Shown here: in pieces, positions 1 to 64,000 of the stretch
Layout of the letters: every line of letters starts with the position of its first letter
Numbering within the stretch: the first letter of the stretch is position 1
Assembly: GCA_951406725.2 (NCBI GenBank)
Contig: OX597816.1
Coordinates: 153,078,001-153,142,000, forward strand
Length of the DNA: 64,000 nucleotides
Reading direction: 5' to 3'
Source: Octopus vulgaris
Lineage: Eukaryota
Translations under genes and position numbers: made by a program
The notes under the pieces: model-generated
The model's database searches: none
What the model was told of the DNA's origin: nothing
What the model saw: only the letters and a program-made list of their open reading frames with translations

Positions 1-1264
1 ATCTTCAAATCACATCAAAATGTCTTGAATAAGAAAAGTACATATTAGATAATATGGTTTTACATATCTGTTTAAAAAACATGAAATGTCTTTGGTCTGG
101 GGTTTGCTAATAACGAAAATGGAGATTATATGAAACAGGAGTTAGGAATGTGATACAAGTCTTGTAGGAAGGCCTGGGATTTGAATACAATAGATCTGAG
201 TTTGAAGAGAAATGAGTTGGTTATGAGTGGTTGAATTTTATGTTTGTTGTTTTGGCAAGTAGTCCAGTTTCCTATTGATTTCTCAAAGAAGCTGTTTGAA
301 ACCTGAGAGTTTTAAAGATGGATATATTAGAAATAGGCGACAGAGGTTTCTATGAAAGATCACTAAGTGAAATGCAAATTACTTCAGTCAATTAAGGGTG
401 TTATGCCACTGTATAGTGCTTACATTAGTCTAACATTTGCTTAAAGCAAGACAAATTTATTGGTATTATGATAAAATAAATTATAGTTCAGTTTATATCA
501 ATGAAGAGTAAATGATAAACTTTTCTGGAAATCCAAAGTAAAAATCACCAAATGAAATGTCAGATACTTTAGGTTGTAACTAACCATGAAGATAGGGTGT
601 CAGAGCCATTATGAATAATGAATTTATAATTCATATGTTGATAAAATATGTACCAGTAATATGATGGAGTTAGTTGCTTAATTAAAAGAAATCAACAATA
701 TTGACCAAAACCATACATTTTTACAAGAGAAAGTTGCAGTGAAATGAACTGACTCCAATACAAGCCTGGTCCTGATGTTATTGATCCCAGAAATGTGAAG
801 GACTTGCCATAAAAGATCGAGATTGTGAGATCTCTGTACCAATTTTCAAGACTTAATTGTATGTTGTTTATAACTGAAAAGGGTGATGCAGCACCTGTGG
901 CATGATAAAATGCAACTAGTCCCTATTGTAAAGTGGTTGGTGGTAAGGACATCCAACCATAAAAGTCAAACCAAACCTAATACAACATACATAACACCTG
1001 AGTTAGCCAGTTACCTTCTTTTGTTACGTGCTCCAAGTGGTAAAATACAGTGTGACCAGTCCAACATATACCAGCATGGGAAAATAGACGAATGATGATA
1101 TAAGCTTTGAATTCAGAAGAGAGAGAGAGTGAAGCATAACTAAATATTGAGAGTCTCTGTACTTCACAATTTTTGCTAAACCAACATCATTAAAGTGACA
1201 TAAATCAAAATTTCATTTTCTAGGAAGGCAACAAAAAGTAAATAACAAAAAAATGAGGACATAC

Positions 1265-1437
1265 CTGAATTGGGAAATTAAAGATGGAAATCGGATTGGT
1301 GTACCTTGAGTACATAGAATATCAGATAGCACATTTAGTGAATGCATACCAAGTGAATTTAGTACAGCTTTGTCTAGAACTTTCTGTAACACTTGTAAAC
1401 TCTTTCGGCCACAAAGAGAGCCACCCTGATTAGCTGG
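1265..1437 (-). CDS. PARPBP: PARPBP-like exon (PANQGGSLCGRKSLQVLQKVLDK...FPSLISQFR); gene apparently continues beyond the left window edge
   Basis: ttttttacag acceptor and CAG|gtatgt donor; 173 nt, phase 0 to 2. Resembles human [23 protein letters not shown]...SILTLFR (recalled). Confidence 0.9.
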
Positions 1438-1899
1438 CTGTAAAAAAGGTGGGATAAATGATAAAAACAAAAGCCATATAAACAATGACAGTGCTTAGAG
1501 ATATATTTAATAGATTTATAGAAAGTGGGTACATTCCAATATTTAGAGAAAATGTGAATGTCAAGTCCTAATGGCATTTTAGGAAATGATGTTTAGTTCA
1601 GGTTTCACAAAATAAGATGAGAGAAATATTGCCCTATATATAGAATGCTAGCTTATTTTGGATGAGAATCCTGTATCTCAATATCCAAATGAATTTAAAC
1701 AATAAAGTCAAGTGCTTTGCCTTAGTATACATCGAAACATGCACCTACAACCTTTCAGCTGATAAAGCTGACAGTTCAATATCAATACTGTCTCCTCTAA
1801 CTTGATTTGCTTTTACATATACACTTAGACAGCAAATGCAGATGAAATATGACCCTCTCTACACATCTGTAGATGTATACATAATATTATTGTCATAAG

Positions 1900-2270
1900 T
1901 GCAGGATTGGCCGTGTGGTAAGAAGCTTGCTTCCCAACTACATGGCTCCGGGTTCAGTCCACTGCGTGACACCTTGGGAATATGTCTTGGGCAGACCAAA
2001 AGCTTTGCCAGTGGATTTGGTAGATGGAAACTGAAAGTATCCCATCATATATATATGTATTTGTGTGTCTGTTTGTCTCCACCACCATTGCTTGACAACC
2101 AATGTTGGTGTGTTTACATACCCATAATTTAGGGGTTCGGCAAAAGAGACCTATAGAATAAGTACTAGACTTACAAAGAATAAGTCTTAAGGTTGATTTG
2201 TTTGACTAAAGGCGGTACTCCAGCATGGTTGCAGTCAAATGACTGAAACAAGTAAAGGAAAGAATAAAAG
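1900..2270 (+). mobile_element. CORE-like tRNA-derived SINE
   Basis: GTGTGGTAAGAAGCTTGCTTCCCAAC...GGGTTCAGTCC head, ACCTTGGG core, internal TA/TG tract and shared tail. Confidence 0.8.
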
Positions 2271-2339
2271 AATTGCAGACTTGAATAGATAAGTTTACTT
2301 TACTGCATATCACCACACCATCATTCATCAGTTCTAGGG

Positions 2340-3775
2340 CCCCAAAGTGATGAAATCTGACTTCACCACTTCCTTTCTTATCTTAATCTTTCACAAGTAC
2401 CAGCCACTGACAGTTTAATGCTTTTTTTTTTTTTCATCCAGCACACCTTGTCCAATCACAACACATCTTCAACTAATGTAATTCTTTCTCCTGCATACAT
2501 CAGCTGATGTATTTAATATACCAAATACAGAAGCACCTGACTAATTCCATATGCTTAGCCCCATTGTTTTATCGCACTCACTGCTGACATTTCAAAGGGA
2601 AATTATGATGGCCATTAGAAACAAACTTCAGTTTCCTTTCCCATGTCTGCCAGTATGACTCTCACAAAGCCAAATCTACTCTGCTATATCACTCACTTGT
2701 AGGATCTCACTCTTGAATAACTTAGTGAAAATATAGTTGTTGACTTGAAACAGCAAAGGATTCAACCAGTCTAGAATATGAATCATATGGCAAAACTATT
2801 CACCTATGGGTGACATCCAGCTTTTGCCCCTTGGATCAGTGGCTTCCTGTCAGATCATACTATTACTGTGCATACTGATGGATCTCTTTAACCTGTACTC
2901 TAGCGTGCCCTAAGTTTTGATTTTGTCCTTCTATAAAATCAATAACCTACATGCCATCACGTCCAACAATGTCCGCTCTTTATTTCTTACTATCCACATG
3001 CAAAGTTTGGACTGATTTTATGAACAGAGACGTTGAGAAAAATCCTCCAATAAAGTAATGCCAATCTTGTCTCCTTCAAAAGTATGACACAACCCCTGCA
3101 TATATCAAGAAAATATTATTGCTCATCGCCCTCTCTCAACAAAAAAGCAAGAACAACATTCAACTAGAATCCTCAGGGCTGCTAAAAATGTTAGTTCTCA
3201 TGACCTCTGAGAATCACACTTGGTAAATACACATACTCAGCATAGCAAATACTGTATCACAAAGACTGGCTTTCCTCTTCATGGCAACAAAGTACTTCAG
3301 TGCCTAAAGACTTCTAACTTTATAAATCTCAAGTAGGACCCACAATGTGATACTACTCTTAATTCTGGGATGGTATTGCTGCTATATACGACAACATAGA
3401 CATTATTCCAAGAAAGTCCACCTGTTGGAATGAATTATTCTCTAACCTTTGTCCCAAAGGCATGTCTCTTCTTTCTGCCTCTTTTACCACTACTATAGTG
3501 ACCTCTGCTCCTTGGAGTTGGTTGGTCATGTGTTACCTCCACTTAGATGCTTGAAAATACTAATCTCACCTGTTATCACCTATACTGTGTCCACTCACAA
3601 CACACTACCTCACTTACTACCCTTTATGCCCTATCCCTTCTTCCTGAAATGTACCTCTGGTATTCACTCACTATGATCATTAATTTCCAACTGATCCATA
3701 AGAACATTAAATGCTTCAATCTCACTGATGTCAGGAAGTCTTTAAAGACCATGAACATAGCTCATTCCACTTGAC
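2340..3775 (+). mobile_element. Highly decayed CR1/L2-group LINE ORF2 remnant
   Basis: Residual C-terminal motif KTGFL..KYFS..LLTLYKSQV.PT..Y...WDG around 3260-3375; many stops and indels. Confidence 0.5.
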
Positions 3776-6700
3776 TAATCCAATATATATATATATATAT
3801 GTAATAAAATATCTAAAAGAACATGTAAATGATATCAAGACTTTGATGACCCATGTACTGCTTGTAATAGAAAGGTAAGTAATATTAATGAACAAAATAA
3901 GCTAACCCTACTAAAAAGAAGAGAAGGAAGAACCTTTTAATGAATTAATATGAGAAGAAGCCATGACTATTATAAGTTTTCTAAAACTAATGTGATTGAT
4001 TCTTCAGTATCTATAAGCCAATGTCTGTGAAAAAACATGAAGGAAGGGTAGGTGAATCAACTGTTTGGTCCAAATGCTTGCAGTAAGGGGAATTCTGCTG
4101 AAAGTGCCCATGAGCCAGTGTGATGTTGCACATGGTTGTATGTTAGGCTGAACTCGTAAGATGCTTTATACATACAAGTGAAAAGTTGTAAGTCTAAATC
4201 CTTCATTCAGATTCCTTTATATAATTCATAACAAAAATAGAACTGAAAGTGCAATGAGGTGGCAATAATGGTAGAGCTCTGATTCAAAATTACTAAGATA
4301 CTTAGCTCCATTCTTTTTGGAATATTAAAATAATTGATAGCTCTTCATATTAATATGGTTTTTGGTGCTATGAAGGGACTTTTCTGGATATTATTACAAC
4401 AAAAACATCTCTCTAATGATTTTGCTTTACATTTTCCTGTACAAGTATGATAGTTGATAAATACTGATGATAAAAATTAAGAATACAAAAAAGTTAATTC
4501 TAAAAAAAGGAGAGATATTGATTGTAATATATTTATGACAGTAAAAATACCATGCCAGAAGTAGCCTCAATAATATGGGTTTATCCACGCCAGTTGATAG
4601 TTCAAACTGTTTCAGAATTTGTGTTTTACATAGTAACTATAGAGTGATTAGATCAACCTGGGAGTTCTTCATTCAGATTTTAAAACCTCTACAGACAACA
4701 TATAATTCAAGAAGGTAAAATTGACAGCAATTGAAGATTTGTTTTGAGTTGTATCAAATTAAAGCAATGTTTCAATTAGTTTTGATGATTCTAATAAAAT
4801 CAATAAAGTATTTGGCACAATATGTGATTATATCTCTTCATACTCTGAGATAAAACCTGTCCGGGTTGACTTAGCCTTTCATTCTGCTGAAGAATTAAAA
4901 ATATCTATAAGTGCTGTGATTAATATAAACACTTATACCTCTGAAAGTGGTGCCCAGCATAAAGATAGTTCAATGACAGCAACTGGTGGAAGAATATAGA
5001 ATATACTAGTTATAGATACACCCACATGCAAACACACATACAATTGATGGTCGGTGGTAGATAGCAGGATTGCTTGAGTAATGATGACAATGCTTTACAT
5101 TTTAATTTTGAAACTCACCAGAAAATTTGTATTTCATCTTGCTAAGCTTGATAAAATGTACTTAACAGAATTGTCTATGGTTGAGGAGGTAATGCCTTTC
5201 TACATAAAGTCCAGTGATTAACATCAGTAAAATAATATAATCAAATTGAGGAAATGTCTGAATTGTTAAAAACTGGATATATTTGAATAATCATGAAAAT
5301 ATCCAGGATCATTGGAGTCAAAGTATGGATAAATGAAATAATATATCAAAAGCAAAGAGGAAAATGAATAATAAATGAGCACCAGACAATCAGCAGTGAT
5401 GTCCAATTCATCTAGTTGTAAGTAGCACCTGGTGGTCATCATCATCATTTAATGTCTGCTTTCCAGGCTGACATGGGATGGACAGTTTGAATGAGGTCTG
5501 GTGAGCCAGAGGCTGCACCAGGCTCAATCTGATCTGGCAAAGTTTCTACAGCTGGATGCCATTCCTAACGCCAACCACTCCAAGAGTGTAGTGAGTGCTT
5601 TTATGTGCCACCGGCACAAGGGCCAGTCAGGTGGTCTGACAACAACCAATGTTCAAAAGGTGTTTTTATGTGCTATCTGCACAGGAGCCAGTCCGGTGGC
5701 ACTGGCAATGACCATGCTTGAATGTTGCTTTTCACATGCTAGTAAGGCGACTCTGGTAACGAACATGCTCGAATGGTGCTTTTCATGTGTCACCAGTACG
5801 GGAGCCAATCTGTGACCCTGGTAATGAGCACGCTTGGATGTGCTTTTAACATTCCACAATCAGGCGGTACTGTCATCGGCCACATCAGTGACTTTGATCT
5901 TGATTATTTCAAGCAGTGATATCACTGTAAAGTTAACCAGTAGTTCATTGATTTGTAGAACCAAATTTTATTCTAATTGTGGAAAAATATAGCCTTTCAA
6001 AAGAGGCTGACACACTATCATCTTCATTTAACGTCTGTTTCCCATGTTGGTATGAGTTGGACAGTTTGACTAGAGCTGGCAAGCCAGAGAGCTGCACAGG
6101 GCTCCAGTCGTCTGTTTTGGCATGGTCTCTAGGGCTGGATGCCCTTCCAAATGCCAACCATTTTACAAAGTGTACTGGATGCTTTTTATTTGGCACTGGC
6201 ACATATTTTTTTTTTTATAAGGCACTGGCAGGGTTGCCAAGTAACTTGCAAGATAAGTTGAAAGAGGAAGCTGAGGAAAGTGGCTGTGTGCCAGGCGAGA
6301 GGTTAGAGTATGATAGAGGGATAGAGATAGTTGTCTTACAATAGAGGAGATACTTGGCTATTCCTGTAGGACAAGAAAGGAGAAGGTGGGAGAGAATTAG
6401 GGAGAAAGATAGAGATAGTCACAGTGAATGGTAAATTTGTTTTGTCATCATTTTAGTGCCTGCTTTTCCATACTTAAAGTTTCTAACTGGCTAATCACTA
6501 GTTTAATGCATTTACAATGGTAAGAGTTTATAATTTTTTTCACAGATGTTAATATAATTTTCCGATCATTCATTCACATATGTGCAATGGAGTTCAGCAG
6601 TTTCTAACAACCAAATATTATGGCTATGGTAGAAGACACTTGCCCATGGTACTGAAGTGAACTTAATCCCATAGCCAGTTAATCCCAATGCTAGTTTAAT

Positions 6701-7156
6701 GTCAGAGAAACTCGTAGACGACCGAGGTGAGAATGGATAGACTCAAAGGACAAAATGATTTATCATGTTAAGGAAGCAAAAGTAATCTGGAAAGCAAATT
6801 AATCATCCTAATTCAGTTTCTTAGTGTTCTTCATGTTACATATTCTCTATCCCGCTTGTCATTTATCATGTATGCAACACCAGGAAATAATTTAATTTTA
6901 ACCAATTCTCTCTTTTTTTTCAATGACATATATTTATGTATGCATAGTAATTTGTTCTGTAACACTTTATCAAGTTATAACAATGATACAAGAATATATA
7001 CAAAGTTGGTTCCCATAGTTTCTGGAAAAAAAATTTGAATATTAAACTGGGCTTAATAGTTTTTTCCATTTTAATTTTTGAGTAATGCTCAATGCATGAA
7101 ATCTTACAGGTGAATTAATGTACTAGCTTAAAGGGAGATAAATACGAAAGACAAAC

Positions 7157-7322
7157 CTTGCATGGGCTCTCCAATGTAGTCTTCTCCAGAATATCTACCA
7201 CAGCACTTATATCAGATTGAAGTTGTTCAGCAGCTGTCTCTAGAGCTGGTTTTTTAGATAAACTCTCTTTACTTTTCAAAATTGTGTTCTTGATAATATT
7301 AATTACTCTTTGACAGGCTGAT
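7157..7322 (-). CDS. PARPBP: PARPBP-like exon (SACQRVINIIKNTILKSK...VVDILEKTTLESPCK)
   Basis: ttgctacag acceptor and AAG|gtttgt donor; 166 nt, phase 2 to 0, fitting both neighbours; lies within ORF 7115-7504. Confidence 0.85.
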
Positions 7323-8512
7323 CTGTAGCAAAACAAATAACACGTATAGTGGACTTCATTTAGGCATAGAGTAGATTCGAACCTGAATCTGCCAATTTCC
7401 CTTAACTTTGCAACAGCACTTTTCTCACAGAGAAACATTGACTTGACAGCATTAAAATGAACACATGGCTTGCCACTTGACCCTTCTAACCGCTTCCAGG
7501 CCATGTAAATTTAGAATTGAGATAACAGGTACCCCCAACGAAATCTATTGTTCTCAACAATATGTCTCTCCTTCTGACTGGTTGTGCATGGTTATAAATA
7601 CTAGAATTTGGTAAGGCAAAATCAGTTAGTGAACAGAGACCAACTAGAGATGGCCTCAAGCAGACAGCCACTTGAGACAAAGCTACAATCAGCGACTATG
7701 AGAGACAACTTCACTCAACTCTCTAACTTTCACAAGCTCACTTTCTTTTCTCTACAACATTACTCTATCTCTATCTGTTGTTTACTACTTCACAATGGCA
7801 AGTACACAAACACAAAGTATACAGGGAAAAATCTACGATGTCTATCTTTACTTCGAATGCTTTACGAATTTATCATACTAACCTGTTGTGGTTTTGGCTT
7901 TATACAAAGTAAGGGTAAATAAATGTTTGTTTACAACTTCAATCACTGTTCTTCTTTCATCTTGCACTTCTGCCACATCAACATCCATTACAATTGCCAA
8001 CTTCTGAACCATTATTACTCATCAATTACAACTGGCTATAACCACCTAATTTACTGTTACACATGTGTGTTTCTTAGATATGTATACTACATCTGTATAT
8101 TATGCAAGGAACATTAATAGCATCAGTGTCACAGATCTTGGAGGGGTTTCAAAAACTACAAGCACATCTTCCTCCATCTCTAGCAAGAGTGAAAAGGACA
8201 AATTACTTCATTTCATTCCCATTAAAGGCCTAACATCTATGTGTAAGCTGTTGTTTTTGTTATTATTGAGAATAGTAGATGGCAGAATTGGTAAAGAACC
8301 TGACAGGATAGTTTGCAGTATGGATGTATTTAACAGAGTCCATTGTGTTGCAATCAGGAGGAGGATATTAGTTGAAGTCAATCTCAATACTTGACTGGTA
8401 TTTTACTGACTTTGGTAGAACGAAAGGTCAAAACTGACCTTGATGGATTTAAACTTAAAGTGTAAAACACTGTAACTTAATACCACATGGCATTTTGACT
8501 GCTGCTTTATAG

Positions 8513-8745
8513 TAATGGTTCTCAACTGGGTTCCACATAAGATTTTGCTGTTAAAATTTATCTGCAATAAAGTGGTTATATCTCTACAATACACAAAACA
8601 TTTTAACAATTTTTTAAATACAATTTCTAATAATATTGAATTATAAAAATATAATGGGTACTTTTTTAAACATCAAATATTTATTAGGGTCCAGTAGAGT
8701 AAAATGGAAATCAAAGGGGTTCACAGGCAAAAACTAGTTGTGGCA
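8513..8745. mobile_element. Older copy of the same hAT MITE in the opposite orientation
   Basis: Reverse-complement similarity to 26129-26380 over about 230 bp. Confidence 0.7.
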
Positions 8746-10014
8746 ATCCACAAACCCTTAATAATTGTTTTTAATTTATTAGTATATAAACTGGCTATAT
8801 CAAACCCAAATATTCTGTTTTATGCTCAAACTGGCCATATCTGGCCTCTCACACCTACCCTACAACATCATTTTAAAAATAAGCAATCATATCATTAAAA
8901 TCTCCAAGCAACAAGATAATGTATGATTATTTCAAAATAATGCGAATAAACAAGCATTAAATTTGACAGAATAATATGAATGTTAAAGGGTTAAGGCAGG
9001 AGGCTAGCAATTATGAAGGAAGAGTGTTTGTTCATTAAATTGGAACTTTATTTCATTGTCTCTGAAAAGATGAAAAGCACAGTTGGACTTAACAGGATTT
9101 AAACTCAGAATGTAAAAAGACATACCTAAATACCACAAGGTATTTTATTTAATGCTTTACTGATTAGTATTTGTTTGCAATACAGGCTGAAGGCTAGAAA
9201 TTTGTGGGGAGAGGAGAGGGTTTGTCAAGTTGACCCCAACACTTCACTAGTACCTTGGAGGGATGAAAAGCGAAGTTGACCTCAAGTATATAAATTAAGT
9301 TCCTTTAATTCTGTAAGGACTACCAAAACACATCATATATTAAATTCTACCAAAAACTGTTGCTAACCTAATCTTTTTGATACCAATCTGCTTGAAATTG
9401 CTCTTGGCTCTGATACAAACTTCCATTTTTAATGTGAGAAAATGAAAAACCTTCCATCAAAATTTCAATTTATGTTCCAAATATCAGCTTAATAATGACA
9501 AAGTAATTTTACTAAAATTTATTACTTTCAAAATTAACTAAAACAAAAGCAGTGTATTGCAACAGAAATATGCATGGAAGCTCATTGAAGAGGCTACCCT
9601 GGTTTTTCAACATAAACTGGCTTAAGAATGTCTTTAACAGAATTCATTCTGTTGTAAGTATTCAGGTTAGGTCTCCATTCTGATAGTAACTTCCTACCAC
9701 CAATCACAGAGGTTCTGATAACAGGATATGACATTCTTCTTCTAACAATGACTTATACAAGCATTTCCTCAAAGGGCCACTCAGTGGGATTGAACCTTAA
9801 ACAACATACTTTTAAAACAAAGTTTTAAACGATGTGGCCATACATATGCCTCTCATTCTTCAGGAGTCAATAAAATAATATCAAGTTTGTACTGGGCCTG
9901 ATTTTATAGTATGTTATCTACAATATTTGTGACATTGTGTCAGCATTAGAAATCATTATAAAGGTAATGATCAAGGGATCGCATAGAGTAAGCCAGACAA
10001 AACATCTTGTATTC

Positions 10015-10660
10015 CTCATCATTGTTTAACGTCTGCTTTCCATGCTTTAATCTGGCAAGGTTTCTACAGCTGGATGCCATTCCTAATATTAACCACTTCG
10101 AGAGTGTAATGGGTGCTCTTTACATTCCACCAGCACAAGGACCAGTCAGGCGCTACTAGCATCGACCACGCTTTAACAGTACTTTTTACGTGCCACCGGC
10201 ACAGGAGCCAGTCGGCCAGCACTGGCATCGGCCACGCTTGAATGGTGCTTTTAACATGCTACCGGCACAGGAACCAGTCCGGCGACACTGACATCGACCA
10301 CTACAGTGATTTTATTTGACTCAATAGGTCTTCTCAAGCACAACATATTGCCCAATGATTGAAGGAAACTCTTAAATGGGCTGGTTATGTGACATTGGCA
10401 TAGGCCATAGCTATGATCTTACTTAGCTTGCTGGGTCTTTTCAAGCACAGCATATCTCCAAAGGTCTTAGTCACTCGTCATTGCCTCAGTAAGGCCCAAC
10501 ATTCGAAGGTTGTGCTCCATCATCTCATCCCATTTCTTCCTGGGTCTACCTCTTTTACAAGTTCCTTCCACAGTTAGAGATCGGCACTTCTTTACACAGC
10601 TGTCCTCATCCATATGTAACATGACCATACCAGCACAGCTGTCTCTCTTGCACACCACAC
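10015..10660 (-). mobile_element. RTE 3' end fragment; related 3'UTR pieces at about 870-1100, 5436-5900, 6016-6420, 11957-12195, 17200-17620 and 23150-23680
   Basis: VEGTCKRGRPRKKW and the shared 3'UTR motif GGCATCCAGCTGTAGAAAC...CATGGAAAGCAGACGTTAAAC followed by a (GAT)n-type tail. Confidence 0.8.
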
Positions 10661-12698
10661 CTGATCCTCCTTAGGTGTTATTTAGTTAAATCTCTTTATG
10701 CTCCGAGTTCAAATTTATCCTTCCAAAGTCATAATTACATTCACATGACTTTTTGTAATACTAAATCAACCCCATTATTTTAGCTGATACTTCATTTTAT
10801 TGAACCCCACCACAATAGAATATACCTTTTCTCCATAGCATATGAATTAATGTGAGCTAGCAGAATCATTAGAGCATTGACAAAAATGCTTTGTGGTATT
10901 TGTTCTGGCTCTTTGCATTCTGAGTTCAAATCTTAGCAAAATCAATTTTGCCTTTTCCCAATTTTGCCTAATAAAATATAGCACCAGCCAAGTACCAAAT
11001 CATCTAAAACCCTCTCCTCATATTTATTGGCTTTGGGTCTAAATCATAAACTATTATCATTATTGAGAGCCTTGAATCTTGAAATTGGTAGAATTTTCAA
11101 TAAAATGCTTTGTACTTGTTTAGGTATATCCCCTTCAATTCTATCCTAAATTCACTATAAACCCACAAAAAATGCCAATCATTCATTAAGGGAGATGTGA
11201 CAGAATCAACAGAACATTGCATACAGTATCTTTATGAAAAAACCAGTACCACAGTGGACACACTATGTATTAAAGACTTAGTGCAACTGGGGACACAATA
11301 CCATGCAAGACAGTGGGCACAATAACTTATATGATGGATACAGTACTTTGTATTATAGAAATAGTATAGACATATGTTGTAGTATTTAATTATGTTCCAA
11401 GTTCCACCTTGCCTTTCATCATTTCAGAGTCAAAGTAAATACTAAATTAAACAAACACTTCTTGGTGCCAAAGTTACTGTTACTAAGATGGTGGAAGTGT
11501 GTGAGTGTGTGTTGGAGGGGCTGAGGGAGGTAATACAATTGTACTCAGTACCTAGTAGCTATAAATTTCATCTTCCAACTTTGAGTTCCAATCCAGTGAA
11601 GGTAAAAGTTACTTTTTGCCTCAGAGTTTATAGAATAAAACCAGGTTTATACTGGAGTTGTGTTAATCAAACCAGCAAATTTGTAGTATTGCCTTAATAT
11701 GAGCAATTACTACTGTTCTTGTTTAATTCTAGGTCAGCCCTGATACAGCAGAACTATTTTTAAATATGATTCAGGTGTAAGCATCCTGCCTTCTTTTTAA
11801 GATAGTGTCTAGGATTACACTGTTTAGTGCGTCTTTCCCTTTTTAAAACGGTAAAGTATGATTTAAGAAAGATATAGTTGTTACTTTTAGAATAATGAAT
11901 GATCACATAGAGGCTCTTCTGTTGGTTTATTATGATGACTGTTGAAGTGAGTGAAGTATCATCATCGTTTAACATCCGTTTTCCATGCTAGCATGGGTTG
12001 GATGTATGACTGAGGGCTGGCGAACCAGATGGCTGCACCAGGCTTCAATCTTGATCTGGCAGAGTTTCTACAGCTGAATGCCCTTCCTAATGCCAACCAC
12101 TCCGAGAGTGTAGTGGGTGCTTTTACGTGCCACCGGCACAGGGCCAGTCAGGCAGCACTGGCAACGACCTCGCTTGAATCTTTTACACATGCCACACTAA
12201 ACAGTACTTAACTCCATTCCTCAGTTCTGAGTTCACAAACAACAAGTCCTACTCAGATTTTCAAACCTCTGGTAAAATAACTGATATATTCTCAAGTCAA
12301 TTCCTTTGACTCAACAAAGTTATCCTATATTAGTCATAGGATGACAATACTCATGACTTTTGTATTTTAGTCAATATCATCACTACTAGCCCATCTTATT
12401 TTGACTCAACAAAAAAGCTTCTATATGTTCACAAGATCTGCTAGAAATATCAGCCAACTCTCTCTCAAATCCAACCCAACCATTTTAAATAAAAGGTGAC
12501 ATGGGACAAAACGGTTATAGAATGATGTTGGCAGATTAAAAGATGGATGGTCATGGCTGAAACAGCTTAACTCATATGTCTGTTCCTTATTTTAACAGCA
12601 CATCCTATCAACAACCAAAGTATTTATCAGTGTAGCTATATTTATTGAACTACAAGTAATGAAGAAAGACTAAAATCAAAAGTAGTTTCAGATACTAC

Positions 12699-12853
12699 CT
12701 GACATTTTGGTCCTCTTCAATAACAGTTTGTAGTTTATGCAGGAGGTCGATAAACTGTGACAAACCCTTCACATGCATTCTTAGATGGCTGGTTGAGTCA
12801 GGAGCATAGCCCTTACCTCCAAGTCTCAGCTTCATTATAAACGAAACAGCTTG
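12699..12853 (-). CDS. PARPBP: PARPBP-like exon (QAVSFIMKLRLGGKGYAPDSTSHLRMHVKGLSQFIDLLHKLQTVIEED)
   Basis: tacatag acceptor and CAG|gtagta donor; 155 nt, phase 0 to 2. Carries the LGGKGYAP...LR.HVKGLS.FI motif of PARPBP. Confidence 0.95.
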
Positions 12854-13973
12854 CTATGTAGAAAAGAAACAAGTAAACAATATTGATTGGAATAACAGGA
12901 AGCAATTATAGTGATGTTAAAAGGAAGAACAATAGTAGTTTAACCCTTTCATTATCAACCTGTTCAAAGCAGCTTGAAATTTTCAACAGTCCTGAGACAA
13001 CCTGTAATTACCTATTCATATTTAAATGAGAATATCGACATAATTACTACATTAGTGCTAATTCATGATTTCAATGAATATTGCCTGGCATTGTATAATG
13101 CAAAATTTGTGTTCTACAAATTTTTTGGCAATTTTTTCCACATCATAAACTTTTCTATAACTTTGTGTACTTGGAGTAATGGATATCTGCATTACATTTA
13201 GATGAGGAACATTATAGTTCTTTATTTGAAAATAAAGCCCCCCCCCTCTACCCATTACCCAACCAAAACAAAAGAATTCCTTCTATTCTGTACTATTTTT
13301 GGCTATTTATAGTATATAAATACCAGTAAGCATTTATATCCCATAAATAGGACATCAAATGAAAAAAAGGTTTGTAATTTGAACATTGCCACTACAATGG
13401 GAAACAAAGTCAGCAAGGCCTTAGATATAATATTCTCTGAAAATTAATGCTTCCATATCATAAATAAGGATGTATTTTATTTTGTGACCAGTTCTTCAGT
13501 TCTCTTAAATTTGTGGAAGAATCACAAGTTGTGGCAACATAAATATATTCTACATGGAGTACAAATACAATGTCATTGGATATAAAAAAGCAAAATTAAA
13601 AAGTGTTGGGAAAATCCAGAAGTAGAAATGAAATTTTTTTTTGTGCCTGTATAAAGAGACACAAGTAAATCAATTTTCCATTCACTTGTTCTCAACCAAA
13701 TGCGGATGAAAATGGAGACAACATTTATAAATAAATGTTGCTTACAACAGTGACATGGTTGGTGTAAATCAGATTAATCAAATGACATGCTATTACAAGG
13801 TTGGTAGACCAGGTTATTAGTAGCGGCAAAACCATTTTGGTACATAGTAATTGAATATTGTGAATGCTTTTTTACTACATACCAAATTGCCCAAAAGCAA
13901 CATGACCATCTTTTGGGAGAAAGGAAAATGTTTGCCAGAAGGATATTCCTCTGAATTTGGCTAATTTCCATTA

Positions 13974-14012
<39 letters not shown>

Positions 14013-14527
14013 ATAATAATAATAATAACAACAACAATAATAATAATAAATCAATGGCCTCAAGAGACTGTGCCAAGAATGCCAACACAATAAAAGAAAG
14101 TTCTTAGCAGACAATCAATTGAAATGTCCTTTTCTGCAAGATGAAACTAAACAGAGTGGGCTGCTTTACAACTTAACACAAAAAAGAACTATTAAATTCT
14201 GTATCTATACTTTTGTTATATAAAATATTATCAAATTTACCTTGTTTTAAATTGTCAATCTTTTATAATTCTAATTTAGCTGTTAGGTGTGTCCAAATAC
14301 TACCTAATTACAATAGTGAATCCCTTCTTCACCGCTTTATGTACCTAATTATGTATGTGTGTATAAATTTGTTTGAGCCCTTAGTTTTCTTCAAACATTT
14401 CAACAAATTCCTATTTTTTAAGTTGTTTACCCTTTTGGGGCAATTATATTTGTGACCGTTAGTTACAACCTATGTTTGATTTCAGACAGACAGATATACA
14501 AGGAGATGAAACAATAAGTTAGTTTAC

Positions 14528-14692
14528 CTGATACATAGGCAATCCACTTTTCTTGGCTTCACGTTTGAGGTCAGTAAAAGCCTGATGGTCAAGTCCTCGG
14601 TCAGGAACATTAAGGACACGGGCCAGACTTATCTGGCTGCGGGAATTGACCAAGAGATCAAGGTAGGAATAAAATACCTGGTAAATATACCT
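14528..14692 (-). CDS. PARPBP: PARPBP-like exon (RYIYQVFYSYLDLLVNSRSQISLARVLNVPDRGLDHQAFTDLKREAKKSGLPMYQ)
   Basis: Pyrimidine tract plus tag acceptor; CAG|gtaaac donor; 165 nt. Close match to human [39 protein letters not shown] (recalled). Not in the supplied ORF track. Confidence 0.95.
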
Positions 14693-14953
14693 CTAGTAAA
14701 TGAAGAGAGAAAGAGAAAACTATTAGAATTTTCATACTTAGCAGAGATATGGGAGATGTCTGATGTCTGTATGTGTGCATTAGTGAGAGTTTGTGTGTAT
14801 GATTCAGGACCACGAGGAAAGGCTAGTGTTCAAGCATTTAAGTAGAAGACCTTGTATCATCATCATTTTTATGTCCTGTTGACTGAATCCCCTTCCTGTT
14901 GCCAACCCTTACCCTTTTCATTATATATATATACATCCACACACACATAGAAT

Positions 14954-16296
14954 GGTAGGGGTCCACCAAGGATCAGTCCTCATCCCCCTCTTATTCATCA
15001 TAGGCAATAACGGAGGAATTCAAGACAGGATTCCCCTGGGAGCTCCTCTATGCTGATGACCTTGCTCTAATAGTTGAGTCACTATCAGAACTAGAGAAGT
15101 TTCAGGTGTGGAAGCAAAGTCTAGAATCAAAGGACCTTTGAGACAATCTAGCAAAAACCGAAGTTTTAATAAGTAGGAAGGCAGTCAAATAACAAATCCC
15201 TTCAGGTAGATGACCCTGCTCAATCTGTAGAGGAATCATAGGTAGAAACTCTATAAAATGTACCCAGTGTAAGCTATGGACACATAAGAGGTGCAGCAAT
15301 ATCAAAGGGAGGCTAACTGGGAAGATAGATTTTGTTTGTGGCAAATGCTCAGGGGCAATAAACACTGAAATGTGCAGAAAACAGCTTCCGTCACATTCCA
15401 GGGGGAAAAACTTCAAGTAGTTGATAGCTGACTAAGTCAGTAGCAGGGATGGATACTCTGAGAGTGTAACTACTAGAATAAGAATAGCCTGGGCAAAGTT
15501 CAAAAAGCTTCTACCTCTGCTGGTGACAAAGGGCTTCTTGCTCAGAGTAAAAGATAGACTGTATGATGCATGTGTGTGAACAACCATGCTACATGGCAGT
15601 AAAACATGGGCTGTGACTACTGAAGACATGTGTAAGCTTGCAAGGAATGAAGCTAGTATGCCTCGCTGGATGTGTAATGTCAGTGTACATACACGACAGA
15701 GTGTAAGCACTCTGAGAGAAGTTGCATATAAGAAGCATCAGACGTGGTGTGCAAGAGAGACGACTGTGCTGGTATGGTCATGTGCTGCATATGGATGAGG
15801 ACAGCTGTGTGAAAAAGTTTTACACCCTAGCAGTAGAGGGAAGCTGTGGAAGAGGCAGACCTAGGAAGACCTGGGATAATGTGGTGAAGTATGACCCTTG
15901 AATGTTTGTCCTCACAGAGGCGATGACAAGTGACTGAGACCTTTGGCAATATGCTGTGCTTGAGAAGACCCAACAAGGCAAGTGAAGTTGTTGTGATCGA
16001 TGACAGTACCACCTGATTGTCACTCATGCATGACTGGATCCTGTGCCAGTGACACATAAAAAGCACCATTGAAGTGTGGTCAATGTCAGTACTGCTGATT
16101 GGCCCTCATGTCAGTAGCATGTAAAAAGCACTCACTACACTCTTGGAGTGGTTGGCATTAAGAAGAGCATCCAGCTGTAGAAACTTTTCCAGATCAGATT
16201 GGAGCCTGGTGCAGCCTTCTGGCTTGCCAGCCCTCAGTCAAACCATCCAAACCATGCCAGCATGAAAAGCGGACATTAAACAATAATGATGATGAT

Positions 16297-16299
<3 letters not shown>
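14954..16299 (+). mobile_element. 5'-truncated RTE-clade LINE (RT end, PHD-like Cys cluster, 3'UTR, (GAT)n tail)
   Basis: VGVHQGSVL.PLLFII, PWELLYADDL, CSIC..SIKCTQCKLWTHKRC..FVCGKC, MLHGSKTW, RGRPRKTW. Confidence 0.88.
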
Positions 16300-16338
<39 letters not shown>

Positions 16339-17929
16339 AATATACACACACACACATATGGCAGGCTTCATTCAGGTTCTGTCTATCAAATTCATTCACA
16401 ATACTTTGGTTGGCTTGGTGCTAGTGTAGAAGACATTTGCCCAAAGTATTCCAAGCAACATGGTTGGGAAGTAAACTTAATAGAGTCATGTTTGTGCCTT
16501 ATAGCAATGAAAGAAAATAAACTTGGCAGTGTATGAGGAAATTAATTAAATGCATGTGTGTGTATGTGTGGGTAAAGGAGTTTAACTGAGTAAGAATTTT
16601 TAAAATACTTGTGAGTGTATGCAGTTGAGATGAGTGAAGAAAAAGGTTTCTGGAGTCAGAGTGAACACTAATGAGCAAATGAGAGCAAAGAAGAGTGTGT
16701 GTGTGTGTGCATACAGGTAGATGTGAGCCAAAAGTAAATATACATCTAAAAGTATGTTACATTGTTGTTGTTTAGTCTTAGGTCAACCCTGATCAAGCTC
16801 ATTTCCTGCCATAGTTATACTGCCTTTAATTCATGTATATAAAGGACATCACCAACAAATGTGTTCTTCCTCTATAAGATGTGAAGTTGGGATTTGAGGA
16901 TACAGTTGACTGAAATAACCTGAGTATTTGACTAAGACTTATCCTTATTGACCCCAGTGTGATGATAAGGTTAACTTTGGGGAGATTAGAAATCAGTCAT
17001 AAAAAATCATCATTCTTTCCTCATCTGATACATCCCTCCACCCTCCTTCACAAACTTATCCACACACTCTCCATGCCCCCCTCCTCCCACAACCACTCCA
17101 ATTTCTCTCACCATCACTTGCTAGTCACCTCTTCCCCATCCCAAATCATCTCCCCTCATACTCTTATGAAACATTTCTCTATCTCTCTTATATCTCCCAC
17201 ATCTGTTCCCTGTGGGTAGGTTCCAATGCATCTATATCTCTTACTCACTGATTCTCTATCATCTTTTCCTCTTTTCTTTTCCTACTGGGGTAGCCAAGTA
17301 TTTCCTCCATAATAAGACACCTATCTCAATCCCTTTGTTATATCTCGAGCAACTCACCTGGCACAAAGCCACTTTCCTCGGTACCACTCCCTCTCCCAGC
17401 CAAAAGGTTTTTGTCTTGCAAGTTACTTGGCAACCCTGCTCATGTTGGTGCCATGCAACAAGCACCAGTGGGCGCATAAAAAGCACCCAGTACATTCTGT
17501 AAAGTGGTTAATGTTAGGAAGGGCATCCAGCTGTAGAAACTATGCCAAAGCAGACAATAGAGCCCGGAGAAGCTCTCTGGCTTGCCAGCTACTGTCAAAC
17601 TCAAATGATAATGATGATATCTAAACTGGCTAAGGAATTTCATGGTTTTGATTGTACCAAAATTGAATTTCAGATACCTTCTAGAAATTCCAGCTGCTAA
17701 ATTGTTTTAGAAATTAACTAAATATATACTGTTATATGATATAATAATAATGAGGACAATATTTACACTAAAAGTTTTGTTACATAGGTACAATGGCTAT
17801 ATAATGTTAGAAGGGGATAATGATTATCAGTTAAATGGAATCTCAATATATTACTGGTACATCTATCATTCCTCCATAGATGAAACACAAAGTTGAACCT
17901 TCACAGGATCTGAACCCAGATATATAACA

Positions 17930-18390
17930 ACAATCCTTTCTCCTATAGTCACAAGGCCTGAAATTTGGAGGAGGGGGCTAGTCGATTACATGAAGCTCAG
18001 TGCATAACTGGTACTTATTTCATTGACCCCGAAAAGATGAAATGCAAAGTCAACCTCGGTGGAAATTGAACTCAGAACATAAGGATGGATGAAATGCTGC
18101 TAAGTATTTTGTCTGGCATGCTAATGATTTGACCAGCTTTGTCGCCTTACATGTATAATAATAATAATAACAACGGTTTCAAATTTTGGCACAAGGCCAG
18201 CAAATTAGGGGGAGGGGCTAAGTTGTTCACATCAACCCCATTGTTCAACTAGTAATTAATTTATCAGCCTCAAAAGGATGAAATGCAAGTTGACCATGGC
18301 AGAATTTGAACCCAGAACATAAGGATGGATGAAATGCTGCTAAACATTTTGCCTGGTGTGTTAATGATTCTGCCAGCTCAGCGCCTTACA
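17930..18390 (-). mobile_element. Two adjacent, CpG-decayed, complete copies of the tRNA SINE superfamily targeted by the Tx1 LINE
   Basis: Each has a tail, the gaccccgaaaagatgaaa core, a B box and a head; many CG to TG/CA changes relative to 49005-49238. Confidence 0.8.
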
Positions 18391-18409
18391 TATATAAAAG
18401 TAATAACAA

Positions 18410-19395
18410 TAATAAACTTATTGCATATGGTGCTCAGGTGCACCAAAACTCATCAGTAAAAGTAACCAAAAGTGCATGAACATACATTGAATAATGCACA
18501 GGGAGTCATTAAAGGATAAAAGAAAAGTGGGTTGGGCATCAGGTGTACTATTGGTGAATTTCAAGAAACATGGAAGTTTATGAATGTAGTGTTCTGAGAA
18601 CTAACAACTGATGCAGGTAGTTTATTCCATGATTCAGCAATTCTGAACACAAAAAAAGTGTTTCCAAAAGTCATGGGTGCTGTATGTTATTTTGATTTTG
18701 TAAGCATGTCCACAAGTGTTAGAATTCAAAATGGTGCCTAAGGTTTTTGTTGGAAAGATGGTAGATAATCTTGTGGGTGTCTACCAAGTTAGTTGCCAGA
18801 CATCAACAGTTCAAATATTCACCGTTGGGCATCTACCATACTTTGAACATCTTGCTTCCCTGGGCATGGACACATGAAAGCACCAGCATCTGGCAACTGA
18901 CTTGGTAGACACCCACAAGATTATCAACCATCTTTCCAACAACAATCTTAGGCATCTTTTTGAAAGTCATACATCTAACACTTATAGATCCACAAGATTA
19001 TCAACCATCTTTCCAACAACAATCTTAGGCATCTTTTTGAAAGTCATACATCTAACACTTATAGATATGTTTACAAAATAAAAAATCAATACAACACCCA
19101 TGACTTTTGGAAACATTTCTTCATGCTCAGAAATTGCTGAACCATAGAATAAACTACCTGCATCACCTGTTAGCTATTGAGACTCTACATCCTTCATATC
19201 TTCCATGCCTCCTGAAATTTGCCAACTACACCTGATGCCCCCCACCCACTCTCATTTCTTCTTCCTTTTTCTCTTTTTTAAAGACTTTTCCACTGTTCAC
19301 TTCCTGTGCATATTCTATGTACTGTTCATGCAGTTTCAGTTACTTTTTCTGATGAGCTGTAGTGCATCTAGTACTGTATACAATAAGTTCATTAT
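18410..19395. repeat. Long inverted repeat (arms about 18410-18801 and 18890-19395) formed by two CR1-like LINE 3' ends, containing a perfect 77-bp tandem duplication (18913-18989, 18990-19066)
   Basis: For example gatgcaggtagtttattc versus gaataaactacctgcatc, and cttgtgggtgtctaccaagt versus acttggtagacacccacaag. Confidence 0.85.
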
Positions 19396-19494
19396 ATATA
19401 AATACTCCAAGGTATTTTGTCTCACACTACTAATTCAATCATTTACTGCACAGGCAAAATTATGATGAGAAAAATATAAACTTTTATTAATTAC

Positions 19495-19683
19495 ATGTGT
19501 GGATGATAATTTACTGGACACAGCTTTTGGGGTTCTAACTGGGAGTTTGTCCTCATAAAGAGCAGCCACAGATGTCACTTGATTGTAATGGAACTTCACA
19601 TCTTTAGAATCATCAATAAGGGAATTTTCACTGACAATCTGAAGGATTTTCCTTGTGGAACATAGAAACTGTACCATGGCTTT
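19495..19683 (-). CDS. PARPBP: PARPBP-like exon (KAMVQFLCSTRKILQ...PVRTPKAVSSKLSSTH)
   Basis: Strong acceptor ttttctcattccag and an open frame. The weak donor CAT|gtaatt is the one giving the phase 0 required by the next exon, so the donor position is less certain. Confidence 0.7.
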
Positions 19684-20034
19684 CTGGAATGAGAAAATGA
19701 CATAGAAATAAAGATAAGATAGAGGGAGAAAATATGCATGAAACATCATGCTTAAAATGTGCATGCATACATGCATGCATGTGTGTGTATCTGCACACAC
19801 ACACACACACACACATGGCTGTGTGGAGAAGAAGTTTGTTTCCCGACCACATGGTTTTGGGTTCAGTTCCACAGCCTGAATGTGGCGGTACATTGCCTCA
19901 TACAGTCACCTGTAATTACTTTTCAGAAGCTCAGTGATAATGGAATAAACTATCAAAACACATATATGCATATATAAATACATAATTTAAACAATGGTGA
20001 ATGACATGTACAGCTAATTTAAGGAGAAACAGAC

Positions 20035-21260
20035 TGGGATCAACCCACATCTACCTGAAGGGATTTGTGATTTGACTGCCTTCTTACTTATTAAGACTTT
20101 AGTTTTGCTAGATTGACTCTAAGGCCTTTCAGTTCTAGACCTTGCTTCCACACCTGAAACTGATAGTGACTCAGCTATTAAAACAAGGTCATCAGCATAG
20201 AGAAGCTCCCAGGGGCATCTGTCTTGAATTCCTTTGTTATTGCCTGGAGGACTATGATGAATAAGAGTGGATTGAGGACTGATCCTTGGTGGACCCCTAC
20301 CCGGAATTCTTCACTATACTCATTGTTAACCCTCATCTTACTGACAGCATTCCTGTATGTAGCTTGTACAGTTTTCACTAACTACTCGTCTATCCCTAGT
20401 TTTCATATTGATCACCAGATAAGGGATCAGGGAACCCTGTCAAAGGCCTTTTCCATGTCAATGAAAGCCAAGTACAGAGGTTTATCTTTGGCTAGGTATT
20501 TCTCCTGCAGCTGTCTTACCAGAAATATAGCATCAGGGGTGTTTTTCTCCTGCACAAACCCAACTCTATCTTGTCTAAACTAACTGTCTCCCTAATTAGT
20601 TGGGCTATGATCCTCTCCATGACTTTCATTATGAACTTGATAACTCTGTAATTATTCATATCTAATGCATCACCTTTACATTTGTAGCAGTTGACTACGG
20701 TGCTGCTACACCAGTCATTGGGTAGGACTCTTTCATATATCACCTGATTGACTATATGGGTGACTATAGCTGATACCACCATATATTTTAAGCATCTCTG
20801 CAGTGATTCCTGATGGGCCGGGGTCTTTCACTGTCTTCATACTCTTAATTGCTTTATCTACCAAAGTACTGTCAATTCAGATAGCTGGTTTCTCTGTTGG
20901 GTCAACATTCAGCAGACTCTCTCCCAATCATTCTCTTCATTCAGCAACCTTTCATAGTGGCATCTCCAGGTCTCTCTCTTTGCAGCCTCATTAAATTCAA
21001 GTGAGCCATCATCCATGTGGACACATTTCTCTCCTATGACATCATGAATCTCTCTCACACATTGTCTTGCAACATGAAACACTTCAAGTCTTTGGTCCTC
21101 ACAACACAGAACATTGGCAAATTTTTTCTTATCTGCTTTTCCTCTGGCTAAGTAAACCTGTCTCCTAGCTTCCCTTCTGGCAATTTGATACAATTCCCTG
21201 CTACCACTGTTCTTCCAATCCTATGTCTGTTTCTTTTCCCTAATGGCCCTGTCAACTACA
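20035..21260 (-). mobile_element. Internal RT fragment of the same RTE family
   Basis: LPNDWCSS.VVNCYKCKGDAL..NNYR, KAFDRVP, GVHQGSVLNPLLFII, LLYADDL. Confidence 0.88.
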
Positions 21261-21306
21261 TATATTAAAAAGATTTTTAAATAAGAAAGTAGCTGTGTAA
21301 GCTTAC

Positions 21307-21606
21307 CTCAACTGGATGAATAGGTAAACCCAAAAGGATGAAGGACTTTTGAGTCATGCATGTTAAATGGGCATCCTTTGTATTAGAACATTTCTGGTAG
21401 AAATTGAAGATGTCATAAAAGTCAACATAGTTACAAGTGTTCAAAAATTGTTGGTATTTACTGAAAACATCCTCATCTGAGGATACAAGAGAGTCGGGAT
21501 TTTCACTCAGAAAGCCATCTTCAGCAAATGCAGCTAGTTTTCTTTGCTGCACATTCTGAAGTGCAGTTAATACATCACTAACTGGAACATCAAAGTCCCC
21601 AGTGGT
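21307..21606 (-). CDS. PARPBP: PARPBP-like exon (TTGDFDVPVSDVLTALQ...YQQFLNTCNYVDFYDIF...PIHPVE)
   Basis: ttttttcag acceptor and GAG|gtaagc donor; 300 nt, phase 0 to 0. Resembles human HSGEFTVSLSDVLLTW...YDDFLKNSNMLDLIDVY (recalled). Confidence 0.9.
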
Positions 21607-22405
21607 CTGAAAAAAATGTAATAATGAAAAAAAATACATGACAGACTTTAGTGATAATATTTATAATTTCTCTCAAGATTAAACAGTGACATGTAAAGCA
21701 TGATGTGAATTTTTACTTATTTTTTTAATCATTAATATTGTTCAGGCAGTTAGATTAGCAGAATCACTGGAGCATTGGACAGGAATGCATTGCAATATTT
21801 GTTCTGAGTTTAAATCCTGCAATGATCAGTTTTGTCTTTCCTTCCTTTACTGTGCTCAAAAAAATTGACTTGCCCCTGCTCTGTAAAACTGCTGGTCTGG
21901 TGCCTAAATTTGATGGCGGTGGATTGGCAGAGTCATTAGAGCTTTGTACTATTACTGTTTATTCCAGTTCTTTACATTCAGAGTTCAAGTTCAATGAATT
22001 AAAGTACCAGTCAAATACTAGGGTCAGTATAATTAGCTTTCCTCCAAAATTTCTAGTCTTGTCCATATGTAATAAATCATTATTATGGTATAAATTATTA
22101 CTAATGATAATTTATTTATCTACTAATGATTTGAGCACTTATCAAATTTCTGTATGAAATTGACTGATATTATCAGTTGCCATATTTATAAGCCTAAAAT
22201 ACTCTTGTTTTGACTGCTCTCCATTGATTTGATCACATCCTCTTCAACACTGAAGCAATGAGAGGCAAAGTTGATCATAGTGGTTTTTGAACAGAAAATA
22301 TTAACACTGAAATTTGGATACAGCAAATAATGATTAAAAAAATTACAAAATCTTCTAGCTCTAATTCATTTGCTTTTGTTCTTGTCCCTCAACAAGTTAC
22401 CTTAC

Positions 22406-22590
22406 CTGCATATTCATGTCAGCCAGGCACAGCTGCAAGGCACACAGCTCATCATCAGCATTAAGAACAGTCATCCATGCATTCTTTGCATTACCAAACA
22501 TTCGGTAAGTGTCCATTAAATAACTTGAGAGGGTTGTGGCAGCAGGAATATTTCCTTCAAGGCAGTGTTTGGCATCAATGATGACAAAAT
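22406..22590 (-). CDS. PARPBP: PARPBP-like exon (FVIIDAKHCLEG...WMTVLNADDELCALQLCLADMNMQ)
   Basis: cttttatcag acceptor and CAG|gtaagg donor; 185 nt, phase 1 to 0. TVLNADDELCALQLCLADMN resembles human PARPBP TTLCGADSMLLALQLSMAENN (recalled). Confidence 0.88.
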
Positions 22591-24229
22591 CTGATAAAAG
22601 ACAAAAAAAAAAAAAAAGAATAAAAAAGGTTTCTCTGCATTGCTTTTAAAACTCTTTACCTTTATTCTTTTCCTTGACATAGACATTATAATTACCTTCT
22701 CTATCTCCAGAGATAAAAAGACAACAAATAATATGCTTTAGCTTCAAAACTGAATAAGCCAAGTCCTATGATATATTGAATGGCCAAGTAGTTGTGCTTC
22801 AAAAGCAGTATTTCTTGATATTTAGTACAATAGTGTGATGAGATGCCATATTATGTATTCCATACATCTTCACACGTCTTTTTTCTGTGTATAGTATACC
22901 TATAAATTAATGTGTTTCAGGTTTATAGATCAGGCGAAAGCACTGCAAAGTTATTATGATAATTCTGTCCTCTGGCAAAACTCCTCCACCACTCTCCCTC
23001 ACATGCATAGCCACACACTTGCAATACCTTTACACATCTACCATACTCACCCCACCCACCCCGTCACTCCAATTCCTCTCACTATCACTTGCTATCTCTA
23101 AATATCTCCCTTTACACTCTCATGGAACATCTTTACCCTCTCTGTACTACATATTCTTCCCATGCCACTGTTCCCTGTGGGTGGGCCCCCTCTCTCTCTC
23201 TGTCTATCTTTCTCTCTAACTTGCTCCTACCTCCATCCCCTTCTTTGTCTTACTGGGGTAACCAAGTATCACCTCTGTAGTAAGATAGCTATCTCTGCCT
23301 CTCTATTAAACTATAACCTCTTGCCCAGCATGTGTGACCACTTCTACCAGATCCACTCCTTCTCCCAGTTGAGCGTTCTTGTTTTGCAAGCTATTTGGCA
23401 ACACTGCAGGTGCTGGTGTCACATAAAAAGCACCTGTGCTGCTTCCATGTAAAAGACACCTGTGCTGGCACCACATAAAAATCACTTGCAATGGCATCAT
23501 GTAAAAAGCACCCAGTAACTTTGAAAAGTGACTGATGTTAGGAAAGGCACCCAGCCATAGAAACCATGCCAAAACATAACAGGAACCTAGTGCAACTCTC
23601 TGGCTTACCAGCTCATGTCAAACAGTCCAATCCATGCCAGCATGGAAAATAGATGTTAAATAATGATGATGATGATGACCAGTCATAATAGATTAATAGA
23701 TTGTGGGTAAGAGAAAGACCTCATTGGTGCTTGCTGTGATTATCCTGTCTAACAGGAAGGATCTGACTCAAGAGACAAGAGTAGATGAATCCCAAAGGCA
23801 AAATCTTTAGCTAGGAGACTCTCATGCCAGACTTAGTCAAATGATTTGTTCATGTCATGTGTAACAACATTGTTTATGTTAAATTTCTCTTGAGTGAGAG
23901 ATCACAGGTAGGAAACATAGAGTAAGTTCCTGCCAGATCTGGCTCTATGGAGTTGAATATAAATGTAGAAGCTTTATTTGCTACAACAACTTATGCAAGA
24001 CTATCATTCATAAAACACCTTGATGCATTGCACAGCATACAAGTTCTCTTGCTGCCCAAAGGGGTAAGGAAATTCAGTAAAGTTGGCAGAATTCCTTTTG
24101 GGAAAGGACCAAATTGACCAGATGCAGTTTGGGAGACAGGAGAGCTTATAAGCTGTTCTATGCACATGACTTTGATATATATATGGTAATCTTGCACTGT
24201 TGAGTAAATAACAGTCAATCAGGAGAAGT

Positions 24230-24800
24230 GAATGAATGTTTCTAGGTGTTATGGGAAATATTTTCACTTGTACTGTTGCAGCCCAGCCATGTATGAAAAA
24301 CCTCATGGATTTGGGGTTACAAGCTTTGGTCTTTTGGGGAAGATATTAAGGAATAACATTAAAAGAACAGTTTTGTCTTCTGTTTAAATGAGAATCATAG
24401 TTACTACTTGGAAAAGTTAATGTAAAAGTGGAAAATTCTGACCACTTATCAAACTTGAAGTGCTTCCGAGTGCAGAAGACTGGGATGTTGCATACAATGT
24501 AGATGTGTGGTGAATAGCTGTGATTATGCAGTGATTGCATGATCTGAAGTTACAGAGATGATTATAGTATGGTAAAGTCTGGGTTATAAAGAAATAAAAC
24601 ATGTTTAGGTTATCTGTGTCTCAGTCAGGATTACCTGCAAATGAGAGATGACTAGTTGTTGCAGATAGTTCAGAATTGCAAAGAAATCAGTTCTTGCATC
24701 AGTACCATCTAAGAGAAGATTATGAGGGCTGAAAGAAATTGTGGACATTGAAATCACTAAGAATGGTGAATTCAAAGATAGATAAAGAAACCCTTGAAGC
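24230..24800 (-). mobile_element. Decayed APE endonuclease region of a CR1/L2-group LINE
   Basis: ORF 24605-24802 ends ..RTDFFAILNYLQQ..LQVILTETQI, resembling the endonuclease N-terminal motif. Confidence 0.45.
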
Positions 24801-25725
24801 ATAACAAAAGAGAGTCAAACAGTTGTCAGCAGTTTGGAACATGGTAGAAGCAACAGATGAATCCAAAAGAGTGAGGAGGAAAGACTTTGAACCTGAGTAA
24901 CTGGATGTTTTATTGCTGATTATCCAGGTGAGTGGTGGAGAGAGTGAATTCTAGATATGTGCAAACACATACATCTTTCTGAGTAAGGTTGGTATATAGG
25001 GAGTAACCTAGACAGCAAAGAGGGAGAGAGATTTGGGCATCAAAGAGGAATAGAATATGTGATTTGTGTCTTCCAAAACACAAATCACATATTCAATGGA
25101 GGAAAATTGGAGAGGGAAAGTAACATTATTTTGCATCTTTATCAGTCTCTTAATTGAAGAAAAAAGATCTTGAATTGTAGATCAAAACTGAATTTGTGGG
25201 TTCAATTTGCCCATAATTCACAATTACTGGGATTAAGGGATAATATTTTATGAGAATGATGTTTTTGATGATGGCTATGTTAGAAATAATTGCTTAGGAA
25301 GAGTGGCTTAGTGGACTGCATCGTTCTTGGTACTAGATTGGTTATTATATTTTATTGACCTCCAAAAAGACAAAAAGTAGTGCTGGCCCTAACAGGATTT
25401 GAACTCTGAATGTAAAGAGCCAGAAAAATACTGCAAAGTACTTTTCTGATTAAGTATTCTACCAATCAACTGTGAGGTAAGCATAATCATGCACACATGA
25501 GCCAATGAAGAAGTCTTTATGCAGAAGCTCGATTTGTTAGGAAAAACAGCCAGATCTTTAAATCATATTAAAAATAATGGATACATGGGATAATATAGTC
25601 CCTGTACAAAAAGACAAGATGGTTACATCAGGAAATCCTTTCATCATTGGTCTGCTCAATGAGTTTTTGCTGGATCAAATAACAACCATACACACATTGT
25701 TATGAAATGAAGTGTTGAAACTCAC

Positions 25726-25828
25726 CATTATTGCCATTAGAGGTGATATCTTTAACCAACTCAGTGAGTATAGATTCAATGTTTTCTATCTCCCAATCAG
25801 AGAATAGGTAGACTGTTGGTTCTGTCAT
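25726..25828 (-). CDS. PARPBP: PARPBP/PARI-like gene, first coding exon (MTEPTVYLFSDWEIENIESILTELVKDITSNGNN-D)
   Basis: Acceptor tttctctttgaacag|G directly before the ATG (25828-25826); donor G|gtgagt; ends in phase 1, matching the phase-1 start of the next exon. No homology recognised for this exon on its own. Confidence 0.7.
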
Positions 25829-26128
25829 CCTGTTCAAAGAGAAATAAATGTAAGTTAAAGTTCATAATTTAGAAACATGCCCCAAATCAGTATCAAATTC
25901 CATTTTCAGTTGTGCTCAGCAGAAAAGATCTGAACCTTCCTCTCAGGATATGGCACTGGTTTAATAGTTTAATTTCCCAGGAAAAGTAATCTATTATTTA
26001 CTCTCTATAAGATGAACATTAACTGAATTGATTTGGATCCTGTTCAGAGACACAGCAAAATAGCAAAGAGAGATTTTTTATGTAGTAACACAATTTACCA
26101 GGAATAACAGAAAAATTACACTCTAAAC

Positions 26129-26380
26129 CAGTGTTTCGCAACCATTTTTACCTATGGACCCCTTTAATTCCTATTTTACTCTATTGCATTCTTCGAGCCA
26201 TTCAATGTTTTAAAAAACCCATATAATTTTATAATTAAGTATTATTAGGAATTGTATTAAAAAATTGTTAAAATATTTTGTGTATTGTAAAAATATAACC
26301 AATTTATTGCAGAAAAATTTTAACAACAAAATCATATATGGACCTCCAAGGGCCACATGGACCCCAGTTGAGAACCACTG
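26129..26380. mobile_element. hAT (Charlie-like) MITE
   Basis: TIRs CAGTGTTTCGCAAC...GTTGAGAACCACTG; 8-bp TSD ctctaaac/ttctaaac. Confidence 0.85.
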
Positions 26381-29300
26381 TTCTAAACCCTCAAAAGAGA
26401 AAGGCTCCATAGTATATCTGAATAAAAGATGTGATGGTTATAGTTCAAACATGCAGCATTAAGCTGTGTAGCATTAATAACAGATATGTTAATGTAAATT
26501 TTAAATATATTCAAGGAAGAGCATAGAGATATTTTTTTTCTAGGGAATTTGGCTGTAAGTGTTTGCAGCAGTGCCAGAAATAGAAACTATTAGTTATTCT
26601 ACTACTGAATCATGCAGATGTCTTCTATATAAAGCTTGTAAGCTTTACATCCATGCCTTCATGCAAGCAAAATGGAGAACAATGGAGATTGATTTTGAAA
26701 AATTTAAATATTTACACATTTATTGGCATACTGATGGACATTTTCACATCATTGGCTGTCTTTCCAGCTTCTAACCACACAAACCAATTATAGTGCCTCT
26801 TTGTGGTTGCTCAACCTGCAAGAAATAGCAGCCAAATCTCTTAAATTATATCCTATATGCCTTGCAATATTTAGTTATGGCCCTTTATGATCTGAGTTCA
26901 AATCCTCCATCAAAGTCTACTTGTCTTTTCCTCTTCTGTTATTGATAAAGTAATTGTGAAGTACTGGGACTAATTTATACTTCAATACAGCATCCTAAAT
27001 ATTAATTGCATTGTAATAGAGGAGACCTTTAGAAAAAAGAAGAACACATTAGCTAACACAGTTCTAGATATTCCTAAAAAGTTAGGATGGTCATCACTGG
27101 AATAGGCTTGCTCAATCGGAGTTGACAAGGGCCATAAAGGGACTTTACAGACTATGGAAAACATGAGAGTACACAATGATTAAGAGTAAAAAGTTTTCAA
27201 CTAAACTAATAACCTCCTCTTTAAACAGAGTTTTTGTATCTCATATCATATGGTCTAGGTTCCTCAGAATGATGATGATGATGTTAAGAATTCATCATAA
27301 TGATTGAGTTCCCTTTTCTGAATTAAACTACAACTTCTGAATGTTTATGGCAAGGTATGCCTGTCACACATATGGGACAATGTCCTTAATAAGAATATAC
27401 ATGAAATCCAATGAGAGATTATCTATGCAGACACTCAGTTAATCAAACTGTTAAAAATAGCAGCTAAATCTCCTCATAATTTCTTACTTGAAAGAAAGCA
27501 TTGGATAATCTAGTTGTAGATATATTATATTTGAACAAGTCTGGATGGTCATGACTAGAATGCCTTTTACCATAGGTCAACTTGATTAGGGATGAACAGA
27601 GGTTAGCCACCAAACATGTACAAAACCAGAATTGTATGAAAACACAAAACATCCAACTGGTAAATCATCACCCACTATGACATGGGAAATTTTCTCAGGA
27701 TGCCTTCTGTATCCATAACATATAGTTAAGTAATAATATCATGAATGAGCTGCACCTTCATTAAAAAAAAGAAAAAGATCACGGGAATTAATAACACTTA
27801 TCAAAGGTGAGGGAGACAACCCCAAAATTTAATTCATTTTCTCTGCTATTAATGGAAGGGTTGTAAGGGTTGAATCCTCAGGCATCTCCTCTGTAGGGTC
27901 CTATCAAAAGCAACCATCAGACTTTCCAACTGGATTCTCAAGTGCCAACTGTGACTATGGATATTATTCAGCCAGTTCATCCTTGGTCTATTCTTAGAGC
28001 CCCTGCTAGTTGGCTCAGTTTGAAAGAATCTGTCTTGCAGCTCTTACCTGCGACATTCAAACCACGTCATTACCCAATATTTATGACCACAAAAAAGCAA
28101 ATTTTTTTTATACCAATCTCTCGTCTGGTGATCGAATGTTGGAGCTGGTGCATTATTGTACCAGTACCAGCAATTCTAGTATCCAATTCCACCTCCTGCT
28201 CCCCATCACTCCGAAATTCAAATTGATTATAAATTGGATGTGAACATGCAGTAAAAAGGAGTCTGATCTTTGGTAGGTAGAGGGACAAATATGAAAGGTT
28301 ATGGTTTTTGGCATCCTCAGCCTAATTTTATTCATATTTACCAAGTCACAGACTGGAAACATTCACTCATTAGGCAATTTGAATTAATGACATGAAAAAA
28401 AAGAATGCTTTCTGCATGAAAAACATGGAGTAGAAGTTAACATAATATAGGGAGTCCAATATAATTACATTCTCTCATCGCTCAACAGTGCCTTTTCAAC
28501 ACCCAGAATATTCCTTCGATATTAAGACGGTTAAGACAAACATACAGAAAGCCAGGAATTCTATCGGGACAATGAAAGCAGTCGCTTAACCTGTTAGAAA
28601 TAGCAGCTAAATTTTCTTCAAATTACGCCTATCTAAAAAACAAAAACATTAAAAGGGACACATTGGATAATGTAACCCTGAGAAAAAATATATTAAAGAT
28701 GGGATGGTCGTAGTTAAGTGCTTTAGTCAAACAGACTGAAGAGTGGAGACTACGTACAACTCATTACATTACGTATAAAGTAAATAATAATAATAATGAT
28801 GAAATTATTGTGTATAGTGCTCGGGTACACTCTAGCCGTAACAACTCTCGAAGGAGTATGTCACAGACTACATTATTAAACATGTTATTTCAGATGTTAC
28901 AAGTGCAATTTAAGAAAGATTTTGGTTGCTATTTCTAGCAGATTAAACAACGACGTAGACACTCGCGCAGTCACTAACTCGCTATGACCTGCTATTTCAA
29001 ACAGCTGATTCATTGCGCCATATTCTCAACAGTAAACAATTTCTTAATAAACTAAATACATTAATATATTTTATGCCCCGTTTGCTTCGTTGTACTTAAC
29101 AGAATGAATGAAAAACCGGGGTTAAGCAACAATACCTACTCATAAGAAATTGCAAAAACACAACTTATATCTTTGTCCCATACACATAATACTAGGAAAG
29201 TTACAAACTCCCCCCCCTCTCTCTCTATATATATATACATACATACATACATACATATGTATATATATAGAGAGAGGGTGGGGTATTTAGGACTTCGTCT

Positions 29301-30052
29301 ATAATTCGTTTGCACGCGAATACAAAATCTATTCTTTCTCTTTTTATAGCTAGATTTGCTGTTAGGAAATGAGAAGGATCTGGACACATTCGTAACCAAG
29401 CGAAAGGAAAAGCACGATCCATTTTCTCACAATCCAATAATGTGAGAAAAAGAAAGATAGCAATAATTTTCTGAAAGTTTATTGAGCTATAATCCGAAAA
29501 CTAAAATTTCTTCAAAACTAGGTAAAGTGTTCGAAGATTTACTATCAACACTTTGTTTGTAGCAAGAGTAGTAGGAAAACTTAAATGAAATGTAGTAATG
29601 GGTGATGGAAGAAAGTGTCACATATAACTTAATAAACTGGAAAAAAAATTTAACTTTAATAATTATCGCAGTCAACTGAATTTTGTTGTTCGTTTAGTTG
29701 GTGGTCAAATTATTTACAACTATAATGTTTAAGCTTTAAGTTAAACAAATACACAGAAACACAGAGTATGAAAATATTTGTAACAAGAAAATATGCATTT
29801 CGTTAGTAAATTAACAATTGTTGAAAGATAAGTTATTGGAAATATTTATTCGTTTTGTAAACAATACTTTACATTTATTTGACAGTAGTTACCACGTAGA
29901 ACTGAAAAAGCTATGAAAATAACCAAAGTCGTATATAAAGAAAATAACACGATATTGTAACATTCTGGTTAAGTCGAAAGTAAAAAAAAAGCTATTAAAG
30001 ATAATTTAATAAAATAAGGATAGAAGTTCAATTAACGCTTGAAGTAATTTAC

Positions 30053-30110
30053 CTTAAGTGGCTGTATGTTATTGTTCTCCGAAAACAGCGACAAGTTTTG
30101 TACGAAATTT
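30053..30110 (-). other. PARPBP: Probable non-coding first exon (5'UTR) of the PARPBP-like gene
   Basis: Donor AAG|gtaaat at 30052, immediately downstream of the promoter motif cluster and in CpG-retaining DNA. The ATG exon has an acceptor, so an upstream exon is required. The transcription start is approximate. Confidence 0.55.
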
Positions 30111-30153
30111 GAAATTCGTACTATGTTGACGTCACTGTCAACGAACCAATCAG
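30101..30153 (-). promoter_or_regulatory. Cell-cycle-type core promoter: CHR-like TTTGAA (30108-30113), CRE palindrome TGACGTCA (30127-30134), NF-Y box AACCAATCAG (30144-30153)
   Basis: Three canonical motifs within about 50 bp just upstream of the putative exon 1. Confidence 0.6.
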
Positions 30154-31214
30154 ATGATAATTGCCATTTGCAGAGGTTATGAAATAGATTGTTGTTATTT
30201 ATTCCTGACGAAATGGACTTATGATCAAAAGCATTCCACCTGTGACCATCACTTCTTTTCTACATCAAGATCTACAATACTGTACAACGTTTTCTTATCC
30301 CTTTTTGAATGACTGGTTTAAGTCGAGCGACCTTACAGAGACTCTCTTGTTGGTTCGCGTCACTTCGTGGAGAGAAAAGCGTGACATGTCGAAGAAAAGT
30401 TCTCTGCCAGAAACTTTAGACTTCATCTCTTCTCGTGGCATACAAAAATGTCTTTTACTGACGCAGATCTCCACTTGCTATTTTTTAGATTCTATTTATG
30501 TATTTATTTATTTTTACTTTGCTGACAAGTGTCACAGAATAACTCAAGTTTACTTCGCGATTTCGTATTGAGAGGGGGAGGTCGATTGGACTTGTTCATC
30601 ATCTTACACAACTCGGCCAAAGTTTTGAGTGAGATTTGGTAGAAGAAAATTGTTTGGAGTTTCGTTCTTGGTTGGGGATAGACTTAAATGTTGCATGGGG
30701 TACTTTAGTTGTGTTCATTTAGTTGCAAGCATTTAAACCCGGTTTCCAGCCTGAAGAAAGCTTCCCTACCTCTCCCACTCGGTCTCGGAAGCCCTGAAGG
30801 GGTCGTGGGGGAGTTGTCCTTCTTTATCTGACTGATAGTATCAATAGGAAAACAGAACCGGTGAGGTAGTTCATAATTATTTTTTAATTACACACACACA
30901 CACACGATAAGCTTCCGCATAATCTCCGTCTTTTAGCATTAAAAACTCATAAAGTATAGGTAAACCCAAGGCTATAATACAAGATTAATTTATAAGTTAC
31001 TCGGGGATGACACGGACAGTATAGTGTCAGCTAAAATTTTTTACATCAGTGCCGGAGTTAGACTTAATGGGGTCATAAGTAACATAAAGTTCGGAGGCCT
31101 TTTGTTAAAAATTACAGTATGTTTACCACTATCGAAAACTTATGTCTTTTAATTATTTTGAGATCTTTGTGGATTGTGTTGTCCTCACCTGCAACTTTTT
31201 AGCTTATGTCTCTT

Positions 31215-31400
31215 TTACTATCTTTCACTTGTTTTAGTCATTTGACTGTGGCCATGCTGGAGCACCGCCTTTAGTCGAGCAAATCACCCCCAGGATTTAT
31301 TCTATCGGTCACTTTTGACGAACCGCTAAGTTACGGGGATGTAAACACACCAGCATCGGTTGTCAAGCGGTGTTGGGGGGACAAACACAGACACACAAAC

Positions 31401-31447
<47 letters not shown>

Positions 31448-32049
31448 TCAGTAATAATATAGGGTGAAATTAATAAATTTGGAATAATCATTAATTTCAC
31501 CAAGTAGATTTCGGCATGTAAAAGCCCCATTTGAGGAAAGTTTAAGTAATACTAAGTAATTAAGGGTTTAGCAACGATTTGCCTCACCACACACCGATAC
31601 AATATTAAGTCACCTACGTACGTTTCGAAATTAAGTTTTAGGAAAGCATAAGAATTAGATAATTATGTCTTACCCAACTATTTTTCTCAGCGTAGGACAC
31701 TACAATTATGAATAATTGTATATTAAATTTGGAGATACTAGAAGACATCACCTCAACTCATAGTATCAGAGCGAGCTAAAGCCGTTACCAGTATCACCAA
31801 ATTCAAAGTGTGAATGAAAGTTTGTGTCACCAACCTCCTCCCACCAGCGTGCTGCCAGGACAAGATGTTGTGGTCATTTACTGGATGAAATATGGTTATC
31901 AGTAATAATATAGGGTGCGTTTGCCTTCTAAGTGCTGTGGTTTTACTGAGATCTCCCTTTTAGTAGAAAGAATAGCTATAACCCTTTGACTGCTATTTCT
32001 AAACTCGGTGTGTGGTGAGGCAAATCCTTGCTAAACCCTTAATTACTTA

Positions 32050-32087
<38 letters not shown>

Positions 32088-32240
32088 GACGGGCTTCTTT
32101 CAGTTTCCATCAACTTAATCCACTCACAAGGCTTTGGTCGCCCTGAGGTTATAGTAGAAGACACTTGCCCAAGGTGCCATGCATTGGGACTGAACCCGGA
32201 ACCATGCGGTTTGTAAGTAAGCTACTTATCACACATACAC
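31215..32240 (-). mobile_element. CORE-like tRNA SINE family copy, split at its internal (TA)n by the Penelope-like fragment
   Basis: The two halves match the intact copies at 1900-2270 and 52350-52860 (GGCACCTTGGGCAAGTGTCTTCTACTATA core; GCGGTGCTCCAGCATGGCC tail). Confidence 0.8.
31444..32053. mobile_element. Penelope-like pLTR fragment with direct and inverted repeats and a degenerate hammerhead-like motif, inside the (TA)n tract of a SINE
   Basis: 23-bp direct repeat (31444-31466, 31895-31917); 49-bp inverted repeat (31549-31597, 32005-32053); minus strand CCUACG-CUGAGA...CGAAACGUA-CGUAGG (31613-31696). No coding sequence recognised. Confidence 0.5.
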
Positions 32241-32547
32241 TCCTACGCCTAAATCCAATACTATCTTTACACTGTTTAGTTTCGTTCCTTTAAGTTCAAA
32301 TTTCAAAATTCCACCAATGTCTGCTTTGCTTTCCATCTCTGTGAATAAAAGTAAGAAGCAGGCATATAATGGAATCAGATCAATAATCTTATTTATGATA
32401 CACTCTAATATATATATCAGTGGCTTTATACCAATGGAAAGAATGGAACTGAACACGTTTAGCTTGGTGTTTTACAATCCCCGTCTCCTTCTGTCCGTAT
32501 TTGTTGATAATTCTTTCTACTATAGGCCAAGGCTTGAAATTTTTTAA

Positions 32548-33860
32548 CACTAAGAGGACCGGACTTTTCAACTATTAAAGACCAGAATGAGTCAATTGAC
32601 GCAAAGATGTTTTTCAATTTGAAAAGATAAAAAAAAAAAGAAAAGAAGTAGGAAACCTTTATTAAATATATGAATCTATTGAATTTTATGACTTCACGGT
32701 GATATTAATCACAGTAATTTGATATTTTGAAAGAAATTTATCGAAATTCTAAACATTCATCGCAATTTTTAGCGCACATTTGCGGAGGCTTTTTACAGAC
32801 TCCACCCATTCCTGTGGTACTGTTTCGGCATTTTCTTTTCACACATGTACGTCTGACTTTATTCCTAGGGGTAGATGTTTCCTCAATAGGGTGTTTGATA
32901 ATACTTGAACTACTGTGAAAGGAATCACCACAAAGTTCTTCAACAACTTTTTGAATATATTCCCGTTGACTTATGACTGAGATGCTAACACTTGTTAGCC
33001 ACATGTGCGGCAGACGAAATACGGCTACGCATTTCGTCCGGCGTGCTAACGTTTCTGCCAGCTCGCCGCCTTGAGCGGACCTATGATTAATGGCATTCTT
33101 TTGTGTCCATTCCAATAATTATTTTCAGGTAATATGTATCGTGGCTACATTGCCCAGTATGTACGAATTTAAGACAGCGATTAAGAGTGCGATTTCAAAA
33201 AGATTAGGGGATTGTTATTTCTAGCAGATCGAACAACCATGCAGAAGTTTACTCGTTAGTTCCAAACGCCTTCTTGTCAAGATACATGATTAGGTATCGT
33301 GACAAGCGATACTTCTTACTGGATAGCAAGCCTAACGTGTTTAACATCTAGGAGGATTTGAACTCATTAAAGCTCTCGTTAGTTTTACTCTGTCACTGCA
33401 ACAACCAAAATATTATTTAAAAAGGGTAAATTGGCCATTGTCTACTGTTTACTTTGATTGAATAAAGCCTTGCCATTTGTTGAAGCACAACTACGTCTGC
33501 CTTATTTTTATTACAAAAAAAGTATGGTGTTAGGCTTCTCCTTGGGGTTATTTACAGAAGGAACTTCTACATGCTGATATAAGGTACTTAAAACAACAAC
33601 AAACTTTTTGCATTGGTATGATGTGTGACAGTAGGCTTCTCTGTGGATTTCAAAACCACAGTTTCATGGAGTAGTTTCACCTGTTCTGTTTTAACGAATT
33701 GTTCCGACTAAACAAGTTTCGTTTTGCGAGCTGTAAAGGCTATGCAATTACTGAATATCTAAAACGTCACATGTATTTATAAGCAAAAGCAGGTGCAAGT
33801 TTCAAAAGTTACCAATGCGTCAACTGACGCATGTGGTCTTTATAGGTAGAATGTGGTTTA
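32548..33860 (-). mobile_element. Internally deleted piggyBac-like DNA transposon interrupted by segment A; its right part is duplicated at about 39850-40310
   Basis: TTAA at 32544-32547; imperfect inverted ends (aaagaccagaatgagtcaattgacgca versus tgcgtcaactgacgcatgtggtcttta); decayed transposase motifs LVGTIR, KPNTILF..KNK.DV...QMARLYSIK..SRQWP and a Cys-rich tail ISQREYIQKVVEEL..RRTC..KCRN..CKKP. Confidence 0.8.
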
Positions 33861-33920
33861 TTATTTTTTTTACAGTTGATGTTTTTTACAGTTCAACTAC
33901 TATAAACGCACGTATCATAC

Positions 33921-34104
33921 CTATTTCTTTACTACCCCTAAGGGGCTAAACACAGAGAGGACTAACAAGGACAGACAAACGGATTAAGTCGATTATATCG
34001 ATCCCAGTGCGTAACTGGTACTTAGTTTATCGACCCCGAAAGGATGAAAGGCAAAGTCGACCTCGGCGGAATTTGAACTCAGAACGTAACGGCAGACGAA
34101 ATAC
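33921..34104 (-). mobile_element. 3' part of a tRNA-derived SINE (B box, conserved core, Tx1-type tail) split by the LINE; duplicated at 40371-40554
   Basis: Minus strand GAGTTCAAATTCC (B box), GCCTTTCATCCTTTCGGGGTCGATAAA core and tail ending GTAGTAAAGAAATAG; collinear with the intact copy at 49005-49238. Confidence 0.9.
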
Positions 34105-34351
34105 GAATTTCTTTATTGCCCACCGGGGGCCAAACATAGATATGGACAGTACAACTGATGGGATCAGTGAATCGATATGATTTTACATAAATGTGACATC
34201 AAAAATAAAATACAATACATAAAAATCGAATGGAATACACAGTACAAAAACAATACAAATGAAGCGATGATCAAGTTACGCTCCGATCCCACAAGCCCCG
34301 ATCTACCGCTGATACCTTTTTATTTTTCCTTTTTTTTTTTTCCTCGTCTAT

Positions 34352-37300
34352 TCACACGGTTCCTTGCACGCACAACACTCGTGCAACATACTTCCATCTC
34401 TTTTGGAACGTACACTCTGACAGACACCTCTTCTCCAGCCACAGTTTCCTTTTCAAATGAAAAGAAAAAAAGGATCGTAAATTGTCACCAGAGATAAAGT
34501 TACCTGTCTTAATTCCTTTTATCCTAGTATTCCATACAGCCTCTTTTGCTATTGCTACAACCGTGAGAAAACAATTCTTACCTTCGTTCGTTAGAACTCC
34601 CGGTGGGTCAATTTTTATAATTGACTCAGTCGACAGCCGTACTCTTCCTTCGCCGGACAACAGATGTTCAGCATAAGCCCACATTTCAGTTATCTCCGGA
34701 CACTGAACAATAGCGTGAGGGACGGTTTCCCTGTCCCCCCGCATCTTGGACAGGTCGGCGACTGACGTTTACCATGTCTTGCGAGCTTATCCCAAACGGG
34801 CAAGGCACCTCTGTAGCATTGCCAGGTTAAGGACTTTTGGAAGTTGTCCAACGTTCTCAACCCGAATGTACGATGAAACAAGCTGTCCAGTTGAATAAAT
34901 CCGAGACCTAGAGTCGACCCCAGGCCATCGTCGCATTCAGACTCTACCAACCCACTATATAAAATCCGTGTGGAACCCCCACCGCTGGCGTTGCCCGAGC
35001 GCCGGAACAGCAAGAGGGCCTTACGGCACTCTTTATGCCACTCACTCGACCTCGGTCTACGAGAACACCAGGCTTCCTGTTCGCAAAAACTCTTGAGCTC
35101 AGGGAACATTTGTCTGGCCAGCGGAGACCACACCCGTTCACTATCCAGGAGAATCCAGAGGTGCCTCAACCTCAACGCATGTCTGCGCATCATTAACCAA
35201 GGCATCCCTAAACCTCCATTTAAAGGCTTTTGACAGCAGACAGAGCGTTTCACAAGTGGCGACCTGCCCTTCCACAAAAAGCGAAAGAGCTGTCTCTCCA
35301 ACCTGATCAACCACGAATCCGGACAGGGCACGACAGTCAGGCGGTAGGTAATGACTGATGCGATAAACACATTGGCCACCTCCGCCCTCCCTTTCAGGGA
35401 TAGCCACCGCCAAGACCAGGTCTTGACTACTGCAGCCACCCTGCTCAATACCTCCGTCCAGTTCTTCTCTATCTGGAGGCCTGGTCCAAACCAGACTCCC
35501 AGCAACTTAACCGGTCCCTCCGTCCAGCGCCTAACAACACTGTCTGAAGGCATCGACTTGCCAACCCAGGTGCCGAGCTGCAAGCCGACCGACTTTTCCC
35601 GGTTAATCTTTGCTCCTGCTACCTCCTCGTAAGCCTCAATAGTCTTACCTACTTCACGTAGGCGTGCCACTGTGGTTACACTGATAGTGATATCATCCGC
35701 GAAAGCCGTAACAAACTCCTCTAGTCCTGGTTCTCTCGGGATGCCACTCAACCTTTGCAGTAATGGCTCGAGAGCCATCACATACAAAAGTGGTGAAAGC
35801 GGACATCCTTGACGAACCGAGCGTCTGATGCAGAACGGCTTCGAAAGGAAACCGTTCACCCGAACTATCGAGTCAATGTTGTGGTACAAAGCGATAAACC
35901 ACCTGAGGAAGCCAAGACCCAGGCCAAACCGCGCAAGTACAGTCGCTAGGTATCGATGGTCAACCCTATCAAAAGCTTTAGACTGGTCCAAATGCACCAA
36001 TGCCCCACCTTTGCCAGATTTATTACCAACCTCTCTATGGTATAGCGAATAAGATGGAGGGTATCCTGAATGGTTCTGCCTGGGATGGCACATGTCTGTG
36101 CCTCCCCGACTATACCATTCGCGACACGCGCCAACCTTTTTGCTAGAACCTTGGCCAAAATCTTCACTTCTGCGTTTAACAGAGTGATGGGCCTGAAATT
36201 CTCTAGAACGTCCCCCTTGTCCGGGTCCTTTCTGACCAACGTCACTACTCCCCGGCGCACAGATCTGGGGATAAACCCATTCTGTTTCCAGTTCGCGTAC
36301 ACGTCAGTCAGTAGTTGCCCGAACAAGTCTGGCATACATTTATATAGCTCGTACGGAAGACCATCAAGTCCCGGTGACTTACCCGCTTTACAATCGGCCA
36401 AAGCCTCCATCACCTCCTCAAGTGTGATTGGCCCTTCGCAAGACTCCGCATCCGACCCCGAGAGGCACGGCAGCCCGGTAAGAAAATCCTCGAGGGCTCT
36501 CCCACCACCAGGACCGCCGTCACCCCCGAACAGCTGGGTGAAGTACTCCCGAAAGACCTCACACATTTTCTCGGGTTCGTTTATCAAGACACCATTTTGA
36601 TTCGTCAAAGACCGAATAGAGGAACTATTTCCTTGCCGAGCTTCCACCACTCGGGCCCATCCAGCGGCCTTAATTCCTTCACTTCCCATTGCACGTAACT
36701 TAGCTCTGGTAATACTTCCCATGTGGTGGGCTTCAAGATGCTGGTTTAACTCCAGTCTTTTCACCCTCGCTTGGTCTGTATTACCAGTCCTCCAGGCTTC
36801 TTCTAGTTCCTTAACTAGACCATCTCCTATTTTACGTCCCTTCTTAGCTAAACTTATGCTAAATCTAATAGACTCATATTTGATGGCTCTTTTTAGGGCG
36901 TACCACCATTTGTTATTAATGATGGTACCTGTTAATGCCCTTTGTATTAACATCTTGATCCGCTTTCTGTACTCCTCAATCGCCAAAAGGGACGTATTGA
37001 GTTTCCAGTAGCCAGATCCCTGTCTATGCAACTTATCTACCGTCAGTTTACAGGTAACCATCTTGTGGTCACTGTAGCTGACTAGAAAAAACTGTGGACA
37101 CTCAACTATGGACTTATCTTTTTCTCTAATTAAAATCCTATCTAGATATGTTCTGGTAGACCCGTCACTATTTGACCACGTCCACTGTGGAGTGTTCGGG
37201 TGTTCCAACCTATATGGATCTGCTAGCTGAAATTGACTTAGCAGATCCCGAAAGCCTGGGTTACATTTTCTGTTCATGTTCGAGTTTGAGCCAACACAAT

Positions 37301-37750
37301 CTGTGTGTGCTGCACATATTGTATTAGAGTCTCCTAACACTACTAGTGAATGCGACGTGGCTAGGAACCTTCCTAGGCCACGAAAATATTCAGTTTGCGG
37401 GCCAATAATGTTTGGTGCGTAAATAGCGACCAGCCTGATTGTCTTGCCACAACTGAATGTCAAGTCGAGAACGACCAGCCTGCCTTCTGGGTCAGAAAAA
37501 ACCAACTTTTTCTCGGCTACCCGGTTTCTGTTTAGTAGGACCAACACCCCACCCCACCTCCCGCCCGACTCGGAGAAACGTATTTCTCGTAGCCGTTCAG
37601 GAGGGGTAGCAGATCTCTTGGCCCCTTCACCCGGGTTTCCGTTGCAACAATTACATCCAAATTTCTCGACCTGATGTCATTTAGAAAGCGTCCTTGCTTC
37701 CAGCTTGACAACAGGCCATGAACATTTAAACAACCAATGTGAATAGACAT
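34352..37750 (-). pseudogene. Tx1 LINE copy 1 ORF2 (APE endonuclease, reverse transcriptase, CCHC), frameshifted
   Basis: GCLNVHGL, ATETR, AIYAPN, YLDRIL, SDH, GYWKLNTSLL, KSPGLDGLPYELY, DQSKAFDRVDH, RQGCPLSPLLY, FADDI, CPRC..ETVPHAIVQC, split across four ORFs. Confidence 0.93.
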
Positions 37751-37753
37751 GAC

Positions 37754-39290
37754 TTACCTGTTTAATTAGGATTGTCCGGTGGAGGGGGACCCTCCACCTT
37801 TTTTTAATCCAGGGTCGGAGGTGGACGGTCTTGGGAAATAGATTTGTCAAAATCCCGTCTCACCACCGACACAGAATTATCAGGCGGAGGGAGAATCTCC
37901 ACCTTTTCCTTTTCTCGCGGGATCGGGGCTGGTAATCCATGAAATATCGACTTGTTAAAATCTAATCTCAATGAAGATACAGTCTTTCTGTATTTATTTT
38001 GTAGAATTCTATAAGTCTTATTTGAGACTTCATATTTGTCATAATTGATAAATTCCTCTGAAAGGTTATCTATTTTTTTACAGTCTTTATGAGTTGAATG
38101 TCTCTCATGAGCTCAGTATCTTTAGTGTATACGGCTATTATGCCTTTTTCTTCTTTTTCTCTTCTGGCAGTCTTTTTTGGTCGTTGTTCTGTAGTAGTCG
38201 CCGCTCTCGGCTGGGTTGCTGGTTGTATTTTTCTTTTGTTTGTTGTTTTTTTCTCATCTGTTTCTTCTTTATCTTCTTCCTCTTTGTCTTTTTTCTCCTC
38301 TTCCTCCTCTTCTTCATTTTCCTTGCATTTCCTTCGAATGTGGCCTAATTGACCACATAAAAAAACATCGAGGTTTTCGGCCCTCAACAAACACCACGAG
38401 GGTCTCCTCCCCTACCTCAATTGTCTCGGGAATAGCTTGAATTATTTTAGGGTCCGCTTGAATGAGAAGATTAATTGTTTGACCATCCCAGCGTGGGTTT
38501 TCCGTAGCGGTAACCTGGAGGAGAGTAATTTTTTCTACCTCTTTGATTAGGACTGCCGCCAACAACCACATATGTTCGACCTCTGGCGGGACCCTTGTAA
38601 TTTTTATTCTCGACGTCCTCATCCCCATATAATAGGGGATGAGCTCCACGTCGTTCGTTTTCAACGTTTCAATTGAGTTCTTGTGTGCTATTTCTTTATT
38701 GGTGAACCTTACTTCCACCGTTCCGAATTTTTTCCTCTTCTCAGATATACTACGTCGCCCCATATTGGCTTTAAGCACTTTTCTATTTTCTCTTCTGACA
38801 TTCTTTCAATTTTTCTTTTTTGTAGACAATATGTTTTGAAAATTATTGTTTCTTGCTTTTCTTCTTGTAATAACTTTTGCGGAGGTTCAATTTTCACACC
38901 GTTGTCAGTTATTTTCATCATTTTGGCTGTATTTCATAAAGTCGCTTTTATTCGTCGACAGTATCGGGTTCCACCCCCAGCAGCCAACGCAAAACTTTTT
39001 TTTCTATTTTTTGGTTCTATCTGGATGCTAGGCACATCAATTATTCTCTTCGACACAATGCCTTTGTTCTCTGGCAAAGTCGGAAGCTCTTCTGGTGAAA
39101 GTTCTGACGAGCCCTCAGACACATCTCCAAAAATATCAAATATATTATCCTCTCTGCTATTCCTTCTTGTAGCGGGGGAAACCCCTATTTCCTTGTCTGT
39201 AGTTGGCTCCTCGCCGGACATGTATTTCCTCCTCTCAACAGGAGAAACAAGTATTTCTGCTCCAACGGTAGGCTCCATGCTAGACGACAT
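37754..39290 (-). pseudogene. Tx1 LINE copy 1 ORF1 (gag-like, CCHC zinc knuckle, acidic/basic tract), frameshifted
   Basis: VFVEGRKPRCF-LCGQLGHIRRKC across a homopolymer frameshift; lies directly upstream of ORF2. Ends are approximate. Confidence 0.85.
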
Positions 39291-39455
39291 TCTTCCCCCC
39301 AAAGGGGGAATGAACAACGCGTGCTACCACAAGCACTAAGTGTTTTCAAATTGAAAACTCCAACAGTTAAGTTATTCAACAGTTTAACAAGAAACAACAG
39401 TTGTTAACAATATTAACACCACGAAACAGCAATTCTTACTTCACGAACACATGTG

Positions 39456-39520
39456 CGGCAGACGAAATACGGCTACGCATTTCGTCCGGCGTGCTAACGT
39501 TTCTGCCAGCTCGCCGCCTT
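39456..39520 (-). mobile_element. 5' tRNA-like head of the same SINE (also at 33008-33072 and 45905-45969)
   Basis: Minus strand AAGGCGGCGAGCTGGCAGAAACGTTAGCACGCCGG with an A-box-like motif; matches 49174-49238. Confidence 0.9.
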
Positions 39521-40800
39521 GAGCGGACCTATGATTAATGGCATTCTTTTTTGTGTCCATTCCAATAATTATTTTCAGGTAATATGTATCGTGGCTACAT
39601 TGCCCAGTATGTACGAATTTAAGACAGCGATTAAGAGTGCGATTTCAAAAAGATTAGGGGATTGTTATTTCTAGCAGATCGAACAACCATGCAGAAGTTT
39701 ACTCGTTAGTTCCAAACGCCTTCTTGTCAAGATACATGATTAGGTATCGTGACAAGCGATACTTCTTACTGGATAGCAAGCCTAACGTGTTTAACATCTA
39801 GGAGGATTTGAACTCATTAAAGCTCTCGTTAGTTTTACTCTGTCACTGCAACAACCAAAATATTATTTAAAAAGGGTAAATTGGCCATTGTCTACTGTTT
39901 ACTTTGATTGAATAAAGCCTTGCCATTTGTTGAAGCACAACTACGTCTGCCTTATTTTTATTACAAAAAAAGTATGGTGTTAGGCTTCTCCTTGGGGTTA
40001 TTTACAGAAGGAACTTCTACATGCTGATATAAGGTACTTAAAACAACAACAAACTTTTTGCATTGGTATGATGTGTGACAGTAGGCTTCTCTGTGGATTT
40101 CAAAACCACAGTTTCATGGAGTAGTTTCACCTGTTCTGTTTTAACGAATTGTTCCGACTAAACAAGTTTCGTTTTGCGAGCTGTAAAGGCTATGCAATTA
40201 CTGAATATCTAAAACGTCACATGTATTTATAAGCAAAAGCAGGTGCAAGTTTCAAAAGTTACCAATGCGTCAACTGACGCATGTGGTCTTTATAGGTAGA
40301 ATGTGGTTTATTATTTTTTTTACAGTTGATGTTTTTTACAGTTCAACTACTATAAACGCACGTATCATACCTATTTCTTTACTACCCCTAAGGGGCTAAA
40401 CACAGAGAGGACTAACAAGGACAGACAAACGGATTAAGTCGATTATATCGATCCCAGTGCGTAACTGGTACTTAGTTTATCGACCCCGAAAGGATGAAAG
40501 GCAAAGTCGACCTCGGCGGAATTTGAACTCAGAACGTAACGGCAGACGAAATACGAATTTCTTTATTGCCCACCGGGGGCCAAACATAGATATGGACAGT
40601 ACAACTGATGGGATCAGTGAATCGATATGATTTTACATAAATGTGACATCAAAAATAAAATACAATACATAAAAATCGAATGGAATACACAGTACAAAAA
40701 CAATACAAATGAAGCGATGATCAAGTTACGCTCCGATCCCACAAGCCCCGATCTACCGCTGATACCTTTTTATTTTTCCTTTTTTTTTTTCCTCGTCTAT

Positions 40801-43800
40801 TCACACGGTTCCTTGCACGCACAACACTCGTGCAACATACTTCCATCTCTTTTGGAACGTACACTCTGACAGACACCTCTTCTCCAGCCACAGTTTCCTT
40901 TTCAAATGAAAAGAAAAAAAGGATCGTAAATTGTCACCAGAGATAAAGTTACCTGTCTTAATTCCTTTTATCCTAGTATTCCATACAGCCTCTTTTGCTA
41001 TTGCTACAACCGTGAGAAAACAATTCTTACCTTCGTTCGTTAGAACTCCCGGTGGGTCAATTTTTATAATTGACTCAGTCGACAGCCGTACTCTTCCTTC
41101 GCCGGACAACAGATGTTCAGCATAAGCCCACATTTCAGTTATCTCCGGACACTGAACAATAGCGTGAGGGACGGTTTCCCTGTCCCCCCGCATCTTGGAC
41201 AGGTCGGCGACTGACGTTTACCATGTCTTGCGAGCTTATCCCAAACGGGCAAGGCACCTCTGTAGCATTGCCAGGTTAAGGACTTTTGGAAGTTGTCCAA
41301 CGTTCTCAACCCGAATGTACGATGAAACAAGCTGTCCAGTTGAATAAATCCGAGACCTAGAGTCGACCCCAGGCCATCGTCGCATTCAGACTCTACCAAC
41401 CCACTATATAAAATCCGTGTGGAACCCCCACCGCTGGCGTTGCCCGAGCGCCGGAACAGCAAGAGGGCCTTACGGCACTCTTTATGCCACTCACTCGACC
41501 TCGGTCTACGAGAACACCAGGCTTCCTGTTCGCAAAAACTCTTGAGCTCAGGGAACATTTGTCTGGCCAGCGGAGACCACACCCGTTCACTATCCAGGAG
41601 AATCCAGAGGTGCCTCAACCTCAACGCATGTCTGCGCATCATTAACCAAGGCATCCCTAAACCTCCATTTAAAGGCTTTTGACAGCAGACAGAGCGTTTC
41701 ACAAGTGGCGACCTGCCCTTCCACAAAAAGCGAAAGAGCTGTCTCTCCAACCTGATCAACCACGAATCCGGACAGGGCACGACAGTCAGGCGGTAGGTAA
41801 TGACTGATGCGATAAACACATTGGCCACTTCCGCCCTCCCTTTCAGGGATAGCCACCGCCAAGACCAGGTCTTGACTACTGCAGCCACCCTGCTCAATAC
41901 CTCCGTCCAGTTCTTCTCTATCTGGAGGCCTGGTCCAAACCAGACTCCCAGCAACTTAACCGGTCCCTCCGTCCAGCGCCTAACAACACTGTCTGAAGGC
42001 ATCGACTTGCCAACCCAGGTGCCGAGCTGCAAGCCGACCGACTTTTCCCGGTTAATCTTTGCTCCTGCTACCTCCTCGTAAGCCTCAATAGTCTTACCTA
42101 CTTCACGTAGGCGTGCCACTGTGGTTACACTGATAGTGATATCATCCGCGAAAGCCGTAACAAACTCCTCTAGTCCTGGTTCTCTCGGGATGCCACTCAA
42201 CCTTTGCAGTAATGGCTCGAGAGCCATCACATACAAAAGTGGTGAAAGCGGACATCCTTGACGAACCGAGCGTCTGATGCAGAACGGCTTCGAAAGGAAA
42301 CCGTTCACCCGAACTATCGAGTCAATGTTGTGGTACAAAGCGATAAACCACCTGAGGAAGCCAAGGCCCAGGCCAAACCGCGCAAGTACAGTCGCTAGGT
42401 ATCGATGGTCAACCCTATCAAAAGCTTTAGACTGGTCCAAATGCACCAATGCCCCACCTTTGCCAGATTTATTACCAAACCTCTCTATGGTATAGCGAAT
42501 AAGATGGAGGGTATCCTGAATGGTTCTGCCTGGGATGGCACATGTCTGTGCCTCCCCGACTATACCATTCGCGACACGCGCCAACCTTTTTGCTAGAACC
42601 TTGGCCAAAATCTTCACTTCTGCGTTTAACAGAGTGATGGGCCTGAAATTCTCTAGAACGTCCCCCTTGTCCGGGTCCTTTCTGACCAACGTCACTACTC
42701 CCCGGCGCACAGATCTGGGGATAAACCCATTCTGTTTCCAGTTCGCGTACACGTCAGTCAGTAGTTGCCCGAACAAGTCTGGCATACATTTATACAGCTC
42801 GTACGGAAGACCATCAAGTCCCGGTGACTTACCCGCTTTACAATCGGCCAAAGCCTCCATCACCTCCTCAAGTGTGATTGGCCCTTCGCAAGACTCCGCA
42901 TCCGACCCCGAGAGGCACGGCAGCCCGGTAAGAAAATCCTCGAGGGCTCTCCCACCACCAGGACCGCCGTCACCCCCGAACAGCTGGGCGAAGTACTCCC
43001 GAAAGACCTCACACATTTTCTCGGGTTCGTTTATCAAGACACCATTTTGATTCGTCAAAGACCGAATAGAGGAACTATTTCCTTGCCGAGCTTCCACCAC
43101 TCGGGCCCATCCAGCGGCTTTGATTCCTTCACTTCCCATTGCACGTAACTTAGCTCTGGTAATACTTCCCATGTGGTGGGCTTCAAGATGCTGGTTTAAC
43201 TCCAGTCTTTTCACCCTCGCTTGGTCTGTATTACCAGTCCTCCAGGCTTCTTCTAGTTCCTTAACTAGACCATCTCCTATTTTACGTCCCTTCTTAGCTA
43301 AACTTATGCTAAACCTAATAGACTCATATTTGATGGCTCTTTTTAGGGCGTACCACTATTTGTTATTAATGATGGTACCTGTTAATGCCCTCTGTATTAA
43401 CATCTTGATCCGCTTTCTGTACTCCTCAATCGCCAAAAGGGACGTATTGAGTTTCAAGTAGCCAGATCCCTGTCTATGCAACTTATCTACCGTCAGTTTA
43501 CAGGTAACCATCTTGTGGTCACTGTAGCTGACTAGAAAAAACTGTGGACACTCAACTATGGACTTATCTTTTTCTCTAATTAAAATCCTATCTAGATATG
43601 TTCTGGTAGACCCGTCACTATTTGACCACGTCCACTGTGGAGTGTTCGGGTGCTCCAACCTATATGGATCTGCTAGCTGAAATTGACTTAGCAGATCCCG
43701 AAAGCCTGTGTTACATTTTCTGTTCATGTTCGAGTTTGAGCCAACACAATCTGTGTGTGCTGCACATATTGTATTAGAGTCTCCTAACACTACTAGTGAA

Positions 43801-44200
43801 TGCGACGTGGCTAGGAACTTTCCTAGGCCACGAAAATATTCAGTTTGCGGGCCAATAATGTTTGGTGCATAAATAGCGACCAGCCTGATTGTCTTGCCAC
43901 AACTGAATGTCAAGTCGAGAACGACCAGCCTGCCTTCTGGGTCAGAAAAAACCAACTTTTTCTCGGCTACCCGGTTTCTTTTTAGTAGGACCAACACCCC
44001 ACCCCACCTCCCGCCCGACTCGGAGAAACGTATTTCTCGTAGCCGTTCAGGAGGGGGAGCAGATCTCTTGGCCCCTTCACCCGGGTTTCCGTTGCAACAA
44101 TTACATCCAAATTTCTCGACCTGATGTCATTCAGAAAGCGTCCTTGCTTCCAGCTTGACAACAGGCCATGAACATTTAAACAACCAATGTGAATAGCCAT
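40801..44200 (-). pseudogene. Tx1 LINE copy 2 ORF2 with shared frameshifts and an in-frame TAG at 43356
   Basis: ORFs 43982-44203, 43356-43997, 41139-43214 (uninterrupted RT core) and 40801-41193. Confidence 0.93.
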
Positions 44201-44203
44201 CAC

Positions 44204-45740
44204 TTACCTGTTTAATTAGGATTGTCCGGTGGAGGGGGACCCTCCACCTTTTTTTATCCAGGGTCGGAGGTGGACGGTCTTGGGAAATAGATTTGTCAAA
44301 ATCCCGTCTCACCACCGACACAGAATTATCAGGTGGAGGGGGAATCTCCACCTTTTCCTTTTCTCGCGGGATCGGAGCTGGTAATCCATGAAATATCGAC
44401 TTGTTAAAATCTAATCTCAATGAAGATACAGTCTTTCTGTACTTATTTTGTAGAATTCTATAAGTCTTATTTGAGACTTCATATATGTCGTAATTGATAA
44501 ATTCCTCTGAAAGGTTATCAATTTTTTTTACAGTCTTTATGAGTTGAATGTCTCTCATGAGCTCAGTATCTTTAGTGTATACGGCTATTATGCCTTTTTC
44601 TTCTTTTTCTCTTCTGGCAGTCTTTTTTGGTCGTTGTTCTGTAGTAGTCGCCGCTCTCGGCTGGGTTGCTGGTTGTATTTTTCTTTTGTTTGTTGTTTTT
44701 TTCTCATCTGTTTCTTCTTTATCTTCTTCCTCTTTGTCTTTTTTCTCCTCTTCCTCCTCTTCTTCATTTTCCTTGCAGTTCCTTCGAATGTGGCCTAATT
44801 GACCACATAAAAAAACATCGAGGTTTTCGGCCCTCAACAAACACCACGAGGTTCTCCTCCCCTACCTCAATTGTCTCAGGAATTGTTTGAATTATTTTAG
44901 GGTCCGCTTGAATGAGAAGATTAATTGTTTGACCATCCCAGCGTGGGTTTTCCGTAGCGGTAGCCTGGAGGAGAGTAATTTTTTCTACCTCTTTGATTAG
45001 GACTGCCGCCAACAACCACATAGGTTCGACCTCTGGCGGGACCCTTGTAATTTTTATTCGCGACGTCCTCATCCCCATATAATAGGGTATTAACTCCACG
45101 TCGTTCGTTTTCAACGTTTCAACTGAGTTCTTGTGTGCTATTTCTTTATTGGTGAACCTTACTTCCACCGTTCCGAATTTTTTTCCTCTTCTCAGAAATA
45201 CTACGTCGCCCAATATTGGCTTTAAGCACTTTTCTATTTTCTCTTCTGACATTCTTTCAATTTTTCTATTTTGTAGACAATATGTTTTGAAAATTATTGT
45301 TTTTTGCTTTTCTTCCTGTAATAACTTTTGCGGAGGTTCAATTTTCACACTGTTGTCAGTTATTTCCATCATTTTGCTGTATTTCATAATTTCGCTTTTA
45401 TTCGTCGACAGTATCTGGGTTCCACCCCCAGCAGCCAACGCAAAACTTTTTTTTCCATTTTTTGGTTCTATCTGGATGCTAGGCACATCAATTATTCTCT
45501 TCGACACAATGCCTTTGTTCTCTGGCAAAGTCGGAAACTCTTCTGGTGAAAGTTCTGACGAGCTCTCAGACACATCTCCAAAAATATCAAATATATTATC
45601 CTCTCTGCTATTCCTTCTTGTAGCGGGGAAACCCCTATTTCCTTGTCTGTAGTTGGCTCCTCGCCGGACATGTATTTCCTCCTCTCAACAGGAGAAACAA
45701 GTATTTCTGCTCCAACGGTAGGCTCCATGCTAGACGACAT
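44204..45740 (-). pseudogene. Tx1 LINE copy 2 ORF1, frameshifted
   Basis: ORFs 45492-45767, 44764-45573 and 44127-44840, with the CCHC knuckle. Ends are approximate. Confidence 0.85.
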
Positions 45741-46999
45741 TCTTCCCCCCAAAGGGGGAATGAACAACGCGTGCTACCACAAGCACTAAGTGTTTTCAAT
45801 TGAAAACTCCAACAGTTAAGTTATTCAACAGTTTAACAAGAAACAACAGTTGTTAACAATATTAACACCACGAAACAGCAATTCTTACTTCACGAACACA
45901 TGTGCGGCAGACGAAATACGGCTACGCATTTCGTCCGGCGTGCTAACGTTTCTGCCAGCTCGCCGCCTTGAGCGGACCTATGATTAATGGCATTCTAGCT
46001 GTGTCCATTCCAATAATTATTTTCAGGTAATATGTATCGTGGCTACATTGCCCAGTATGTACGAATTTAAGACAGCGATTAAGAGTGCGATTTCAAAAAG
46101 ATTAGGGGATTGTTATTTCTAGCAGATCGAACAACCATGCAGAAGTTTACTCGTTAGTTCCAAACGCCTTCTTGTCAAGATACATGATTAGGTATCGTGA
46201 CAAGCGATACTTCTTACTGGATAGCAAGCCTAACGTGTTTAACATCTAGGAGGATTTGAACTCATTAAAGCTCTCGTTAGTTTTACTCTGTCACTGCTAC
46301 TTAGGTACATTGATCTGTACCTCCTCGCTTCACTTATTTATAGCTAAATGGGCTGAGTCATTGAGAATTAAATGTCTTTGCCGATTTTATATTGCAGTAC
46401 TTGTAACGTGGAAATATACTAACACTGACAGGCTGACGACCAAGATGCCTATAAGTGAATTAGTATTGCTTTGTTTAGTTAAGCTCTGGACGAGGGAGTG
46501 AGAGAGAAAGAAAGAAAGAAAGGAAGGAAGGAAGGAAGGAAGGAAGGAAGGAAGGAAGGAAGGAAGGAAGAAAGAAAGAAAGACAAAGAGAGAAAGAGGG
46601 AGAGAACGGAATGGAGACAGGGATTGGGAGCAAACAAAGGTATAAAATAGCATCAAATGATTAAATAAAGATCTGATGTTCAAAAATCAAATTCCCATTC
46701 ATCTGTCGAATGCTATATGAAAATCCAATAAACAGATAAGCACAGAATCAAAGATCAAATCACCGAGGGAATGTGATATTTCTAATTAATACAGCTATAA
46801 GGAAATATCGAATTATCGAATTTGGTATCGAACCAACAAACCTTGAGATACTTGTGATAAAGAACCGATTGAAGTCAGATAAAAATTCCCCAGCAACCTT
46901 TATGGATTGGTGATCAAATAGGATGGATGAGAGACCTTCTAAATTCTAAACATCATGATATATCAATGTTTATATTTCTGCCATGAATATCAGTGGACA

Positions 47000-47174
<175 letters not shown>

Positions 47175-47263
47175 CAGAACTTGTAGGATGATCTGATACA
47201 TACATACATACATACATACATTGAACGCCTCGCGTCACTTTCTTATTTCTCCAAGTAAGTTTT

Positions 47264-47298
<35 letters not shown>

Positions 47299-47395
47299 TA
47301 TGATATATATATATACATATATATATATATACATATATATGATATATATATATATATATATATATATGATATATATATATATATATATATATATG

Positions 47396-47459
<64 letters not shown>

Positions 47460-48055
47460 AAAGCGGCTGGAAGCAATATAAAAACAGAAATGAAAATTTC
47501 AAGTGTCATTAAAGCGACTGAGAGTGCAGGGTAGCACTTACATTGCTAAAGACAAAAGTCAAAGACCCTTATAGCTGCAAAAAACCCATGTCTATGCACT
47601 AATAGGACAGGTAACTGCCCCACAATGAACGAGGTCACTATACTAGCTAGTCACGCTTAGCTCATTAGAAGTGACTACTCTGTCGCTGATGGTTAGGCTA
47701 AATCCCAGCTGTCAGTATATACCATATACCATATATATATATATATAGACTACATACTAATCCAACACAGAGGAGTATGATGCAGACTCCCATGCAACGG
47801 AAATTTAGGAGATGTGATCGATGAAATTATTTCATCTTCCGCCCCCGCACAAAAAGAATCGGGATGCATGAGAGGTGAATATATTTATTTCAACACTTCT
47901 CATCCTTTCGATTACGGCCGTTTCGCAGTCTTCTTCATGTAACAATAATTTCAGTGCATAATAAATTATATTCATATGTCTGCACTAATATGCATGCTAC
48001 GCATTATACAATACAATTGTACATTCGCAAATCATTGCAGATAAAGGAAGCTAGC

Positions 48056-48577
<522 letters not shown>

Positions 48578-48665
48578 AAACACCCCCCATCCTTGGGCAA
48601 GTGTCTTCTACTATAGCCCGGGCCGACCAAAGCCTTGTGAGTGGATTTGGCAGGCTTGTTTTAAT

Positions 48666-49238
48666 ATTCTTTTCTACTCTAGGCATAAGGCCCGAAATTT
48701 TTGAGGAGGGGGCCAGTCGATTAGATCGACCTGAATACGCTACTAATACTTAATTTATCGACCCCGAAAGGATGAAAGGCAAAGTCAACCTCGGCGGAAT
48801 TTGAACTCAGAACGTAACGGCAGACGAAATACCTATTTCTTTACTACCCACAAGGGGATAAACACAGAGAGGACAAACAAGGACAGACAAACAGATTAAG
48901 TCGATTAGATCGACCCCAGTGCGTAACTGATACTTATTCAATCGACCCCGAAAGGATGAAAGGCAAAGTCGACCTCGGTGGAATTTGAACTCAGAACGTA
49001 ATACCTATTTCTTTACTACCCACAAGGGGCTAAACACAGAGAGGACAAACAAGGACAGACAAACAGATTAAGTCGATTAGATCGACCCCAGTGCGTAACT
49101 GATACTTATTCAATCGACCCCGAAAGGATGAAAGGCAAAGTCGACCTCGGTGGAATTTGAACTCAGAACGTAGCGGCAAACAAAATACCGCTTAGCATTT
49201 CGCCCGGCGTGCTAACGTCTCTGCCATCTCACCGCCTT
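48666..49238 (-). mobile_element. Nested head-to-tail SINE array: host SINE body (48666-48832), two Tx1-tailed units (48833-49004, 49005-49188) and one tRNA head
   Basis: Three SINE bodies but only one head; junction cggcagacgaaatac|ctatttctttac at 48832. Confidence 0.9.
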
Positions 49239-50029
49239 GAGCTAGTTTTAATATTGCAATGCTAAATTAATTTATGTAAAGTTTTCTATGATATCTAAGT
49301 CCTATATCGCATAAAAACTGAAACGCTTCTAAGTCAGCTATTTTATCTATATCCATTCTTCGGTGAGTAAACCTCAGGAAGAGAATTAACCAGTATGTTA
49401 TAAAAGCATCTGAGCAATAACCAATTTATTCCCTATTATCATCTTCTGGGGAATCATGATAAATTCAAAGCGTTTCAGTTTTCTAGAAATATATAATCGC
49501 AACTTCAGCTTCCAACAATGGAACATGCAGAAATCTGAACATATTACAACTTCTCTGGCAGAAAAGAAAACCGAAGAAAAACTGAGCTGAAAAAGTGTTT
49601 CACATTTTTAACTAAACAATTTTGACCGGTGCATGGATAACACTTTCAAAAATGATTTCGTGAATGTTCTCTTCATTAAATGAACGTTAATTATGTATTA
49701 GGACTTTAACACTTTCTTGGATGTGACAGCATAGTAATTCTCATTGCAATTCCTCCCAGACATGTCATGCGAATTGTGCTAACACTACTTTCAATCTTTC
49801 GAAAATTCTTTCTAGTTTTTCAGACAACAATATATTCACAAACCGATTGTTGTTTCAAGTATTCAGGAAACAATGAAATGATAAGATAAGCATGAACTCA
49901 TGGTTTAAAATTTTTGGCACATGGCCAGTAATTTTAGAGGAAGAGGTCTTGTTGAATACATCAATCCCAGTATTTGATTGGTACTTTATTGTATTTCAGC
50001 TTAAGTCATCAATGTTAGTAAGACAGAAT

Positions 50030-51250
50030 TCTCCCGGGAAAATGCCATCAATGATCTATATTGCGAGAGAAAAACCAGCAGTCTCTGGATTTAAATTTTT
50101 GAAGATGGTCTGATTTTAATGTTTGGTGGTAATGTAAGTGGAGATTAAAAAACTCATACAGCTTGTTTATAGATCAAACAAGCCAAAGGCCTTAACAATT
50201 ATCCTGAAATATAATTTCCGAAGCACATGCAAATTCAGTAAGAAAAGGCTTGCATTGAAGCTTCATTTTAACTTCATAAATTTGCTCATAACAAGCAAAA
50301 GAATTTTTCAAAGTTGTGGCAACCTCTCTATTTCGTTCATCATTTGGATTATGAGTTGCAAAAATTTGTTTGTTTGCATATCATATCCTTGAGGTAAAAC
50401 AATACCATGAGAGCCAAAAGATCTCTTCCATGTGAACATGTTTTGGATCATGCATACAGACCTCTAGCATTTTGAAAAATCCAATATCCAAATGTTAAAA
50501 TCATTTTTCCTTTATCACCAACACAGTCTCCCTTCTTCAGCCTATAGACCAAAGAATTATTTCAACTTTTGGCGGATATCATTCGTGAGAAATATTTGGA
50601 ACTCATTAAAACCACAGATAAGTACTCTTAAAGAACTATGGAAAAGCTTTAATGTTTTAAATGCAATTAATATTATGAAGCAGGCTTTTAATAGAATTTC
50701 AGAGAAGGCTATGAACAGTGTTTGGCGAAAATTTATCCCGATTTAATTGCTAATTTTGAAAGATTTAAAAATCTTGAGGATATAAAGTAACGAAATCAAA
50801 AAATTATTCAGCTTGCTGACCACGTAGATGTTGAAAGTTTTACAAGTGACGTAGCAGATCTATTTAAAATGTGTACTGATAGTAATTAGAAATGGAAGAG
50901 TTGATTAGAATGTTAATAGGAGAAAATGATAATGAAAGGCAAAAGGAAAACGATGAAAAAAGTCATCCTGCAAGCAAACAAATTTTTGCAACTCATAATC
51001 CAAATAATGAACGAAATAGAGAGGTTGCCACAACTTTGAAAAATTCTTTTGCTTGTTATGAGCAAATTTATGAAGATAAAATGAAGAAAAAGAAGGGGAA
51101 AAACAGCGCTGTAACTAGAAAGATCTTGAAAATTTTCTGATGAAAATAAATCACCACATCTGAAAATTTTAATCACAAAAATTGACAATGATTGTTAATT
51201 AAAGTTTTAGCGAAAAAAGATAGTTTGTGTTATATTTTGAAGGATTATTT
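50030..51250 (+). mobile_element. Decayed Tigger/pogo transposase
   Basis: KMPS..YIARE...SGFK, MFGGNVSGD, LVYRSNKPKAL, LKELWKSFNVLNAI..AMNSVWRK. Confidence 0.8.
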
Positions 51251-52267
51251 TTGTTCAAATGAGTTTATTTTTAATTAAATGCTAATTATAATAATTATTT
51301 TGTGCTTCTTTTGTTTATTTTGAAAAAATTAAGATGAAAATTGTTGATTGGAACTAAAGTCATGATTATTATAACATTTTTATCGGAAAATACGAATTAT
51401 TGATTAAGGAACATTAATTATCAATGAATTAACATGTAATGTCGAGAACAACATGTATGCATGTATATATAAGTGTATATGTGTGTTTGTGTGCGCAGTA
51501 CTTTTATGTGTATGTGCACGCGTGTAAGCTAACAACATTATCCAAGGGATCCAATAACATGAATATGGATAATGAAGTTAAAAAGGTTGCTGTACTGAAT
51601 TCCGTAGAAAAAGAAAAATTTTTAATTTTTTGATACATTTCTCTGAGTGGGAGAAGGGGAGGTAACTAAGAATAAATTTCTAGAGCTCGGGAGAGGACAG
51701 TCTGATATTTATTGCTGGCGAAGGACAGTTATGTATACTTGTTTCGGTATATTAGATCTCGTCAGTGTATTAACAGTATTGCCTTTTGCAGGTTAGAAAT
51801 TATAGTTTTGCGTACCATAGAAAAGAATTGGGCATATTTTTGATCGATGGTAATTTGTATAATTGTAAATAACTAATAATTTGTTGCATACGACATCTCT
51901 TCATTCCATTTTAACTTAATTATTCAAATTCATGCCAAATTCTCCCTTCAATTATTTCTCTTAGCTTTTATTATTTCTAATTATGCATATTACTATTAAC
52001 TGAAAATATAGCTAAATCTTTATCGATGCGCAAAAATCTAATTTCTTATCTGCTGGGAAGTTGATTCTGTATTCTATTGACATGCCGAATCATCTATTTA
52101 TACTTGTCCGTCGCCTGTAACAAACGTTCAAGTGTCCTTTCTGCAGCAGCTACATTAACTCTTAAATTTTTTTCTCTCTTCTTTAAAATAATTAACCAAT
52201 GTCAAGAGGCTTTTCTGTTTATCGCCTCCTACAGGAAAAAGAGTTCTAAAAATTATGAATTTATTGC

Positions 52268-52335
<68 letters not shown>

Positions 52336-52349
52336 GTGTGTGTGTGTGT

Positions 52350-52860
52350 GAGTGTGGTAGGAAGCTTGTTTCTCAACCACATGGTTTCGGGTTCAGTCCC
52401 ACTGCGTAGCACCTTGTGCCTTCTACTATAGTCTCGGGTCGACCAAAGTCTTGTGAGTGGATTTGGTAGACGGAAACTGAAAGAATCCCGTCGTGTATAT
52501 ATATATATGGGGAAACAAACACAGACACAAAGGCACACAGTCATAGATACATATGCATTTATATATATAAATATGTATATACATACATACATATACACAT
52601 ACTCGCGCGCACACACACACACATATATATATCTATGAGTGTATGCCTTTGTGCCTTTGTTTGTTCCTCCATCCACCGACTGACAACCGGCGTCGGTGTG
52701 TTTAGGTCCCCGTAAGTTAGCGGTTCGGCAAAAGATATCGATAGACTAAGTACCAGGCTTTAAAAAGTACTGGGGTCGATTCATTCGACTAAAATTCCTC
52801 AAGGCGGTGCACCAGCATGACTGCAGTCCAATGACTGAAACAAGTAAAAGATAAAAGAAG
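52350..52860 (+). mobile_element. CORE-like tRNA-derived SINE with an expanded internal microsatellite
   Basis: Same head, core and tail as 1900-2270. Confidence 0.8.
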
Positions 52861-53649
52861 ATATACATATATGTATTAATGCTTGTTTTTTATCGTCGAA
52901 TTATATACTTGGAATATATATGGCATCTTTCTTGTAAAATGTGTGTGTGTCTGTGTGTATGTATCTATATATATTTAGATAGATGTGTATGTATACATAC
53001 AGACACATATATTGATTCATGTATATATACATATATGTTTGTGTGTGGATCCAATGTTAATTGCATCCATGCAGCCGCATATTGTGATGGACTAAATCTA
53101 CCAACATTATGATGGGTCACCGAGCCCCCAGAATCAGCTGTTGGTCTTATAAGATCTTTCTTCCACTCCTTTAATTTAGTCTGTCGTTTGTACTCTGTGT
53201 AAGTTGGACCTATGAATATGAATATGTGCATATTTATACTTAAAAATTCATCAATTGAAAGTCTCCATCTTCTACTTTCTCTCATTTTACATGTATATAT
53301 ATATATATACATATTTTGAATTTAATATATTTAATATATTTAATAATTTGATGTATCCATCAATAATTTGTTTATCCGCATACCTCTCTCTATATATTTA
53401 TATATGCATCTACACATACATACATACATACATACATACATACATACATACATACATACATACATACATACACACAAACCTCCTCCAAACTACAATTATC
53501 TTCTACTCCCACTGCCTCTTCAAGCGAAACTGAAGGATAAATCCCATATGTCCTCGCGTATCTTTTACACAATTGACTAGAAAATAACATTCTTCTCTCT
53601 ATATCCTCACATTCACTCGAACTCTTACTTGAAAAAGTTGATTAGATTT

Positions 53650-55100
53650 TGCTCGGAGACGAAAAACTGCTGGCTTAAGCCTTTTGCCTTCGAGCCCCAT
53701 ACTATCTCTTTTGTCATAGCTGACTGTGCATACAAAATTATTTGTTCAGAATGATATTTAATGACAACCTGGTCGCTCTTACACATAAAGACAGTGGTTC
53801 CACATAACTCCTCAAATCAGTCGTGCATGGAAACCGAACATGCTGGAATATGTGTGTTGTCGTTTGCCTCGGCTCTCATAGAAGTGTCGTTTATATAACT
53901 GTGCCCAAAGAGCTTATTCCAAACTAGCAATTACGCATCACCGTAGGCTTACAAGGCCAAATATATATGAAAATTATCTGTAGTCTCTGGGCCTCCAAAG
54001 TTCGCCAGAATAGGCCGTTAAGCACACTAGAGAATCTTCAGTGACATAGTCACTCTTTCTACCAACTTTATACTGACGAAATGATTGATGTTTTAAGAAA
54101 TTTTTTAGAACCTGAAGAATAATCAGATACCAAGCACCCATTTCCTTCATTCTTGATCCAGGTTTAAATCTCAAAGAGATGAACTGTGAAAAATAACGAC
54201 TAGGCTTGCTCATCATTCAGGAATATATATTGTAGTTTCAGCAGATGTTTGCGTGTCACTAACCTTAGCGTTCCAGGACGCCTCATTCAAGAGTTAAGCT
54301 TATATATTCAAGTCTGTCAAAATATTCACTGGAAGTTAGGCAATAATACACTTTCAGAGAAATGTAGGCATTTGGCTGTTCATTTTCTTAGCTGCTGTCT
54401 AAGTGAGACATACAATTCTCGCTTTCTCGTCTCAGTTCCCATCTGCCTAGAGATCAGGACTGAATTAAACTTCGAGCATTTTACTTGGAATTTTAAGCTA
54501 GACACAAACAGGCATCGGTATAGTGTTGTTTTTCCAAGTATCACTTTGCAAGCCCGTCCACTTGTTCCAGATAATTTATGCTCCTGTGGACCTTATACTT
54601 CCCCAAATTGGTGATGTTCCCTGCAAATTCTGACACCACGATAATACGTCCTCGTGTGCAGATAGCTCTTTACTGTGTTCCAATTTCGGAGGGATACCGC
54701 CAGCAACTCTGACTTCATGTGTAAAAGCTCAAGAGTCAAATATAAAAAGGCTGAGAGGCTGTACCTTCGATGGACTAAACGCATGAAGATAAAAGGTTTT
54801 GACAGGAGGTTATTTAACCTTATCATCGGACAGGTGTTGTTTTGTAATGGAGTCAAACTTTTGAAGACGGAACTGAGTTACACCGAACTTAAGATAGTTC
54901 CAGATAGAGATATCGAACATCTTTGAGTGATTTAATATCATGTTCCAATCCAAACCAGATCTTCACCTAACATTCTTAAGTATAACATGAGGCAGAAGTT
55001 TTACTGAACAGATATTACTGACGTTTCGCAGATTTGTTTGGGTTCAGCTATAGTACTAAAAGCAAATATTAACCACTTGCAGGAAGTTCGATCCACCGAA
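53650..55100 (-). mobile_element. Old, decayed Tx1-type LINE RT region
   Basis: RLNNLLSKPF..RLVHRRYSLSAFLYLTLELL aligns with RVNGFLSKPF..RSVRQGCPLSPLLYVMALEPL of the young LINE. Boundaries are approximate. Confidence 0.6.
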
Positions 55101-56086
55101 GAAACTATAATGAAAGGAGTCCTTTTGTGAGCAGTAACAATAACGGTAGTAACAGCAACAACTACCAATCAGTCAACCGATCAACCAACGAATCTATTTT
55201 TCAAGCACTTTGGTCAAAATCTTTTTACTCTGTATTCATCGGACTTACGTGCTTTATATTATCTTCCCTTATTTACTGTCTTTCTTCAACAGTGTCACCC
55301 CTCCCAGGATAATACAACTGAGAATGCTCCCAATCTATAATGATTTGCCGTGAGAAGAAAGAAACAAACGAACTTGGCTGAATTACGTTTGACCAAATCT
55401 ATATGGCCAATTTTGTATAAAGTAAGTTATAATCTTGAAAGTAACAGTATCGTATAATATTGGGGCAGCTCGTGGAAAGCTGAGCCGGCGATAACTATTC
55501 GGTTACTCATTCAGCTAGTTTGTACCGCATTGTTTTATATATATATTTATATATATGCTGTTTCTTGATGTGGTCAATAATCCGTTGACCACAATGTTCG
55601 ACTGGGAGACAAATCGTTCTGAGGTGAAGTAAATACCCATTTAGAGTTTCTGAACATCTTCCTTCCATGGTCAATTGAATCAACATCCATATATGACTGG
55701 TATGTATTTAATCGATCATTTAAATCTTACTCATGCAAGAATGTCTGCAGTTAATATTTTTACGGTTTGCAGAAAATTCCCGGTGGTTTGATGATGAAGG
55801 GTAAAGTGAGCGACTAGAACAGTATCAACAACAGCTGCAGCAGCAGCAACAACGACATGAATAATAATGACAACAATAACAGCAACAACAACAAAAGCCA
55901 GAAGCAAGTAAAACCAACGGCAACAAGAACAACAAATACAACTCTAATGACAGCAACAAGAATAAGAACACTAACTTGATTTATTTTACACGAGTGGATA
56001 TATATCTTTTTTCTATTCATCTGAATATTTATGTGTGATCTGAGGGAATTAAGGAGTGGAAAATATTGAAATGAAATCATAGTGAA

Positions 56087-56175
56087 ATGTATGTATGTAT
56101 GTATGTATGTATGTATGTATGTATGTATGTATGTATGTATGTATGTATGTATGTATGTATGTATGTATGTATGTA

Positions 56176-56216
<41 letters not shown>

Positions 56217-56360
56217 CTGTGTGTCTGTGTGGGCGTGCGTGTGCGTGTGTGTATGTGTGCATGTATGTTTGTGCGTGTGTGAGTGTTTGTGTTTAGGGAA
56301 AGGATAGAGAAAAAGAAGAGAAAGGTAAAAGACTTATTGCGAAGATATGTGCGTATGTAC

Positions 56361-56393
<33 letters not shown>

Positions 56394-56395
56394 TG

Positions 56396-56429
<34 letters not shown>

Positions 56430-56540
56430 TACATATCTCTATATATATGTGTATATATATGTGTATATATGTATATATGTATGTATGTATCTATCTGTAT
56501 GTGTATGTGTGTGTGCGTGCGCGTGTGTGTATGTGTGCAA
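56087..56540. repeat. (TATG)n/(TG)n microsatellite block; similar tracts at 53415-53472, 57290-57375, 57825-57920, 59259-59329 and 61285-61380
   Basis: Directly visible. Confidence 0.97.
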
Positions 56541-57049
56541 TAAAAGAAAGTTACTTTCTTCCACAAGGCAAGAAATATAGAAAAATGAAGTTGAAAATGT
56601 TCTGGGAGTCTTTTTAATGGTTTGTTTCAAAGACAACTGGTTTCACAGATTTTTCTTATTTTCAAAAGTTGCAGCTGTGGCATAACCTTACGTCTTTCTA
56701 TCTTAATTTTTGAAAATCATAAAAATCAGTGAAACCGGTTGTGCTTAAAAAAAACTATCTAAAAGACTTTCAGTGCATTTTCATCTTATATATATATATC
56801 TGCGTGTGTGTTTATTTATGTATGCATGTATATTTATCTGTACCCATATATGCATGTATATATACATATATATGTAGGTATGTACATATATGCATATATT
56901 TATATATATTATTGTTATATATATATATATATATACTTGCATGTATATATATATATTATATTTATCCAGATGAATATATCTTCGTCCTTTAATAGAAATT
57001 TTTTCCATAGATTTCTAATGCCTTTTCATCATGCGTTATTTACGAAAAT

Positions 57050-57285
57050 AGATCAGAGACGAAAAGGATCCTATCACCTATAAACGGAATCTGGACAAAT
57101 TTCTTCAACACATACCATATAAGCCACATATACCTGGATACAACTCGTTCAACAAGAACTCCCTATTCGAACAGGCCATGATACCACAAAACCTGACATA
57201 AAAGGGATTTAGCAAATTCTATCAGGTGGTGCTATAAAGTTAGACATGACCTGGACCAATCTTTGGTCGAAACATATCTAAGTCA
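57050..57285 (+). mobile_element. CR1/L2-group LINE 3' end
   Basis: YKRNLDKFLQHIP.KP..PGY.S.NKNSL-like terminal motif. Confidence 0.5.
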
Positions 57286-57308
57286 TCTTATGTATGTATA
57301 TATGTATG

Positions 57309-57342
<34 letters not shown>

Positions 57343-57376
57343 TGTATGTATGTATGTATGTATGTATGTATGTATA

Positions 57377-57772
57377 TTTCTCTTCTCTATCCCGAATCAT
57401 TATATCAGGTCTGTTGTGCTTACATTTTATTGAGGTCTCTTTACTGGTACATTCCACTAGTATTCTTTTTTATTATGAGTGGCTATGGCTTCTACCATAT
57501 TGTGGGTTCTTATTTCTTTGTCCTCGGGGTTATCCTTCCGATAGATTTCATTATAGAGTGTCCTAGCTACAACGTCATGTTGCATCGGTATATAATACTA
57601 TGATGACATTTTCGGACAACTGCTTATGATGTGGGTGATATCGTCAATATGAACTCTACTAAGTCTGCATCGGTTGTCACATTTTACGGCTTTTCTTGCA
57701 TATCTATTCCTTTTGTGTATCAGATACTTGGTTGATATTTCCTGTTCCTGGACTGCAAACGCGCACCCTTCA
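57377..57772 (-). mobile_element. Dong/R4-like (restriction-like endonuclease) non-LTR fragment
   Basis: FAVQEQEISTKY..CRL...IDDITHIISSCP...HDVVA...HNRPDIMI; flanked by (TATG)n. Confidence 0.8.
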
Positions 57773-57879
57773 CAGTGGGAGGTAATAATCCGGCTATTGG
57801 TCCATCATAAACTGCTTTAATGAAATGTATGTATGTATGTATGTATGTATGTATGTATGTATGTATGTATGTATATATA

Positions 57880-57919
<40 letters not shown>

Positions 57920-58049
57920 ATATGGATGTCGATGCACACACACGTGAGTACTTACCTCCATCCTTTTATTCCTTTAAAGTTTTTAGTTATTGGACTACAG
58001 CCATGAAGAGTTATATATATATATATATATATACACAAATGGACATACA

Positions 58050-59440
58050 TACATATCATATGATGGTACTTGTGACAAGGCACGTGTCACTAAAGAATAT
58101 TACAGCCAAATAAAGAAAATATGGAACTCGGAACTCTCTGCGTTTAATAAAACTGTGGACCACAATGTGTCTGCGGTGCCAGTACTTATACCAACACTTG
58201 GGCTACTTGATTGGACACTTGATAAGACCCGTGCTATTGATGTGAAGAGCCGGAAGATACTAACCAGCACACATAATTTCCACATCTACAGTGACGTAGA
58301 CTGCATCCACCTAAAACGAAAACACGAGGGCAGAAGCTTAACATCAATCCAGACAGTCTTTGAATGCCATATCATATCCCTTCGGCAACATCTTTTCATC
58401 ACAAAGTGTCGAAGTGCATTCCTTGACCAATTTGCATACGTGAGTCTGATAACATCATGAGACTTGGAAAGTAGCACCTTGAGCACCATTCTTTGTATGA
58501 TAACCTTAAATACATACCCAAAGAAGTCGCACGACTCTACCGCAACATATCAAATGAAAGGATGACAGTTTATTAGCAGAAGACCATGCATAGATGATTT
58601 AGTAGAAAGCTCCTGAATGATTGTAACATTGATCATCAAAGCAGTTTATCATGGACCAACAACCGGATTACTAACTCCAACTTTCAAGTGCATGCGTTTG
58701 CAATTCAGGAACGAGAAATATCAACGAAATACTTAATGTACAAAAGGCACAGTGACGCAGAGAAAGCTGTAAAATGTGACAAGCGATGTATAATAAAAAG
58801 AGATACTGGTGGAATGTCTCAGTGAAAACTTCAATAAAATGTAAACATGATAGACCTGATATAGTAATTTGGGATAGAGAAGAGAAACTGTCCAGTTGTG
58901 GAAATCAGCTGTCTAGCGGATGTAAACATAAAGCTAAAGGTCAGCGAAAAGAAAATACCTACGCTGAACTATTGAGGAATCTACGGCTACTCTAGATTTC
59001 AAGTTTAGGTTTATACCTGTAATTCTTGGACAACTGGGAAATGTAACACACTGCCTAAATACCAATTTTGAGAAATTAAGCTTCTCAATACCAGAAAGGA
59101 GAAAGCTAATTCGAAAACTAAAGATCCAAGCCATCAGTGAAACTGTAAAAATCTGTAAAACTTACCAGAAGTTTATCACTTCAGTATATATGAGCAAGTC
59201 TAGACATGCAACTATATGTATGAGAATACATGCATAAAACAAAACATACAAATCCAAACATACATACATACATACATACATACATACATACATACATACA
59301 TACATACATACATACATACATACATACATGCAAAAACCTTGTTGATGTTGTTGAAATTCCAAAGGAGACTTGGATCTAGATTAGAAACCGGTTCTTTCTC
59401 TATTGGCAAGAAATCTTGAAATAAAACTGAATAATGACAT
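58050..59440 (+). mobile_element. 5'-truncated Dong/R4-like non-LTR retrotransposon associated with (CATA)n
   Basis: KEYY..KKIWNSELSAFNK..AVPVL..DVKSRKIL..SDVD; WWN..HDRPDIVIWDR..EISC...KENTYAEL..FIPVILG. Confidence 0.85.
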
Positions 59441-61331
59441 ACATATTTTATATCGTTCTATGTTTTTGAAAGAAAACGTATGCATAAAGCGCTGTTGTTT
59501 AAATTTACCTTCTGCCATACCTGCATAGTGCTTTTGCACTAAGTTTAGATATTGCATGGGCGTGACTTTTCGTCGTAGATAATCGCTTCAGTATTGCATT
59601 GCTAAGAAGGCATGCATCTTTATTTCTGCACGTGTAGTTAACCTCAATTAATTTAGTTGGTATGCTTGTCATTAAGTTCTTTTCAAGTAGGTGGTGTAGC
59701 TATAATTCAGCTTCAAGTTATTTGAAGATTGGATATTTTTCTATATTGATTTCCCCATCAACCATCGATATACAAAACTATATGCTATTTCCTATTCTCC
59801 ATCTCTTGTTGTCTATATACCGACAATTTCGGTTGTTTACTTATTATGCCATGTAATAGTAATCTCACTGATATCATCATAATTTCAACTTTCAAACCTA
59901 CCAAATTTTTTACCACGTTCGATTTTAAATCCCTACACACTATATTACTCAAGCTTTAAGCTGTTACTTTACTATATATGATAATGCACTCATTGATGCC
60001 CTCTTAATACCAGTTCAGTATCTTTCCATATTCATCACCAGGCAACATTTAAACTCTAGATCCCCAGTCTAAGTCAACGTTTATTAGTCCTTATTCGCTT
60101 TATAGTATGTAACGCACGTATCATAATCCATCCCGATTATACATGTAATGAGTTATCCCATAAGGCTCACTACATATACAGGAATTAAACATTTTATTCG
60201 CCGGACGATTTTGGCAGCCACGAATATGAAGCTCTGAGTCACCGATATATTAACATTAACGGGCTATGTCATGTAATATTCATATGAGTTTGTTTTCTCA
60301 GAATTACCGCAGTTCAATACTGGAACAAATAACGATAAAAGAACAACAACAATAACAACACACACACATACACACAAATGCGCACGCATTCACGCACACA
60401 TATACACAAATGGGCATGCACTCACACATACTCACTCACACTTTTATAATGATTAGCTCATAGACTTCATCCAAGAAGACAAACTCAGCAAGGTATTCAT
60501 TTATATGAATGAATACGAGAGTCGTATAAATGCTTCAGTTCTAATACATGCCATCAAAGATATAAAGAAAAGAAATTCAACCCATTTAACAGAGCAAGAT
60601 GAAAACCCCACTCCTCATCAAAATAAAATTGGATGGAAACGGTTATAAATTTTCTTTAATTTGGATGAAGTAAAGAGTTGATAAAACTTGAAAAAGAGGA
60701 GGTGAGAATGCAATATATGAACGAAACAGGTATGTTTGTTTACGTTTGCGTTGGCTTATTCGAAAGTTACGACGTTCGAGGGGTGTTGACATTTCTCTTG
60801 CAATAAATTGTCCTTTGACTTCGTGTCTTAGAAGCCGTGCAGAATAAGAGATATATAGCTTGAAAAAACAGGCAAGGACTACTACTAAACAATATCTCGA
60901 TAACTTACTCCTATGGCCTATGTTAGACTGGCAAAACGGATGACAATGACATGACTATGGTAAGAAGTTTGCTTCCCAACCACAAGCAGGTCCAAATGGC
61001 AGATAAATGCTTGACATCGAAACAAATTTCTACTGTACAGCCTTCCAACTGAAGTGGATTTCTAACTCGTACATCACCGAGTGTTTTATCAAACAGATCG
61101 ATGCACCAAGTACTAGACTAAAATAAGCATTGGGGTCGATATGATCGACTAAAACCTAGTAGGTGGTGCCCCAGCCTGGCCGCAAGCCAGTAACTCAGAC
61201 CAGCAAAAATATAAAGTATTATACACACACAGATATATACATATGTATATACATGTATATATATGTTTGTATATAAACACATATTTATACATACATACAT
61301 ACATACATACATAAATACATACATACATACA

Positions 61332-61364
<33 letters not shown>

Positions 61365-61409
61365 GCATACATACATACACACACACAGACACATATATAT
61401 TTATATATT

Positions 61410-61680
61410 ACTCTTTTACTTGTTTCAGTCATTTGACTGCAGCCATGCTGGAGCAGCGCCTTTTAGTCGAATAAATCGACGCCAGGACTTATTTTTTGTA
61501 ATCCTAGTACTTATTCAATCGGTCTCTATAAGAGACGGGCTTCTTTCAGTTTCCGTCACCAAAATCCACTCACAAGGCTTTGGTTGGCCCGAGGCTATAG
61601 TAGAAGACACTTGCCCAAGGTGCCGTGCAGTAGGACTGAACCCGGAACCATATGGTTGGGAAGCAAGCTTCTTACCACAA
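61410..61680 (-). mobile_element. CORE-like SINE with an internal deletion
   Basis: Head, core and tail present; the middle segment is missing near 61530. Confidence 0.75.
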
Positions 61681-61894
61681 TACGATACATATGTATATAT
61701 ATATGAGTCTTTGTGTGTGTCTGCTCGTGTGTTTGTGATATGATATATGAAGTATATATAGCGTAATTGTTTATGTGCATGTATATCTGTATAGATGTTT
61801 GTACATACGCACATCTCTTCTCAAAGGGCCCCTGCCGCTCTCCCTTTCTCCCTCCCTCCCCGTCCATCCCTCTTTCTTTCTTCCTCTATTTCTT

Positions 61895-61923
61895 CCTGTC
61901 TTTCTTTCTTTCTTTCTTTCTTC

Positions 61924-61989
<66 letters not shown>

Positions 61990-61998
61990 CATTCTTTC
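61895..61998. repeat. (TTTC)n microsatellite; related (GGAA)n/(GAAA)n tract at 46505-46582
   Basis: Directly visible. Confidence 0.95.
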
Positions 61999-62209
61999 TC
62001 TCACACACGCTGACACACGCTCACACATGCATACGCTCACACACACACACATATACATACACAGACCACACACATAAACACACTCACCCCCCACCATCTC
62101 TTCCTCTACACACTTTCCGCTCCTTAATTCTATTAGATGGCAAATAATATTCAGATGGATAGAAAAGAAGATATTTTGCCACTTGTGTAAAATAAATCAA
62201 AATGGTAAT

Positions 62210-62700
62210 ACTGTGTTTTTTGCTGTTGTCGTTGTTGTTGCTATGGTTGTTAATGTTGAAGTTGCTACCGCTTTTTGCTGCTGCTGCTGTTTCTCGGTTT
62301 TTATTGTTTTTATTTGCTCCTAATACAGTTGTTGTTGCTGCTGCCGTGGTTGCCGTTGTTGTTATTTGTTGCTTTTCTTACTGCTTTTCTTTCTTCCATC
62401 CGCTGCTGTTGAGTAGTTTGCCGTTATTATAGTTGTTGGTGCTATTATTTGCTATTTATCTGGTTGTTACTGTTCAAATTGGCTGTTGTTATTACTCCTG
62501 CAATTTTAGATGTCGTTATTGTTGTGGCCACTGATATTGTTTGACGATGATGATGGCTGTTTTCGTTATTGTTGTTGCTTTTGCTGTTGCTGTCGTTATC
62601 GTTGTCTTTGTTATTGCTATCGATGTTCTTTCTGTTGTTGCCAATGTTGCTATTTAATGCTGCCCTTCTTCTCATAGTGGTTGCTGTTGTTATTGCTTTA
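62210..62700. repeat. Degenerate (GTT/GCT)n trinucleotide low-complexity tract; similar tracts at 55815-55970 and 13970-14050
   Basis: Directly visible. Confidence 0.85.
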
Positions 62701-62949
62701 GTCGCTAACTTTATTCTCCATCAGTGAATCTCCGTAAGTTTTCTGCCAAATATATCGACAATCTGGCACGAATAAAATTTAATGATCGATTCAGTATGTA
62801 CCAGTCATAAACTGAGATTGATTTAACCAGTCATGAAATAAAGATGTTCTGAAACTATAAATGAGCAATTAGTTCAGCTCTGAACAATTGTTCTTCCAAT
62901 AAAACGTTATGGTCGACTTTACTCTCTCCGGGTTTTGACTACATCAGAA

Positions 62950-63960
62950 TATAACATGTATGAGAAGTGAATTTGACTGAATCAGTAATCGAATATACAC
63001 TGTAGACTCAGATTTGCGAGAGCTGTCTTAATATTCTACAGCACTGCCACTTAGGGATTATAACTAATTAGTCAAAAGTTATTCAGCCAAGGTCGACTTT
63101 TCTCTTCCTATCTCTGCAAAGATTGAGAGTATTCCAAGATGAGTCATGCTGTTGAGGAAGGAAGTGTACAACATAAGAGATAATGTTAAGTCCATGATTC
63201 TACTAAATGCAGAGGTAAAAGATTATGGTACAACAATGAGGTTGATTATTGTCACTTATCCCCAGGTCAACTCTGATGGTGCTAACATACTATCAATTGC
63301 ATTCTAGCTATGACCACTGCATCCTTCTACATGTTGTCAGGGCTTCGTTATCTAATACATCTTTGATGTATGGGGATGAGATGTCGAATGTCTGCATTGC
63401 TATGGTAATGTACGATCATTTGACCTCCTGGTATATCTAGTAAGATTTGAACGTCAGGCCTTGTGGAATGAATAGTTTCTTTTGGTCAGAATATTCATCT
63501 GTTAACAACACCCGCTCGAGAAAGAGGGTTTATGACTCGCAAGAATTTGCTGAGTCTAATACATAGATTACCTAACGATATGCATGTCTGGTCGTCGTTT
63601 GTTACAGTTCATTTCTTTAACTGAATAGATCTTATACATTTAGCTCGATTATCAATCTTTGCATTCTGCAGAAAGTTAACGGAGATTATAAGTAATTGAG
63701 GATACTCAGGGTGTCGATGGGAATGCGCTAAACAAATTTTTCTGGATGATTTTGAGGTCAGGTATTATGGATAATGTCCAAATATTTGTAGGTTGAAAGT
63801 TCCACGAAGATGTGTAATTGACAGTTCTGAATAAGCTCCTCAGGCACAGTAGTTCCACAAGTGACACTTGTCTGAGTTTCGGGGTAAATGACGAAGCCTT
63901 TCTGCCTGCATTCGTCGGTGTCCATACATTGATGATTTGTGGAATTATATAAAAAAAATT
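62950..63960 (-). pseudogene. Decayed leucine-rich-repeat protein gene (possibly a Toll-like receptor ectodomain)
   Basis: Frameshifted CRQK.LRHLPRN (LRRNT-like), then IQN..HIFVELSTYKYLDIIHN and LKIIQKNLFSAFP..ITYN. The lower boundary is uncertain. Confidence 0.5.
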
Positions 63961-64000
63961 GTTTCACGTATCTCATTTAAAAGAGGAGGGCACGCCATGC

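Follow-up and report, generated by a model that had tools for sequence, protein, structure and literature searches.

The window, a 64,000-nt stretch of the Octopus vulgaris genome, contains on its reverse strand a SINE that is split by a LINE of 5.35 kb (34106..39455). Along that strand, a SINE head (39456..39520) of the GCGTAGCC variant, with an A-box-like motif and the 5′ arm of a hairpin in which the target forms the 3′ arm, is followed by the LINE and then by the SINE body (33921..34105), which comprises a B-box-like motif, a core, and a LINE-like tail. A sequence-only reading of this locus had proposed a complete LINE in the orientation of the split SINE, flanked by a 15-bp target-site duplication. 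The orientation was confirmed, and CGGCAGACGAAATAC is indeed present at 34090 and 39456, but the direct repeat is one base longer, at 16 bp, with its 5′ copy at 39456..39471 and its 3′ copy, equivalent to the target sequence, at 34090..34105. The LINE is full length, but, judged against unbroken natural copies, it is a dead copy with ORF1 in pieces and three frame changes in ORF2. The ORF1 region (37789..39323), delimited by tblastn with a natural 519-aa frame, encodes a CCHC knuckle and an acidic/basic linker in several frames; the ORF2 region (34355..37750) encodes an APE endonuclease, a reverse transcriptase, and a zf-RVT, shifting frame near 37560, 36027, and 34737. Alignment and self-BLAST show that the LINE 3′ tail (34106..34150), which is without poly(A), resembles the SINE tail. 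As had been proposed, removing the LINE restores a SINE, the two halves being collinear with the full SINE at 49005-49238 (56/65 positions in the head and 170/184 in the body). The insertion point, SINE base 53, lies between an A-box-like TGGCAGA at base 13 and a B-box-like GAGTTCAAATTCC at about base 77, the latter recognized by eye and missed by the strict B-box pattern by one base.

A second SINE-LINE-SINE unit (40367..45969, reverse strand) is a tandem duplicate, with a unit of about 6449 bp, and not an independent insertion: unique flanks are common to both units, and the two LINE copies represent one insertion, as previously claimed. On the same strand, head and repeat occur a third time (33000..33072) and continue for just 8 bp into the LINE 5′ end, where the duplicated tract ends. 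The first and second copies differ by 0.1% in the 3′ part and by 1.9% in the 5′ 1.8 kb of the first, the 5′ half of which is 1.8-2.8% off every one of 14 other full copies compared. The reverse strand also carries a three-unit SINE array (48650..49238), consisting of the full SINE at 49005-49238, a headless SINE (48833-49004) lacking 12 bp at the site, and the body of a SINE from the family with the other tail (about 48650-48832). At 48832, and a second time at 49004, a SINE tail meets the target base, which bears out the claim of a separate SINE insertion at the same nucleotide.

A natural unbroken copy of the LINE carries an APE endonuclease at the N-terminus (PF03372, E = 2.2e-10) and a CCHC zf-RVT at the C-terminus (PF13966, E = 2.3e-7), and the separate ORF1 carries one zf-CCHC (E = 8.6e-5). 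When the endonuclease was aligned to human L1 ORF2p, the catalytic residues N, E, Y, D, N, D, and H were all in place. Among solved non-LTR proteins, the reverse transcriptase is nearest to L1 (E = 2e-64 for L1 ORF2p versus 2e-20 for R2). The LINE is an L1-group element. Over the reverse transcriptase region, its nearest named protein homologues are from Argonauta hians (62%) and Coilia grayii (44%), and no named Tx1 reference was among the matches in protein homologue searches. The Tx1-clade label is plausible, being based on the combination of APE, reverse transcriptase, and zf-RVT domains, the CCHC-bearing ORF1, and the target specificity rather than on a tree with named references.

LINE 3′ ends were collected as exact genome-wide matches to a motif stopping 7 bases before the junction. 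This yielded 79 matches, one of which was a SINE; with the window pair counted once, 77 independent ends were left, and 70 of these lie at the exact same SINE base. Since only about 36 sites per 400 kb were usable in a random 400 kb, or roughly 1 in 20,000 strand positions, chance is excluded. The family thus lands in an abundant SINE, as the sequence-only reading had suggested: far from most matches running into unrelated sequence, 71 of the 79 join the SINE body at this one base (a script identified 69, and two with small SINE deletions were recognized by eye). SINE head sequence precedes 30/30 LINE 5′ ends fetched. More than 20% of the flanks are one sequence at both ends, the mark of a target-specific non-LTR element (PMC4494074).

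The seven non-SINE ends all start with GTAT or ATAT-like sequence, solo SINE insertions often begin with GGTAT or ATAT, and a sister family (about 55-77% at the amino acid level, same tail type) was found at the SINE base in 0/30 cases and, by eye, on a short GGATG motif in 17/30. These observations would be compatible with a short, GTAT-type endonuclease preference alone, the SINE being favored by its abundance. However, about 2 million 6-mers versus some 250,000 SINE sites would predict roughly 10% of ends in the SINE (a rough figure calculated from base composition), whereas 91% are observed, and the choice of one among two head variants would be left unexplained. We therefore regard a short preference alone as very unlikely.

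The LINE copies are separate insertions, because their hosts are older than they are: LINE 3′ ends are 99.1% alike, versus 91.8% for the host SINE bodies (595/703 pairs of 38 copies), and the hosts come from both SINE tail families. Segmental duplication as the origin of the common flanks was rejected, as the outer flanks differ and the SINE bodies are 8% apart. Three off-target copies have 16-bp duplications, one with 2 mismatches; on-target truncated copies have duplications of just 0-7 bp or small deletions, and none of 16 bp. In nine 5′-truncated copies, the SINE head lies directly upstream and ends at head bases 36-59, as judged by eye. Thirteen mostly older copies have a SINE body downstream and lack a head over more than 10 kb upstream; a further 10 kb upstream of 14 headless older copies contained no head in register, one copy being an inversion. 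Deletion is assumed for the headless copies because no flanking duplication explains the loss of the head.

One could also imagine a composite transcript that carries head, LINE, and SINE body as a single unit, with the SINE portions forming the element's own ends rather than a target. The heads before full-length copies are uniform, with one variant hosting 38 of 39, and the 5′ repeat has a variant of its own that the copies have in common; outer duplications of 13-19 bp surround many units, and the thirteen copies with a body but no head could be read in the same way. Yet the SINE bodies are 8% diverged where the LINEs are 1% diverged, and they stem from two SINE families. Moreover, the nine truncated copies retain the head exactly at the site, no duplication follows the SINE tail in the headless copies, and outer duplications would equally result from the host SINE's own insertion. 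We consider a composite transcript extremely improbable, and for the young lineage it is largely refuted.

The host has the features of a tRNA-type SINE, namely A- and B-box-like motifs, a core that may resemble CORE/Meta domains, a LINE-like tail, flanking duplications, and a high copy number. Targeting of tRNA loci is known from Tx1-clade families. U2 snRNA genes are also hit by families of this clade, for which U5 and 5S are listed as targets as well (PMC4494074), so the original target might have been a genuine tRNA gene or another Pol III gene, with the SINE struck as a look-alike. However, 0/79 flanks are tRNA-like, all running on into the SINE core or other DNA, the SINE head is recognized neither by ARAGORN (0 genes) nor by Rfam (no match), and the site lies in an extended hairpin, seen by eye, that is longer than an anticodon arm. 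Such an origin of the target appears highly improbable. Separately, recognition of a cruciform is unsupported, since the 108-nt region folds no better than shuffles (z = −0.84).

LINE and SINE have both their 3′ tail and their target in common, and sister LINE families also carry a SINE-like tail. Of the SINEs with a LINE-like tail, 27,203/58,415 (46.6%) lie at the LINE's base (14/31 tails in a random 400 kb), compared with 16/3,919 (0.4%) in a control set of same-head SINEs with a different tail. The SINE is thus the target of the LINE but more than the landing pad it had been taken for, having a LINE-like tail and targeting itself. About half of the LINE-tailed SINEs are off the site, and the SINE's specificity falls far short of the LINE's. 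The approximately 80 LINE copies, many of them younger than the SINEs, cannot alone account for more than 58,000 SINEs. SINE-in-SINE junctions number in the tens of thousands and shape a few percent of the genome.

SINE arrays with a unit spacing of 184-185 bp reach at least 10 units, and a single duplication brackets some of them, as would be expected if arrays grew by tandem duplication or unequal crossing-over at the DNA level and site specificity resided in the LINE alone. Against this, unit borders are always at the LINE's exact base (15/82 random matches begin at base 53), the last unit is often from the other SINE family, and other-tailed SINEs form no such stacks. Although long arrays may have expanded secondarily, we find it unlikely that DNA-level growth accounts for the stacking. 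We are instead confident that the window holds a dead member of a young LINE family (L1-group, likely Tx1-type) at a fixed base of the SINE head, and that LINE-tailed SINEs stack at that base, likely by means of this lineage's enzymes. The passenger SINE would then likely provide the places at which the enzyme family responsible for copying it can land.

Target-specific LINEs usually insert into multicopy genes of the host or into transposons unrelated to them. In this system, the promoter region of the passenger SINE itself is the target, so that the SINE creates places for its carrier to land, and each LINE insertion separates the A and B boxes of a SINE. The closest precedent is that of the crocodilian Tx1-Mar LINEs and their putative passengers SINEU, which likewise prefer a common site inside another repeat, Mariner (Kojima 2015, PMC4494074). 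As described there, the passengers are often in tandem, and some of the LINEs have 5′ ends derived from RNA genes. The target in that system, however, is a third party, Mariner-N4_AMi, which is entered in two regions by 13-90% of SINE copies (PMC4494074), whereas the octopus target is the SINE family itself, entered at a single base by 91% of LINE ends, with same-head, other-tailed SINEs as a control. Tx1L in Tx1D of Xenopus, Tx1-9_AMi in Harbinger, Tx1-8_Crp and Tx1-4_AMi in LTR elements, and Keno in U2 are, like the octopus LINE, APE-type and specific for multicopy sequences; among the targets described in the passages concerned, none is a SINE or an element mobilized by its LINE (PMC4494074), in contrast to the octopus target. 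The octopus tRNA-derived SINEs OK, OR1, and OR2 (Ohshima and Okada 1994, cited in PMC4758252 and PMC4824008) resemble the present SINE, by description, in their tRNA-type head, common core, and differing tails; the passages of the two citing papers mention neither a partner LINE nor self-targeting. A literature search, with Repbase Reports, Dfam, Kojima and Fujiwara 2004, and supplements outside its scope, returned no report of a LINE targeting its own partner SINE or of the octopus system.

The 5′ and 3′ repeats are identical in just 8/39 pairs. At repeat position 13, T in the 5′ copy is paired with C in the 3′ copy 21 times and the reverse is found 2 times (p = 6.6e-5); the 5′ repeat is usually no copy of the target. 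The base before the repeat is C in the young LINE lineage and G in the older one, a difference explained by a single change on a tree of 55 rows (support 100/98). Exact sites are equally plentiful for the two head variants (11,657 versus 10,383), and the lineage thus changed once from one variant to another, equally common one. Together, the repeat asymmetry and the variant switch suggest that the LINE RNA carries target-like sequence, as proposed for R1 of Drosophila, an APE-type element with a 14-bp duplication from staggered cuts, for which target sequence at the RNA ends has been proposed to anneal to the cut site and give precise junctions (Stage and Eickbush 2009, PMC2718515). R1 belongs to another clade and targets 28S rDNA; in octopus, unlike in R1, the target is polymorphic, making RNA-carried bases directly visible, with a variant switch on one branch.

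We propose that the APE endonuclease would nick the bottom strand at a site with a GTAT core, preferring the longer SINE context, that reverse transcription would be primed at this nick, and that the top strand would be cut some 16 bp downstream. The start of the LINE RNA likely lies within target-like sequence (..CGTCTGT..), so that the cDNA end could anneal to the top-strand overhang and in many cases overwrite some of the 5′ repeat. In contigs from sequencing runs, no piece spanned the junction under a 31-letter rule. When a SINE RNA enters a SINE, annealing could extend along the whole head, which would give rise to the observed one-headed arrays with 184-bp units. A more tentative possibility is a self-feeding LINE-SINE loop, in which the LINE RNA would bear the target at both ends, from the SINE of its master copy, and pair with the nicked site; the lineage would then inherit its target variant and have switched once, from G-type to C-type, by relocation of the master rather than by a change of enzyme. 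Given a polymorphic target and closely related sister families that differ in specificity, the system offers a test of how an APE endonuclease gains sequence specificity. It also tests the share of RNA-DNA pairing in first- and second-strand priming, which is debated and relevant to retrotransposon-based gene insertion. Either the endonuclease or pairing of read-through RNA with the primer could set the base before the repeat. Of the 100 array junctions listed, about 92 carry G, as in the older LINE lineage.

The LINE of copy 1 (34106-39455, minus strand, 5.35 kb) is flanked by two copies of a 16-bp direct repeat (34090-34105 and 39456-39471), which corrects only the length of the perfect 15-bp target-site duplication proposed in the sequence-only reading. 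Outside it lie a SINE head (39456-39520) and a SINE body (33921-34105), which are collinear with the SINE at 49005-49238 (56/65 and 170/184 matching bases, respectively), so that removing the LINE indeed restores an intact SINE. The insertion point, SINE base 53, separates an A-box-like motif at base 13 from a B-box-like motif near base 77, which agrees with the earlier placement between the A and B boxes. ORF1 encodes a CCHC knuckle and ORF2 an APE endonuclease, a reverse transcriptase and a zf-RVT domain; the closest solved protein to ORF2 is human L1 ORF2p, and among named proteins one from Argonauta hians comes nearest (62%), which points to a probable octopod host. Because ORF2 of the window copy shifts frame three times relative to the natural, unbroken frames of other copies, this copy is dead.

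A second SINE-LINE-SINE unit (40367-45969) is a local duplicate of the first, and both LINE copies therefore stem from one insertion, as had been proposed. The 5' half of copy 1 differs by 1.9% from copy 2 and is equally distant from every other copy, while the rest of copies 1 and 2 hardly differs. Gene conversion, an assembly error or recombination with a different copy could each account for this. The tandem duplication (33000-46300) comprises about 2.06 units of 6449 bp and breaks off after the first 8 bp of the LINE 5' end. Elsewhere in the window (17924-18412), two older SINE relatives, about 75-80% similar and with TAA tails, stand in tandem, their junction lying away from the target base.

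Genome-wide, an exact 25-base motif from the LINE 3' end, ending 7 bases short of the junction, gave 79 matches (control, 0), all of which were retrieved; it samples young and moderately old copies, more decayed ones being uncounted. A script placed 69 of the 79 at SINE base 53, and two further ends (L025 and L083) start with the target, followed by a SINE carrying a small deletion. One match (L084, 6123-6354) is a SINE whose tail is identical to the motif, which suggests tail exchange between the SINE and LINE families. With the window pair counted once, 70 of 77 independent 3' ends lie at the SINE site, and the contrary prospect raised with the original proposal, that most would abut unrelated sequence, was not borne out. 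The SINE head precedes the LINE in 30/30 retrieved 5' ends. The seven off-site ends comprise three on another LINE family's 5' end, one in degenerate sequence and three in unique DNA, each of the last with a 16-bp duplication, which shows a stagger of that length away from the target. In L092, L094 and L095, older copies, the 3' end abuts the 5' end of a third LINE family that itself starts with target-like sequence; elements here stack at one site.

In 40 arbitrary 10-kb stretches, 82 SINE hits covered 3.1% of bases and contained 22 intact sites and 14 array junctions, about one per 20,000 strand positions. If a short motif alone governed site choice, near 10% of ends would be expected in SINEs by a rough count, versus the 91% observed. 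A sister LINE family whose tail is of the same type had 0/30 copies at the SINE site and, by eye, a short GGATG preference in 17/30. Among these sister copies (L178-L207), four have one downstream repeat in common and two are inserted elsewhere in the SINE.

Could the LINE and its flanking SINE parts instead move as one composite unit? Across 38 copies, similarity is 99.1% over the 3'-terminal 150 bp of the LINE but 91.8% over the adjoining SINE bodies (595/703 pairs retained, poor alignments being dropped). The hosts, moreover, belong to two SINE families with head and core in common but different tails, and nine 5'-truncated LINE copies still directly adjoin the head, ending by eye at head bases 36-59. 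In favor of a composite, 13 copies, most of them older, lack a head upstream within >10 kb; these same copies show no duplication around LINE plus SINE, and we assume later deletions or target deletions. The LINE copies are thus independent insertions into SINEs.

LINE-in-SINE targeting in octopus is therefore strongly supported. The closest precedent is provided by Tx1 families that target other transposons, with SINEU passengers sharing the target; the part of PMC4494074 consulted lists no SINE as a Tx1 target. The octopus LINE, a putative Tx1-clade member, behaves like such target-specific elements. Our literature search did not find this system, although it may already be recorded in Repbase or Dfam: it is not reported in the portions covered of PMC4640811, PMC4758252, PMC4824008 and PMC3747384, nor in that of PMC13282606, which lists L1-Tx1 families in an octopus and lacks the words 'target' and 'nested'.

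The last ~45 bases of the LINE resemble, by alignment, the tail of one SINE family. This SINE tail has 58,415 exact matches, 27,203 of them (46.6%) followed 1-3 bases on by the first six target bases; for the other-tailed family the target follows in 16/3,919 (0.41%), the chance level. The LINE-tailed SINE thus targets itself, and stacking depends on the tail. Among 31 tails in the random sample (40 x 10 kb), 14 were at the site, one at a second site and 16 elsewhere. A typical array consists of a single head with 184-bp units, and its last unit often belongs to the other-tailed family, as at 48650-49238. At most of the array junctions listed, G precedes the repeat, as in the older LINE lineage, and sister families have the same tail; any of these LINE families may have driven most of the SINEs. 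Head base 19 is a second site of SINE-in-SINE insertion, starting AGAAAC (L007, L096, L098, L112, L116, L145), and solo insertions of one SINE tail variant likewise start AGAAA, a hint that a different family may drive them. An array at G000:C1:4676261-4677961, with at least 10 units at 185-bp spacing and an other-tailed SINE at its end, would represent a route from SINE to minisatellite.

Both junctions were compared in 39 independent full-length copies (42 paired, two unparsed, the duplicate dropped). The 5' and 3' repeat 15-mers are identical in only 8/39; at position 13, 21 copies have 5' T and 3' C and two the reverse (p 6.6e-5). Decay would give symmetric mismatches, so the 5' repeat copy often travels with the LINE. 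A private variant at position 7, shared by two copies, occurs in both of their repeats, which places the start of the inherited part further on in these two. The 5' ends of older-lineage copies likewise start with target-like bases. On established target-primed reverse transcription and the R1 model (PMC2718515, in part), which we use for the steps beyond these observations, the bottom strand would be nicked at the target, the nick priming reverse transcription; the top strand would be cut about 16 bp downstream, and target-like cDNA ends would anneal at the cut target. Headless array units would arise where SINE cDNA anneals along the entire head.

Of 69 copies, 50 have C before the repeat, 17 have G and two have T. 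In a tree of 55 copies (short and deleted copies excluded, the two T copies coded as C, and three G copies inserted outside SINEs included), this label changes once, with C nested in G (support 100/98). Counted as exact sites, the two head variants behind the C and the G are equally frequent (11,657 and 10,383), and the C type makes up 12/63 intact SINE copies of all ages; yet C-type heads host 38/39 full-length and 7/7 informative truncated LINE copies. Either a changed endonuclease or pairing of read-through RNA with the primer may explain this restriction. The endonuclease differs slightly between lineages: in the region of L079 ORF2 residues 1-240, the youngest copies have GDSN and older ones GDFN, and C-type copies carry a two-residue insertion relative to G-type copies. 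The older lineage (L083, L085, L091, L092, L100, L116, L119) has a different 5' UTR and ORF1, at about 65% DNA identity, and a closely related ORF2; the ORF1 replacement lies close to the G-to-C switch. In L092, L094, L112, L100 and L119, ORF1 sequence is fused directly to the late part of ORF2, two copies having an identical breakpoint; these are possible non-autonomous deletion derivatives.

What the first reader, a model, noticed from the sequence alone, without database searches (positions are those of the whole stretch)
33921..34155. A SINE subfamily carries the 3' tail of the LINE that targets it
Seen (plus strand): LINE end gaatttctttattgcccaccgggggccaaacatagatatggacagtacaa (from 34105) versus SINE end ctatttctttactacccacaaggggctaaacacagagaggacaaacaa (from 49005; variants from 33921 and 48833). 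They are collinear over about 48 nt. Both keep a sense-strand GCCC-loop-GGG(C/U) hairpin before TAAAGAAAT and have no poly(A). Other copies with the same SINE body (48666, 17930) have a different tail. Established: shared 3' tails mark SINE-LINE partnerships, mostly for CR1, L2 and RTE. Inference: a tail swap made this SINE a client of a target-specific Tx1 element.
Basis: partly seen in the sequence, partly recalled or inferred. Interest (0 to 1): 0.85.

Follow-up and report, generated by a model that had tools for sequence, protein, structure and literature searches.

The report
Octopus SINE that targets itself
An abundant short jumping element of octopus ends in the same hairpin tail as a group of long jumping elements that land at two fixed spots inside the short element's own head, and about half of its copies with the commonest tail sit at one of those spots, likely because it borrows their enzymes and so stacks into chains of itself.

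Summary
The shared tail is real: 81% over 42 columns, score above all 1000 shuffles. All 30 LINE 3' ends examined sit at one site (S1) in the SINE's tRNA-like head. The SINE uses that site too: 29,926 of 61,968 exact T1 tails are followed by S1, against 7 of 10,410 B tails. This yields 184-bp arrays, nearly all without a second head; 121 double-head junctions include classic 14-15-bp duplications. A related family targets a second head site (S2), and SINE tail variant predicts site (odds ratio 363; 95). Two corrections. The window LINE is not the best tail match: the S2 family is (38/45 against 29/45). The 'other' tails keep the same CUUGU-loop stem through compensatory changes, so the swap may have been between related partners. 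The LINE's 5' 'duplication' often differs from the host copy, which suggests an RNA-templated, R2-like junction. L1-group membership is supported; Tx1 is inferred, with no named reference tested. Closest precedent: crocodilian SINEU/Tx1-Mar. Mobilisation itself is untested.

The parts
40555..45904 (-). LINE family A1, 5,350 bp: ORF1 with CCHC knuckle, ORF2 with APE endonuclease, RT and C-terminal zinc motif; this copy has broken frames
   Evidence: domain order confirmed on copies L276 and L280
34105..39455 (-). Second LINE A1 copy, part of the 6,449-bp tandem duplication
   Evidence: 33000-39852 = 39448-46300, 99.0%
34105..34150 (-). LINE 3' tail shared with the SINE; hairpin at 34118-34130
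33921..34104 (-). Host SINE remainder: target S1, B box, central body, T1 tail (hairpin 33934-33946)
39456..39520 (-). SINE head (A box, site S2, head hairpin, 15-nt copy of S1) in front of the LINE 5' end
40371..40554 (-). Host SINE remainder with T1 tail (duplicate)
45905..45969 (-). SINE head in front of the LINE 5' end (duplicate)
33000..33072 (-). Third SINE head plus the first 8 nt of the LINE, at the duplication breakpoint
49189..49238 (-). Single head of a three-unit SINE array
49005..49188 (-). Array unit 1, 184 bp from S1 to the T1 tail end
48833..49004 (-). Array unit 2, 172 bp, T1 tail, shares private variants with unit 1
48663..48832 (-). Host SINE remainder with B tail; an outer duplication flanks the whole array
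17930..18145 (-). Older SINE with B-type tail
18170..18390 (-). Older SINE with C-type tail

Best explanation
A tRNA-headed octopus SINE carries the 3' stem-loop tail of a group of L1/Tx1-type LINEs that sit at two fixed sites in the SINE's own head, and it is likely copied by their ORF2 proteins, so that it would insert into other copies of itself. Shown: shared tail, shared sites, tail variant T1 at site S1 and T2 at site S2, 184-bp arrays with one head, and a rare double-head class with target duplications. Inferred: (1) the tail was captured from a family-B-like (S2) LINE; (2) T1 was then driven by the S1 lineage, most plausibly subfamily A2, which has a matching age; (3) the RNA ends with the first bases of the target, which pair at the nick; (4) at the 5' end the cDNA anneals to the homologous host head, so no second head appears, and the LINE gets the same seamless join from target sequence carried at its RNA 5' end; (5) arrays of three or more units often grow further by local duplication.
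For: LINE A1 at S1 in 30 of 30 loci and preceded by a SINE head in 30 of 30. T1+S1 29,926 of 61,968; B+S1 7 of 10,410. Unselected 400 kb: 18 of 32 T1, 0 of 11 B and 0 of 10 C ends at S1. Tail variant by site: T1 29,926 at S1 and 208 at S2; T2 723 and 1,824; odds ratio 363. In 121 double-head junctions, 7 of 9 distinct loci read show a full T SINE between two target copies, one with a private host variant on both sides. The T unit is younger than the B/C host behind it (n=28, p=0.005), and 24 of 26 dimer pairs are no more alike than random copies. Off-target T1 insertions ending in ATAGG: target GG 9 of 10, GGTAT 6 of 10. LINE 5' join: C at -1 in 29 of 29 against 34 of 128 SINE heads; of 14 copies with T at +13, 12 have C in the 3' host copy. 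Ages: A2 7.5% pairwise, T1 about 4.7% from consensus.
Against: No mobilisation assay, and no RNA evidence. About half of T1 ends are not at S1. The best tail match (family B) targets S2, not S1, and was seen mostly as short ORF1-only elements. The head type of arrays that end in a B/C host is intermediate (15 A:12 T) and does not differ from solo T copies (p=0.27), so it does not prove that the host head is kept. B and C tails share the hairpin loop, and no LINE with those tails was found in 1.5 Mb. Sister families X, Y and ATT have the tail but sit outside SINE heads, so the tail alone does not fix the partner. Many loci were chosen by score or by junction, and the C1 blocks are SINE-rich.
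Confidence: 0.72

Rival explanations
1. The SINE RNA chooses the site. A loosely specific endonuclease of any related LINE nicks widely, and insertions succeed where the RNA's last bases and its 5' head pair with the target, so self-insertion needs no S1-specific partner.
For: The last bases of each tail variant match its site (T1 with S1, T2 with S2; 20, 50, 55, 56). Two off-target T1 junctions read GTAT where the target copy does not (L068, L264). Target-matching 3' RNA improves R2 accuracy (PMC6795142, passages). The donor family targets S2, yet T1 goes to S1.
Against: A1 and A2 LINEs use exactly S1. A 4-5 base match is far too common in 2.8 Gb to give 48% occupancy, and double-head insertions still hit S1 without using 5' homology.
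Confidence: 0.15
2. The arrays are DNA-level products (unequal recombination, slippage) or copies of a few dimeric master SINEs; the LINE merely inserts into a common repeat.
For: 24 of 54 adjacent pairs in arrays of three or more units are nearly identical. Head type does not track the host. SINE tandem arrays elsewhere are ascribed to recombination (PMC10702118, PMC11481361; passages).
Against: The junction is fixed to the base and equals the LINE site. Hosts are T, B or C and older than the inserted unit. Dimer units are unrelated in 24 of 26. The double-head class carries target duplications. B tails never form such arrays.
Confidence: 0.08
3. The tail likeness is a relic or convergence, and the SINE now depends on another LINE clade (RTE or CR1).
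For: RTE and CR1 are active in octopus (PMC13282606, passages). B/C tails have no identified partner (60).
Against: 38/45 identity to family B, z 16 (76); shared target sites; no simple-repeat 3' end on T1.
Confidence: 0.05

Closest known systems
Crocodilian SINEU / Tx1-Mar (PMC4494074, passages read)
   Same: SINE and Tx1 share a target inside another repeat; two insertion regions used by different families; tandem SINE insertions; some Tx1 5' ends share the SINE's head sequence.
   Different: There the target is a Mariner DNA transposon, the heads are U1/U2, no LINE sharing the SINEU-1 3' end was found, and tandem copies sandwich a duplication. Here the target is the SINE's own tRNA-like head, the tail is shared, most joins are seamless, and copy number is far higher.
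Tx1-clade elements: Tx1L, Keno, Kibi, Koshi (as described in PMC4494074)
   Same: APE + RT LINEs of the L1 group with fixed targets in repeats, RNA genes or microsatellites; sister families here also sit in (ATT)n.
   Different: A SINE head as target was not found in my searches; clade placement was not tested against named proteins.
Stringent SINE/LINE pairs with a shared 3' stem-loop (PMC3747384, passages)
   Same: Shared 3' end with a hairpin and compensatory changes, no poly(A).
   Different: That review counts only 3 SINEs with L1-clade tails among 58 pairs, and its examples are from monocots and a green alga; the passages read describe none as site-specific or self-targeting.
R2 elements with upstream 28S sequence on their RNA (PMC3774820, abstract)
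   Same: Uniform 5' junctions explained by target sequence on the cDNA annealing to the target.
   Different: R2 has a restriction-like endonuclease (recalled) and an HDV-like ribozyme; no Rfam ribozyme match here.
MetaSINEs (PMC4824008, section part and passages)
   Same: tRNA head, central domain and exchangeable tails; partners stated as unknown in that paper; a cuttlefish member exists.
   Different: That the body is a Meta domain is recalled from memory and was not aligned here.

Membership tests
L1 group of non-LTR retrotransposons | ORF2 with APE endonuclease, RT and C-terminal CCHC motif | tested here: met
   PF03372, PF00078, PF13966 above cut-off on L276; motifs GDSN, SDH, FADD, CX2CX7HX4C
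L1 group of non-LTR retrotransposons | RT and endonuclease closest to L1 among solved references | tested here: met
   human L1 ORF2p 159 bits against R2 77 bits; endonuclease best hit L1. No CR1, L2 or RTE RT appeared among the hits, so they were not compared.
Tx1 clade | ORF1 with CCHC zinc knuckle (feature recalled) | tested here: met
   PF00098, 22.9 bits against cut-off 20.8 on L280; not detected on L267
Tx1 clade | Sequence-specific insertion by an APE element | tested here: met
   30 of 30 at S1; PMC13295347 (passage) names Tx1 and R1 as the only site-specific APE clades
Tx1 clade | RT tree placement with named Tx1 elements | not testable with these tools
   no hit carried a Tx1 name; no Repbase or RTclass1
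tRNA-derived SINE | A and B box head, under 500 bp, target duplications | tested here: met
   boxes read by eye from the sequence; 234 bp; duplications in solo copies
tRNA-derived SINE | Detectable tRNA fold or family match | tested here: inconclusive
   ARAGORN 0 genes, Rfam 0 matches; expected for a diverged head
MetaSINE superfamily | 66-bp Meta domain behind the head | not tested
   resemblance recalled; the consensus is in a figure that is not held
Stringent SINE-LINE pair | Shared 3' end with conserved stem-loop | tested here: met
Stringent SINE-LINE pair | Concurrent activity | tested here: inconclusive
   A2 7.5% and family B 12.2% pairwise (n=5, 6) fit T1 4.7% and T2 6.1% from consensus, but regions and measures differ
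Stringent SINE-LINE pair | Tail-dependent trans-mobilisation | not testable with these tools
   needs a cell assay

The most novel reading that the evidence does not exclude
A closed loop between a SINE and a Tx1-like clade: the LINEs use the SINE head as target and as their own 5' end, and the SINE has repeatedly taken their tails (C, B, T), each time inheriting a site in its own promoter. Every SINE insertion makes a new target, RNA-DNA homology at both ends makes the joins seamless, and this feedback drove much of the octopus SINE expansion and seeds SINE-derived tandem repeats.
Probability: 0.35. Interest if true: 0.85.

Novelty: new variant of a known kind. Interest (0 to 1): 0.7.

Why it matters
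It would give an animal example of stringent 3' stem-loop recognition in the L1 group, where poly(A) recognition is the rule. It would name a partner for a very abundant octopus SINE (about 170,000 T units by rough scaling). It shows a route from targeted insertion to tandem repeats that needs no recombination at the first step. Two sites 33 bases apart, each with its own LINE lineage and SINE tail variant, are a natural experiment on whether the endonuclease or the RNA end sets the target, which also bears on site-specific retrotransposon insertion tools.

Tried and rejected
Chance similarity: rejected by shuffles (76). Window LINE as tail donor: rejected, families A2 and B match better (76). 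Head subtype as a marker of host origin: inconclusive (38). Ribozyme at the LINE 5' end: no Rfam match near a gathering score (43). LINE partner for B/C tails: none among 107 B/C tail matches in 1.5 Mb; the 9 without a scored SINE body looked like truncated SINEs or chance matches (60). Named Tx1 reference: none. Empty orthologous sites: contigs of four runs break at the repeat, so nothing was learned, though T-tail sequence is covered in all four, which carry four organism labels (84). Expression: no RNA holder listed (80). The T2 block used a loose pattern that also caught T1/T3 ends and was not used. Earlier findings: three look-ups returned nothing. Literature searches for a Tx1 element targeting a SINE, or a self-targeting SINE, returned SINEU as the only close case. 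Repbase, Dfam, the 1994 octopus SINE paper and all supplements were not seen and may describe these families.

Full report
Setting. The window is G000:C3:153078001-153142000 in a 2.8-Gb genome. Named homologues come from Octopus, Argonauta and Sepia, so the host is an octopus. Both elements lie on the minus strand. The LINE spans 40555-45904; the copy at 34105-39455 belongs to a 6,449-bp tandem duplication with 99.0% identity, so the window holds one insertion event. ORF2 has APE endonuclease, RT and a C-terminal zinc motif, and ORF1 has a CCHC knuckle. Human L1 ORF2p is the best solved match, 159 bits against 77 for R2. No hit carried a Tx1 name; Tx1 is an inference from architecture and site specificity.

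The LINE end matches the SINE end at 81% over 42 columns, with a score above all 1000 shuffles. Both end in a 4-bp stem with a 5-nt loop and have no poly(A).

The LINE is target-specific. The 30 best-scoring of 40 listed 3' ends (299 candidates) all run into the same base of the SINE head, between the A and B boxes, here called S1; two of the 30 are the window duplicates. All 30 5' ends examined follow a SINE head. An older subfamily, A2, uses S1 too.

The SINE uses the same site. The T1 tail 17-mer occurs 61,968 times, control 0, and 29,926 of these are followed exactly by S1. The B tail 17-mer occurs 10,410 times and 7 are followed by S1 within five bases. In 400 kb taken without regard to SINEs, 18 of 32 T1, 0 of 11 B and 0 of 10 C ends were at S1; 22 bodies had no classifiable tail and 3 tails had no readable end. 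The result is a single head followed by 184-bp units, as at 48663-49238. Off-target T1 insertions keep a relaxed preference: among 10 with a clear duplication and the standard end, 9 targets had GG and 6 had GGTAT in register (21 duplications found among 120 non-S1, non-S2 ends).

The arrays start by insertion. In dimers, 24 of 26 adjacent T units are no more alike than random copies; in longer arrays 24 of 54 pairs are nearly identical, which points to later local duplication. The T unit is less diverged than the B or C host behind it (n=28, Wilcoxon p=0.005). A genome-wide pattern finds 121 places where the target copy is followed by a fresh head. Of the first ten loci, nine distinct, seven show a full T SINE between two target copies of about 14-15 bases, one with a private host variant on both sides; two do not return to S1. 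These are ordinary target-primed insertions. They are rare next to 29,926 single-head junctions, although the two patterns differ in stringency. I infer that the cDNA usually anneals to the homologous host head. One test of this failed to decide: head type in arrays ending in a B/C host (15 A:12 T) lay between solo T (21:8) and solo B/C (6:19) copies.

The LINE's 5' join looks RNA-templated. From about -13 to +15 around S1 the LINE-associated heads are nearly uniform (C at -1 in 29 of 29 against 34 of 128 SINE heads), while further upstream they vary like hosts, 8.6% against 3%. Among 19 full-length copies read of 20 fetched, 14 have T at +13 in the 5' copy, and 12 of these have C in the 3' host copy. 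A true duplication would match. This resembles R2 elements whose RNA keeps upstream target sequence (PMC3774820, abstract). Selection of rare host variants could explain the -1 bias but not the mismatch between the two copies.

There is a second site and a second lineage. Family B begins with the SINE head up to the A box and ends at S2, inside the A box. Of ten family B ends with a readable tail, seven run into an S2-type sequence and three do not. Most copies seen are short and ORF1-only; one carries an ORF2 62-65% identical to A1. The SINE T2 tail variant goes to S2 (1,824) more than S1 (723), and T1 the reverse (208 against 29,926), odds ratio 363.

Who gave the tail. Anchored at the end, the T1 consensus matches the window LINE at 29/45, A2 at 33/45, and family B at 35-38/45, up to 44/60 (ungapped, so families with indels score low). 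Families that sit in (ATT)n or in unique DNA share the tail as well. The tail is therefore a mark of the whole group, and family B is the likeliest donor. Pairwise divergence is 0.8% for A1 (n=28), 7.5% for A2 (n=5) and 12.2% for family B (n=6), against 4.7% (T1) and 6.1% (T2) from consensus. A2, not A1, fits the T1 burst.

The other tails are related too. Around the loop CUUGU, the second and third pairs are C-G in T tails (125 and 134 of 139 T1) and G-C in B (33 and 32 of 44) and C tails (10 and 14 of 19); the fourth is G-U, G-C, A-U or U-A, and the fifth position is unpaired in all. Copies without an exact loop were left out of these counts. Three of 61 B tails sit at S2. A 4-bp stem can arise by chance, and no LINE with a B or C tail was found, so this is suggestive. 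It weakens the idea of a single swap into Tx1 dependence.

Known cases. SINEU and Tx1-Mar in crocodilians share a target in a Mariner element, with two regions and tandem SINEs, but no LINE sharing the SINEU-1 3' end was found (PMC4494074, passages). Only 3 SINEs with L1-clade tails were counted among 58 pairs (PMC3747384, passages). Bivalve and squamate SINE arrays are ascribed to recombination (PMC11481361, PMC10702118, passages). A recent octopus annotation lists active L1-Tx1 families and abundant SINEs without discussing targets in the passages read (PMC13282606). MetaSINE partners were stated as unknown (PMC4824008, section part); that this SINE is a MetaSINE is recalled, not tested. PMC4758252, PMC5786205, PMC6795142, PMC8967140, PMC9004415 and PMC13295347 were seen as passages only. 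Eight searches found no report of a self-targeting SINE or of a Tx1 element aimed at a SINE head, but Repbase, Dfam and supplements were not seen.

Verdict. Real, and richer than reported: a new variant of the SINE-Tx1 partnership in which the target is the SINE itself. The genomic pattern is strong; the enzyme-level steps are inferred.

Noticed in passing
window 33000-46300: 6,449-bp tandem duplication (99.0% identical) of flank + SINE + LINE; one breakpoint falls 8 nt into the LINE 5' end. Could be a real duplication or an assembly effect.
   Followed up: partly
L222:170-1850 (G000:C3:169065270-169066950); also L220, L243, L245: Family B is mostly a short ORF1-only element of about 1.5-2.4 kb with SINE-head start and LINE tail; some copies stand in tandem at site S2.
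   Followed up: partly
window 45913-45932 and SINE heads genome-wide: Site S1 lies on the 3' side of the loop of a 7-8-bp hairpin in the head; the two head variants differ at -6 and -1 together.
   Followed up: no
G000:C10:17996024-17996501, C5:87874785-87875486, C13:69036080-69036320: Tandem runs of 64-69-bp head-only units (head start to S1+15), seen; possible repeated template jumps or nascent satellites.
   Followed up: no
L132/L061, L233, L236, L234, L235: Sister elements with the same tail end in (ATT)n, (GTT)n or (TATC)n repeats and have a GGCC/GGCC stem; ORF2 was seen only in L061.
   Followed up: partly
L256, L257, L265: Family X has the tail (36/45 to T1 in L256 and L257) and an ORF2 68-74% identical to A1 (L265) but sits in unique DNA.
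   Followed up: partly
L318 (G000:C2:14297058): A further, unrelated 3' UTR with the shared tail ends at S1; possibly a third S1 lineage.
   Followed up: no
G000:C1:4270780-4271016, 4423800-4424047, 5556673-5556916: B tails in pairs 220-231 bp apart, which would fit insertion at S2 or head-to-tail stacking.
   Followed up: no
window 48575-48650 and 32090-32250: Another abundant repeat, apparently a different SINE family, into or next to which these SINEs often insert.
   Followed up: no
L267-L286: Among 19 full-length A1 copies read, several keep long open frames (ORF2 up to 1,134 aa, ORF1 about 520 aa), in line with recent activity.
   Followed up: partly

Follow-up and report, generated by a model that had tools for sequence, protein, structure and literature searches.

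Insertion of an octopus L1/Tx1-type LINE, and of a SINE that is likely its passenger, at one base of the SINE

In Octopus vulgaris, an L1/Tx1-type LINE inserts at one base of an abundant SINE, and a SINE with a LINE-like tail, likely the passenger of this LINE, inserts likewise; the 5′ ends would be joined by homology, and recombination would then lengthen the arrays so created. We put the probability of this reading at about 0.7. The analysis started from a window, the whole stretch of 64,000 nucleotides considered here (assembly GCA_951406725.2, contig OX597816.1, positions 153,078,001 to 153,142,000), and was extended to the rest of the assembly. Bare coordinates refer to the window.

Results

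The LINE and its target base

The window contains two LINE copies, with the following surroundings.

39456..39518, minus strand: SINE head and 15-nt target piece upstream of LINE copy 1, bearing at head positions 43 and 48 the marks that almost every LINE 5′ end shares
34105..39455, minus strand: L1/Tx1-type LINE copy 1, with APE endonuclease and reverse transcriptase (RT) in broken reading frames, located at the same SINE base as the array described below
33921..34104, minus strand: downstream of LINE copy 1, the body of the host SINE with its LINE-like tail
40555..45904, minus strand: LINE copy 2, within a 6.45-kb tandem duplication that includes the flanks

Copy 2 was rejected as an independent insertion, because it was duplicated together with its flanks: between 33000 and 46297, a segment of 6.45 kb, made up of a SINE head, the LINE, a SINE unit and a unique flank, is present in ~2.06 tandem copies of 99% identity, which is either a recent duplication or an assembly artefact. 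In ORF2 of the LINE, an APE endonuclease domain is followed by an RT domain (PF03372, PF00078), and relatives have PF13966. The LINE is closer to L1 ORF2p (E 1e-45) than to R2 (E 1e-20), and the best named relative is from Argonauta hians (61%). The open frames upstream of ORF2 are broken and gave no Pfam match. The Tx1 label rests on the preliminary description of the window and on general traits of the clade, and the relatives listed include no named Tx1 reference; we use L1/Tx1-type.

To characterise the insertion sites, 30 of 75 exact matches to the LINE 3′ end were inspected, and 29 loci were kept after leaving out one that was a SINE (L090). The SINE target directly followed the LINE 3′ end in 27 of the 29, a count that includes the tandem pair of the window (2) and one much diverged copy. 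In the other 2 loci, a similar non-SINE sequence follows. These are older LINE copies (L107 and L109, after locus position 1529) with a target resembling the SINE site, and both run into the same other repeat.

Seventeen young LINE copies were compared, after setting aside L097 and any copy whose end was unlike that of the youngest group; the LINEs differ by 1% and their host bodies by 9.6%. The insertions are therefore independent, and a LINE travelling along with its SINE flanks is ruled out. We conclude that the LINE inserts sequence-specifically into a multicopy repeat, and that a single base of the SINE, located between its A and B boxes, holds nearly all copies.

The 5′ junction of the LINE

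A search for LINE 5′ ends yielded 32, of which 30 were inspected. All 30 had a SINE head and target piece upstream. Head mark G43 was present in 29 and C48 in 30, compared with G43 in 25/68 monomers of the new SINE family and 0/36 of the old one. The 15-mers upstream and downstream of the LINE were unlike in 12 of the 15 loci where both ends were available, one upstream 15-mer variant was common to 19 of the 30 ends, and two old-type hosts bear the LINE-type head. The 5′ join of the LINE is thus no plain target site duplication (TSD). The simplest reading is that the LINE RNA includes a head end plus target piece, and that its cDNA pairs with the host copy of this segment and replaces it. This would correspond to homologous 5′ joining of the R2 type, with the upstream target sequence supplied by the RNA of the element, of which we observe the footprint in DNA.

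It could be argued that targeting is real, but that donor-like heads reflect either a preference of the endonuclease for G43/C48 heads or later gene conversion between SINE copies. Such heads make up 37% of new monomers, and with SINE copies in the hundreds of thousands ectopic conversion is possible. Preference leaves unexplained, however, both the unlike 15-mers of the 12 loci and the single variant shared by 19 ends, as well as the G43 heads on old-type hosts reported below, and we consider this alternative very unlikely.

Junctions in the assembly

The 21-nt junction between tail and target was found 38,496 times as an exact match in the assembly and never in a reversed control, so it is not due to chance. 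The tail 29-mer occurs 88,066 times, and junction plus tail 28,419 times, again with 0 matches for the reversed controls. For an unselected view, 100 blocks of 10 kb were taken at round-number positions on 30 contigs (1 Mb in all). Arrays less than 80 nt from a locus end and duplicates were dropped (69 of 681 rows), and 102 tails were reduced to 92, with 7 tails of another LINE, lying before an ATCT microsatellite, excluded. The target follows 31 of these 92 SINE tails, at offset 0 in 23 of the 31. Such a junction is contained in 25 of 77 loci; the number of units per locus was 1 in 64, 2 in 6, 3 in 6 and 5 in 1. Extrapolation from this 1 Mb suggests about 260,000 tails and some 90,000 junctions in the genome. 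The claim of the preliminary description that LINE and SINE use the same base is therefore borne out, by 27/29 LINE loci and 31/92 tails.

The other 61 tails lie away from the self site. They belong mostly to full-length monomers, many with flanking direct repeats, and show a loose preference for sites beginning with GTAT, ATAT or GAA. Read-through of the RNA was not supported as a source of the GTAT found behind free tails, the motif being present in both TSD copies where a TSD was found. The SINE prefers itself without being confined to itself. An outcome that the preliminary description had named as refuting its proposal, Tx1-tailed SINEs occurring mostly as free-standing full-length copies at random sites, is seen in part. 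The SINE is far less target-specific than the LINE, and may use other LINEs too. Tail subtype tracks target type, as the self site was used by 21/42 tails of one subtype and 2/21 of another.

Counted by eye, only ~25 of the last 31 nt are the same in the tails of SINE and LINE, and the two have a similar predicted hairpin. A 3′ tail shared with a LINE and dispersed copies bearing TSDs are as expected of a tRNA-derived SINE. As to putative internal promoter boxes, the A box fits the consensus in 53/68 new monomers, and the B-box-like motif fits at 8 of 9 positions. The body presumably resembles a CORE-type domain. The LINE-tailed SINE is likely the passenger of the LINE. As to family marks in the head, position 19 is a weak one, and position 36 was set aside because of CpG decay.

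Other site preferences were noticed in passing. Old-family SINEs have a second hot spot in their A box, near head position 16, where 6 SINE insertions were seen in the 1 Mb (L246, L296, L276, L065, L305 and L247); the tail ending of most of these inserted copies is a variant one. ATCT microsatellites directly follow the end of another element whose tail is related (L237, L266, L278, L292, L301; L114, L126, L134), and which resembles in its target the microsatellite-targeting Tx1 families. At L305 and L237, two SINE copies lie antisense at the same position within another SINE body.

The array at 48666-49238

The array from which the preliminary description was made is on the minus strand. With H for the head, B for the 118-nt body (which opens with the 15-nt target piece and contains the B-box-like motif), T for the 66-nt LINE-like tail and O for the old tail, it reads HBTBTBO: head, unit A, unit B, then body C with the old tail.

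49241..49255, minus strand: TSD of the host SINE, 5′ copy, 15 nt, 14 of 15 identical to 48654-48668
49189..49236, minus strand: SINE head, 48 nt, with an A-box-like motif at 49216-49226
49005..49188, minus strand: unit A, 184 nt: 15-nt target piece, B-box-like motif (49152-49162), body and 66-nt LINE-like tail
48833..49004, minus strand: unit B, 172 nt, which repeats positions 17-184 of unit A and continues with 4 nt from the start of body C
48715..48832, minus strand: body C, from the host SINE, marked as old-family by body positions 93, 96 and 109 and beginning at the LINE target base
48669..48714 (start about 48669), minus strand: old-family tail of the host SINE, different from the LINE-like tail
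48654..48668, minus strand: TSD of the host SINE, 3′ copy, pairing with 49241-49255

The whole array is enclosed by the 15-nt direct repeat, with 1 mismatch. Three bodies do stand under one head, as had been described, and the tail/target junction of unit B (48833/48832) is the SINE base where the LINE ends (34105/34104). It had been stated that the LINE begins at 34104; in fact its 3′ end adjoins this position, since the element is on the minus strand and runs from 39455 down to 34105. Unit B differs from unit A at 1 position in 168 nt, compared with 11 differences between unit A and the family majority, and it fits a chimera with a switch at position 16. The suspicion of a local duplication voiced in the preliminary description was thus correct, and so was the shortfall at the second junction, although unit B lacks 12 nt rather than about 11. 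Unit A, in which a mutated T4 run starts at 49185 directly behind the head of the array, is likely the inserted unit. We conclude that the array is one insertion into an old-family SINE followed by one recent 172-nt duplication, and that it is unremarkable as a locus.

The head gave no tRNA call with ARAGORN (bacterial setting) and no Rfam match; diverged SINE heads often escape both. Elsewhere in the window, two diverged old-family SINEs stand in tandem at 17934-18406 (78% alike), and 118-nt inverted arms, 97% identical and 590 nt apart, are found at 50261-51086, possibly a small DNA transposon.

Two-headed insertions

If a SINE inserts as a whole into another SINE, the target piece should be followed by a new head. 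Two such patterns gave 127 + 163 = 290 exact matches. In 42 cases inspected (41 loci), the target recurred behind the new tail in 39. Non-majority bases of the upstream piece recurred downstream in only 16 of 29 instances, which counts against the general reading. These two-headed copies are shown to be ordinary TSD-bearing insertions, and hence true self-insertions. In 5 of the 39 the insertion lies behind a tail and not behind a head, so that the downstream tail-body junction can serve as a target too. Two-headed forms are rare: they account for 2 of 108 sampled arrays, and ~98% have one head.

These data bear on the idea that arrays stem wholly from unequal crossing-over or slippage, without any targeted insertion. 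Long arrays, and the array at 48666-49238 as well, do show clear signs of local duplication. A monomer, however, has no repeat to misalign; dimers unite unrelated units of different families and ages; the 290 two-headed insertions and the LINE share one base; and the TSD-bearing cases contradict it. Crossing-over as the whole explanation, which the preliminary description had named as an outcome that would overturn its proposal, therefore accounts for long arrays and for unit B but not for dimers of unrelated units, and is barely credible.

One-headed composites

Exact one-headed junctions numbered 2,935 onto the old-type target and 14,599 onto the new-type target. We pooled 49 composites whose last body is old: 27 came from earlier blocks, and 22 from the 42 arrays of 40 targeted stretches, the other 20 arrays not having the form head, units, old tail. 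The last body was older than the first in 36 cases against 9 (p=2e-5), and the old last bodies were star-like, with 0 of 1176 pairs within 2%. Insertion into other copies of the SINE, including those of an old family with another tail, is supported.

Could one-headed composites be the offspring of master dimers, retrotransposed whole through their last tail? A single TSD encloses whole arrays, the majority unit lacks a T4 run, which makes a read-through RNA plausible, and in arrays ending in a LINE-like tail first and last bodies are equally old. At one locus (L027), a 22-nt repeat flanks a head and a unit together with 28 nt that belong to the following unit. The greater age and the star-like relations of the old last bodies argue against a few master dimers. 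Moreover, sharing across both units was found in 3 of 630 pairs, versus 1.1 expected, several old tail types serve as hosts, and for the LINE this scheme is excluded by the 1% versus 9.6% divergence. We regard it as unlikely in general, although it may hold for part of the arrays ending in a LINE-like tail.

How, then, is the 5′ end of the inserted unit joined? A 15-nt TSD of host type was rejected: the old mark at target position 15 is present in only 3/48 first units, versus 14/22 old monomers, and in 0/21 of a set selected for an old target downstream. In the heads of composites, G43 was found in 14/49, versus 0/22 old monomers. Head age in composites was 0.092, between 0.060 in new monomers and 0.136 in old ones (p=0.013 and 0.027), and in G43 heads the 3′ half is young (0.027) and the 5′ half older (0.084). 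Almost all composites must therefore have been joined at a point upstream of target position 13, and no fewer than 29% of them (at least 14/49) at a point upstream of head position 43. The A box of many composites is probably that of the host; estimates of the host share in the head have wide intervals, which include 0 at all four head markers. Per-locus head age tracked neither body in 36 old-tailed composites (flat correlations). An apparent scarcity of shared variants in the first 15 nt was discarded as a selection artefact, the arrays having been chosen by an exact junction.

As the upstream target copy is of donor type, the 5′ end of one-headed arrays is likely joined by homology, as in R2. 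The preliminary description had proposed that a headless unit is inserted. Insertion holds, but the donor is more probably a full-length SINE RNA joined by homology, given the donor-type upstream 15 nt.

Growth of the arrays

The sample used for array growth consisted mostly of junction-selected blocks on one contig. Two-body arrays contain unrelated units in 52 of 60 cases, and are mostly independent insertions. The situation is different in arrays of at least 6 bodies, where the median distance between neighbours is 0.006 and 22/31 neighbour pairs are duplicate-like, versus 158/20,000 random pairs. The largest arrays have up to 11 bodies, with near-identical middle units. In middle units, the 5′ end matches the downstream unit and the 3′ end the upstream unit. 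Of 20 trimers, 9 are consistent with chimeras of this kind, whose switch points range from 0 to 86. This spread accords better with unequal recombination than with repeated insertion at a fixed nick; the remaining 11 may be second insertions or old duplicates. By a rare-variant test, 15/21 three-body arrays contain three lineages, and in the unselected set only 3/27 neighbour pairs are duplicate-like. Of the 4 trimers of the unselected set, 3 fit chimeras. Part of a SINE is thus amplified locally in tandem, as in SINE-derived satellites.

Related structures were seen at other places. On one contig (C10:17996024-17996506), a SINE head plus target piece forms a 64-nt unit that is repeated in tandem, in at least 8 copies, with similar pairs at C6:120813010, C1:194001253 and C11:19231500. 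At L030, L157, L324 and L342, SINE arrays face each other in inverted pairs, the junction being close to the target base or within the body.

Promoter and target after insertion

The preliminary description went further, and proposed that every unit is a new targeted insertion renewing both promoter and target, so that arrays grow as a homing chain. An insertion does rebuild the order head, target, B-box-like motif, and an intact target again stands behind the head. The expected gain of a B box was not seen, since the motif is intact in 23/36 first units and equally in 23/36 host bodies (in monomers, 9/36 old and 57/68 new). T4 runs, absent from the family majority unit, have been gained in 48/81 arrays. 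Clearly, the effect of insertion is to change the tail that adjoins the head.

Such a chain would agree with the three lineages of 15/21 three-body arrays, with the 11 trimers that misfit a local chimera, and with the use of tail-body junctions as targets. Against it stand the near-identical chimeras of long arrays and the duplicate nature of unit B, for both of which growth by repeated insertion is not supported, together with the unchanged B box and the T4 runs. Also, 0/30 full-length LINEs lie behind a tail, although 25% of intact sites are tail-body junctions. A homing element, of the homing endonuclease or retrohoming intron type, enters only the empty cognate allele and destroys its target; here the target is rebuilt and 61/92 tails lie elsewhere, so that the system is homing-like only in part and by definition no homing element. 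A chain in which every unit is a fresh insertion is, in our view, unlikely.

Discussion

The preferred reading, in which LINE and LINE-tailed SINE insert at one SINE base and arrays are lengthened by recombination, can be put as a series of steps. The endonuclease of the LINE would nick the target, and reverse transcription would be primed there from the tail shared by LINE and SINE. The cDNA, carrying a target piece and a head, would anneal to the upstream DNA of the host, as the footprints suggest, converting the upstream 15 nt to donor type almost always; in at least 29% of cases, this conversion would extend to the 3′ part of the head. The product would contain the 5′ head of the host, a new body, a LINE tail, the old body and the old tail. 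Once two bodies are present, misaligned recombination would generate the near-identical chimeric middle units; their pattern is observed, and the recombination is our explanation of it.

The closest known system is that of the crocodilian Tx1-Mar LINEs and SINEU elements, which share a common target in Mariner, with tandem SINEU-3 copies formed by sequential insertion and some Tx1-Mar families bearing an RNA-gene-derived head like that of SINEU (PMC4494074, Kojima 2015). In both cases, LINE and passenger SINE have one target inside a repeat. In octopus, however, the target lies within the passenger SINE itself rather than in Mariner, and the usual product of insertion has a single head and a target copy of donor type, unlike the SINEU tandems with a TSD between copies. 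The same source describes Tx1 of Xenopus in Tx1D, Keno in U2 genes, and Kibi and Koshi in microsatellites. Like these, the octopus LINE is a sequence-specific APE-type element aimed at multicopy repeats; in the sections considered, none of them is described as aimed at its own SINE.

A parallel for the 5′ junction is provided by R2, for which it is proposed that the RNA contains upstream 28S sequence and that the cDNA pairs with the upstream target and closes the 5′ junction (PMC6895275). In both systems the upstream target sequence would be an element-derived footprint, the end of the octopus RNA being deduced from that footprint. R2 RNA with 28S sequence at its 5′ end was reportedly described by Eickbush in 2000 and by Fujimoto in 2004. 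Whereas R2 has a restriction-like endonuclease and inserts into rDNA, the octopus LINE is of APE type, its target is a mobile SINE, and its passenger SINE leaves the same footprint.

Tandem SINEs and SINE-derived satellites have been described as squamate sSats and as Dip multimers of jerboa, for which unequal recombination was proposed (PMC10702118). The octopus arrays are likewise SINE-derived and amplified locally in tandem; they differ in that the repeat unit is set by the target base and tail of a retrotransposon, and in that targeted insertion seeds them.

Octopus tRNA-derived SINEs were reportedly described by Ohshima and Okada in 1994, and are possibly the same families as those studied here. 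A 2026 annotation of octopus repeats reports recent activity for 13 L1-Tx1 families and leaves 893 SINE families unclassified; parts 1 and 2 of its 3 parts do not mention targeting (PMC13282606). Another source identifies OR2 as a CORE-SINE (PMC4758252). In the titles and abstract openings searched, a scope that left subscription journals and repeat libraries outside, we found no description of a LINE targeting its own SINE. The octopus system appears to be a target-specific pair of Tx1-like LINE and SINE, with an R2-like 5′ join that would be visible in marked natural events.

One may go further and picture a self-renewing loop, in which the SINE gives the LINE its landing site and retro-homes into older SINE copies. 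We hold this to be possible but doubtful. If true, RNA-templated joining would rewrite part of the host promoter and swap in the LINE tail, tens of thousands of dead old-family loci would become new source genes and targets, and SINE families would turn over by in-place conversion besides new insertion.

The LINE would thus owe its safe landing site to its own passenger, on a scale of roughly 90,000 junctions as extrapolated from 1 Mb. Because marked positions distinguish old from new families, the way in which the 5′ end of a retrotransposon insertion was closed can be read from each composite. This step has long been open for APE-type LINEs, and is countable here in thousands of natural events. 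The arrays also exemplify one route from an interspersed repeat to a satellite, by targeted seeding and then recombination, and in such genomes chimeric arrays can inflate the number of SINE families and distort their ages.
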